A stretch of 64,000 nucleotides of DNA from Podarcis cretensis. Lineage: Eukaryota. The stretch's first letter is position 1; the number at the start of each line of letters is the position of its first letter. The stretch covers positions 17,112,001-17,176,000 of the forward strand of contig OX638158.1 of the NCBI GenBank assembly GCA_951804945.1. Direction: 5' to 3'. The notes beneath the pieces were generated by a model that did no database searches, was not told the DNA's origin, and saw only the letters and a program-made list of their open reading frames with translations. Position numbers and translations under genes: made by a program. Shown here piece after piece: positions 1-64,000 of the stretch.

Positions 1-1231
1 ATATCCTCCTCAGTGAGAGAGGGAGTTAATATATGCACTGCCTCATTTCTTTGACCTCGCCAATAAAAGCTGTGTATTTTTTATTTGCCCTTATTAGGAC
101 AATCTCGGTTATCAACCTCTGGGCCCTAAAGTTTACTTTGCGAACATACGCTGCACATCAGCAATAAAAAAAGCAAAATAAAATAAAGCACGCATCGGAA
201 ATTAAAAGGAACAGGGAAGAAATAAAAGCCTGGGAGTTAACTTGGGTTTGTGCAACTGCTTCAGAATTTGTGACCAATTAAAAAAAAGAGAGAGGTTTTA
301 TTTTTTAAAAAAGAGAGTAATCTTATCTTGTTGATAATTTTAGCAAGGACTCAGATCTGCATCCTGTAACCTGTAAAATACAGAGTGCCTCTCAGCACAT
401 ACCAAGTGTATTTGCCTGATTACCAAGGAAGCAAACTCTTAGTTGGTGCTGAGGCAAGTTTGAACCCTGCACCTCTCATTTTATGGACTAAACTGTATTA
501 AATTCATTACACATAGCTTGAAGTCAGCTTGCTTATACGCTGACTGGGCGTTGCTTTAAACCAAATCAACACTAAGCCAGGATTCTTTGAAAGCAAAAGT
601 AAACGCAAGCAAAGTATCCAGAAGGATCAATATTCAATTATGATAGAAATCGCCCCTTACCAGTTCAGGGTGGGCGGTGGTTGTGACCTGTCGTGTGGCA
701 GCCATTTGCTTCCTCCCCAGCCACTGCGGAGCATCACAGGTTCCCGCCAGACCTGATTTGATCCAATCCACGGCGGTCTGGGGGGCGGGGCTTGGGGAGT
801 GGACCCGAGTGTGGCAGTCTTCAATCAGGTCCGCTCCCAGCCTATATAATGGGGCTGGCACTGCTCTCGGCAGCACATTCGGCCGGGAGCATCACCCACC
901 CACTGCTCGTTATTGCCTTTGTGTTGGTGTCCTAAACCTTTCCTTCCAGGATGTTTTGTGGGCTTTGCTATAGTTTGTAAGGGTTGCCGTATTTGGAGCC
1001 GGGAAGGTTTTGCCTTCCTTGATGCATTGTAAAACCCTTGTGCGTATGTATTTGCCAAATTTCTATCCCTCCATTCCTTCCAAAGAAGGTAGAACTCTCA
1101 TGAGTGAACTGATTACTACTGTGAAAGAAATTTTGATGAAAAGACACTTGAAAGCCATTTAAAAGCCAATTATATATATTTTTAAATAAACCACAGGTAC
1201 ACCTTCACTTTTACTTTTTGGGATGTCTTAC

Positions 1232-1294
1232 TGCTGAATACACAAGAAGCTCCAATGAGAACGTAGGCAAAGTCTAAGTCTACGAAACTCCATC
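1232..1294 (-). CDS. Candidate additional CALD1 exon (alternative first exon or 63-nt cassette): MEFRRLRLCLRSHWSFLCIQ
   Basis: aaaag|G ATG GAG...CAG CA|gtaaga. Strong Kozak (AGGATGG), phase-2 donor matching the other CALD1 first exons, ~80-nt AG-free zone upstream. Confidence 0.4.
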
Positions 1295-1789
1295 CTTTTG
1301 AGAGCCAATTGGATTTGGGGTGAAACATCCAAAAATGGCACGGAAAAAATTAGGTAGTAGGTGAGGGAAAACAACACCTTTAAAATGAGAAAATATTTTT
1401 CACAGTGGTGGAAAACTAGGAACGCACAAACACACGAATGCAAAGCGCGTACACACACAACCAAATACTTCTGTATGGAAATATTATTTTTTTCAATCAG
1501 GAGAGAGATAAACCTCTAGAGAGACCAGTGGAAACCAGCACATACACAAATATATCTACCTGAATGGAAATAGTTTTCATTCATTGTACCGAGAGCCCTC
1601 TGGCTACAAAGGCAGTGGTGACAAACTAGCTTGTTTGTAGAGATATAGCTATCAGTAAACTCATTTGGGAAGAATGGGGAGTATTTAACAAATACTACTG
1701 CTAATAATATGCTGTAGTGAGAGTTAATGCATATGATGGTTAAGAGGCTGCGTTTTAGGGCTCAGAAGTCCCCCGTTCAACACTCATTT

Positions 1790-2250
1790 CTAAGAACTTA
1801 GAAACAGCGCTGCTGGATCAGACCAAAGCCCCATCGACTCCATCATTCTGCCTTCACCGCAACCAACCAGATGCTGTGAGGACAGGAAGCCTGTGAACAG
1901 GGCCTGAGCACAACAACAACCCTCCCCTTCTGCAGTTCTCAGCAACCCTTAATCAGAAGCATGGTGCCTCCAATAGCGGTGGCAGAACATGGAGATCAAG
2001 GGTAGTAGCCTTATCCTCCTGGGAACCATTCAATTGTTTTTCAAAGCCATCCAAGTCAAGGGCCATCCCTGCCTCCTGTGGCAGTGAGTTCCACAGTTTA
2101 ACTGGGTGCTTTCTGCCCTCCAACCTTCTGCTTCATTCGATGGCCACGAGTTCTAGTCTAATGAGAGAGGGAGGAAAGAGGTTCTCTATCCACTTCCCAT
2201 CCATACTTTTTTGTACACTTCTGCCATGTCGCCTCTAACTTGTCTTTTCT
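1790..2250 (-). mobile_element. Old CR1-type LINE 3' fragment
   Basis: taagaac...gctggatcagacca 3' end and gcagtgagttccacagtttaact; related pieces at ~24355-24455 and ~46500-46890 (+). Confidence 0.55.
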
Positions 2251-2691
2251 CGAAGGACAAAGGAAGATCCCCACAGGATCCCCGAATTTCGACTTTGTCC
2301 CCAATCTTCTTTCCCACACCAGCCGTCCAGACGTCTGTGGGAGTCCCACAAACAGGGCATGGGGGGGGTGAACCCTGCCCTGCTGCTATTCCCCAGTAAG
2401 GGCTATGCAGTGTATTGCTGCCTCTGCTCAGTAGGCAACATTACATTTCTTATTCCCTTCCTCGAAGGAACTCAGGCTGCTGCACAAAGTCCTGTTCCCA
2501 CCCAGCTCCGTTTTGTCCTCATGGCAACCCTGTGAGGTAGGTCAGATCTGAGAGATAGCGAGCGGCCCAAGGACTCCGTGGGCTTCCTGGATTATCCACC
2601 TGGTTCTCCCCAGTCCAAGCAAAACTACGGTAACTACTACAGCACATTCAAGAAGCCATTGTGCTTATCCTCAGCCCTCCATCTCTAATTA

Positions 2692-2903
2692 CAGTGGGAC
2701 CTCTGGTTAAGAACTTAATTCATTATGGAGGTCCGTTCTTAACCTGAAACTGTTCTTGACCTGAGGTACCACTTTAGCTAATGGGGCCTCCCGCTGCTGC
2801 GCAATTTCTGTTCTCATCCTGAAGCAAAGTTCTTAACCTGAGGTACTATTTCTGGGTTAGTGGAGTCTGTAACCTGAAGCGTCTGTAACCTGAGGTACCA
2901 CTG
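2692..2903 (-). mobile_element. Tc1/mariner-type MITE family A
   Basis: TIR cagtggtacctc-like at both ends, TA flanks, internal (aacctgaa) repeats; 10 near-identical copies in the window. Confidence 0.9.
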
Positions 2904-5296
2904 TATAGGGACAATAATAATGACCCACCGTGCAGAACTGTTGTGAAAACACAATGTAAGTGAGGTGCTAAAAGCACTCATAAAATCACCAGATGAATGC
3001 TGTATATTATCCTATATTTTAATAACAAATGCATGTAGAGGGTCAATTATTAGGCAGCCTAGATGGCACCATCCATGCACATCAAGGGGGTATCAGCAGG
3101 CTGGGGAGAGAACCCCAAGGTGTGCAGTAGTACAAAACCCCTAAGGGGTGGGGGCCAAGACCCTCATTGAAGTCTGAGTATGCCCAGTGACTAGAGCATG
3201 CTGGCTGACAGCTGGGTGGAAAGCAGAAAACCATCTTGAGTGAGAAATGGAATGGAACATCCCGAACATAGGTATAGTAGAGCACTCTACCCTGCAACTT
3301 TATTTTGTATTTTTATTTTCTGCAAGTTCCGTTACATACTAAAAAGAGATCCCAAAGAACCCATTCCTGGGGCCATTTTGGGCTCAGTTCTCACACAGAA
3401 AGGCCATATATGCATTTTTTCATTTAATATCAGGTTATCATTTTATAGATTGCAGTACCAAGTTGACCTATTGCATACATAACCTTTGCTTGACACAGCA
3501 GCTGCAGCTGACTTCAGCTCTGTTAAAACAAAAGAAAAAACAAAACCCAGCAGTTTGATATGAATCTAAGTATCCAGAATCGAGGAATTTGGTTGGATTC
3601 ACTCAATCTGTCAGGGATTTGGAGCCACTGAGTCTGCTAGGTCCTGCTGCAAATCTGACTTGCTTGAGTAAGTTTTTTATTACCTGTGATTCACAAAAGG
3701 TTGAGTAACTTGTGAAGCTCGTTGGTGCAATGTTGTGGGACATGTAAGTATCGAAGGAATGTTTAATATTTACTTCGTTTTCTGTCTGCTGCCCGAGTCC
3801 AGTTTCCGTGTGATAACAAAGTCACTGTCTAGATACCTGTCTGAGCCTTTATCCCTTTAACAGGAGAGAGACACTGGGAGGCTTTGAGTCAGACAGCCTG
3901 GTGACCCTCAATCATGATATGAGCATGTGTCACCTTCTGACAAAGCTGAGTGATGAATGAGTGGGAAGGGTTGAGCTGATAGCTGGAGATATGATGGAAG
4001 AATCACAGAATTATGTAGAAACACCAAATTGAGCTGACTTTAGCAAGACAAAAATGAGCCCCTGTGGTTAACTGTCTACGTGGTGCCGTCGTCGTTTCCC
4101 ACTCATCTCATTCAGCTGGAAGAAATATCTACCACTATGCATCAATTTATCCAGATTCAGTGTATGTAATCTTGTCAAGTCTCCTTTTGCAGGGAAATCG
4201 TATAATTACCTCTGCAGATTTTCACATTATGAATCATGCCATAAAATCCACCGTGAATTAAAAAACTAAGAAATGGGGCTTTTAGCGTTATCAGCCCAGT
4301 CCTCTGGAACACCCTGCCACTAGAGATTCCGTGGGCACTTTTCTGTGCCAACTTTTAAAGGCCTGCTGAAAATTCTTCTATTCCACCAGGCCTGTGTGTG
4401 CAATTAAGAGTACATCTCCCACAATGGCCTAATGATGTTTGTTTTTAGTTTCTTTTTCCTTTAAACTTGTTTTTAACTTGTGATTTTATTGTCTGGTTTT
4501 ATGCAAACCGCCATAAACCGCGGTGATATATTTTTATGATACATCAGTATACAAATATTGTTATAAACGATAAATAAATAACCATTGTAACTAAAACTGA
4601 CACATTTGGATCATTTGAGGGTTTGGTTATTTATGAATGTTTAAGGGATACAATGTTCACCTCTCTGCAGTCATGTGGGTCACATTGTTGTCATCATGAA
4701 AACAGGCTTTCTAAACTACCCCCAGTTTTGATTTGATTGCTAGAGTCTGCTGTGCCCTAATTAATACCCCCATATAACATTTCTGCAAATTCCTAAAATT
4801 GAAAGAACACTTTGCCAATAGCAGCAATTAAAACATGCAGTGCAATGATACAACTCCTCTCTCAATATCATACTACCAGATACCACATCACTTTCTATGC
4901 CCCTTGAGTTAATCAGTGTCTAGTATTTACCAGGAGATTAAGCAGCCTCCAAATTTCACATAGACGAAAGCAACTTCTATAACAACTAAGCAGCCAATTG
5001 TCATTTGAAATTTGTTTGCTAGATCTTTTCTGAATGCATACAGAGTTGTGGCCATTTTTACAAGCAAGCAAAATTTGACTACAGCAAAAGAGGGTGGAGG
5101 GGGGCAGGGACGGAATAAGACAATTGAAAGCATTGGCTCACAGCTCTCCCAACATGTTGCAACCTATTCTGCTTCTTTGAACCATCAGAGCCAATTTTTC
5201 TCCAACTTTAGGAGGAAAACCCCACAGACCGAAAAGTTAGAAACTCTCCCCCCCCCCCCCCACACACACATACAGCATCAAAAATCAGGAACTCAC

Positions 5297-5343
5297 ATGG
5301 AAAGACCTGATAGGTTTCTCCTGCAATAGGCTCCGCTGATCAT
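5297..5343 (-). CDS. CALD1: Alternative first coding exon of caldesmon (brain/non-muscle l-caldesmon type), 47 coding nt
   Basis: ATG ATC AGC GGA GCC TAT TGC AGG AGA AAC CTA TCA GGT CTT TCC AT|gtgagt = MISGAYCRRNLSGLS. Similar to the chicken brain-type N-terminus (MISRSYCRQNLSSLSK, from memory). Same phase-2 donor as the 38074 exon. No upstream ATG for ~190 nt. Confidence 0.88.
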
Positions 5344-5545
5344 CCCTGGAATGCAGGGATTAGAGAACGGTGCTTTGCCGGCTGACAGCCTCGGAGGGAG
5401 CAGTTGAAGGAATGAGCAGGGTGTGGAAGGAGGGAGCAAAAATATTCCTCTTGCCTTCAGGCAGCCGGAGAAGATATTGGCTGCTTTCGCTACCTCCCCT
5501 GTCAGCTAACTGCTCTGGAACGACCCTCTGGTGTATTATATGGCA
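5344..5545 (-). promoter_or_regulatory. 5'UTR/core promoter of the CALD1 alternative first exon
   Basis: Appears TE-free and is ATG-free on the minus strand. TATA-like TATAAT at 5540-5535; MCAT-like CATTCC motifs at 5348-5353 and 5409-5414. Confidence 0.5.
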
Positions 5546-6484
5546 GCTTCGATTGTGCCCTCTGTTCTACTGACTCTCTAGCCCGAATCCTCCAACCATT
5601 TAGTCCCCTCTGCACTGTGATCACATGATCCCAAGCTGCCCCCACCCCCAGCACTACCTTTACTGCATTCTCTCTAATAGAGCCCCATTTGCAAAGCTCA
5701 GGCCCATTCTTTTGCAAACACTGGAAAGGATCCTACAGCTGCTCCGCTGTGATGTCACCGGTAAGCAGATACCGGTCTGCTGCATAGAGGTTTCTTCGGT
5801 TTGGGTTTGCCTGCAGCCAGCACTGAGCTGCTGGGAGGTGAAACACAATGCAAAGGTGTTTGTTTACTTGCAAATGCCCTGTTTGCAGTAAGAGCCGCAT
5901 TCCAGGTAAGCCAGCATGTGTGTTAACAGCAGGGCTTCAGGTCAAAAGCCTGTCTGAACAGCAAACACGCAGAAGCACAAAGCCCGTGGCATCTTAAAAA
6001 CAATTTTTTTTTCTTGTGAAAGGAGCTTTTGTGGGACACAGAATACTTCACCAGATGTGTAAGATACTTTTTTCAGTTATGCATGGTTATAGATTGAATT
6101 AGGGATAAGCAAATCTGTCAATTTCAGTTTCTCCTTTTCCATTCTCAAGTTCATATTTCCACATTTCTGTATCAGTTTGTAGGGGGTTTTCTTCTTCTTT
6201 TTTATAACCCTCATGGAAATTCACCAATAAATGTCTGCTAATATTTTGCATGCAATTTTGCCTAATATTATGTTGCACCAAGGTGATAGTTATGCCAAGG
6301 CAAGCATTTTGTTTTGCCAAACAGAGCAATGCTCCCTTCTTCACCCTCTGGGTTCTCCCAACCCCTCACAGAGCTGATTTTGGGGGCAAGGGAGCCTGTG
6401 AGGGGTGGGCAGAGCAGGGGGGAAGACCTGTTGCACAAACTTAAGTCCTTGCACTGGGCTTCCATGGATGGGACTTAGTAGTTT

Positions 6485-7026
6485 GGTGGTTCCCAACTGG
6501 TGGTCCAGGGATGCAGGTGGCGCTGTGGGTTAAACCACAGAGCCTAGGACTTGCCGATCAGAAGGTTGGCATTTTGAATCCCCGCGATGGGGTGAGCTCC
6601 CGTTGCTCGGTCCCAGCTCCTGCCAACCTAGCAGTTCGAAAGCAAGTCAAAGTGCAAGTAGATAAATAGGTACTGCTCCGGTGGGAAGGTAAACGGCGTT
6701 TCCGTGCGCTGCTCTGGTTCACCAGAAGTGGCTTAGTCATGCTGGCCACATGACCCAGAAGCTGTACGCCGGCTCCCTCAGCCAATAAAGCGAGATGAGC
6801 GCTGCGACCCCAGAGTCAGCCACGACTGGACCTAATGGTCAGGGTTCCCTTTACCTTTGAATTGGTGGTCCACAGACCCCAAGGAGTCCGTAACCCACAC
6901 AGGGGGCCTGTGGCACAATTCACACAACAAAAACTACCATAGACATACCAAATTTTCAAAAGCAGGTTTGTGGCCTGGCTCTTGAAATATAAGGGGTGTT
7001 CAGGATTTGGCTAATTGGGAACCACT
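6485..7026. mobile_element. hAT-like MITE split by Sauria SINE
   Basis: Termini ggtggttcccaac / ttgggaaccactg. Confidence 0.55.
6508..6858 (+). mobile_element. Sauria SINE
   Basis: tRNA-like head (ggtggcgctgtggg...gaatcccc), ccctttaccttt tail; TSD aa(c/t)tggtggtcca at 6495-6507 / 6860-6872. Confidence 0.9.
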
Positions 7027-7209
7027 GCATTTCAGTTGAATCCCACCCAGTTTTAGAGAACATTCCCCAGCTTACTTGAAGATGCTAAGGGCTGAAATTG
7101 GCACCTTCTGCACGCAAAGAATATTCTCTACTCCTGCTATGCCCCTTCAGTGAGTGTCAGGAATACTTTTCTAGCTCTGATTTTGATCTGAACTGCAGAA
7201 GAATTTAGA

Positions 7210-7558
7210 ATAAATGGCCTCAGCCCAGTATACCTGAAGGACCGTCTCCACCCCCATCGTTCTGCCCGGACACTGAGATCCAACGCCAATGACCTTCTGG
7301 CGGTTCCCTCGCTGCGAGAAGCCAAGTTACAGGGAACCAGATAGAGGGCCTTCTCGGTAGTAGCACCCGCCCTGTGGAACGCCCTCCCACCAGATGTCAA
7401 AGAGATAAACAACTATCTGACGTTTAGAAGACATCTGAAGGCAGCCCTGTTTAGGGAGGTTTTTAATGACTGATGTTTTAATGCATTTTTTATCTTTGTT
7501 GGAAGCTGCCCAGAGTGGCTGTGGAAACCCAGCCAGATGGGTGGGGTATAAATAATAA

Positions 7559-7600
<42 letters not shown>
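7210..7600 (+). mobile_element. L2 LINE 3' end with (TTG)n tail
   Basis: Matches the other L2 copies (cagggaaccag...agggccttctcggtag); ggggtataaataataaat tail. Confidence 0.85.
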
Positions 7601-8325
7601 AGAATTTGAAAGCTCATCATTCATGTGAGATTGATTTTACAAGCCCAAAAGTTCTCATCCGAGCACCTCTTTGTTGGCATGTCCAGTTTGATCCTTTATG
7701 GAAATGAGGATTTTCCAGGAGCTAAGTTACAACTTAAATATAGTTTTGCCCCAAGGGATCTTGACATAGTTCTTTACGGTGAGATGCAGAACTTACATAC
7801 GTACATCATTTCATTTGTCTGCTGCCTTTCCGTAGTTCAAGACATGCTCAAGGCAGCTTACAACATGAAACAAAAATCACATAATTACAAACATAACAAA
7901 AGTAGTCATAAACAATGAAATATCAAAGAGTACACAATCAAATTGAATAATTTCTACGTAGATCATAATAAGATCTAAAATATATTTTTTTAAAAAACAG
8001 CAACAACTGCCCACCAACAAAATCCACTAAATACTCCAGTTCCAGAATCTGTTAATTAACTTCAGTTTTTGTAGCTGGAGTCAGTCCAGGCCCCACCCTC
8101 CCAGGTCTGGGGGAAATGACCTGCAAGGTGAAGAGCAGGTCTTCCAGGAATTGCAGCCAATGTGGTCTCTTGAACTCAGAGTCTTGTCCTGTTTGAGGAA
8201 TGGCCCCTTTTGCCTTTCTAAGGAAGCTATTGGGTTGGGTATGTTCCACCAGTGTCATTAAGAGTCGGCACACTCAGCAAATTATCTGCAATAGTAGTTA
8301 AGCAACATAATTTCAGGCCACAGTA

Positions 8326-8551
8326 CAGTGGTACCTCAGGTTACATACGCTTCAGGTTACAGACTCCGCTAACCCAGAAATAGTGCTTCAGGTTAAGAAC
8401 TTTGCTTCAGGATGAGAACAGAAATCGTGCTCCGGCAGTGCGGCAGCAGTGGGAGGCCCCATTAGCTAAAGTGGTGCTTCAGGTTAAGAATAGTTTCAGG
8501 TTAAGAACAGACCTCCAGAACGAATTAAGTACTTAACCCGAGGTACCACTG
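8326..8551 (+). mobile_element. Tc1/mariner-type MITE family A
   Basis: TA|cagtggtacctc...gaggtaccactg|TA. Confidence 0.9.
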
Positions 8552-10036
8552 TATGAAATACGGCAGAGACTGTGTCTTGATTTCATACACATGCAAGCTG
8601 TGTTTCCTCTTTTAAAATGAAATGGGAACTCTTTCTGCATGTATTAGCAGGCAGCATGAATGTCCACCCAACAAATGTTTGGCAGCGTCAAAGGTGGCAG
8701 AACCAATCACCTTCCAAAAAGGGAAGGCGGGCCTAGATTTAATCTCCTGGCTTTACCTTCAGCAGTGAGGGGCAGCTGATAGCATCAAGCATCTGTTTCG
8801 CACTGTATATGAAGCCTCGCTCCAGAGATGGGAACTGTGCCAATAACCCTGGTATTACATGGAGGAATTCAGGAAAGGGAATAGCATAAAAGCCTCACCT
8901 CTTTTTGCATGCGCAACTCAAAGTCTAAACAGGGGAATCTGAGCACCAGCCACTCTTTCTGGATCAGGACAAGATTTTCACACTGAATATTGCTAAATGG
9001 CTTTAATTTATTTTTAAAACCTGAAAGTTGGCTCATGTAAAAGGGAAACTTTTGCTTTCATTGGCATTTATTTGTACATCTGTAGCACCATTTCTCCTTC
9101 AACAATTTCTCCAAATGAACTCTGGTACATGTGTTTAACGACATTTCACATCTGAATTCGAACTCAGTCCCCACATGCTTTCACAGGGTCTGTTGGAGAG
9201 GAAAAGATGCAAAGTGCCAGGAATCTCAAATATCGTAGCTTACTAGATAAACGTGTTGTTTTTAAAGAAAAAGTTGTTATTTCCACCTCCAGGTAAACAT
9301 GGTATTTATCCTCCGTTGAACTTTACACTGAAGATGGAAGGGGGAAATAGATACAAATACAACTGCCTTATTTCAGAGATGCCAGCTTCTCCAAGAAACA
9401 CACAAACTCCAGCCATGTACCACTTCTCAGAAAACAGGCTTATCTGCCAAAGGCTCCACAAAGCTATTGGCGCTGTGCAGGAAAAAGAAATGTGTTTGTT
9501 GTTAAAAATCCAGCATAATGACATTAACATCTGCTCATTGTTTAAATAATATTATTAACTCTTCACTACCTGGGAAAGTCAGGATTGTCACAACTTTTTG
9601 TTGCTGTTGCAGAATACACAGGAACTCTGCCTTTATAACATACATTGCTAACCCAGCCTTCTGTATTGAGTCCCATTCAAATGCTTTCTTTTTTAAGAGA
9701 GCTTTCTTTAGCCCTTTAATTCTGGTTATTGCAAGGAGCGGCAGATTCTTATCTGGTTAATTAAACAGGGAATAGGCAGCAGGAGCAGCAGCAAGGGAAA
9801 GCACCTGCATATTCAAAGCAATTGGAAGCAATTTGAGGTTCAGTGGCAATTACAATCCCATTTCTATCCCATTTAATTTGTGAGCTAAACTGCATGCTAT
9901 ATGGGAGATCTCTGAATAGAACACCAGAATTTTCTTTTTTAAAGGAAATATTGCTATGGAGAGCTAATCAGCGAAACAGCAAAAAAACAACAAAAAAAAA
10001 ACTCTTGTTTTTTGTGGAGGGAGGGAAATAGAACTA

Positions 10037-10278
10037 CAGTGGTACCTCGGGTTAAGTACTTAATTCGTTCTGGAGGTCTGTTCTTAACCTGAAACTGTTC
10101 TTAACCTGAAGCACCGCTTTAGCTAATGGGGCCTCCTGCTGCCGCTGCGTCGCCGGAGCACGATTTCTGTTCTCATCCTGAAGCAAAGTTCTTAACCTGA
10201 GGTACTATTTCTGGGTTAGCAGAGTCTGTAACCTGACGCGCATGTAACCTGAAGTGTATGTAACCCGAGGTACCTCTG
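10037..10278 (-). mobile_element. Tc1/mariner-type MITE family A
   Basis: TIRs and TA flanks; opposite orientation to the 8326 copy. Confidence 0.9.
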
Positions 10279-11968
10279 TACATGCTACTGACCAGCCTTG
10301 CCTGGTATAGAAGCCGAATAGTAAGGTTGGAAGGGACCCCTAGAGCAATCTAGTCCAACCCCCTGCAAGGCATAGAAGGCATAGATGGTAGAGGCACAGA
10401 CAACAGAGAATTCTTGGCAGGCAAATAAGCAGATTGACAGAAGCAGGGGCAGATCTCTCCATTCCTCATATGTCATTTAGTTACCATGCTGGCTCTGAGG
10501 AAGGGAAACCCTTTGTTCCACAGACAGCACAGAAACACAGAAGACTGGCTTTCTCCCTCCTCAACAAGACTGATCAGTCGAGGGCAATGTTTTCACTAGA
10601 GGTTAGTAGCCTGTATGTCTATGCTAGATGGGGGGGGGGGGGTTCCTGGAAAGGATGACTACATAAGTATCTCCATGCTTGTATTCCATATCAACCACCC
10701 AGGTCTCTTGGGGTATCTAAAGGAGGTCTGCTCCATGTCCTTTCAGTGTATAAAGGGAAATCTGCCAAAAGTATGGGACAGGGCTTTTTTTAGTGTTGGC
10801 CCCAATTTCGTCAAAAGATTGCCCTGTGGAAGCCCATAACAAGGAAGTAGGCTTCCTTGTTCCCTGCCTTCTACCACCAGGTCAAAAATGGATGCATCTC
10901 CTTTAGTGGAGATATATCAGTGCAGCTTGGCCACTGTTTGAAAACATAAAGTTGAAGCCATCAAGCAAAAAAGTCACAGCCCATGAGCTTTGTTTACTGC
11001 CTTGGAACAGATTACCAGGTTTTTACTTATGGTTGCTGCTTTTATTGGTTCACAGTCTCCATTTTAAGATTGTTGCTGAATAGTATTAACTCCCTGTATA
11101 CAGCTTTGGGTGGTTTTATTGGGAAAGTGACTTATAAATGTTGAATGCAACTAAAATCTGAAGGGCAAAGTGGAATTTAATCTGAAGTACAGGCTTTCGC
11201 TCAGTTACTGGTACACAATGTTTAGGACATTAACAGTTGTTAAACACCTGAAGAAATATCTAGATAGGTTTCACGTGAACAGTCTATGTACCTGTTATTA
11301 TAATTTTTTTTAAAACTCTCCCTTCTTCCAAAACATAATAGCCTCATAGAACATAATGGAGCCCTGTTCTATCAGAACAGCATTCCACTAGAGAGTTCAG
11401 AAAATGGAGTTTTCCATATTTTTTGCCTTCTGGCAGCTCTCCTTTATAAGAAAGGAGTAGCAAGATATCATATCGGCTCCCTCTCTCACTGCAAACTGAA
11501 ACTTGATTAGAAAACCACATTTCCTAGGACCAACTTCCATGTCGGCAGTCCACAAAGTGATGCAAAATCCAGCAACAAAGGAACATAATATTTTATAAAT
11601 CTGTGATAGAAAGGAAGGCTATTTCCATCCAAGTGTTTCCTTGAGTTGTTTTTACTGCTGTACCATTGGTGGTGGGGTACATTATACAAAGCCTAGAACA
11701 ATGATCTCCTTGTCATGTCTGGGGGTAAGTTAATTTAGAGGCCTTCCAACAATGTACTATAGAGCCACACTCCTTTACAGAGCTATATCAATACAGCATA
11801 GAGATACTGGTTTTAAAATCATTAAGTGGAAGCCATTGGGTGAAATCAAAGCTTATTACAATGAGCGGCCGCTTGAAGCATCCCTCAAGAAATACTGTAG
11901 CTTACACGTCCAGATCCCATGTGGTGGAAAGGATGGGGAACCGGTGGCCCTCCAGATGTTGTGGAACC

Positions 11969-11972
11969 AATA

Positions 11973-12020
<48 letters not shown>

Positions 12021-12470
12021 TATTTATTTATACCCCACCCACTCTGGGCAGCTTTCAACAAAATACAGTGGTACCTCGGGTTACATACACTTCAGGTTAC
12101 ATACGCTTCAGGTTACAGACTACGCTAACCCAGAAATAGTGCTTCAGGTTAAGAACTTTGCTTCAGGATGAGAACAGAAATCATGTGGCAGCAGCGGGAG
12201 GCCCCATTAGCTAAAGCGGTGCTTCAGGTTAAAAACAGTTTCAGGTTAAGAACTGACCTCCGGAACGAATTAAGTACTTAACCTGAGGTACCACTGTATT
12301 AAAATACAGTAATGCATCAAACATTAAAAGCTTCCCTAAACAGGGCTGCCTTCAGATGTCTTCTAAAAGTCTGGTAGTTGTTCTCTTCGATATCTGGTGG
12401 GAGGACGTTCCACAGGGTGGGTGCCACTACCGAGAAGGCCCTCTGCCTGGTTCCCTGTAACTTGGCTTCA
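11969..12470 (-). mobile_element. L2 LINE 3' end with (AAT)n tail, split by MITE
   Basis: aaggccctctgcctggttccctgtaac core. Confidence 0.85.
12066..12296 (+). mobile_element. MITE family A nested in an L2 3' end
   Basis: TIRs and TA flanks; L2 sequence continues on both sides. Confidence 0.9.
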
Positions 12471-12957
12471 TTATTTCATTATTCCTGGCCATGCTAGCTA
12501 GGGCTGATAGAAGCTGAGTTTGTTATGGATGCTATTAGAAAACCCCAACACCACTCCCAGAACTACAATTCCCAGAGTGGTTTAACAGTCAACTCCTCTT
12601 CACAGGAAACTCTGGGAACTGTAGCTCTGGGAGGGGAATAGGGATTGCCTAACAACCCTCAGCACCGTTAACAAAACACAGTCTCCCATAATTCTTTGGG
12701 GAAGCCATCACTGTTTGAAGTGGCATTACAACACTGTATGGTTGAACAGGACCCAGCTGCTTGGCTTCTCAGTCTATGACACCAGGAAACAGCAGGAGGA
12801 GGAGCAGGAAGAGCTGCCTGCATAATGCTGGTTCCATATGGATACCGCCTCATATCTACTCCTGTATTAGGTTTGAGCATGGTTTTATTCCGAGGGTCTT
12901 TTCTAATCTTTGACAGCTTCTCAGGGCTACAGTGATATAGCAATGCTTCTCTGATGC

Positions 12958-13102
12958 AGCCTGGATAGCTCAGTTGGTTGCATAGTGCTGATGATGTCCG
13001 GTGTTGCAGGATCAATCCCTGTATGGGCAGCTGCATATTCCTGCATGGCAGGGGGTTGGAATAGATTATCCTCAGGGCCCCTTCTAGCCTTATGATTCTG
13101 TT
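12958..13102 (+). mobile_element. Short tRNA-derived SINE with CR1-type tail (Squam3-like)
   Basis: A box tagctcagttgg, B box-like ggatcaatccc, tail gggttggaatagat...atgattct. Confidence 0.6.
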
Positions 13103-13173
13103 ATTTCCTTAAGTATTCAAAATAAGCAAATGAATAGTATCTTCAGGTTGGGAACAGAATCTGCCTTGAAATA

Positions 13174-13418
13174 CAGTCCTACCTCGGGTTACAGATACTT
13201 TGGGTTGTGCACTTTTGGGTTGCGCACTACGCCGAACCTGGAAGTACCAGAACAAGTTACTTCCAGGTTTCGGTGCTTGCGCATGCACAGAAGCACTAAA
13301 TTGCACTTTGCACATGCACAGAAGCGGCAAATTGCGACCCTCGCATGCACAGATGCAACGCTGCAGGTTGCGAATGTGCCTCCCGCACGGATCACGTTCG
13401 CAACCCGAGCATCCACTG
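13174..13418. mobile_element. Tc1/mariner-type MITE, related family
   Basis: TA|cagtcctacctcgggtt...aacccgagcatccactg|TA; different internal sequence from family A. Confidence 0.8.
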
Positions 13419-13559
13419 TATATTTTTTTCCAGGGAGCTTCCAGACTGTCACAGTTTTCACAAATCTCTCCCATGTTTGGGTGCAGGTATATTTTTATTA
13501 TTCTTTCAACTGATTAGTCACTTGTTACCTAAAAGGTCTCCAGGTGGCTTACGTAAACA

Positions 13560-13790
13560 TTTGTTTATTTATTACTACATTTCTATTGTACCTTTCCTCC
13601 AAGGAGCTCAAGGTGGGATACATGGTTCTACACCCTCTCCCTTTTACCCTCACAACAACCCTGTGGGGTAGGTTAGGTTGAGGGATGAGAGATAGTGGCT
13701 GGCCCAAGGTCACCCAGTGAACTTGATGGCTGAGCAGGGATTTGAACTGCAGCCTCAAGGTCCTGGGCCCAACACTCTTCATCACCACCG
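13560..13790 (-). mobile_element. MIR/CORE-like tRNA-derived SINE
   Basis: cacaacaaccctgtg..gtagg...ggcccaaggtcaccca...gggatttgaac; related copies at ~2510-2620 and ~21955-22085. Confidence 0.6.
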
Positions 13791-15220
13791 CCGCACACCA
13801 ACTCTCAACACAAATACATTTCCCTTTGTGCAGTAAGAATGTACCTTCTTATCCCACAAAGGAAGTGGATACACTGCAATAAAAAAGCAATAGCTAAGCA
13901 GAGCCCTTGCACAATAAATCCACTCAAGAAGAAGAAAAAGACTTTATGCAATAAGAAAAGTGAAAGAAAACTCCGGCCAAGAGTGCACAATATTGAGAGA
14001 GAAGTAATATGACTTCCATGCAATTTTTGTGAAAGCAAATCGGGGCAATTGGTGCTTCGATATAGACTTCACCCGGAAGCAGACAGTGTTAGGTCATACT
14101 GGCAAGCCTTTATTTTAATTATTTTTACAAGTGGCATCTATGTGACAAAGCTCCCTGCCAACAGACCTGTGTACTGTTTTGTTTTTATTTTTTAAAAAAG
14201 CTTTCTCTCTTAGGTTATTTTTAGCTGCTGTGGCATTTTGAATCTTCTGGCAGCTGGATTTTTTAAAAAGTGCTTTTGCTGCTGCTGTCTATTATGGGAA
14301 CAATCCAGTCCAAATTAAGCACTTTTAAAGTTCAAATGCTTCTCACTGAGAGAAATGTAAAGTAACGTTTAACTCTGTCAGCAAAATTAATGGGACTTAA
14401 AAAGTGTTTGACTTGGCTGGATCGTGTCTAATGTCGTGCTTCGCTTTAGTGTTATTTTGATAGGAATTTTATCTTCAGTTTGCATTTTACACTATAACTC
14501 ACACTAAATGCACTGTAGCAAAAAAAGCAATTTGCTATATTCATATGCAAAAAAAAAAATAAACAAAACAGCAGTGATGATGCCATCGTGCTTGGCTAGT
14601 TGCACCCTCAGACTGGAAGCAGATACTGCGGCAGATGCATGATGGTTTTGAAGACAACAGCCCCGACTCTCTGACTCTCCTCCCTCTAAACATGCAATAT
14701 GGCACTCCACTGCACTGCATGCACAACACTGCTGCATGCAGCCCACCACTTTTGCAGGGTGCGCAGACATCACAACACATACATCAAAGTCTAGCATGGT
14801 ATAGTGACTAGAGCGGCTTTCTCCAACCTATTGCCCTCCATAGGTTATTGGACTACAAGTCCCATGACCCCTGACCTTTGGACATGCTGGCTGGGGCTCA
14901 TGCAAGTTGCAGTTCAAAGGAGGGAGGGAGGATGGACAAGGGTGTTGGGTTCAAATCTCTGTTTAGTAATGATCTTGGGCCAGCTTCTCTCTCTGAGCCT
15001 AGCTTACTTAACAGGGTTGATAAAATGGGTTGAGGAAGAGAATTGTGTACGCTATGTTGACGATGGGGAGAAAATTCAATTCAGCTCACATTCAAAGGCA
15101 AATTTACTGAATTCATCTTTTCTGACACAAATCGAAACACTGCAATCCTTCAAAATTCACCCTTCTACAAATTTTGCAATGTTGTCCTCCAGTGAAGTAA
15201 TGAATACAAAAATGAGTATA

Positions 15221-15457
15221 CAGTGGTACCTCGGTTATCAAACATAATCCGTTCCAGAAGACAGTTCGAGTTCCAAAACGTTCTAAAACCAAAAACTCAA
15301 AACGGAAGCCTCAAAATGGAAACCTCAATACGGAAGTCGCATGGCATGTTCGACTTCCGAGGCTTGTTCAAAAACCGAAGCATTTACTTCCGGGTTTATG
15401 ATGTTCGAAAACCGAAACGTTCATCAACAGAGATGTTAAAAAACTGAGGTACCACTG
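15221..15457. mobile_element. Tc1/mariner-type MITE, related family
   Basis: TA|cagtggtacctcggtt...aactgaggtaccactg|TA. Confidence 0.8.
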
Positions 15458-16371
15458 TACTAGAGTAAAGTGTGTGGATAAATGCATATGATAGTGAAAG
15501 TAACATCCAAAATGCCTTATATCCTGGGGAAATGCTTTGCATAAATGTTCGTATTAGGAAAGATTGCATACAAAAATGTGTATGTCGGGAGAAATTTGAC
15601 CAAAATGCTGAAAATGTCAATGCATCCTTTAAAAATATAGTAATAATAAGATGCAAATGGATGTGGAAATGAGGAGAGCCAAATGTTAAGATTAGGAAAA
15701 TGAGAATTAAAGAGAAACTGAAACCGGCAGTTCCACCCACCTCCATAGCCAGGCGCATCATTACTCCAGTGAAAGTAAAATAGTGGCAGGTTGACATATT
15801 TGCCCATCCTTGCACTGCACTGACCTTCTTGGGAGGGATAAAAATGAAATTGATAAATTTTGTATTGCTTGATGTAACCAAGGAGAGAAAAATGAGACAC
15901 AGGACTGCTGTTCTTGGCAACAGCCTTCATGCATCTGCCCTAACGTCTAGTTCCAGCCTCATTAACCAGGTCAGGATCAACTCTGCCAACCTAAGTACAT
16001 ATGAAACAGATCTGCGCAGAGAGCTCCAGCATAAATACCACAGTCTGTTTGGGTGGATACATTTGTCTGTTTTTCTTAAGATGTTCCCACACACCAAAAA
16101 TATACCAATTTTACACATTCTGGTGTCTGAGTTTTATCAGAGAAACAGAAATGTCCTTTGTTTCTGACAACATGTTGCTTCTATAAAGACATTTTGATAA
16201 CATGATTGTTATTAAATGATAAAAAATGAGCAGATCTAAAAATAATAGGAGCATTTCACCATGCGAAACCAAAGCCCACTCTTCATGGAGTGGAATCAAT
16301 TAGCAAGTCAATTTTGCACCCTTTGCAAAACCCGTAATGATTGCTGATTCTGCTACTTGAATATAGGTAGT

Positions 16372-16520
16372 CAGTGCTTTTTTTCTAAAAAAAAAAATGT
16401 TTAGGGGTACTCTCATTTTCCTACTCATATTGAAATACTGCTCCTCAATGAGGCCAAACTTTGATTCACAAAATGTTTAGGGGTATGCATACCCCTGCGT
16501 CCCCCCAGAAAAAAGCACTA
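16372..16520. mobile_element. MITE (hAT-like TIR cagtgctttttt)
   Basis: cagtgcttttttt ... agaaaaaagcacta; TSD not evident. Confidence 0.6.
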
Positions 16521-16936
16521 TACTGTACATAGTCACTTTGCCTTCACATGTAGAACAAAAACCCCTCCTTCTTAAAATATCCTTAACATAGCAGCTGGAG
16601 ACCTTGGGTTTGGAGATGAATGGTAAAATTAATGTGTTTGGAAATAAACTGTGTTGTTGTTTAAATTTGTATATCTCCCTTCATCCACAGACCTCACAAC
16701 TTGAAATTCCAGATGAACAACACAAAATACATAACAAAAACAGGGACAATGCAAACCAGTACCCCCTCCCACAAATACATTTAAAAGGGTATAGGATGTT
16801 AACTAGCCGTCTCTCTTGCCTTGTACACAAGGGTGAAACAGACTAGATGCCGTAGGAAAATTCAAACAAAGAAAGACAGACTAGCTGCTCTCTACCTGCC
16901 ACAATATTATGACTAGAATGCATGCTAGTCATAATA

Positions 16937-17287
16937 TTGGAGAAGAGGAGGTTAAGGGGTGATATGATAGCCATGTTCAAATATATAAAAGGATGTCACA
17001 AAGAGGAGGGAGAAAGGTTGTTTTCTGCTGCTCCAGAGAAGCGGACACAGAGCAATGGTTCCAAACTACAAGAAAAAAGATTAGGAAGAACTTCCTGACA
17101 GTAAGAGCTGTTCGACAGTGGAATTTGCTGCCCAGGAGTGTGGTGGAGTCTCCTTCTTTGGAGGTCTTTAAGCAGAGGCTTGACAACCATATGTCAGGAG
17201 TGCTCTGATGGTGTTTCCTGCTTGGCAGTGGGTTGGACTCGATGGCCCTTGTGGTCTCTTCCAACTCTATGATTCTATAATTCTATG
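16937..17287 (+). mobile_element. CR1 LINE 3' end
   Basis: Near-identical to 56766-57130 (reverse); ctatgattctataattctatg tail. Confidence 0.92.
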
Positions 17288-18727
17288 CAAAATTTTCTGT
17301 GGTGCATATGGGATTGCATAGCAGATGCAAGGAGTCCTTCAGCTGCCTGTTCAAGGTGAAGAATGTTCCTTAAGCACAAACAGTTTGGAAACTACTGTAC
17401 AAGTACTAGGCAGTGGAATGATCATTGCAGAACCTTCTAGAATCACCAGCCCTGCCCATTCAATATCCAGCCACTATTTTGTCAGTGGAATGTCAGCAAG
17501 CAGTTAAGGCTTCAGTCTCAACCCCACTTCTCTGGGAGCAAGCCCCACTGAATTCAATGGGACTTACTTCTGAGTAGACATGTTTGGGATTGCAACCTAA
17601 CACACGAAACGGGCCTCTGTGAGATGATCATTAACTTCATTTAGTTGGGCAAAAGTTGTACACTGTTCAGATGGGTGCCGGGTTTAAAGCTGCTAGATAT
17701 GATCTTACATACCATCTTTTTTAAATATCTAGTTATTATCCTCAGGTTTTTTTGGGGAGGGCCACTATTTGACTAGCTGCTCATGATTAAAATTTAGCCG
17801 GATGCTCCCAGGAACCTTAGTGGAACAAAACCATATCAGTTTATTTAATAACTTTCAAAGTGAAACTAAAGTCTTGTTCAAATCATGTCTCCTCTGATTT
17901 AATTAAATACCACCACACATACTGTAAGGCTCTGGGAATCATTAACAGAGTTAATTGAAGACAGGAGATGATGCTTTTCTTTCCTTTTGAAAGCCGGTAG
18001 AAAATTTAAAAATAGTTTCTATTCAGAGCTTCCTCAAGGCTTTTTTTATATACATACAGCAGCTTCCACCCTTGTTGAAGCCTCGATAAATATAAAAGAG
18101 GATTGACGGTCAGCATCAAAAGGTGCTGTGCACGAGAAAGCTTGGGTGTGCAATCAGGTTTGGTGCATGCACACACCTCAGGATTGCAATCAATTGTCTA
18201 TAATCTAACAAGTTTGCCTACGCCTAAAAGATCTACTCCACTTATTTAAAGAGGGGTCAGCAGCTGGAGATCCCAGCAGAAAATATGGCTCTTTGAGAAA
18301 TTCCAGCTTGCCTCACCTTTCAGTTGCCCGCCCTGAGGCAAGAGCAGTGAGTGGAAGGCCTGGTAGTTGTGATAACAGTGGCAATTGGTGAATCCGTCAA
18401 TTTTAGTTATTCTCAGTTTCTAATTTCTCCAGTCTTTTTGAAGTTCACTTCCCCACATTTCCACATCAATTGTCCTCGTGAAAATTGACCGGCATTTCAG
18501 TGCGGATTTCTCCAAATACATACACTTTTGTATGCAATTGCACCTAACATATTTTTTGCAAAGCAATTCTGCCCCATACAATGCATTTTAATGTTGTTTT
18601 CGCTAATCTGTGAACTTATATGTACCCTTTTGCAACAGCATACGCATTTCTGTACACATAACTTGGGTAGAGAGCTGCAGTGCAAAAATCAGAGACGTTT
18701 TCAAGGGACACTGTGTTCTGGTTATTG

Positions 18728-18854
18728 CAGGGATTTTTTTCAGCCAGAACTCAGTTCCGGCATCTCTCAGGTGGGTACCATTGCCATTATAAGAGGACAA
18801 AGGAGGCATTCGTGGTGAGTTCTGGCACCTCTTTTTCTAGAAAAAATAGCACTG
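18728..18854. mobile_element. hAT MITE
   Basis: Perfect 8-bp TSD ggttattg; ends agaaaaaatagcactg. Confidence 0.8.
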
Positions 18855-18913
18855 GGTTATTGTATTGTTTTGGAAGATTCAGATTGGGCAGGTTCACCTT
18901 GAACTTTCAACTA

Positions 18914-19131
18914 CAGTGGTACCTTGGGTTACAGACGCTTCAGGTTACAGATTCCGCTAACCCAGAAATAGTACCTTGGGTTAAGAACTTTGCTTCAGGA
19001 TGAGAAGAGACATTGTGCGGTGGCAGCAGCGGGAGGCCCTGCTAGCTAAAGTGGTACCTCAGGTTAAGAACAGTTTCAGGTTAAGAACAGACCTCCAGAA
19101 CGAATTAAGTTCTTAACCCAAGGTACCACTA
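18914..19131 (+). mobile_element. MITE family A
   Basis: TIRs, TA flanks. Confidence 0.9.
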
Positions 19132-19914
19132 TATATCAAATTTCTCCCCTTGATTACAGGACTTGCTCACAGTCCACTGCTGACTAGATGCTGCTCAGAG
19201 TGGCTTCTGCTATGATCCTAGTTGCTTCAATGGATGGCACAGCTGACACAGGCAAGAGTTCAGATCACACCTGGGCAGATTTGTGCATCATGCTTCTGTC
19301 TCAGAAGAGCATTCAAACCACGGCTGAGCTTGAAGACAGTTATTAGCAAATGGATTTCGGAACCAGACCAGCAATTATGCAACAAAAACTCAGCTGGCAA
19401 TTCTCTCAGCCATGCAGAATGGAAACTAGCTCTGCAAGACACTTCCATGCGACTAGAGGCATTCAGGAATGCTACTTGCCATAGGAGGCGTGCGCAAGGA
19501 CATATGGTGCACATGTGTTGAAAAGGAAAGATGAGATTATACCATAATCTTTCTCAATGTATCCTCCACTAAAATGAATGTGGCCTTGGTCTAAGTACAG
19601 ATTCTTCTAATGGGAGCCCCCCCAAAAGGAAGTGAAAGCTTAACACAGATCCTTTAAGGACTGACAAAACGTTTGCGTTCAGCGTCCCAACTGTATTCTC
19701 TGCAGTGTGTATGCAGCAGAAGTCTCTTCCCCCCTGCCCCACATAAAGTTCTTGAAAAACAGGAAGAGGAAATCAATGCTTCCTTGGAAGCTAATTCCCA
19801 CTTGCACAATTTCAAGGCTGTCTTATGCCCTCCTACCAATATCTGCAGGCTTCTGCCATGAGAGCTAAAGGTAACTGCAACAGTCATTATATATACAGAC
19901 TTCAAGACAGAACA

Positions 19915-20127
19915 ATTCAAAGTGTTGGCGCTGATCTTAAACAACCTGCACCCTGTATATCCAAAGGAGCTTCTCCACCCCCATTGTTCAGCCCAGGCAC
20001 TGAGGTCCAGCTCTGAGGGCCTTCTGGTGGTTCCCTCACTGCAAGGAGTGAGGTTACAGGGAACAAGGCAGAGGGCCTTTTCAGTAGTCATGCCTGCCCT
20101 GTGGAATGCCTTCCCATCAGATGTCAA
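19915..20127 (+). mobile_element. L2 LINE fragment
   Basis: Encodes ...LRSSSEGLLVVPSL...RAFSVVMPALWNAFP. Confidence 0.8.
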
Positions 20128-21455
20128 CTTATCTCTCCAAATTTGGGTTCCTGTTTTTTACTTCAGTGTGAAAGCACATTCCAACAGGATGGTGCTGCTG
20201 CAAATGTTTAGCCCCGTCAGCAGTTCAAACAAAGTTGTCAGAAGGAAAAAGAAGAAGAATATTTTCTGTGGCTGTATAAAATAGGTACTGTTATTCTGAG
20301 GGGCACATTCCTTCATCTGATGATCCATGCACTTATAGAGCATTCATTCTGTACTCATTTATTAAATTCATTAATATACCATCCTTAATTTCAAAAACCT
20401 GGGGCAGTTCACAAATCACACTGCCAATGCAATACATAACAGAGCATAATAAAACCATAAAATTATCTCAAAGCAGCAGCAAGTAAACCGTCTCAATCTC
20501 ACTAGTCTTCAACTAGTGAGTCGTGAGGTGGGTTGCAACTTGAGAACTACCATCATGGTAATATATGATTAAAGATTAAGAAATGGGTCCCTAAAGCTAT
20601 GTTTTGGTCCTGGGTCTGGAAAGGTTGAAGGCTATGGCCACAGACCACTTTGCAAATCAAATTGTCCTGAGCCAACTTACCTGACCCATAGTGAGACACT
20701 GCAAGAGATCTTGTTCACATTCCAATAAACCCCAGAAATTGTTCTAAATTCCCACAGGGTTGCCAAGAGCCAAAATTAGCAAGTCTGGATTGCAAGGCGC
20801 ACAGACACACATTCAAGTCTGCCTCTCATGCAGGTCAGCTATTATCCTGAATCTTGCAGGGAGAGGCTGAAAGTAGGGTGGGGTGGGGTGGGGGAGCCAA
20901 CAACATAGAATGGAAGACAGAGAAGAGTTTCCTACTCTAAACAATGTTTGTGGTTTAAAATACTTTTGCTTGATATCTACCCTGGGACTAAACACATATT
21001 ATTCGTATGTATTGGGTAGCAGTGTCAAATATTTTTACAGCAACAATAGCTGCTGTATGAAGCTTTAATAACTCTTTTCTAAAATGGAAATTAAAAGCTC
21101 TCACACATTTCCACTTCTCCCATGCCTAGAAGCCATGGGTCTGAGCAGATTTCTGCTTGAACCACTCCCTCCGCAGGGAAAACCCGCTCTTTAGCTCTAA
21201 ATCAGAACAAACGACAATCTGCCGGAAACCCTCTTGCCATTTGCTCCGACTGAGCGGTTTCTTCCGGGGGGGGGGGGGGGGAGAGAGAGCACTAGAATTC
21301 TAGTCCAAGTTCTGGTGAGATGTGGAACCCTACTCCATTCCTAAAGGAAGCATTTTCTGACATGGAGATGAAGAGATGAGAAAGCTTTGCCTGTTTAATT
21401 TCTGTCTGTCAATGTACTAAGAAAGATGCAAGGTTAAAGAGGGAAAAATGCCTAA

Positions 21456-21857
21456 CAGGGCAGGGTGATATCTGATTTTCAACATCACAATATATCACCA
21501 GCTAAACATCACGATATACCAATATATAGTGATGTCTGAAATAAGGATGGAGCTATGTAGTGGCACTGACTGGTTTCACGGTTTTCCCTGCATCTTGATT
21601 TTTGCTGGCACCCGCACTTGTGATTCGCTGCCCTATGCAGGAGGCTGGAGAGAGCTGAGCCAGGAGAGTTAACAGGGGCTGCAGGAATTGGGAGAAACAT
21701 TGGCTGGCTTCACGGTTGTTCCCACATTGTGATTTTTGCATAGCACACCCACACCATAATTTGCAATATATTGCCAGGTCAAAAAATATGAAACCGATAT
21801 CATGAGATGGACTTCAAACCAGTAATGGACGATATATCAATATATCGCCCAGCCCTA
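21456..21857. mobile_element. Non-autonomous DNA transposon (hAT-like)
   Basis: Termini cagggcagggtgatat / atatcgcccagcccta; subterminal gatatat repeats. Confidence 0.55.
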
Positions 21858-22088
21858 ATGTGTATCCTTCTCCAAGCACTATAATCCTAAATTAACTATT
21901 ACATTTTTTATACCATCCCTTTACTCATGACACACATCCTCCCAACATTTTCTCCCTCAAAACAACCTGTGAGATAAATTAGGTTGGAAGAATGTGAATG
22001 GCCCAGCACCACCTAAGCTTTTGGACTCAGCAGAGATTTGAATCCAGGTTTCCCAGATCTGAAGTCCAATGAAGTTCAACCACTAGAC

Positions 22089-22315
22089 CCATGGTTCCCA
22101 ACATGGGGCACACCCCCCATAGGGGGGCAATTTGATTTTTAAGGAGGGCAATTCAAGAATGAGTTAGACCAAGTTAATGGCCTTTTAGACTTCCTCCATG
22201 TGAATAGGAGTTGACTTTTTGAATAATAAGAATTATATGTCATGGGGGGGGGGGCAACCAGGATTTTAGAGGTGCTTAGGTGGGGTATGGCCAAAAAAAA
22301 GGTTGGGAACCACTG
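22089..22315. mobile_element. hAT MITE
   Basis: TIR tggttcccaac / gttgggaacca; perfect 8-bp TSD cactagac. Confidence 0.85.
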
Positions 22316-24460
22316 CACTAGACCATTTCCTGGTGTAAGAGAGAGTCCCATGTTACAACATGTACCCTATCGACCTATTTCCAGCACCTGAGTGCTATTC
22401 ATTCTTCAGTCCCTCCAGTGATGGGACTCATATCACTAGGATAAATAAATAACCAGTTTTCCATGGGTGTCATTAAGACTTCCTTCCCATTTCTCTAGAG
22501 GGAGAAGTTAATTCAGCAGAGTTAGCTGGCTTAGATCTAACTGGTGGTTTAATATATTCCACATGAAGCAAAAGAGGCTGCAAGAGACCACACCAGTAGT
22601 TTAACACTCTGACACCCATATTTCAGTCACAGTATATGGATTTTCTAGGTAAGGGATATGCAGAGGGCCGTGGCTGGTTAAGGCAGTGACATCCTGTTCT
22701 CCCCTTGGTGGCTCAACAGGCTTTCGTACATCTGATATTCATTCTTTTATTGGGCTCTTTGGATGAGAATAATAGTTCTTCCTTCCAATCTGCCACCAAA
22801 ACACCAGCCAACCGACTGGTTACCTCCATATGTCACTCTGATAACTAGCCAATGAAAGGAAAACTAGCCAGGCATCTTATATTGCACTTTGGCTTGTAGC
22901 TCATCACAGCTCAACAGCCCTGGCTGAATAAACTTCCTAGTTTTTCTGCCTTCCTCCAGGGACTGACACCCCTTTCACAAACACACACAAACAGGGTGGG
23001 AAATTGCCAAGCATCTGGCACTCAGCAATGAATGGTTGGGGAGCTACCTCCAGCTTGGTGGAGCCCAAGCCTGCTGCATTATCTGGACCTGATTCTTCTT
23101 TTTGCTAATGAAAATGTTCCATTTTCTTTGTTTGCAGACGCAAAACACTGTAAACAAACAAGTTTGCTCACGCTTTGTGCCATTTCCTGCTGTACATTCT
23201 TCAGATTCTCCTTCCCTCTTTATCTTCTTTTTATGTATGTGCCCTGGAGGCTTCAAGGAAAGTCAGTGTCCCCTCCTGTGAATGCAGAGCTGCCCTTGAA
23301 TCCAGGAAATCTCAGCTCAAGTGTCTATCGCCCTCCCCCTGTACCCCATTGTGAACTCTGTGGGGGTTCCTTGACTGAGAAGCTGAACTGGCCTTAGTAG
23401 TTCCCCAGTATACAGAGCAGAAAGAACAGGGCCCTATTAAAAGAGTTGTAATATTCAGACATTACGACTGTACTGTACGCATTTTAGACAGTGTCTCATT
23501 GAGTTTAGCTGGGCTAAATACAAAGTATAGATGCAATATAAAGCGAGCAGGTTTATAATGGGAGAGAGTTTCTTTGACTGATATGTTCACTATCCATTCC
23601 TTGATATTTTCTAGGCTTCATCCATGTATTAAAACAGACCACCAGAAAGCCTGCATGTTTCTCTGTTTGCATTGGCTGCCAGGAAATTAATAACCAGATT
23701 TTCAACTCAACTTTGAATGTCTTTCTTCTTTGATATGGCTTGCAGCTAAACAAATAAAATTGTGAACACAACAACAACTACAGAAAATGGAGGCAGCACC
23801 ACTGCTGTCATCTGCTTTGGTTCAGTCAGCATCATGACCCACCAGTTGAAGATCAAGGGCTTCCCAGATACTGTGGATTTAAAAACATGCTGTTCCAAAT
23901 GATCTAGAGAGGTCCTCCTGAAATGTCCACCCTGATTCACACAAACTGCACATGCCTTGAAAATGTGGAGTCAGGCACGATCACGTTTTGTTTTATTTAT
24001 GAATTTTGTGAACATGCAGAACCTCCTCAGAGCAAGGAAAAACCCAAGGGCATTTGATCATTGTTGGTCTTCTACCTGAGAGGTGAAAGTGCAAATCTCA
24101 GCTACAAAAAACCTGCTGGGTGGCCTTCTGTAATTCACTACCCCCCAGGCTTCAATATGCTATCATTAAAATTTGGTGACCTGGGTCACTGGGCTGAGGA
24201 TGAACAAAGTAAGAAAATGCGGCTAGCTATAAATCTTATATAAATAAATTGAGATTAATTTCTGCGGATATGATATAACTTCTTTCATCTTCTGCACCTC
24301 TGATTTGCCTTTGATGGTGTTCAGTTTAAGTTGAGAAGCATTACTTGCACTGCATGCCTCAGGTTTTCCGTGGGCATCTAGTTGGCCACCGTTATAATAG
24401 GATGCTGGACAAGATTGGCCTGATCCAGCAGGGCTGTTCTGATGGGCTTATGTTCTAGCA

Positions 24461-24597
24461 CAGGCTTCCTCAAACTTGGCCCTGCAGATGTTTTGGAGAC
24501 TATAATTCCCATCATCCCTGGCCACTGGTCCTGCTAGCTAGGGATCATGGGAGTTGTGGGCCAAAAACATCTGGAGGGCTGAGTTTGAAGAAGCCTG
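24461..24597. mobile_element. Palindromic hAT (Charlie/MER5-like) MITE
   Basis: TIR caggcttcctcaaact / agtttgaagaagcctg; TSD ttctagca/ttgtagca; whole element self-complementary. Confidence 0.8.
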
Positions 24598-25730
24598 TTG
24601 TAGCATCTGGGAACATCTGCCCCAAATACAGCCCGTCCCAAGGCAAACAGACTTTGTATGTCTGCGTACGTGCATGAGAAAGAGAAGACATGCTTGTGTT
24701 CTATCTAAATAAGCACCTCATTTATTTCTGGGAAAGCAATCTGAGGTTGGGTGGAGCCAAATTTTCCCAGAATATATTTTTCAGCGGGGGCGAGGGATTC
24801 AGAAAAGGAAGTCCACTTTGCAGAATTTCCCCCATATATGCTCCACCACCTCTCCTCCCACATTGCCCTGGAACAAGAATAAGTCCAAGGAACAGTGGAG
24901 GATGCAAAGTGTCCCCCAACACCACACACAAACAAACAAGAAACTGTTGAGAAATTTCCCTTCATCCCTCCAATATCCCTGCCCACAATTTCTCTATCCG
25001 AAACCACTCAACCAATATGCACCAATTATGTCATATAGCCATAGATGACAAAGCTCAACCAACCCCCAAACAGTGGTGACTGGTGCTCTTTGGCAGAAGG
25101 CAGGGAGGTCAACAATAGGGGGAGCCAGGACCAATGATGGGCAGAGCCAGTTATTCTAGTTTTGCCCCCTAAAGGTCTTGAGGGCACACAGGACTTCCTG
25201 CATGGTTGTTTGGATCCTAGCTGTTGCTTCTCTTCACCATCATGGTAAGAAGTGAACAGCATCTAGTATAAAATCCCAGTTGTTTATTTATTTTTTAAAA
25301 AACAGCATGAAAATCCAAATTTAAATACATATTTTAAATATGGATTTTGAATGAGGTTTCCTATGAAATACACTTTTCTAAATGCATCTTATCCTAAAAT
25401 ATGCAAAATAGCCTGGGAGGTTTTGATTGGATAAGTTCAATCAGAATTTGCAAAGAACTAATTCCCCAAGCAACCTCTCCCATCACCGCACATGTAAAAA
25501 CAGATGGATATCGTGCGTTTTGGCATCCCCCACATTCTGGCACCTTAACACAGAGGCATCACAAACTGCCCCATATCTTTCTGCTTATTTCACCCTATTT
25601 CTCTGCCCTAAGGCAATCCTTCGTTCGAAGGCGTGACGCCTGCAATCAGACCCAGCTCAGCACTGCAGCGAGAAATGCACTGTTATCTGTGTTGCTGACC
25701 TTCAATGGAATACCAGGTTTGCGAGCCTTG

Positions 25731-25740
25731 CCATAAATGG
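25731..25740. promoter_or_regulatory. Canonical CArG box (CCATAAATGG)
   Basis: CC(A/T)6GG in apparently TE-free intron sequence; MCAT-like tggaatgt ~110 bp away. Function unproven. Confidence 0.35.
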
Positions 25741-26813
25741 AATCTGCAGGCAACCAGTATTTAGAAAAGGGCAACACCCATCTGTTTTACAGCTACATGC
25801 TGCTGCCTTATTAAGACATACAAGTGACAGTTCAGAGGGAGAATCTTTGGAATGTTCTCACTAACAGAGACCAGAAGAAGCGGCCGGGTCACATGGGCTG
25901 CAAATGAACTATTCACAGACGAAGTGTGCAGTCCTGCCCATTAATTTGCTAGCATAGATTATGGCTGGGGGTGGGGAACTGGAGGGACCTGACATCTTGA
26001 AACAGACATTTTAGTGGCTTCTACAAATATGGACCTCAGCAGAGTGTTGGCTATTTGCATTCAACACAGAGTTGCCACCCAGGCAGATTTTTACTGGGCG
26101 AGCAAATATTTTATCCGCTTCTACCGTTGCCAGAGATAAATGAAGCAAAGCCAAAAATAAATTAAAAAACCCTCAAAAGAGTTGATTTACTAATGCTTCT
26201 TAGTTCACACATCGGGGTGGATTTCGGGCTGTGCAAGCGTGCAATGGGCACTGAGCCCAGGGGGTTGCTGTCTTGAAGCTCGGCAACTGAGGCACTGGGC
26301 TTTGGGATGGAGGCAGAGTCCTAAAGTCCTCTCGCCTCTTTCCCAAAACCTAGTCAGCGCTTTGCTGGCTTCAAGGAGGTGGTAGGACTCCTCTTGAACC
26401 TGTCAGTTCCCTCACGCCTCCTTCCCAAAGTCAGATGCCTCCTTATCTGCCTTTGGGAAGGTAGTGTGAGGTCTGGGGAGCGGCTGCCAAATTTTGGTCT
26501 TGCACGGGCCACCGTAGTACCCAAATCTGTCACTGCACACATTTTGGATGTCGTAGCCCTGCCTGCGTATTGAGGCATTCACTTGGGACGAGGCTGCATT
26601 TGTAGGACAGCCACTGCCTGATGTCTCAACTCAGGCCAGTCCTCTGGAATATCTACAGTGCACCATTACCACCTGAGCAGGTAGGCTGAAGGTGAGGAAC
26701 AGGCCGCAGCTGCTACATCTAAGCAGCCTCTAAACAGGAGGAGAAATGGCTCCTTTGCAAAGGAATGTTATTCAGCAGGGACAGAGAACCCACAGCACTC
26801 CAGATTTCCATTA

Positions 26814-27055
26814 CAGTGGTACCTTGGGTTGCAGACGCTTCAGGTTACAGATGCTTCAGGTTACAAACTCCGCTAGCCCAGAAATGGTACCTTGAGTTAA
26901 GAACTTTGCTTCAGGATGAGAACAGAAATCGTGCTCCGACAGTGTGGCAGCAGCGGAAGGCCCCATTAGCTAAAGTGGTACCTCAGGTTAATAACGTTTT
27001 CAGGTTAAGAACAGACCTCCGGAACGAATTAAGTTCTTAACCTGAAGTACCACTG
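26814..27055 (+). mobile_element. MITE family A
   Basis: TIRs, TA flanks. Confidence 0.9.
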
Positions 27056-27488
27056 TAGCTCCAGCCAGCATGGAGAATACTCAGGGGTGGTGGGACTAGG
27101 GGGTCCAACAAAATTCAGAGCACCCCACTTTCCCCATCTTTGCAGTAGAAGCGTTTTGGCTACGGGAAGGAATTCTGGAAAATTCCATTGGAAACAGGAG
27201 CAGAAATTGCCACAGTCTGCATGTTCGTTTGTGGACAGGATCAGAAGTATGACTTGTATCCACTATCGTTGGAACCAAAACCAAAATGGACAGGATATCA
27301 GCATTTAGCAGGAAGCTTTTTGTTTGCATGAAATATCATTAAAAGCAAATGAGCAATAAATATGATATTTGGCACGAGGTTACTTCCTAAGGTCCTTGGT
27401 TTTTATTAGCACATTTGGCATTAATACAGAACAGAATATATGTCCAATGTGATCATTTTTATTAGTAATCACTTATGCAGATGTTGTA

Positions 27489-27853
27489 GGACGCAGGTGG
27501 CGCTGTGGGTTAAAGCCTCAGCGCCTAGGGCTTGCCGATCGAAAGGTCGGCGGTTCGAATCCCTGCGGCGGGGTGCGCTCCCGCTGCTCGGTCCCAGCGC
27601 CTGCCAACCTAGCAGTTCGAAAGCACCTCCGGGTGCAAGTAGATAAATAGGGACCGCTTACCAGCGGGAAGGTAAACGGCGTTTCCGTGTGCGGCTCTGG
27701 CTCTGGCCAGAGCAGCGATGTCACGCTGGCCACGTGACCCGGAAGTGTCTCCGGACAGCGCTGGCCCCTGGCCTCTTAAGTGAGATGGGCGCACAACCCC
27801 AGAGTCTGTCAAGACTGGCCCGTACGGGCAGGGGTACCTTTACCTTTACCTTT
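27489..27853 (+). mobile_element. Sauria SINE (divergent, CpG-rich subfamily)
   Basis: Intact B box ggttcgaatccc, (ACCTTT)n tail, TSD ttatgcagatgtt at 27473-27485 / 27854-27866. Confidence 0.9.
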
Positions 27854-28344
27854 TTATGCAGATGTTACAAACATTTATGTACAGACCTAAGCAAACGCCC
27901 ATCCTTGTACTAAATGCAGGTAAGCCTAAGTATTTATGGCGTGCTCTTCCTAGGGAGGCTGCGTGTCACCAACCTTGGCATTGCTTCCAAGTCAGGCAAG
28001 GATTTTTGCTTTCCCAGGCTTTTGGACAGCAATGATATTATATTATATTGTTAGATCTTCTTCTGTAATTTCATTTTTTTTGTAAACAATAATAATAATA
28101 ATAATTACATGCTTATAAGTTACTTTATATTTTTTTACTGGGAAGTGATATGTAAATTCAACAAACATAAACCTACAAGTAAAATAAATGTGCTAAAACA
28201 GATCACTCCAATGCAAACTGATTTTTTTCCTATGCAAAGTTCGCCAAATGAAACCAAAACTTTCCCAGAAACACCACATACCTTTTGATAGTTTTTGCAT
28301 TATTTAGAGTTATATTGGGCCCAACTCACATAATTTAAACACTT

Positions 28345-28345
<1 letters not shown>

Positions 28346-28388
<43 letters not shown>

Positions 28389-28881
28389 TTATTATTTATA
28401 TCCCGCCCATCTGGCTGGGCCTCCCCAGCCACTCTGGGCGGCTTCCATAGAAACCAAAAATACAGTAAAATCACACGTTAAAAACTTCCCTAAACAGGGC
28501 TGCCTTAAGATGTCTTCTGAATGTCAGGTAGTTGTTTATCGCTTTGACATCTGCTGGAAGGGCGTTCCACTGCAGGCGCCACTACCGAGAAGGCCCTCTG
28601 CCTGGTTCCCTGTAGCTTTGCTTCTCGCAATGAGGGAACTGCCAGAAGACCCTCAGCGTCCGGGCAGAACAATGGGGGTGTAGACGCTCCTTCAGATATA
28701 CTGGACCGAGGCCGTTTAGGGCTTTAAAGGTCAGCACCAACACTTTGAATTGTGCTCGGAAACGTACTGGGAGCCAATGTAGGTCTTTCAAGACCGGTGT
28801 TATATGGTCTCAGCGGCCGCCCCCAGCCCCCAGTCTAGCTGCCGCATTCTGGATTAGTTGTAGTTTCCGAGTCACCTTCAA
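28346..28881 (-). mobile_element. L2 LINE 3' fragment with (AAT)n tail
   Basis: ORF 28582-28791 KDLHWLPVRFRAQFKVLVLTFKALNGLGP is the typical L2 ORF2 C-terminus. Confidence 0.9.
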
Positions 28882-28884
28882 TGG

Positions 28885-29201
28885 TTGCTGCCATGGCTGT
28901 CAGTGGCTATTGTGTGTCTTATTGGTTTCTGCGTCAATGGGTGGTGTTGATTGGCTGACGCTGCAGCAATTGGGCGGGCAATTGGCAGCTTCTGCTGGCG
29001 AGGGGATTTAGCTGCACGTGCAGGTGAGCGATTGTTGGCATTCCCTCCCCCCCCCTCAAAAAAAGCTCAACAACTCTGGGCAATCCTCCCCCGGAAAAGC
29101 TCAACAGGTTTGTGCCATCTCCCCCCATTTTCTTAAATTTGAGTCCCCCAAAATAGGAGGCGTCTTATACATGGGGGCGTGTTATACACGGAGAAATACG
29201 G
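28885..29201. mobile_element. One end of a Tc1/mariner (Tc2/pogo-like) DNA transposon
   Basis: Ends ggcgtcttatacatgggggcgtgttatacacggagaaatacgg|TA; other end not found. Confidence 0.5.
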
Positions 29202-29762
29202 TAATTGGCTTTTTTGGGATACTCACCCCTCAATAGGGCTGGATTTGGTCCCAACATCTCCAGCTGCTGAATATTCGGCTACAAGAAGCAGCTGAGATAA
29301 CAAAACTTGGTTTGTTTGTGGAAGGGCCTCTTTGCTTACAGATACGGAGATTCCTTTTAGGAACATTTGGATTAGCCATGTCGCCGCATCTGCAGCATTT
29401 GCAGCCCCTATGTTTGCAAACAAAGCCATCCCCACGAAGATTTGAAATGCTACACAAATTACACAGCGTTTGGCCATAATAAGGGATTGTATGCCAAACC
29501 CCAACCCATAGTTGCACGCACATAACCACATTGCCTTCATTGAGATTTCACGCACAAAAACCAAGAGTGGAGTCTTACCAAGCGCGCTCTCTGTTTTTGT
29601 CTCCGTTTGCTGCCACAGAGCAGTAGCCATTGAAAAATGATAGCAAAGTCTTTTGCAGACAGACTTAAGAAAGATTGTCTTCCCTATCTCATGACTAGCA
29701 GCTCCCATAAGAGATGCCAGCCTTCATTTTAAAAGGCAGCAACTTAGGCCCCATCTGCACTA

Positions 29763-29988
29763 CAGTGGGACCTCGGGTTAAGAACTTAATTCGTTCTGGA
29801 GATCCGTTCTTAACCTGAAACTGTTCTTAACCTGAAGCACCAATTTAGCTAATGGGGCCTCCTGCTGCTGCTGTGCCGCTGCTGCACGATTTCTGTTGTC
29901 ATCCTGAAGCTAAGTTCTTAACCTGAGGTAATATTTCTGGGTTAGCAGAGTCTGTAACCTGAAGCATCTGTAACCTGAGGTACCACTG
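29763..29988 (-). mobile_element. MITE family A (first of adjacent pair)
   Basis: TIRs, TA flanks. Confidence 0.9.
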
Positions 29989-30006
29989 TATACATTTAAA
30001 GCAGTA

Positions 30007-30249
30007 CAGTGGTACCTCTGGTTATATACTTAATTCGTTCTGGAGGTCCGTTCTTAACCTGAAACTGTTCTTAACCTGAGATACCACCTTAGCTAATGGG
30101 GCCTGCTGCTGCTGCTGAGCCACCGGAGCATGATTTCTGTTCTCATCCTGAAGCAAAGTTCTTAACCCAAGGTAATATTTCTGGGTTAGTGGAGTCTGTA
30201 ACCTGAAGTGTATGTAACCTGAAAGCGTATGTAACCCAAGGTACCACTG
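30007..30249 (-). mobile_element. MITE family A (second of adjacent pair)
   Basis: TIRs, TA flanks; 18 bp from the previous copy. Confidence 0.9.
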
Positions 30250-32088
30250 TATACTACTTTAAAACAGCTGAGGCTTCCTCCAAGGTATGCTGGAAATTGC
30301 AGTTTGTTTTGAGTGCTGTGAGTTTTAAGGAGACCCCAATTCCCCACAAAGATCTACAGTTTTTAATAATCAACCCTTCTTCCCCATGGGACACTGTGTT
30401 CTCCCCACAACAAGTTACAATGTAAAAGCTGTAGGTTTTAGTACATTTGCCTGCAATTTTGGAACAATACTCTGATATGATCACATTAAGCAAAATCTGC
30501 TACCAAAACATTTACTTAAATTCCTTTGAATTGCATACAGTTCTTTGACATGAATTCCAATCTATGTTATTATATAGACAGGGGAACTGCTGAAGAAAGC
30601 TATTGTATCTATTGTTTTGTTGTTGTTATTTGCTTTTTTCTTTTTAATGACACCATAGTCTTCCCTTAGGAAAATTACAGTATTTCATTATTAGCCCAAA
30701 GCAGTTTTGATGTATTCTTCTATACCCTGTGAATATAGAAAATAAGACTCACAACGCAGCACACCAAAGTTTCTATGTAGGAAACAAAATAATTTACAAA
30801 CATCAGATATGTCTACCATCTATGAAGTGTGAGATACCCTCAGAATTTAAAAGGGAATGAATATAAGGTTTTAAGAAACTTCAGTATCTTCAGAATAACG
30901 AAGGAGAGTCACCCCACAAGCACATAGGTGCAAGAACACCAGTCTCCCTGGGTCCTTGGACTTTTAGCCCGGAGGAAAATAGCTTCAAAAAGTAGCTTTT
31001 TAAGAGAGTGTAAATATTTTCTTAAATAGTTACACTACTTACACTCACTTAAAGGTCTCTTTACACTGCTGTTGTAAATCAGCAGATGAAAATTAAGGTC
31101 ATAAACAACAAAGTCCTTTAATGAAAATGCCTTTTTCAGCTATAACAGCAGCATTGGGAGCCCCCAGCTGTAACATGGAAAATAAATCTCATAGCTGTAA
31201 AGTTGTGTGGTTTACATATGCCCTGAGGAGGCTCTTGCAAAGACATTTCATTCTGAGTCGTTCTCTTGTTTTGACCCCTCAGGGAGGGACACAGCTCAAT
31301 AGCAAAGGCCGTAATTTGCACGAATAAGGTCCTAGGTTCAGTCCTGGACATCTTCACTTACACGAGGGTAAAGAACTCTATAGGAGACCCCAATGAACTG
31401 CTGTTCAGTCAGAATAGACAATATTGGACTAGATGGACAATACTGGAGGAAGGGTCATGCCCCAGTGATGGACCCCAAGCTTTGCGTACAGATGGGAATT
31501 CATACTAAGACCATTGTCTTCAGGTAGACCTTCATCTGGATCCCTGGAGAACTATGCCTATCAGTGTAGATTTAAAAAGTGCAATGGATATGAATACCTG
31601 CTGTTTATGCCCTCCTATGCTCTAACTGTATGTATAAAGCAAAAATTACCAAGTCTCCCAGGTTCTCTTGGGCAATGGAAACCAAAATCTCTGGCTCTCC
31701 ATAGGGTTGCCATATTTCAAAAGGTGAAAATCTGGCTTTTGACTTGCATCCTGTGCGGAGGCAATCCGAGGTGTCAAGGCTGCAGTGCCCTCCTTTGCTC
31801 CAGAGCTGCCCAACACGCTGCTGGCACATGCAGGGCGTCGGTGACCACGGGTTTCCAGAGCCTCCAGCGGTTTGGGGAGGCAGGGGGCACCATTTCCAGC
31901 CAATCACAGGCCTCTGCGCTTCTCCCCGAGTTGCCTCGCTGTGCTTCCCGCCAGGTGCGTGGCCAAGTCTGGCGCACAGCAGGCATCACGTCCTCTCTGG
32001 CAAAGCGCACTGTGCAGCGCACCGGACACAGGAAGGGCAGCCTGGGTGCTCTCAGTGGCCCCACAAGGAGGATCAATGGGCCTCTCAG

Positions 32089-32558
32089 CAGCGGCAAAGC
32101 GTGGGTTGTCAGCACCCGGGGCAAGGCAAGTAATTTGCGCCCCCTAACCTGGGGCAAGGCAAGTAATTTGCGCCCCCTAACCTGGGGCAAGGCAAGTAAT
32201 TTGCGCCCCTAACCCCTAACCTGCCGCCGCTGCCAGCTTCTTCTTGCTGCTGCCTGGGCTGGTCGGGTGTGGTTCTCTCCCGCGCTCAGCGCTGCACTGG
32301 GCGGCCGCTGCACTGTCCCTCCCCCAGATAGTCCCTCCCTCGCTCTCTCTCCGCTCCGCACCGCAACGCACACCTGGCACCCTCCCCCTCCACAGTGGGC
32401 GGCGACCCGGCAGCTCGGATCAGATTCGCACAGCCAGCACTGCAGTGAGAGAGAGTGAGTGAGCCAGGTAGGGGCAGAGAGCTGCGAGTGCGAGCGCGCC
32501 CCCCCAATGTTGCACCCGGTGCGGCTGGCCCCCCCTGCACCCCCACGTTACGCCACTG
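32089..32558 (-). mobile_element. hAT MITE, longer member of the 63561 family
   Basis: Shares both termini with 63561-63699; perfect 8-bp TSD cctctcag. Confidence 0.85.
32118..32215. repeat. 33-bp tandem repeat x3 within hAT MITE
   Basis: ggggcaaggcaagtaatttgcgccccctaacct starts at 32118, 32151 and 32184. Confidence 0.95.
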
Positions 32559-32962
32559 CCTCTCAGGCTGTCTGCTCCTGGGCCAGTGAGACAGCCAGCA
32601 AGGAAGGCCCATCTGCCATTTGCTTCCTTTTCTGCCTCCCTTTTGCTGCTGCATCTGTGACTGGAGCTGTTGGGAAGGCTGCACTGGGTTGCCATACGTC
32701 TGGGTTTTCCCGGACATTTTACCACTTAACAGAAATTTTCCCCAGATGCAATTTCTGAGGGCCCAATCCCAGATATGTCTGGGGAAACCCGGGTGCATGG
32801 CAGCCCTAGCTCTATAGCACCTCATTGCTCAGGAAAGTTGGGAGAGCAGGAGAACGTGCTAAAGAAAAGCCCATTTTACTCTTCTAGTTTTTGGGATTTG
32901 GTTTTGTTCAAAAGACAAAAACACAAAGACACTTCTTTTTAAAAAGCACTAAGCAACAACAC

Positions 32963-33306
32963 GGGATGCAGGTGGTGCTGTGGGTTAAACCACAGGGCCT
33001 AGGGCTTGCCAAGGTCGGCAGTTTGAATCCCCGCAATGGAGTGAGCTCCCGTTGCTCGGTCCCTGCTCTTGCCAACTTAGCAGTTCGAAAGCATGTCAAA
33101 GTGCAAGTAGATAAATAGGTACCGCTCTGACGGGAAGGTAAACAGCGTTTCTGTGCGCTGCTCTGGTTTGCCAGAAGTGGCTTAGTCATGTTGGCCACAT
33201 GACCCAGAAGCTGTACGCTGGCTCCCTCAGCCAATAAAGCGAGATGAGTGCCGCAACCCCAGTGTCGGTCACGACTGGACCTAATGGTCAGGGGTCCCTT
33301 TACCTT
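32963..33306 (+). mobile_element. Sauria SINE
   Basis: Same family as 6508; perfect TSD taagcaacaacac at 32950-32962 / 33307-33319. Confidence 0.9.
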
Positions 33307-33552
33307 TAAGCAACAACACAGTCCTCAAACCAGCATTAATATTTCTGAAAGTCCAGCACAGCACAATATTTCCTCAATCCATCCCACCACAAAATGGTGG
33401 TTAACCATAGAGGATCCAGTAAGCCCAAGTTCAAGCTATGCTTCATACCCATAACTTCAGTTGGGAAGGCCAGTTTTATTCATTTATATTTATTTCAATG
33501 ACTATTTCAGGCTGGAGCACAACTTACTAACAGTTATAACACACATACTAAA

Positions 33553-33777
33553 AGTCAAAACAAAATAAAAGAAAAAAAATCCTTCCAGTAGCACCTTAAA
33601 GACCAACTAAGTTAGTTCTAGGTATGAGCTTTCGTGTGCATGCACACTTCTTCAGATACACACGAAAGCTCATACCTAGAACTAACTTAGTTGGTCTTTA
33701 AGGTGCTACTAGAAGGATTTTTTTTTCTTTTATTTTGTTTTGACTATGGCAGACCAACACGGCTACCTACCTGTAAC
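33553..33777. mobile_element. Penelope-like element remnant with inverted duplication (hairpin)
   Basis: Arms 33553-33638 and 33659-33745 are reverse complements (1 mismatch, 1 indel). 3' tail ggcagaccaacacggctacctacctgtaac. Flanked by direct repeat acatactaaaag (33543-33554 / 33776-33787). Confidence 0.75.
33622..33659 (-). ncRNA. Minimal type I hammerhead ribozyme (Penelope-associated), sense to CALD1 pre-mRNA
   Basis: Minus strand: GTAT-CTGAAGA-A-GTGTG CATG CACAC-GAAA-GC-TC-ATAC. Core CUGANGA/GAAA/UH, helix I GTAT:ATAC, helix II GTGTG:CACAC, palindromic AGCT helix III. Confidence 0.75.
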
Positions 33778-33817
33778 ATACTAAAAGGTAAGAGCAGAAA
33801 AACATGATCTATCAATA

Positions 33818-34236
33818 GTAGGGATGGGGGAGGAATTTGGTTCAGTTTCTATTGAAAGATGATTCTACAGTCCCTAATACACACTTTCTGAAACAATACA
33901 AAGAACTGAAACACAGCCATCCTTTGAAAGTCTCACTTCTGCCATTACAGTCCTCCAGCTGAGTAATGTTTACAAAAATGCATATATTAGAGTGCAAAAA
34001 TATGACATTTTAGTGAAAGTAGCATACACAAATGTGTTTTATTAGGGAAGACCGCTTTGCCAAAATGTGTCCATGAGGAGAAATTTGCTCTAAAATGCTG
34101 GAGAATATTCATGAGGATCTCCTTTTAAATGCAAGCTAATGTGGAGAATTAAACTGAAGGCTCAAAAAATGAGAAGTTGAAATTAAGCAAAAAAACAAAA
34201 AACAAAACAAAACCCTGACAAAATCACCCACTCCTA
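33818..34236 (+). repeat. Old AT-rich interspersed repeat (probable DNA transposon derivative)
   Basis: Termini tagggatggg / cccactccta; similar sequence at ~6107-6300, ~15060-15750, ~18380-19150, ~42690-43000, ~50620-51170, ~59700-59970. Confidence 0.5.
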
Positions 34237-37200
34237 ATCAATAGGAAGAAACCAGCAGGCAAGTCATAACCAAACAGTCCCAAGAGACCATCCCAAATGC
34301 TTATAGAAAGAGGTTTTATTTTAGCACCAAAAAGTAACCTCCATTGGCATTACGTAATCAGGCTGCTGCAGTGCAGAAGACCTGTCTCACATGATGTATA
34401 GCTCCCAAAAGGGTGATGTCAAGGAGTGCCCTGCTCCCCAAGGTGGGTCTTAAAGGTCAGGCACGGCAATATGGGGGAAAGACATTCCTCCAAGTAGCCA
34501 AATCTTAAACCACTCAGAGCATTGTAAGTCACATCTAGTGCCTTGAAACCAGGCCAGAGAACAATGGCAGCCAGTGGGCTTATTTGAGGACTAGTGTTAT
34601 GTGGCTCCTATAAGATGTTCTACCCAGCATATTTGCCACCACATTATGCAGCAAGTTGCAGCCTCCATGTCTTGTTTAAGGATTGTAGTCGCCCAGTCGA
34701 TAGCTTAGTCATGGATGACTGAGGTCAAGCTATCCCTGTCTGGGAATGGCTGAAGCTGGTCCAAAGACTCCATGACCAAGGCCACTTGGGCCTTCAGCAA
34801 CAAAGATGAATCTAGGAGTTCTCCTAGACAATGTACCTAGGATGAAATCCTCCAACCCATAGAGCCTCCATATAGAGAAAGAGATTGTTCCTTGCTGTTT
34901 TAAACAGCCACCCTAGCGAGATGCCCACTTCCACAGACTGTTACCCAGACAGCCATCTTGGATGTTGGCCACATGTATAGAGAAGAATTCAAAACGCCCA
35001 TGAGCTTGCCCCCAGTCCGTGCCAAATCAGGAAACGTTAGCTGGATATATGAGGGAGGGGAGAGGGAAATACTGATACCAGTATAATTCAAGCCAGATCT
35101 GAATGGTGCAAGTGTTCAATGAATCCCTAGAGTGTTTTAAAACCTGGAAATACTGTGGGTTTCAGGCCTTTTGTTTAATTAGTTACAATAGCACAGCTAA
35201 TCAATCTTCAATCAGTTGATGGATTTAACATATACATTTCCCCATCTATACGCCATTTCAGGTCACAGACTTCATGCTTGACTTCTCCACAGATATATTC
35301 CTTGGAAGGCTCAGCAAACTTCTTTCAGACGTTTTGCAGAAATGCAAACAGAATGCACTTTTTAAACCTCTAACCTAAATTGTTACTTTACTTTATTTCT
35401 AAAGCTCCCATCTAAAGAATATTGTATAACTAGGCATTGCAGGACAAATAGGGCTACCACCACTGCAATGTGGTTACCTCCAGAACAGCGTAAGGATGCA
35501 GTGGCCTTCCAAATGTCATTGGACTACTACTCTCATCATCCCTGACCACTGGCCATGCTGGCTTGGACTTATGGGAGTTGGAGTTCAGCCACATTTGGAG
35601 CGTCACGGTTTCCTCCACTCCCTGGTGTAGAGCAGAGCACAACATCTGGTGTGGCATAGTGTATCTCCTCTCCACAGTCAGTCAGTGAGGTGAGACAAGA
35701 GCAGAGACACCACGAGGTCATGTCATGCAGTTGTGTTATATCCCATATTACCATGGAGATGGGGTGAAAATGTGACAGTAACATTAGGAAAGATGTTCTA
35801 GCCCAGCTGTACCAGAAAGAAGCTGAACCCAGAATGCTGCTCCACTTCCCCAGCCCAACTGGCGGCTGTGAAAATGGGATGGATCTCCCACCCAGCCAAT
35901 TTCTAGGTAGGGTGGGCAAATTTTTCCCACATTGCCAGAGGCAAGGGGCTTACTGGGAACAAGTAGCAGCTCCCCACCCTCTTCATTTCATTGTTAAAAA
36001 TTCAGTGTAAACAGCAGGAGTAATTTTTTTCTCTCAGCGGCCTAAAGGGCTGCCATGTTCTCCCATAATGCCTCACTTCAAACAATGCTATGCCCTGACA
36101 TATCATCACCCCAGGGGCATTTCTCTCAAATGTTTTCCCAATAGTGAAAATTCTGCTGATTTTAAAGCAGTATAGAAACTCACAAAACTCTGCCCACAGA
36201 CCTGTAGGGGGGTGAATGCACACATGTCGTAGGGGGCAACAGTGTCCCATCAAGCCACCTTCAATAACTGGGGTTAGGGAGAACCAGCTCAATACTGGAA
36301 GCAAGGTCAATGTCAAGGTAGACATGGTTGGGCACTAGCTGAGTCCCACCCTATAGCCAGCGCCCCACTCCTTGGAGCCTCCCAACCTCCTTGCTTGGTG
36401 TGGCTTCCAGTTCACATGCCATCTCAGAAGAACTGAGGAGAGCAAGGAGAAGCAACAGTAGTCTCCAAAGGCTTTGTCCTCTCTCTCTGGGAGGTGGTGC
36501 CAACTGGGTCCAGAGGGAGAGGCAATGGCAACAGCAGTGTGCCTGCTCAGAGTGGGAAACCCAACCCACAGAGATCATCTGGCCCAAGAACCTTCCCCAA
36601 AGTAGCTGAGAGTTTCTGTGCACCCTCCATTTGCATTCACACACAAGCTGGCCTAAATGAGGAGTCAGCAATCTCATATATATGAACAGTGGAATGGGCA
36701 GCTTTTCAAAACAGCTCCTTACATTGAAAATCCCTGGACACCAAATCTTCTTCGACAAGTCTCATATTCTGAACTGAATGAGGATGAAAGGCAAACTGCT
36801 TTTGCTCCACCCACTTGGCTTATTCCCATGCCAACTAAAACATGTGAAAATGCATATCCTCCAACAGTTTGAAGCCAATATCTGGGACACCAACTTCCTG
36901 GTTTTTATCACTAGAACACGGCAGCCATTTTGGTTGCTGTGATCTTGCATGATTTCGCGCCATGGTTCCCCCCCCCCAAAAAAAAAGCACTTATCAGGGC
37001 TTCATGGCCAGAAACACCCATTTTGGGGTGCCGCACGAGATTGCAGCCCTGAAAAAAGCGCTTCTTCCGGGGGGGGGGGGGGACACACAAAACGGCAACC
37101 AAAATGGCTGCCTTCTCTCACAATAAAAAAATTTGAAAGTATGCAAATAACTTCACTAAGCTCTCTTTCACAGAACTAATAACAGCAGTCGGTTGGGGGG

Positions 37201-38073
37201 TGCTGATGTGTGTGTGTGTTTAGACTTCTTGCCAAATACACCTCAGCTTTCATTTGGCTCACACACCACTAGGATGTAAAGGAAGCACCCAGAATAAATT
37301 CTGTTGCAGTTCATACTAGGCGTATAAGTGGTTAAAGAGCCCTTTACCTGGGTCTGAGCTCAGGGAACAGTGGTTGAGCATTGCAGCATTTGCCAAGCAG
37401 GCATCCTTGGGATTAGGTGCTTATCTAAGGGCCAGGAGGTGGTGGATTTGGCCCACAGGCTATCAGTTCCCTACCCTGGGCTTAAATAGCTTTGTTCTCC
37501 ACCAGTACCATACAAAGGGAACAAGCAAGAAATTGTTCCAGAGGATATAGTACGAAAGGACGTGTTAGAATTAAACACTCTATCCACTATTAATAAGCAA
37601 CGGTATTTACTGTTGCATACTATACTGTTAAGGACACATTAAAAATGTTCTCTACCAGCTTCTACTCAAACAGCCTGTAATTTCATCATAGGCTCTCAAA
37701 CAGGACTGCATCGACTTGACAGTAATTAGACACTTTAAACATGGCTATTACCAGCTTCTTCTGCTCCTTTCTAATAAGGCCTATAAACTGTTTTCTGCCT
37801 CCCCGCTCCTTCAGGTAATTCCCTCCCAAGGCACAAAAGGTGGCAAATGGAATTCACAGAAGGGCCTAGTGGTTGAGGAACTGCTGTGTTCATACTGTGC
37901 AAAAAAAGAAGAAGAAAGAAAGTTGCTTTTCTTAAACTTTCAGGCAGCATGGTCTGTTGAACCATGTCTCTTCGGTTCATTTTAGCGGGAGGAAGTCTCA
38001 GAGACAAGGCTTTTTTAAAAAAGTAAAAAATAAAACTGCAGACAGCATTTCCAAATAAAATTTAATTACTCAC

Positions 38074-38144
38074 CTCTCTGCTTCCAGGCGCATCTCCTCT
38101 CGTTTTTGCCTCCTGAGCTCTCTGCGACGTTCAAAGTCGTCCAT
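38074..38144 (-). CDS. CALD1: Caldesmon first coding exon (smooth-muscle/fibroblast 'gizzard-type' N-terminus), 71 coding nt
   Basis: Reverse strand reads GCC ATG GAC GAC TTT GAA CGT...GCA GAG AG|gtgagt = MDDFERRRELRRQKREEMRLEAE(R), matching the vertebrate caldesmon N-terminus as I recall it. Strong Kozak (GCCATGG) and a canonical phase-2 donor. Too short for the ORF track. Confidence 0.97.
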
Positions 38145-38187
38145 GGCGTGCACTCAGACTTGGTTAAACCCCCCAAATCAGACTGAA
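38145..38187 (-). other. CALD1: 5'UTR part of the CALD1 first coding exon with splice acceptor
   Basis: Minus strand ctctctctttctctttctccctgaag|TTCAG|TCTG...: long polypyrimidine tract with two candidate AGs (exon start 38187 or 38182). Confidence 0.75.
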
Positions 38188-39773
38188 CTTCAGGGAGAAA
38201 GAGAAAGAGAGAGGCGAAAGTTGCTTAGAACAACACATGGAAATGAAAGGGTGCCTTTAATTAACTGGGTTACATTAAATTTTTGTTCGCCTTTTAAATT
38301 CAGCTCCAAATTCAGTTCTCTATCACATTCCCCTTGATAGTAAACTGGATCCCCAAAGAGTCACGGAGATAAAATGTTAAAAATTTTGATGCAACACATT
38401 TTGGAATTCAGCTCCCTAACTAGAAATTAAGATTTTTAAAAGTAAACAAGTACATTTTCTATTTGTTATGCAAAGGCTTTTTTGTGCCGGGGGAACAGTC
38501 TTTTTTAAAAAAAGAAACAAAAAATATATAAACAATTTTATTATTCCTTAAGATTGCACAACAGTTGACAAAACAACTATATATTATTTAACCACGGTCT
38601 AGGTATAATAAACATGAGCAATGTATACATTTTAACATTAGTTTGGTTACTGGAACTGTGAATGAAATATTAGTTAATTTGTAACATCACAATTATACAA
38701 TTGCAGACTTGGGGGAGAGAGAGAAAGAGAGAGAAAGAGGAGGGGAAAACTGTAACTAAAGAAATCAACCAACTTTTTCCAGCAAAATGCTACCCTGAAC
38801 TTGAAAGACGTTTTGCCTTGCTAGCCACACTACTAAAAGGAGGAATGTTGGGAAGATTAAAGGTGGCATTAAGGGTGGAGAGAGAGAACCTAGTGTTTTA
38901 AAACATCATCCAGTCAAAGGCAATTTTGCTATAAATCCTTCTTCAGAAAGCAAAGCTGGAGGTTGGCACATTTTTGCTGGGTTTGGGGGAAGAAGGGTGG
39001 GGAGGGGAGAAAGAGACAGAGCTTGATCCCTGCAATTTAAACAGGCACCTACCTTCCTCCTGAGGGTTTACTCCATGAAATATTTGCTCTCTTCTATAGT
39101 TCCTTCATATGCAAAGCCCTCTCACAGCCTTTGGTTTATATCCTATCGAGACAAATATAGGAGAATTCTCCTGCAGGCCCCAAACTTAAAAATGACTACC
39201 AGAAAAGGGAAAGCTTCTCTCTTTTTTGTCCCTGCTTTGTTTACAGAGCTGTCAGTGGTTAGTTAAACTCTGCCTGGAATCTGGCATTTAAGGCCTGCTC
39301 CAAGATTGCTTCCTGTGCAGAACAGGAGGCCCTCAACTTCCTCTGGAATTCTAGCCTAGACTCTGCACTCAGGGTGCTTTTTTTATTTATTTAAAAGGGA
39401 GAGAGGGAAAAAGAGTCCTCCCCCCTCCCTTGTGCAAAATTTCCAACCCTTTACTCCAAGTTCAGGCATTTGCAATGAAGGAAAGAGGAAAGAGAAGGGG
39501 CGGGAGGACACGGGGTTGATGCACAGTGCAATTTTAAGGAGACAAAAAGAAAACTGGAATTAGTTAAAGCTTGCCTGCTGATTATATGTATATATAGGGC
39601 TTGCTCACATATGATTACTTGGTGGAAGTGAGACAGAGGAGGAGGGGAGACCCATGCAGAGGCCTTCCTTAATATTTGAACAGGAAGACTGTTGCCATGC
39701 TTATCGAGTTGAAGGGCACATCTCACAAAGGTGGGGGAGGGGAGCTGGACAACCATCAAATATTTTCATATTG

Positions 39774-39925
39774 CAGTGGTACCTCGGGTTACATACGCTT
39801 CAGGTTACAGACTCCGCTAACCCAGAAATATTACCTCGGATTAAGAACTTTGCTTCAGGGTGAGAACAGAAATCGTGCAGCGGCAGCGCAATGGCAGCAG
39901 GAGGCCCCATTAGCTAAAGTGGTGG
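39774..39925 (+). mobile_element. MITE family A, truncated
   Basis: Left TIR present; ends abruptly after ctaaagtggtg. Confidence 0.85.
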
Positions 39926-40274
39926 CATTTAAAGCACCATGATACCCCTTTAAACAGTCACAGCTTTCCCCAAAGAATTATTGGAGCTCTAGTTTCTTAA
40001 GGGTGCTAAGAGTAATTATGAGGTTCCTATTCCGCTCCTGAAGCTACAATTCCCTGAGTGGTTTAACAACTACTCACTCTTCTTTGCAAGGGTGTTCTAG
40101 GAACTGTAACTCTCTGGCTGCAGTTGCAGTCCAAAATATCCAGAGAGCACCAGGTTGGCAAACATGGCTCTAGGCTTTGCCCTCTGGCGGAGAGCTCCAC
40201 CCCCCAAAGCTCTCACCCAGAACACAATATCACAGCATTTGGCAAACCTATTGTGCTCAGCTAGATCGGGAAAT

Positions 40275-40630
40275 GGGACGCGGGTGGCGCTGTGGGTTAA
40301 ACCACAAAGCCTAGGGCTTGTTGATCAGAAGGTCGGCGGTTAGAATCCCCGTGAGGGGGTGAGCTCCCATTGCTCAGCCCCAGCTCCTGTCAACCTAGCA
40401 GTTCAAAAGCATGTCAAAGTGCAAGTAGGTAAATAGGTACTGCTCCGGCGGGAAGGTAAACGGCATTTCCGTGTGCTGCTCTGGTTCGCCAGACGCGGCT
40501 TAGTCATGCTGGCCACATGACCCGGAAGCTGTAATCCAGCTCCCTCAGCCAGTAAAGCGAGATGAGTGCCGCAACCCCAGAGTCGGCCACGACTGGACCT
40601 AATGGTCAGGGGTCCCTTTACCTTTACCTT
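40275..40630 (+). mobile_element. Sauria SINE
   Basis: Same family; degenerate TSD tagatcgggaaat / tagatctggaaac. Confidence 0.9.
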
Positions 40631-43600
40631 TAGATCTGGAAACAGCAGCAACTGTTTTCAGCTTGTTTTAGCCAAAGCAAGGAGTAGCAAACGATGGGAG
40701 ACAAATGCTGAAATTTCCTAATGGCCAAATGATGACAAACGCAGAAGGAAAACTCAGTTTCTGGCACTCTGATGCAGAGACACTGAATACAGGCATGGGA
40801 GGAAAATGATCAATTCTGATTGACTGGGGTTATTTAAGCAGAGGCTAAGGGTCCATCTGTCAGGATGTTGTAGCTGCGCTCTACGCTGCAAAAGCTGCTA
40901 GGAGCAGGGTGGGTAGACTAGATGCCTTCCTAGGTCCCTTTCCTTCAAAGCAGCGTTCTATGGCCAACATATCAGTGATGTGGAGCTGTGCCAACCTATC
41001 AACATCCAAGCACCTATGCACTGTCGTGCTGTACACATGAAAACAGATATATGCTTGCAGCACTTCAATGGTCATTCAAGGATCACAGTCCACCACCCCC
41101 ATAGTATTCATTAAGGGTCTATACAAGCAGCCTCAGGCCTAGCATTGCTTGGGCATTCTAAGAAACCAAAACATTGGCGCAGTTATGAAATCAGTGATTA
41201 AAATCAGTGTGGTTTTGAAAGGCTCGGTCCACCATCTTGATTCAAAATAGGGGCCCAGTTGTATCCAAACATAGACAAAAGCCCTCACCTTGATCTTGGA
41301 AACTAACATTTCTTCATGATCGTTTAAGAGGCATCCAAACGCACAGTGGACAAGCAACTTTCCAAAATGTATAGCAATTGGTTTATTCTCCAAAAAAAAG
41401 TGTGCAAATCTCAGAGTATGGCTGCATTTTGGCTTCTGTATCTTTTCTACAAAGTGCTGACTGGGCAGTTTACGTTTATACATGATCTGCATCAAATGTC
41501 TCCCCCATCCTGAATGCAGGCCCTAACTAGAAGTTGCAGGGGACTTGTGGCGGCGGCTGATTCATGTCCTAATCTCCCCACCCGCCATAGACTTGGTAAC
41601 TTCCAGCATAATATATGGCAGACATCTCAGTCAGCCTTCCCCTTGCCCTCCGAAAGCCAAACTGATGATTCTGAGTGGAGGGTACAGCAGGGTGAAGTGG
41701 AATGACATCACACCACTCATTGTCTTTTACTAGGCTTCTTTTTAAGTAGCAAAATTTTAATATGAAAAGTACAAAATGGGGAGGGGGGAATCACAAGATC
41801 TTTTTTAAAAAAAGAATCCTAGTCTCTACAGTAGCCTTAAATGCTTATTAGAATAATGAAATCGGGGCACAGGGAAGGCATGCTGCTCACCCCCCAAAAG
41901 TTGTAATTTAAGAGCACACAACATTTCGTTAAGATGATACAAGCTAGAGTTGTGGTCTGCAATACTACAAAGCTTAAGGAGGCTGCAGAAAGGATCTGGA
42001 GGAAGTGGACACATATTGTAAACAATTCACAGTGCCCAAAAACAGCTTAGAAAAAACTGAGGGATGATGATGGAGGTTAAAGTGGCCACAGCTGAAGGTC
42101 ACCAACTCTTTTAGCAGCTGCTATTAGTGGAGGCATGAGAGTGACTGGGTCTGTTTGTATGCGTAGCCTTGTCTAGGATGTGAAATGGCTAATTCCAAGC
42201 GCACTGGACATTCTGGCCTTTGAGGGTATAAAATGCATTGCTTCAGTTGCGTGTATGCTATGGCATCTGCTGAACCACAAGCAAGCGACCCCGGGGAAGA
42301 AGACAGGCGAGCCATTCCAATTCTCCCTTCCCCACCCCCTCCACCATCTGAAAAGTCAAGCAAACTAGCAGCAATCCGGACTCGAGCTTCGGTTGTTTAA
42401 ACTGGCACCCTGAATTTATAGCTATGTGAAGCATTCTTCTGCAATATCTAAAAGAATTAGATATTCTTAGTCTGTCTGGAAGGAAAACAAATAAATCTGT
42501 TTTCTATCAAAACCTGTTCAGAAATATTTGGAAGTGAAAAATTCTCCAGAAGACTACAAGGGAGGGAGGGTCATTGGCCATTGTTCAGACCTGCTATAAA
42601 CAGGGACAAGTTCTGCAGAAACTGAGAAGAGGTTGAAACCACTCGGAGGCACCTGTTTAACCCTTTGGCATGCTACATGTAAACCAGGGGGAGAAATTAG
42701 CTTGGTCTAAATGTTAATGAAAACCTACCCAGTTCACGCTTTCGAGACCCACACACAAGCTGAAATGCAGCAGTCCTTCAAAACTCATAGCCCTCCTCAT
42801 TGTGATGCAGTCCTCCAACCACAAAATGCATACAGACTGTGTATTTTAGACTAAAGCAGGAACAAAAATGCATATATTACTGAAAATAACACAAAAAAGC
42901 ATCCCAACAGGGGAAATTGCTTGCAAAAATGACTATATTAGGCAAAATAGCACACACAAAAATGTGCTTCTGGAAATCTAGCGGAATGTAGTAGAAATTT
43001 AGTGCTCATTTTTGTGCTAATCATTCCCATTAAAAAAAAAAACCAAACCATTTGCAGCCCTAGAAACCCATATTGTGGGTGCTTTGCTTGTGTAATGAAA
43101 TATTTGGGAGTATTTTGGCATACCTCACAGTGAATCATAGGGGAACGGAAGCATGCATGAGTGGAAAAGGGTAATGGAGTGATAACAGGTCCATTGACAA
43201 TCTTTGTTGTGTCGTACCACAACCCACTTTCATGAATAAATTTGAGTGTGACGTGGTGGTTTGTCAGTCAAAAACCCACAATGCAAAATGTACTGCATTG
43301 CAAAAGGGACATTCGGAATCAAGACAAAATGGCAGCATCTATCATCCTATCTCCCTGCTCAAAAAAAGAAAAAAAGAAACCCCTCCATTTAAGGTTGTTC
43401 TGGACTGACTTCTTCCTCTGTGTTCCTTTCGTGTAACCATGTACGCAGTCCTTACTGTAAACTTGACTATGTTTCCATGTTCATTGAAGATACTGAACTT
43501 GTGCACCACTTTTTTTTTTTTAAAGGATATGTATCCAGCAGCTTGCTTCTTCCCAAACAGAACAGCTCATTTGGGACGCCAGTTAAAATAAACACATTAG

Positions 43601-44304
43601 CTCATGTGAACATAGAAGTTTTGTTTGAATTCAGCCCATCCCTTCGTTCTTCTGTGTGTGCCTTTAAAGACTTTCAAGGCATGGCAATCCCAGGCAAAAC
43701 AACAACAACAACCCTAAATGCCATTCAACTCGATATAGATTTGCAAGGGCCTGTTTTCTGGAAAACCAGGGCTGTGGAGCAAACTCACTGTGCATTGGGC
43801 AAAGCTGGTAAGTTACAAACTCATACTCACCCCCAACCTTCACGTCTGATAAGAGAGAAACTACTTTCAACCCTGGTGGCCTTTAAGATTCCTTTTCTGC
43901 TCCGTTGAGAACAGATCCATGCAGCAAATCTGGAATACTGCACAGCAGCCAGATGCACAAAAAGGGCCCCTGCACCTTTAGTAATTGTGTAGAATAGCTG
44001 ACAAGCTACACCTGCTGAAATCCTTCTTCTATCCAGCTATTAAAGGTGCAGGAGGCCTGTCTTGTATCTGCCCCCTCCTCCACTCTTTCCTGACTGTTTT
44101 CAGAAAATTCAGTCCGGCTTTATTAATTGAAATTGTAAATCAGCTTTCAAGTGATTTCCTGAATGGGCTTCTCACTCTGAAACAGACATAAATTGGTGCA
44201 TATCTGTGGAGATCTTTGGACGCAACACCAAGCCGTGGTTTGGCATTTTGTGAGCAAGCACTGAGGAACCTTGGGCTCGTCCATAGACCTCTCACTTTCC
44301 TCCT

Positions 44305-44601
44305 TGTTATGTACTGAGTTGAATAGGATCCAAAATGCAGCAGTCTTATTGGTCCTAGAACAATAGGATCCAGAATGCAGCAGTCTGATTGGTCCACAGG
44401 AACCACCCAATCCAGCTCCAGGTGGAAGTGAATCCGCAACCTGATTCGCCTACAGGTGAATCCCGGAATTAGCCGATCACATGGGGCCCATTGTGTAAAT
44501 AATGGATATAAATAGACATTCTGGAGGAACTTCCATTCCTCCTCACCACTATGAGCTGAATAAAGAGCATGAAATCCACTCTTGACTCTGAGTATATTTC
44601 A
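44305..44601 (+). mobile_element. Solo LTR
   Basis: TG...CA termini, TATA (tataaa), AATAAA, 5-bp TSD ctcct/ctccc, two 40-bp repeats containing ATTGG. Confidence 0.85.
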
Positions 44602-45405
44602 CTCCCCATGTTCAACAATATTCCCTCCTGGTTCATACGCAAGCACTGACCATCTTCTGCCCATTTGGACAAAACTGTAAACTATGGTTTGCGACAAGTA
44701 AGGATTGGAAAGAAGGTATCTTGCCATGCAGGGGAAAAGAAAGAGCCACAGGCCCCTCAGTGCACATTCATGTAACAAAAATCCATGGATAGGTGTCATG
44801 TCTGAACATACCCTATTTATACTGCACTTGACAGCTTGTTTTAATGGCCCTCTCCCACGGCAGCACTAAACCCGCTTCTGGGTTTTTAATTAAAATGCTA
44901 TATAAAAGCCTTAATCACCTGTGAATGAGCTTGTTTTATGAATGCTTTTATCACTCGGCCGACACCCTCCCTCCTCCTTTCCCTCTCTTTTCCCTCGCAT
45001 CTTGCAGAACTCTGCGCTAAACAAAACATTAAGGTCACGCGCAAGGACAGTCGCGAGAAGCCAGGAAATGCAAAAGGTAAAATTCCAGCAGGAACACTAA
45101 TTAATTCAGCTAGCTGCATGCTTTCAGCAGTATATTTTACAAGACAAACAATGATCCTCTGAGCTAACCTTTCACCCAGGGAGGGGGGATTCTGGAATAT
45201 AGTAATTCCATGCGATGCAGTCAGCAGCCTACAATATCTTTGAGGACGGGTGCGGGGATGGTTCAGAGTTCGGGTGGCCAGATAGAAACAGGGACAGAAT
45301 TCCTATATAATACTTAGCATTTATAGAGTTCACCAGTACAAAACAATCTTGTTGTATGTAAGTGCCACTGAGTTCAGCGAGGGTTCAGTTACCGGTAGTT
45401 AGTTC

Positions 45406-45409
<4 letters not shown>

Positions 45410-45458
<49 letters not shown>
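45410..45458. repeat. (CT)n microsatellite
   Basis: Directly visible. Confidence 0.95.
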
Positions 45459-45645
45459 TAGAGGGACATATAGTCCACCCCCTTTGGCCCAACATGAGGC
45501 TACACAAATCAGAGTTGTTGTTAAACATATATGTTACCCTTCTGCAGAAAACATTAGGGCAGTTTACAGTTTTAAAAATACATTTTTTAAAGTTAAAATG
45601 GCTAGGGTGGGGAACATGATCAAAATCAGGATACTGAAATCAATA

Positions 45646-45883
45646 CAGTGGTTCCTCGGGTTACATACGCTTCAGGTTACAGATTCCACTAACCCAGAAA
45701 TAGTGCTTCAGGTTAAAAACTTTGCTTCTGTATAAGAACAGAAATCGTGCAGGATAAGAACAGAAATCGTCGTGGTGGCAGCAGGAGGCCCCATTAGCTA
45801 AAGTGGTGCTTCAGGTTAGGAACAGTTTCAGGTTAAGAATGGACCTCCGGAACGAATTAAGTACTTAACCCGAGGTACCACTG
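45646..45883 (+). mobile_element. MITE family A
   Basis: TIRs, TA flanks; internal duplication of ataagaacagaaatcgt. Confidence 0.9.
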
Positions 45884-45991
45884 TACTAAGATATCATCAG
45901 ATATTTATTTTTTTTGGGGGGGGGACTTATGCTTTTGTGTAAAATGAATTAATAATGCCTTCATGTGGAATGGAAAAGACGGCAGCATGAG

Positions 45992-46001
45992 CCTTATTTG
46001 G
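45992..46001. promoter_or_regulatory. Canonical CArG box (CCTTATTTGG)
   Basis: CC(A/T)6GG; tggaatg MCAT-like motif ~25 bp upstream. Function unproven. Confidence 0.35.
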
Positions 46002-46499
46002 GCCTTCAGGGGGCGTGTGTAGCTGACCCATCACCAAGCATCTCCACCACTTGCATGCTTGAGGACGAGGTCTGAAGCACGGATCCTGCTCTATACGCAG
46101 AGGCTCCCCCTGTGATTTAGAAACCGCATTGTGCAGGGTCCTAAATCGTACAAGGAGCCGGCAGAGAGAGCAGGATCACCACTTCAGACACTCCCAACCA
46201 CACGTATCGTTTTTACTCTTCTAGAATTTTCCAGAAAGCCAACTGGAGGACAACCTCAAAGGTATGGACTTGAAGCTCTGGTTGCTGGCAGTCTCAGGGA
46301 TCCAGAAGCGCTTACCTGGTAGTGGTGATGGTCACAGTAGCAGCTGGGAACCTACCCAGAGTATGCTAGAATGCACCAGAAGGCATGGCGCAGGAATGGG
46401 GAAGAAATGTAGGTCTGTTATCATTTAGAGGGAAACCTATGCAATTCGCCCTTCCTGGGCTGTGCAGTCATTTCGAGATTCACCCTTTACCCAACCTCC

Positions 46500-46890
46500 A
46501 CTCTAATTCAGGTTTTTCTCCCTCTCTCATAACAACAGAAACTCATGGACCTGCAATGAAACTGGATGTTGGAAGATTCGGAACAGGTATCATGCAGCAC
46601 ATAGTTAAATGGTGGACCTCCCTCCCACAGGAAGCAGTAAGGACCACTAACTTGGATGGTTTTCAAAGAAGATTAGATGAATTCATAGTGGGCCAGGCTT
46701 TTCAATGGCTACTAGCCATGGAGGCAGAAATGCTTCGAAATACAGTACCAGTCACTGTAAACTGCAGGGGGTGTGCGTGCTCTTGGGCTTAGAAATTGCT
46801 TGCGGGTCTCCCACAGGAATCTGGTTGGCCACTGTGAAAACAGGATGCCGGACTAGATGTTCTTATTCTTGCTCTTGTTCTTATGCTCTG
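46500..46890 (+). mobile_element. Old CR1-type LINE 3' fragment
   Basis: Degenerate ORF2 end (HIVKWWTSLPQEAV...GFQRRLDEF) plus 3'UTR. Confidence 0.6.
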
Positions 46891-46926
46891 GTTGATTGAT
46901 TGATTGATTGATTGATTGACTGATTT
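46891..46926. repeat. (GATT)n microsatellite
   Basis: Directly visible. Confidence 0.95.
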
Positions 46927-47409
46927 ACCCTCTGCCTCACAAAGACTTCTGTGCAACTGGAAAACCTGGTGTTCTCCTCCACCAAGACAGACATTAAAAA
47001 CAACAATAGCAACAACAAAAGCATCTCAGCAATTTGGGATTCTACCTGCTTTCAAATGAAACCACTCTCAGGAGCTTTGCGGATCATTCATGGCTCATGG
47101 CAAGCTTTTTCATCTTAGGGGCATTCGGGAGACTTGTTCCTCAAGTAAACTACCGTATTTCACGAGGAAGACCGTGGGAGGGGGTAGGGGATGAAACAGG
47201 TGCTGCTAATCAGAGCATAGACACACACACACATGCATACATATCGAATGCAGACTTACCCGGAAGTCTGAATGGATACAATCCATCTTGTTGCTCAGAG
47301 AACATATGATTCCCCCTTTGCACATTGCAAAATGTTAAAGCAGACAAAAATGATTGTGGAAATGACTAAGCACTCTGAGGGTTATTATTAAAAGTGTCTA
47401 CAGTTTAAG

Positions 47410-48325
47410 GGAGTACGACAAGGCTGTATATTGTCTCCCTGCTTATTTAACTTATATGCAGAATTAATCATGCGAAAGGCTGGGCTGGATGTTTCCAAAG
47501 CCGGAATTAAGATTGCCAGAAGAAATATCAACAACCTCAGATATTCAGGTGACACAGCATTGATGGCAGAAAGTGAGAAGGAATTAAAGAACCTTTTAAT
47601 GAGGGTGAAAGAGGAGAGCGAAAAATATGGTCTGAAGCTCAACATCAAAAAAATGAAGATCATGGCCACTGGTCCCATCACCTCCTGGCAAATAGAAAGG
47701 GAAGAAATGGAGGCAGTGAGAGATTTTACTTTCTTGGGCTCCATGATCATTGCAGATGGTGAGAGCAGCCACGGAATTAAAAGACGCCTGCTTCTTGGGA
47801 GAAAAGCAATGACAAACCTAGACAGCATCTTAAAAAGTAGAGACATCACCTTGCCAACAAAGGTCCCTATAGTTAAAGCTATGGTTTTCCCAGTAGTGAT
47901 GTATGGAAGTGAGAGCTGGACCATAAAGAAGGCTGATCGCCGAAGAATTGATGCTTTTGAATTCTGGTGCTGGAGGAGACTCTTGAGAGTCCCATGGACT
48001 GCAAGAAGATCAAACCTATCCATTCTGAAGGAAATTAGCCCTGAGTGCTCACTGAAAGTACAGATCCTGAAGCTGAGGCTCCAGTACTTTGGCCACCTCA
48101 TGAGAAGGGAAGACTCCCTGGAAAAGACCCTGATGTTGGGAAAGATGGAGGGCACAAGGAGAAGGGGACAACAGAGGATGAGATGGTTGGACAGTCTTCT
48201 CGAAGCTACCAGCATGAATTTGACCAAACTGCGGGAGGCAGTGGAAGACAGGAGTGCCTGGTGTGCTCTGGTCCATGGGGTCACGAAGAGTCAGACACAA
48301 CTAAACGACTAAACAACAACTACTA
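47410..48325 (+). mobile_element. 5'-truncated BovB (RTE clade) LINE, RT C-terminal half
   Basis: ORF 47431-48312 (GVRQGCILSP...NINNLRY...KAMVFPVVMYGSESWT...LQYFGHLMRR...VHGVTKS) is typical BovB ORF. (CAA)n tail; perfect 12-bp TSD ctacagtttaag (47398-47409 / 48326-48337). Confidence 0.95.
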
Positions 48326-48421
48326 CTACAGTTTAAGATCAGCTTTGCTTCCAATAACTCCAAAGCCAATCATGACAATTGCCTTTCTTAAAAAAAAAAA
48401 AGCTCAACAACTTAGGGTTGT

Positions 48422-48785
48422 TGTTATGTACTGAGTCGAATAGGATCCAAACTGCAGCAGTCTGATTGGTCCTAGAACAATAGGATCCAAAAGGCAGCAG
48501 TCTGATTGGTCCTAGAACAATAGGATTCAGAATGCAGCAATCTGATTGGTCCTAGAACAATGCAGCAGTATGATTGGTTGGCAGGAACCACCCAATCATG
48601 CTCCAGATTGAAGTGAATCCACAACCTGATTGGCTTACAGTAGAATTCCGGAATTAGCCAATCATGTGCAGCCCTTTGTGTAAATAATGTATATAAAGCA
48701 GATACTGAGGGGACATTCATTCCTCCTCACCACTATGAGCTGAATAAAGAGCATGAAATCACTTTGCGACTCTGAGTATATTTCA
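48422..48785 (+). mobile_element. Solo LTR, same family
   Basis: TG...CA, perfect 5-bp TSD gttgt, three and a partial fourth 40-bp repeats, TATA and AATAAA. Confidence 0.88.
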
Positions 48786-50772
48786 GTTGTCCATCCCCAA
48801 AAGGTCGGAGTTCCTGCACCTCTTTTTCTAGAAAAAAAGCACTGTGTGTGTGTGTCATCTCAGGCCACTTTCAGGTGTGCCTCCTTGCTCTCCTGCCCTG
48901 TCCCCTGGGCACACCTTAGCCTTTTGCATGGACTGAGGACAGCTCCAGCAATTCCCCAAGGTACCAAAGGAGAATGGGTAGTTCAGGGAGTTTTTTTAAA
49001 AAAAAAAAAAAAAAGAAGAAGCAGGGAGGAAGGGAGGGAAGGCAAAAAATAAAGTAAAAGGGCTTCTCCACTTTAAAGCCTTTGGATCAGCAAATTCTGC
49101 CTAAAACAGGGAGGATAAGTCACAAAACCTCCAGAGCCAGTATCTGTACTTAGCCTGAGGAAAGCTAAAGTTGCGGGACGCTTTGCAACAAGGAAATCAC
49201 TATGGTAAAGAATTTAGGAGTTACTAAAGAGGGAGTAGTTGTCAATAGAAAATGATATCTGTAGTTGTGAGCTGATTGTGCCAATTTCCACCTCCACCTG
49301 CCACCTTTTTGTAATTGGCCCTGTCCCTGCACCACCATGGACTCAGCTACATTAGTCAGAAAACAGCATTTTAAATGCATTGTAAACAAACAACACCAGA
49401 TGGTGCTGTAGAGCATAGAACTTTTCTATGAGATTTTACATAGGGTTTTTTCCCTTTGTTACAACAATTTAATTTATGACTTATTTATAGTGGGGATTTT
49501 CCTGTGTGTACATCCACCCCATCTTGCGATGGGCAGTGCTCAGTAATTTTCATCTCTCTCAAACGGATCGTGGGGATAGAAAGTTTGTGAACTCCTTCTC
49601 TGCAGCATTAAAATCAGAGGTATTATTTTCTGGCCGCACAGAAACTACAGAAAAAAAGTTAAGAGAAATGTCTTCAATGTCTAATGTCCTTTTTCCCATC
49701 ACTGTAGGTCACCCACTGGCAATGGAATTTATTTCCATGGCTCCAAGGACAGTAATGGTTCAAAAATAACTTCCCATACTAGAAGAAATTGTGTTTGGCT
49801 TTGGCATTCTTTCAGTTTTAATAGCAACTTTAGAAATAACTCAAGAATATGGGCAGACCAAAGCAGCAAACTTAACATAATTCATTTATAGCAAGGGAAA
49901 CTGAGCATAAACACATGGTTTCATTAGGAGACCATGGCCTAGATCACACAAATGGCAGATTGCTAATGGGGAGCTGAGGACGACTGTTTCCCCAATAAAA
50001 TAACAGTAATATCCACCTTCTAAAGAAACTACCCCAGAACTTCCTGACATCCAACAATGCCCTGCTCCCAGAACCAGCGTGGTGTCCCCTTCCCACAATT
50101 CAAGTGGGAAAGGGGCTATTGAGAGGCCCATTTTGAGAATTCACACATTTTTTTTGCCACAACTTCCTTCATATAGGTGTATTCCTCCAAGAATTGTTGG
50201 CATCCGTCTTTCTGAGCATTCGGGGGTGAAGTCAAACGGCTACGTTAGCAGCACCGAAGTGACCTCTCTGAGGCGCAAGTCTGGACAGGATGAATGGAGG
50301 TCCTGGGCTGCCCAAATGACCAGACACACACACCCCTCTCAACCTTGTTGATGTGTGCAAAGATAAGCAGGGCAATATGTTTGGCACCAGCTTGGCTGCA
50401 GGAGTTGCCAGGAGGAGGTGTACAAGGCCTTAGGGACTCCACTCCAGGTGTTAGGGCCAGGGTAGTACCTCTGAGGAGGGACATATCCTGCTCCTTCTGG
50501 GGTCGTTTGTGCACCACTGATCTCCACCTTGCATTCAGCTCCTTGCATCAGTGGCTGTAGAAGCTGTCAGCACATGACATTGGCCACACCCTCAGGAAAC
50601 TGCTTCCCTAGAATATTGTTGTGTTCAGTTCAGTCCCTTTCTTGTTTTTCCAATCTTAAATTCAGCTCTCCACATTTCCACATCAATTCCCAATTTTAAA
50701 GAAAAGCCATAAGCCTTCCTGTGCAAATTTCTCCTAATAAAAAACTCTTTGCCAGGCATTTTGATTAACACA

Positions 50773-51023
50773 CAGTCATACCTTGGAAGTCGAACAGAAT
50801 CCATTCCGGAAGTCCGTTCGACTTCCAAAACATTCAGAAGCCAAGTTGCAGCTTCTGATTGGCTGCAGGAAGCTCCTGCAGCCAATCGGAAGCCATGGAA
50901 GCCCCGTCAGACATTCGGGTTCCAAAAGAACATTTGCAAACCGGAACAATCACTTCCAGGTTTGTGGCGTTCGGGCGCCAAAACGTCCGAGTTCCAGGGC
51001 GTTCAGGATCCAAGGTACGACTG
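50773..51023. mobile_element. Tc1/mariner-type MITE, related family
   Basis: cagtcataccttgga...tccaaggtacgactg|TA; internal palindrome gattggctgcaggaagctcctgcagccaatc. Confidence 0.8.
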
Positions 51024-51640
51024 TACATATTTTTGCAAACAATTCCCCCTAACATGATACAGTTTTGTTTGTTGTTTTCACTAATATATGCATTTTGACA
51101 CTCTCATTCCTCCGGTATGCAGTTTTGTACACATTTTTTGGTTGGAAAATTGTACTGCAAAATCTTGAGGACTATGAGGCACACCCCACCAAAAATTGTC
51201 TAAACTAAAGTATGAATTAAACATGACTTTTCAGGAGCAGACGACAGCCTTTCCCACAAGTTTCTGTTCAGCAAAGGCTGTGCTCTTCAGGCATTACAGC
51301 AAATTACCCTCAGCTGATGCCCAACAGTCCGAATAAACAAGCTCGCTTCTTTTTATTACATCAGTCGTTTTGCCAAGCTGAGCCTTTTTATTGCAAGCCT
51401 CATGGTACTGGGAGGTTTGCTTCAAGCTTCAGCATTCATGGTCAGAAACCCCAACTTTTGTTTAAAAAATAAATATGCACACACATAAGACGTTTCTGAG
51501 TCTTGTGGTTTCTTTTTTCTGGAGAAAAGATCAAAAGCATAGCCTGCATGTACACTAAGGACTAAAGATCAGAAGGCCAATGAAAGGAATCCCAGCATCT
51601 CTGCCTGCGGAAAGTTTGCTTGCTAAGGAGAGAGGTTTTT

Positions 51641-52006
51641 AGGGTGGCAGTGTGAGTTAAACCACTGTGGGCTTGCCAATAGAAAGGTCGGCAGTTCAAA
51701 TCCCCGCAACAGGGTGAGCTCCCGTTGCTCGGTCCCAGCTCCTGCCAACCTAGCAGTTCGAAAGCATGTCAATGTGCAAGTAGATAAATAGGTACCGCTT
51801 TGGTGGGAAGGTAAACGGCATTTCTGTGTGCTGCTCTGGTTTTGCCAGAAGCGGCTTAGTCATGTTGGCCACATGACCTGGAAAAACTGTCAGCGGAAGC
51901 GGACAAACGCCGGCTCCCTCAGCCTTTAAAGAGAGATGAGCGTCGCAACCCCAGAGTCGTTCGCGACTGGACGTCATTGTCAGGGGTCCCTTTACCTTTA
52001 CCTTTA
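51641..52006 (+). mobile_element. Sauria SINE
   Basis: Same family core (cccgttgctcggtcccagctcctgccaacctagcagttcgaaagca) and (ACCTTT)n tail. Confidence 0.88.
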
Positions 52007-53829
52007 TAACAGGAGTTGACGCAGCCACAGTCCCTCCTTCCCATTTTCTCCCTGGTTCTGTCCTTCACTTCCTCACTCCTGCTTGCTGTGTGGCACGCAT
52101 GGAGCCCTGATCAATCACAGCAGCGTTGGGGGAGGAATAGAAGACAGGGGCAAGGAAGGAACTGCCATGAGAAGTTGCTGCAGCCTTGGCTTTTGCCACA
52201 CTGTGGAAAACATATATACTAAATGTTCTCTCCTGCTTTGAATCAGGCAATCCTAGCCCTCAGGGAGCCTGAGCTGCAGAGAACGACCTCATAACCTTGA
52301 TCTAAGTTTGGTTGCTCTCAGGTCTAGCCTGGGCCCTGAAAGACAGGAAGACGCGGGCTCCTTGCTCCATGGTGGCTGCACAGACACTTAGCATTTATAA
52401 GTTGCAGAGCCGCAGTGCTCAACATGGAAGGAGCCAAATGGCATCTTTGCCCACCAGAGAGCAAGTGTTGTGAAGGGTCGGACCTTGAAAATCCTGGCCA
52501 CCAGCAGGGACTGGCTCCCTTTTAACCCGCCATCTTTTGAACGGACGTGAAATGGAACAGCTTGCCTCCCTCACAGAGCCAGAGTGCGCAAGAGGTATTT
52601 TGCTTTGTTTTAATTTTGAACGCACGCACTGTCTGTAAGGGGATTCTCCAGCCTGACTAACAGTCAAGATTCATTAGACCCTCTGTGATGGTTTTCTCCG
52701 GCTTGCGGGTACGTGATTAATCTCAGATGTTTCTCAGCCTGAGTAAAACCATACTCTGTTGACCCCACCGCAGTACAGTTGGAGGAAGCGGGAGGTGGGT
52801 GGGGGTGGGAGAGAAAAGTAATTTTGACAAAGAAATCTTAAAAATGTATCTCCAGTGTAAGACAGATGCAGAGGATAAAGGAACTCTGGGGGGATTAAAA
52901 TATTTTGGCTTAATTTAGAAAGAGGCTCCATTCTTGGATGAGCAAAATCGGTCCATTTAGGGTCCTTCTAATCCTATTTGCATATAACAACGAACCTGTC
53001 TGAATTATATCTGCAGAGAACAGAACTGACCTGTGGCATTTTCCTCAACAAAGAAGAGCAAACATATGTATGTGAATATGTATTCCAAATACAACAACTC
53101 AGTGGCTGTGCAGTCGTTGTGCTGCATGGTTCATCCTGCTTGGAAACATTTAAGTAGAGGGATTTCAACTCCCTCTAGCAAAGCCTTAAAAGCAAAGCAA
53201 GGCAAGGTCTGCTCAGTTCTCCCACACGCTTATCACTTGTGAGCTGAACCGCTGATTATAGGCCTATGATGAGAGGACTAACTTTGTCCAGAAAAAAATG
53301 CAACCTTTATCTCCTTAAACAGGGCATTTGCTTTGAAGCAGCCCCTTCATTGCCTTTGTTTCTTGTTGGAATGCACTCCGCAAAAACTGAGATGAACCCT
53401 AGATAAAGGGTGATGTGGATTAGTGGCTGCAGCATTAGACTAAGAGCCAAACTAGACAGGATGGCGGAAACTTCGTCACTGTCACAGTTATATTGGCTCT
53501 GGGACACGAGAACTCAGAATTTCATTGTACGTCTTCCACTCTCCTCAGTTTCAGTTTCCCTATTTGTAAAGCAACACTGCCTTATTCCTTTGTAACTCCA
53601 GCTGAGTACTACTGTAGTAGCGAAAGAAGCAGAGCTGAAATATTAATTAAGGCATTCCAAAACTGAGCCATCAAAGGCTATGGAATGCTTTAAATGTTGG
53701 GTTAAACTTCACCTGACTTCAGGACATTTTACTGCCTGGCTCAGGGAGGGGAGATTGAACAAAGCACCCCCCCCCCATGCAGCCAGGGCAATTGCCCCAG
53801 AAGACCCTCCACATGCTACGCCCCTGACA

Positions 53830-54400
53830 AAAGTATAATGTCCAGATCAAGGGAAATAATAGTCCCACTCTATTCTGCCTTGGTCAGATCACACCTGGAA
53901 TACTGTGTCCAATTCTGGGCACCACAATTTAAGAAGGATGTAGACAAGCTGGAATGTGTGCAAAGGAGAGTGACCAAGATGATCAAGGGTCTGGAAACCA
54001 AGCCTTAAGAGGAGCGGTTGAAGGAGCTGGGTATGTTTAGCATGGAAAAGAGGAGACTGAGAGGAGATATGATGGCCATCTTCAAATATCTCAAGGGCTG
54101 TCACATGGAGGAGGGAACAAGCTTGTTTTCTCCTGCTCTGGAGGGTAGGTTTCGAACCAATGGCTTCAAGTTAGAAGAAAGGAGATTCTGACTAAACATC
54201 AGGAAAAACTTCCTGACAGTAAGAACTGTTCAATAGTGGAATGGACTCCCTCAGGAGGTTGTGGACTCTCCTTCCCTGGAGATTGTTAAGGAGAAGATGG
54301 ATGGCCATCTGCCATGGATGCTTTAGCTGAGATTCCTGCCTTGCAGAGGGTTGAATTGGGAGGACCCTCAGGGTCCCTTCCAATTCCAAAATTCTATGAT
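53830..54400 (+). mobile_element. CR1 LINE 3' fragment, decayed
   Basis: cccactctattctgccttggtcag...ctggaatactgtgtcca; in-frame stops; attctatg tail. Confidence 0.9.
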
Positions 54401-54687
54401 ACCAGAACGGTTAACAGCTCTACAGTATCCTATTTGGGGTAAGGCAACCAGAACTGTACACAGTAGTCCAAGTGTTCCTGCAAAGGTTTGTAGAAAGGCA
54501 TAATGGTAGCTCACAGTTTTATTCTTAATCCCTGTTGAAGACAAAATGCTGGATTAGATAAACTGTTAATCCAATCCTGCAAGGCAATGATAAGAGCATC
54601 TGGGTGCCCATGTCCAAGATAGGACTTTATTTGCCTTTATCTGATACTTGGCTCAGACCACCTCTATTTGATCAATATACTGGCCCT

Positions 54688-55711
54688 CAGGGCCGTCTTA
54701 ACCATTGGCGCTAGGGGTGCATGGCACCTGGGTGTCGGGCTCTCAGGGGTGCCAGGCTGAGAGTCCGGGGCTGAGCGTTGGAGTCTGGGGAAGAGCTGCC
54801 GACAGCCGAGCGGAGCAGATCCCATCGGAGTGCCGCAGGCAGCTCTTCCCTAGACTCGACTGCTCACCCCCAAACTCACGCTGAGCCACCGCTCTGCTCC
54901 GCTTGGCTGTCAGTTCTTGCCCCAGCTGCATGGTGGCTGTTTCAGTTCGGAGCACCGTGTAACATTGTGGGTGCTGCACGACACATCCTGTTGCATGCGC
55001 CGAGCTGTGGGTTCCTTTGGTGGCTTTTCCGCTGTCGGCGCACACTCCCAGCACCACCCAACGTGGGGTGCCAGCGCAGAATGATGGGGAATGCAAGTGG
55101 CAGCAGAGGAAACATCTCCGGATGGGATCCACTGCATGTCAACAATGCCAACGGCAGCAACAAAACCCGACGACTACGAGTGCGGGGATCACCTCCAGAG
55201 AACTCTCCTCCACTGTCGCTTGCATTCCCCGCCGTTCTGTGCTGGCAGCCCACATTGGGCGGCTCTGGGAGCATGCACCGACAGTGGAAAAGTCAGCAAA
55301 GGAACCTGCAGCTCGGCACACACAACAGGATGCATTGCGCAGCACCCACAATGTTACATGGCGTGCAGGGCGCTGCGCATGAAGCCAAAACAGTTAGCTG
55401 CCATGCAGCTGAGGGGGAGGCAGCGGGTGGACAGCGCGGCGACTGTGCCACCCGACATTTTGCCCCTCCCAGCATGGAACCTGCACCCACCTTCGTATGC
55501 CCCTGTGCGTGGGGCACTGGCACCCCTGTTGGTTGGCACTGTGAGTCCCTGTGTCCCGCAACCATTCTAAAGGTAAACATCTATTTCCTAAAACAAAAGG
55601 TCAACAACTTTGGGGGTTCCCTCCCTTAAAAAAGGTTGACAATTCTGGGCAACCTAGGGGCGCCGGGCGGATCTTTGTACCCCAGCACCTCATATGCTTA
55701 AGATGGCCCTG
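54688..55711. mobile_element. GC-rich non-autonomous DNA transposon (hAT-like TIR) with long internal inverted repeat
   Basis: TIR cagggccgtcttaa / ttaagatggccctg; internal arms ~54925-55140 and ~55170-55410. TSD not evident. Confidence 0.7.
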
Positions 55712-57429
55712 GAAGGCTTTCTGGCAATGTTGTCTACTATCTCACTGTATTCTCATTCCACAAAGTTGTTCTTCATTTAGAATAAATGTTATTTTAAAGA
55801 AGATTAATAAATGCAGAGTTCCAAAAGCACACATACAACAGAATTCCTGCCACTAACTCTTCCTGCTGTGTGCTGAGAAAGAAGACGGGCAAATCCTGAC
55901 CACTATGGCATTCTGCTCTCCGCCTCTGAATTCCCGTGACCGGCAGGACCAACCAAGCTTGGAGTGTTTATGTCACGTTTTTAAAATCCATTAAAAGTGT
56001 GGATTTGTGGTCAGTTTGCATGCTTTGGATGTTGTACACGGATCTTTTGTTTCTTGACATACGCCGCCCCGCTCTCCACCCTGAACCATTTATGAAAACA
56101 AGATGTTGAGGCATTCTGGATTTCTTGGCAAAACTCATTTAAATAAGCATCTCACATAATTTCAGAAGCAAAGGTCAGGGGCAAAGGAGGCATGGCCCCA
56201 TGTGTCATAACGCAGGTTGTCTCAATTTCCCACAATGTGGAAGGGTGGGGGTCAATTTAAGGTGCAGCACAAGGGAAGCAAAGAGGGGGGCAATCAACCT
56301 TCCTCTGCAAATGATGTCGTCCCCCCCAAAAACCCTCCACCCCCCAGCCATCTCCCACTGGGGGTTACTTCTAGGCTCAGTACCCCACTGGGATAAAAAG
56401 GAGCTGAAACGAAGTGGTTTCTGGGAAAGGGAGGAAACATGGGCAGTGGAAGTTTTCAGCACCTCTCCCAATTCAAGTCATTGATGAGGATGAGGATGAG
56501 GATGAGGATGATGATGATTTATTATTTATACCCCACCCATCTGGCTGAGTTTCCCCAGCCACTCTGGGCGGATGCCAACAAAATATTAAAAACACAATAA
56601 AACACCAAACATTAAAAACTTCCCTAAGCAGGGCTGCCTTCAGATGTCTTCTAAAAGTCAGATAGTTGTTTATTCCCTTGACATCTGCTGAGAGGGCGTT
56701 CCACAGGGTGGGCGCCACTACCAAGAAGGCCCTCTGCCTGGTTCCCTGTAACCTCACTTCTCACAATGAATCATAGAATCATAGAGTTGGAAGAGACCAC
56801 AAGGGCCATCGAGTCCAACCCCCTGCCAAGCAGGAAACACCATCAGAGCACTCCTGACATATGGTTGTCAAGCCTCTGCTTAAAGACCTCCAAAGAAGTG
56901 AGACTCCACCACACTCCTTGGCAGCAAATTCCACTGTCGAACAGCTCTTACTGTCAGGAAGTTCTTCCTAATGTTTAGGTGGAATCTTTTTTCTTGTAGT
57001 TTGGAACCATTGCTCCGTGTCCGCTTCTCTGGAGCAGCAGAAAACAGCCTTTCTCCCTCCTCTATGTGACATCCTTTTATATATTTGAACATGGCTATCA
57101 TATCACCCCTTAACCTCCTCTTCTCCAGGCTAAACATGCCCAGCTCCCTTAGCCGTTCCTCATAAGGCATCACTTCCAGGCCTTTGACCATTTTGGTTGC
57201 CCTCCTCTGGACACGTCCCAGTTTGTCAGTGTCCTTCTTGAACTGTGGTGCCCAGAACTGGACACAGTATTCCAGGTGAGGTCTGACCAGAGCAGAATAC
57301 AGTGGCACTATTACTTCCCTTGATCTAGATGCTATACTCCTATTGATGCAGCCCAGAATTGCATTGGCTTTTTTAGCTGCCGCGTCACACTGTTGGCTCA
57401 TGTCAAGTTTGTGGTCAACCAAGACTCCT

Positions 57430-57467
57430 GTATCTGAAGAAGTGTGCATGCACACGAAAGCTCATAC
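57430..57467 (+). ncRNA. Minimal type I hammerhead ribozyme (Penelope-associated), antisense to CALD1
   Basis: gtat ctgaaga a gtgtgcatgcacac gaaa gc tc atac; identical to the 33622-33659 motif. Confidence 0.75.
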
Positions 57468-57556
57468 CAAGAACTAACTTAGTTGGTCTTTAAGGTGCTA
57501 CTGGAAGGAATTTTTTTTGTTTTGACTATGGCAGACCAACACGGCTACCTATCTGT
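57430..57556 (+). mobile_element. Penelope-like element remnant inserted in CR1
   Basis: Same sequence family as the 33553-33777 element. TSD aaccaagactcct at 57417-57429 and 57557-57569. Interrupts the CR1 ORF. Confidence 0.75.
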
Positions 57557-58344
57557 AACCAAGACTCCTAGATCCTTTTCACATGTACTGCTCTCAAGCC
57601 AGGTGTCACCCATCTTGTATTTGTGCCTCTCATTTTTTTTTGCCCAAGTGCAATACTTTACATTTCTCCCTGTTAAAATTCATCTTGTTTGTTTTGGCCC
57701 AGTTCTCTAATCTGTCAAGGTCGTTTTGAAGTGTGATCCTGTCCTCTGGGGTGTCCTCTGGGAATCCTGTCCTCTGAGGGAACCACCAAAAGACCCTCGG
57801 TGCTGGACCTCAGTGTCCGGGCAAAACGATGGTGGAGACGCTCCTTCAGATATACTGGGCCGAGGCCGTCAAGGGCTTTAAAGGTCAGCACCAACACTTT
57901 GAATTGTGCTCGGAAACATAGCCAATGTAGGTCTTTCAGGACCGGGGTTATGTGGTTCTGGCGGCCACTCCCAGTCATCAGCCTAGCTGCCGCATTCTGG
58001 ATTAATTGCAGTTTCCGGGTCACCTTCAAAGGTAGCCCCATGTAGAGTGCATTGCAGTATCCAAGCGGGAGATAACCAGAGCATGCACTACTCAGGGGAG
58101 ACAGTCCATGGGCAGGGACACCATTTCCCAGGCTTCACCAAAGCAAGAAACACTTTTGAGTAGCGCTCATGCCTTAAAAATTAGGCCTCTGAAGCTGCTG
58201 AAGTCCTCTGTTCCACTGGACCCCCTTCTTCATCATAAGTGTAGTGGGGAAAGAAAGGGGCTTGGCGGCAAGGAAGACTGACTGTATGACTTCAGCCGGC
58301 ATTGCTGGAGCTGGGGGGAAGCCCATTACAAACCAGAGAAGCAA

Positions 58345-58520
58345 CATAGCTCATAGGTAGAGCTTCTGCCTTACAAACAGATGATCCCAGGTTCAATCCC
58401 CAGCACCTCCAGGCCAGGCTAGGAATTGTCTTGCTGTCTGAAACCCTAGAAAGTCACTGCCAGTCAGTGAAGGTAACACTGATCTAAATAGACCAGTGGC
58501 TCCAACTCAGCTTCCTATGC
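58345..58520 (+). mobile_element. tRNA-derived SINE
   Basis: Head tagctcataggtagagc...ggttcaatcccc, body ctgaaaccct...ctgccagtcagtg; related copies ~31280-31600. Confidence 0.6.
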
Positions 58521-58591
58521 TAGGCTCAAATGTTGGGGTGGGGGTGGGGGTTGGGCTTGCCTGGGGGTGGGTGTTTCAGAGACACATAGGC

Positions 58592-58935
58592 CATTCTGAA
58601 TGAGCGTCTCCACCCCCATCGTTCTGCCCAGACACTGAGATCCAGCGCCGAGGGACTTCTGGCAGTTCCCTCATTGTGAGAAGTGAGGTTACAGGGAACC
58701 AGACAGAGGGCCTTCTCAGTAGTGGTGCCTGCCCTGTGGAACACCCTCCCTTCAGATGTGAAGGAAATAAGCAGCTATCCTATCTTTAAAAGACAAATGA
58801 AGGCAGCCCTGTTCAGGGAAGTTTTTAATATTTAATGCTGTACTGTTTTTAACATTTGATTGGGAGCCGCCCAGAGTGGCTGGGGAGACTCAGCCAGATG
58901 GGCGGGGTATAAATAACAAATTATTATTATATTAT
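58592..58935 (+). mobile_element. L2 LINE 3' end
   Basis: Same family core and (ATT)n tail. Confidence 0.85.
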
Positions 58936-60337
58936 TTCAGTGCCACCACAAAACACGAAGCACCATTTAAATTGATTGTGGATCTATACGCATGAGATGC
59001 TCATAAACGATGAGAATAATATATATATATTTAATGCAGGTAAGCTTCCCGAGCACACGATGCCAGCATGCAGGAAGTCAAACAATGGGGAAACAATGAG
59101 GCACACAACCATCATTTGCAAACTGATAGTGGTGCTTATCTTCTATAACAGGGGTAATCAACATTGTTGGATTTCAACACCCAGCATTCCTGGCCATTGG
59201 CCATGCTGGCTGCTGCTGACTGGAGCTGGAGTCCCACGAAATCTAGAGGGCACCACATTGACCATCCCTGTCCTATGATCAAAACCTTAGATTCCAGACC
59301 CCACAATTCTGCACCTGACTACATTTAACACTCCTAAGGAAGGCTGAAATGTTTCGCCCAAGGCTCAGATATTTGAAAAAAAGCTTAGACCATCTTCAAC
59401 GAAAGGTGCTATTTAAGCTATGTGCCTCTTTTGCCTGACAGCGGAGCAGCTGGTATCCTAACGTCACATTTCATTTGAATCACGCCTGTTTCAAGAGTCA
59501 GTCTTGCTTTGAATCAAACTTCTCAAGGTTAGCTTAATGGTGGATGATGCATGACAGCTTTTCTCATCCCCAGAAAACAGCTTCAAAAGACCCAACAAGT
59601 GAATCTTTTATAATAATGAAGTGGGTATCTTAATAATGAGGTGAAAATCCTCTGTACTCTTTTTATTATAATGCTGACACATTTCCACAACAGTTTGCAA
59701 TTATTAAAAAGTCCTCATGAAATTCATCAGCATTTTGCTGCAGATTTCCACTAATATACACGATTATAGACAATTTTACATGCTAGTTTCACTAATATAT
59801 GTATATTTATGCATAGTATGTGCATTTTGGTACATGTTACTGGAGAACAGCACTGCAAACCTCAGAGAAGTGTGGATTTTGAAGACTGTTCCCTGTTGAT
59901 CTATTGTTCAGGAAAGAGCAAATTAGGTAGGTTCACCTTTAAATGCAAATGAAATAAAAATTTCTCCTGATTTATAGTCCAAAACATCTGGACTTGATGA
60001 AAGCTGCATTTGGAGACCCTTCATCATTCAAGAGGCTGATTCTGCTAATAGAGCAAATGTTTTGCACCTATGTCAAGAACCCAGTGTAATATATTAGAAT
60101 TATTCTGATTCTACCATTCAAAGCCATTGGATTTGCATGATGGAGAGGGGGAAATGTAGGTTTTCGCAGCACAGAATTTGAATTTTTCTTCTCATTAAGC
60201 AGAGTACAAATACCCATGAAAGGTCAGTTTTCCTACAATGGTTTGTTGCAATGCATTGTGTTTTTAAGTAAGAAAAGTGAGAACAAACAACAGTGCAAAA
60301 GTAGCACAAATTTCAAAAGCTCATCCATCATACTCAC

Positions 60338-60443
60338 ATCGACTCAGCTGGGTAAGCAGGTCAAAGCTGGTCAGTCGCGTGTCAAAGACTGAAGGCTTGA
60401 GGTTAGATGACAGAGATTGCTCTGCAGCCTGAGTAGGCTATCG
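60338..60443 (-). other. CALD1: Probable non-coding 5'UTR exon of CALD1 (106 nt)
   Basis: Strong acceptor ccttttctttccacag|CGATAG and donor TCGAT|gtgagt, no ATG. Lies 22 kb upstream of the first coding exon, consistent with CALD1 having non-coding exons before the ATG exon. Confidence 0.65.
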
Positions 60444-60666
60444 CTGTGGAAAGAAAAGGATTCAAGAGGTGAAGGATACAGTCCACACAGAGCATTTCTG
60501 TGTTATTGCACAACTCCCTTGAAGAGGGACAAAAGCAACATAACACTGTCATTTTACAGTCAGGAACTTTTGCAGAACAGACTTACTCCGGCAGCTGCAA
60601 TATAGATATAGGCTCCCCACACATAAGAGTGTGCAGGTGTGCAAGATTTCTGCTCACAGAAGAGAA

Positions 60667-60668
<2 letters not shown>

Positions 60669-60704
<36 letters not shown>

Positions 60705-61033
60705 TTATTATTTATACCCCACCCACTCTGGGCGGCTTCCAACACAATATTAAAATACAATAGTCCTTCAGATATTAAAAGCTTCCCTAAACAGGGCTGC
60801 CTTCAGATGTCTTCTAAAAGTCTGAGAGTTGTTTTTTCCTTTGACATCTGATATGAGGATGTTCCACAGGGCGGGCGTTGCTACTGAGAAGGCCCTCTGC
60901 CTGGTTCCCTGTAACCTCGCAGTGAGGGAACCGCCAGAAGGCCCTCAGAGCTGGACTTCAGTGTCTGGGCAGAACGATGGGGATGGAGACACTCCCTCAG
61001 GTATACTGGACTGAGGCTGTTTAGGGCTTTAAA
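60669..61033 (-). mobile_element. L2 LINE 3' end with (AAT)n tail
   Basis: Same family core. Confidence 0.85.
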
Positions 61034-63375
61034 TAAGGAGGACTTTGGCTTATACACACCATTTAAATTGCACACAGTTTCTAGTACTCATGGACAAAGT
61101 GAAAACCACTACAAAAACCACCAAAGTCAGGTGAGAAACAATAGCAAGAGAAGCACCCTTCTCTTTTCCTGTCACCCAAAATAGGGTGGCCATGTCTCTC
61201 TTTTTTACAAGGTGTAAGTGGCCACCCTGGTCGAAACCCAGATCTTCATTTTTGCTGATGTCAAATTAATCTGACCTCGAGTGACTAGACTGGCCATGAT
61301 CCTGACAGTAAATCTGGGCTGTGAAGGATGGCAAGACTTGTGACCCCTTAACCCAATCACCCCCACATGTCCTGCAAGCTCTGAGAACAGGAAGAAGATA
61401 TCTCAGAGGCCTTAAACTACCTGATATGGCAGCTAGCCTTTCTGGAAGAAAGTGCTCACCTTTATTGCCAAACCTCTCCACAATAACAACCTGAGCGGCT
61501 TCCTCATCCCTTTCATCTCCTCATCAGCTGCAACAGCCAAAGGAGCACAGCTACTGCTTTGACAAGGATGTCGCTTATTCAAGTCATCTTACTTTTGTTA
61601 AAAGATTTTGCTATTTCCTCTCAGCCAGAAAGATTAGGAGCTGTTTATGGTCATGGGTAATTTGAAGAAAAACAATTAACTGAATAATGGCTACTGACTT
61701 GGGATCTCACCACAGTTAAAAATGAGCAGCTTTTTTTTTTGTGCACTTCTAATTTTAAAACATTGTGGAACTCGGTCTTAGGCTTGCACACTCCTCCCAT
61801 ACCTGCATAAAGTTTTTTGGTGTGATTCCAGCCCTATGTGCCTTTAACAAAAAGTGTGCAGCTTGCCACAGGGAGCAGTGGTCCTATGGAGGCAGTTTCC
61901 AGTGGGCTCCACATGAACGGCATTTTGTCCAAATCGAGTCTTAGTCAAAACAGCCCATGCATCTCTTTGCAAATCTTCACATCTAGGAATGACACAGGCC
62001 ATTGTAGAGAGGCGTTTCTGCAACAGAATACCCCTGCCGGAGCAATCTGTTTACTGCTGTTAAAAAAAATTACTTACTTCACTGCATTTCCCTAGACATT
62101 CCGTTTGCCGTCTAGCTTCAAAAAGCTCTGCTACCAAGAGCTCTAATGACAGCAGGATGTGGAGTTCATTGTGCCTTTCTGGAAAAGCTGAAGAAGTGCT
62201 TTTTCTGGGGTTTTCCTATCCAAGTTTTAATATGTGCACAGAATTAGTGCCATAAGGAGACAGGAAATAGCTGTTGGGACAAGAGGCAAATAGAAACTGA
62301 CTCATTCGAAGCATCACTTGGCAGCCGCTCACACTACCCTAGCTGGCAGAGAACAAAATTACTTCAAAATGGAGAGGCAGAGCAGTCACTTAAAATGAAG
62401 ATGAATCTCTTTTGCAAGACATTGTGGGGGTTTTTTTGTTCTTATATTTTACCACAAAGGAGTGTGGAATTGGTTGGGTATTATATAGGAAGTGTTAGCA
62501 GTGTTAACATGGGCTGTGATATATCTCTGTGTTTACAAATCTTGGGATGGAAGGAAGCACTGTTTTCCATTTCACAATGTGTTGCAGCACTGTTTCCAAC
62601 AGGCTGCAGTTCGCCTTCTCCCCAAAGCTACATTATTCATTTCACTCACTACTGTAGCAAAATTGCATAAATTACATAATTAATTACATACATTGTGTGA
62701 TTCATGTTGTCATTATGTTACTCCATTCCATTCATTTCAATGTGAAGGAAACACAATGCAAAAGGAGGGAGGATCACATAATCAATTGTGTATTTTCAGA
62801 CTGAAAACAACAGCTGCAGAAAATACCAATCATATTTGCAGAATTGATTTCCATTTTGGTCATGGAGAAAATAAGCAGACACCGGCAATTTCTGCTCCCG
62901 TTTCAGCTTTCCTTGGAATTCTCCAACACCCCTGAAACACACTCATCTTACTAATTGCTGGCCCCCACCTATCTCAGGAGAAAATGGAAGAGTGCACCAA
63001 ACTTTTGGAGAGTTACAGCACCTGCTGTGGCTGTAGAGACCAATACAAGAGAGACATGTCTTGTTACAGCTGGGGCAGATGAAGACATCAGTTGTGCTGA
63101 TGCAGGTGTACTATGACATTTATGCTTTCTGCCTTCCTCCCGGCAGTCATTCCTCCCCTGGTCACTGCTGTGGATACATGATCTGACTTGATTGCCTCCA
63201 GGTGCTGCAGCCGTCTGCAAGGGATTGCCACATGGCAGATTTAATGTTCCCAGCCTGGTTGAACAGGCTGCTCTTTGAATGGACAAACATACAGGATCAG
63301 TAAGTGAAATCTTTGGGAAAGTTGCTTAGGATCCAGCACCCCAGAGAATCTCTCTGGGCCATTGTAATTTGAGTA

Positions 63376-63754
63376 CAGTGGTACCTTGGTTCTCAAACTT
63401 AATCCATTCCAGGAGTCTGTTCGACTCCTGAAACCGGTCAAAACCAAGGCACGGCTTCCAATTGGCTGCAGGAACTTCCTGCACTCAAGCTTTGGACGCT
63501 CAGCTTCCAAAAAACATTCGCAAACTGGAACACTTACTTCTGGGTTTGTGGCATTCAGGACAGTGGCGTAGCGTGGGGGGTGCAGGGGGCCCTGGCCGCA
63601 CCAGGCGCAACATCTGGGGGTTGGGGTTAGAGGGCGCGGGTTAGGGGGTGCAAATTACTTGCCTTGCCCCGGGTGCTGACAACCCACGCTACGCCACTGG
63701 TTCAGGAGCCAATTTGTTCGGCAACTAAGCCATTCAGGAACCAAGGTTTCACTG
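63376..63754. mobile_element. Tc1/mariner-type MITE interrupted by a hAT MITE
   Basis: TA|cagtggtaccttggtt...aaccaaggtttcactg|TA; internally similar to the 50773 copy. Confidence 0.8.
63561..63699 (+). mobile_element. hAT MITE (TIR CAGTGGCGTAGCGTGGG)
   Basis: 17-bp perfect TIR; 8-bp TSD attcagga/gttcagga. Confidence 0.85.
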
Positions 63755-64000
63755 TACTGGGGCTGGGTAGAGAGATAGCCACAAATGCTGTGGTAATGCA
63801 ACCTAAAATCTTTGTGACACAGACAAAATATAACCACAGGTAGCTTCAGGGTTACCTCCAAGTTTGAGGGCCCCTTCAGAGTGCCCCAGTGGCAGCCGCT
63901 GCCCTGCAGTCCATGCCAGGCACTATAGAGCCACCATTTTAATTCCCACAATGCCCCATACTTAGCACTGCTCCAGGACATTGAGGGAAACTAAATGAGC

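Follow-up and report, generated by a model that had tools for sequence, protein, structure and literature searches.

The hammerhead motif at positions 33622-33659 of the window (the whole 64-kb stretch of DNA analysed here) belongs to a 221-bp insertion composed of two head-to-head arms of a Penelope-like element, apparently of the Neptune type, bounded by a 12-bp target-site duplication and located in an intron of CALD1. The inverted arms, a one-sided tail, the duplication, the copy number, a parent element encoding reverse transcriptase (RT) and GIY-YIG domains, and empty sites in relatives were all observed and form the basis of our reading. It is very probable that this is a recent, lineage-restricted insertion of a Penelope 5' end, in which the hammerhead is predicted to be folded shut by its mirror arm, so that cutting of the pre-mRNA and a choice between promoters are both unlikely. 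The motif is a minimal hammerhead ribozyme (min-HHR) in an inverted, tailed Penelope stub, which is an already known kind of locus.

The hammerhead and its mirror arm

The features of the insertion are as follows, in positions of the window.

33543-33554, no strand: left copy of the 12-bp target-site duplication, read from the sequence
33553-33661, minus strand: tail-less arm, a copy of the 5' leader that begins near the inferred RNA start, takes in the hammerhead and stops one base short of the element ATG, placed by alignment to a full-length tandem copy
33622-33659, minus strand: minimal type I hammerhead motif of a Penelope-like element, read from the sequence, with the predicted cut between 33626 and 33625
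33658-33775, plus strand: tailed arm, whose 5' end is truncated within helix II and which meets the other arm at a short ACAC/GTGT overlap
33746-33775, plus strand: 30-nt tail, present on one side, that opens with the ATG of the RT-endonuclease frame
33776-33787, no strand: right copy of the 12-bp target-site duplication, read from the sequence; empty-site contigs join 33542 to 33776

On the minus strand, positions 33659-33622 read GUAU-CUGAAGA-A-GUGUG(CAUG)CACAC-GAAA-GC-UC/AUAC. The core (CUGANGA, GAAA and UH) is complete and of type I topology, helix I comprises 4 bp (GUAU/AUAC), and helix II is predicted to form 5 bp with a 4-nt loop, inside a 14-nt palindrome. A real helix III is absent and the self-complementary AGCU stands in its place. 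An extra A between 9 and 10.1, the G10.1-C11.1 pair and the palindromic 15.2-16.2 (AGCU) are, with the core and the 4-bp helix I, shared with the metazoan min-HHRs described by Cervera and de la Pena (2014, PMC4209133), as are the location in the pLTR, the thousands of dispersed truncated copies and the occurrence of pairs on opposite strands. Nothing essential separates the motif from the traits given in that description, which names reptiles among the hosts; the min-HHR of Schistosoma has a longer helix II (7-8 bp) (PMC4209133), and the partner arm of the present insertion is broken inside helix II.

The preliminary description of this DNA, made from its letters alone, had recorded the complete core, helices I and II and a cut between 33626 and 33625, all of which were confirmed in the sequence. 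It had also assigned the motif to the Penelope-type minimal type I hammerheads, with a reduced palindromic helix III pointing to cleavage as dimers, in agreement with the traits in PMC4209133. The hammerhead sequence stood as claimed, but the ~90-bp inverted repeat and the thousands of copies had been left out. The hammerhead pattern has two matches in the 64-kb window against 0.11 expected, which is above chance. Rfam covariance models, run over 3.5 kb and over the 66-nt core region as a check proposed at that stage, returned no hammerhead family at E<=10, as is expected for a motif without helix III; the published min-HHRs were found only with a custom descriptor (PMC4209133). Rfam matches to mir-559, mir-3688 and similar models represented generic long-stem pairing under the gathering scores and were discarded. 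Another short element, MITE-like with ~35-bp terminal inverted repeats, lies at 32684-32815 and gave a mir-584 score below the cut-off.

The hammerhead forms the loop end of the ~90-bp inverted repeat (33553-33641 / 33656-33745), whose stem is near-perfect: the core alignment contains a single mismatch and a single 1-base gap. The minus strand of the insertion is predicted to fold into a single hairpin (-155.5 kcal/mol, z = -24). Of the parent open reading frame (ORF), the 221 bp hold the tail and no other part. In the CALD1 pre-mRNA the tailed arm (33658-33775) is the antisense arm and is transcribed before the hammerhead arm; since it is broken in helix II, it would act as a pure antisense arm.

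Long near-perfect stems are ADAR substrates, and the insertion might act as a long dsRNA hairpin which is A-to-I edited or trimmed to small RNAs, with a slight shift of CALD1 splicing or transcription. Such an activity draws on the length and near-perfection of the stem and on the sub-cut-off scores against miRNA hairpin models. However, the latter are the generic stem pairing already mentioned, the nearest known splice site is 4.4 kb away, the insertion is lineage-restricted and thousands of similar hairpins exist, and we give this explanation only a small probability. Within the preferred reading of an ordinary Penelope insertion, the long intronic hairpin could have small effects of its own.

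The insertion site was compared in related organisms using one contig per organism, directly in three of four cases. Single contigs of organisms C and G join 33542 directly to 33776, and a contig of organism E joins 33549 to 33790 with 2 letters between. The fourth case, organism D, is indirect, the depth at 33810 being equal to the depth of the left-flank contig; organism B, in which the left flank is uncovered, was excluded. Conservation at the orthologous site, a trait of domesticated hammerheads, is thus absent, the site being empty in C, E and G and, indirectly, in D. In two other samples of the same species, contigs begin in the tail, 23-24 bases inside the element, and extend into the right flank, which is suggestive of the presence of the insertion in other individuals of the species. 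We conclude that the insertion is recent and lineage-restricted.

The parent family and the origin of the insertion

The 29-nt hammerhead core is present in 8,485 exact copies in the 1.5-Gb genome and a relaxed-loop core in 9,250, whereas reversed-pattern controls gave 0 for both. Nearly all matches of the relaxed-loop search belonged to this young family; of the first 100, 4 differed in the middle stretch. Longer copies run upstream into the pLTR and the GIY-YIG frame, and the full-length parent, a tandem unit of 3,011 bp, has a frame of 925 codons and carries the hammerhead in its pLTR. The frame matched RVT_1 (E 1e-11) and, at its C-terminus, GIY-YIG (E 1.4e-4, at the cut-off), and it contains a CX4CxxC linker (CNKPRCQLC).

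A single ORF with RT plus a GIY-YIG domain at the C-terminus, a CX2-5CxxC linker, tandem pLTRs, an inverted truncated copy and a one-sided tail were all found. By the definition of Craig et al. (2021, PMC8557442), the parent is probably a Neptune- or Nematis-type Penelope-like element, an assignment made from these sequence characters; the CX2-5CxxC linker is described there as common to Neptune and Nematis. Tandem full-length copies with open 925-927-codon frames were seen at L174, L175 and L176, and the full-length family gave at least 150 scored matches at 94-100% identity. The Penelope-like family looks recently active.

Insertions of EN+ Neptune elements share with the present one and its parent the RT and GIY-YIG domains, the CX2-5CxxC linker, the tandem pLTRs, the inverted copy and the tail at one end (PMC8557442). 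EN+ Penelope-like insertions are described in that paper with an inverted 5'-truncated copy and a one-sided 30-40-bp tail; the present insertion differs from the Neptune examples in its size of 221 bp and in an ORF limited to the tail. In Poseidon of Anolis carolinensis (PAc; Frangieh et al. 2024, PMC11167929), both strands are nicked and extended, and two internal RT start sites bound the tail. The insertion resembles PAc in having a tail attributable to two RT start sites, with both strands presumably nicked and extended. PAc belongs to a different clade, and its ORF starts inside the hammerhead, whereas the ATG lies ~70 nt downstream of the cut site here.

One hundred arms were sampled as the first on contig C1, within its first 8 Mb and with one duplicated locus included. 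Head-to-head pairs less than 1 kb apart held 56 of these arms, and exactly one tail was present in 27 of 28 such pairs (read by eye). L001 and L002 (C1 ~92 kb and 167 kb) have identical flanks, which denotes a local segmental duplication. The exact 32-nt inversion junction of the 33553-33775 insertion occurs 69 times genome-wide, with a strand split of 24:45, and at least 12 of the 15 junction copies inspected by eye have their own flanks with short duplications.

This common junction would also be expected if the whole palindrome were a MITE-like unit, copied as such and not rebuilt at each insertion. Against this, the 15 inspected copies vary in the end of the tail-less arm and in subfamily letters, most of them having their own duplication, and many other junctions exist among the 100 arms. 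Moreover, a fixed RNA 5' end together with a 4-base overlap would recreate the identical junction repeatedly, which leaves the copied-palindrome explanation with a very small chance of being correct.

For a Penelope insertion rebuilt at its site, we infer the following course. The element protein would nick both strands and prime two cDNAs from internal start sites near the ATG. One cDNA would reach the RNA 5' end and retain the whole hammerhead, and the other would halt inside helix II, both being joined through the 4-base overlap. The presence of one tailed and one tail-less arm would be explained by two opposite-strand cDNAs, one per RT start site. In the CALD1 pre-mRNA, the product would be a ~90-bp intronic hairpin, discarded with the intron.

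Position and predicted folding in the CALD1 intron

Three further features of the window concern the host gene.

38074-38144, minus strand: ATG-bearing coding exon of CALD1, upstream of the insertion, reading MDDFERRRELRRQKREEMRLEAE and followed by a GT donor
5297-5343, minus strand: candidate alternative first coding exon of CALD1 (ATG...GT exon)
57430-57556, plus strand: another copy of this element end, not inverted and in antisense to CALD1, starting exactly at helix I

CALD1 is on the minus strand, and the hammerhead of 33659-33622 is sense to it. Seven of the nine genome matches to Caldesmon (PF02029) lie on the C10 minus strand, 15-40 kb past the left end of the window, the remaining two being weak and on C1. 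The distance from the GT donor of the ATG exon (38074) to 33659 is 4,415 nt, which bears out the sense orientation and the 4.4 kb given in the preliminary description. We regard the ATG-to-GT exon at 5343-5297 as a candidate for the alternative first exon known for CALD1, with an internal promoter.

Folding was predicted with ViennaRNA, as equilibrium and prefix folds in which proteins, editing and tertiary contacts are ignored. The bare 38-mer adopted the hammerhead secondary structure at P 0.12, the pairs of helices I and II having P 0.64-0.98 each. With 100-150 nt of flank, the hammerhead fold was 31.2 kcal/mol uphill, at P about 1e-22, and all bases of GAAAGCUC-AUAC were paired at P>0.99. 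In the predicted fold, GAAA, the cut site and helix I are all paired with the partner arm, and in growing-chain folds the upstream arm takes up GAAAGC before the cut site is synthesised. A monomer fold in genomic context is a trait of domesticated hammerheads which 33659-33622, at this probability and with no helix III, does not display.

The same behaviour was looked for in 58 intact copies sampled from the family. The hammerhead fold cost more than 20 kcal/mol (ddG) in 20 of the 21 copies with a close inverted arm, and less than 10 kcal/mol in 35 of the 37 copies without one. The exceptions were one copy with such an arm and a low ddG (3.4), and two copies without it and a high ddG. The second copy in the window (57430-57556) is flanked by a 13-bp duplication (57417-57429 / 57557-57569), and its plus-strand hammerhead should fold almost unhindered, at a predicted ddG of 2.3 kcal/mol.

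Four hammerhead cores are present in the 264 kb around CALD1, two per strand, and in this region no same-strand partner core for 33659-33622 was found within 73 kb. An older, non-inverted copy with GUU at the cut site is located on the CALD1 sense strand, 73 kb upstream (L153, C10 ~17,218,961, minus). Going by density alone, about 26% of 100-kb genes should contain a same-strand copy.

Published min-HHRs showed no cleavage as monomers and low cleavage as dimers (PMC4209133). The anole Poseidon hammerhead is reported to be cleaved only with the element's protein, RNA-seq ends being absent at the site (PMC11167929), and slow cutting of an intron by a hammerhead does not prevent its splicing (PMC2995048, citing Dye 2006 and Fong 2009). 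The motif resembles the RECK, C10orf118 and DTNB hammerheads of amniotes (PMC6155905, PMC10761166) in being type I, intronic and sense to its host gene. In contrast, conservation across classes, tertiary contacts and confirmed cleavage are described for those hammerheads, while the motif studied here is high-copy, non-conserved, without helix III and inside a hairpin. In Xenopus introns, related ribozyme repeats are common (about 43% of copies) yet under-represented (10.64898/2026.07.22.740005).

Cutting of the CALD1 intron during transcription, by the hammerhead on its own or as a dimer, with reduced output of the upstream promoter only, could appeal to a complete core placed in sense between two candidate first exons, to the helices formed by the bare 38-mer, to the domesticated intronic hammerheads of amniotes (PMC6155905, PMC10761166) and to the older same-strand copy 73 kb upstream, yet it keeps next to no probability in view of an antisense lock of 31 kcal/mol predicted to form during transcription, the missing helix III, relatives without the motif, thousands of other copies, the weakness of minimal hammerheads even as dimers (PMC4209133) and the tolerance of splicing for slow cleavage (PMC2995048). 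It had been proposed that co-transcriptional cleavage would affect only transcripts from the upstream promoter; the modelled lock (P about 1e-22 versus 0.12 for the bare motif) goes against this. The partner missing within 73 kb, the empty site in relatives and the reports of inactive or protein-dependent monomers and of slow intron cuts tolerated by splicing (PMC4209133, PMC11167929, PMC2995048) likewise speak against promoter-selective cleavage. On these models, control of CALD1 by the hammerhead of 33659-33622 is improbable. Had the motif regulated CALD1, it would have been a rare instance of promoter choice by a transposon ribozyme; the evidence points against this. The locus appears instead as an ordinary Penelope footprint, and it calls for caution, as an antisense arm can lock a ribozyme core that has been judged apart from its flanks.

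5' ends across the family and a putative RNA start

Among the 100 sampled arms, 69 end within 60 nt of the cut site, 33 of them at -32 to -38 and 0 at the cut site itself. Genome-wide, the C at the cut site is missing in 63 of 9,022 arms, at least 12 of the first 30 being point changes, and breaks at the cleavage site thus number at most 63. Homology breaks at -35/-34, the first base of helix I, in 1,850 copies, a few of which are point changes in longer copies. A G stands at this break in 74 of the first 100 listed (by eye), against 31% expected. Breaks at -37/-36 were found in 1,300 copies, with T in place of the element's A in 82 of the first 100 and an added GT in several; the T at -36 ends could stem from GU-repeat slippage by a telomerase-like RT, from an untemplated base or from overlap with the partner arm. 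Loose ends with unrelated flanks pile up at 33659 in 8 of 8 sequencing runs, and full-length copies have a TATATAGA box whose first base lies 33 nt ahead of position -34. Examples of ends at the first base of helix I are L174:2209-2246 and position 57430 of the window.

The 1,850 breaks at helix I, this TATA box, the extra G and the at most 63 cut-site breaks argue for a capped start at helix I and for copying of uncut RNA; reverse transcription of a cap has been reported to leave an extra G (PMC4038843). The element mRNA may accordingly be pictured, on a judgement that we hold in even balance and that draws on sequence ends, as a capped Pol II transcript which would start at the first base of helix I and be reverse-transcribed uncut. 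A 3' splice site (TTTCAG before helix I) is disfavoured as the cause of the pile-up, the copies ending there having no common upstream exon sequence. In D. virilis, an intron end maps to helix I, a passage of PMC4209133 in which the RNA start is not placed there. Neither an RNA start at helix I nor a cap-G footprint was found in a literature search on Penelope elements of partial coverage, and either may be in print; a search for these terms in PMC11167929, within the portion of its text covered, did not find them. The suggestion of an uncut template agrees with work in vitro on the anole element, for which uncleaved RNA was the main template (PMC11167929).

The cap and start reading adds nothing on CALD1 and touches the open question of the purpose of Penelope hammerheads, whose function is stated as unclear (PMC8557442). 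If it is true, the ribozyme, 34 nt from the cap and upstream of the ATG, would serve as a switch for self-decapping, or else it would cut read-through tandems; either way it would take RNA out of the transposition pool instead of producing its template. The ends of ~9,000 natural copies suggest where the RNA starts and that uncut RNA is the inserted form, and they may be useful to Penelope specialists.
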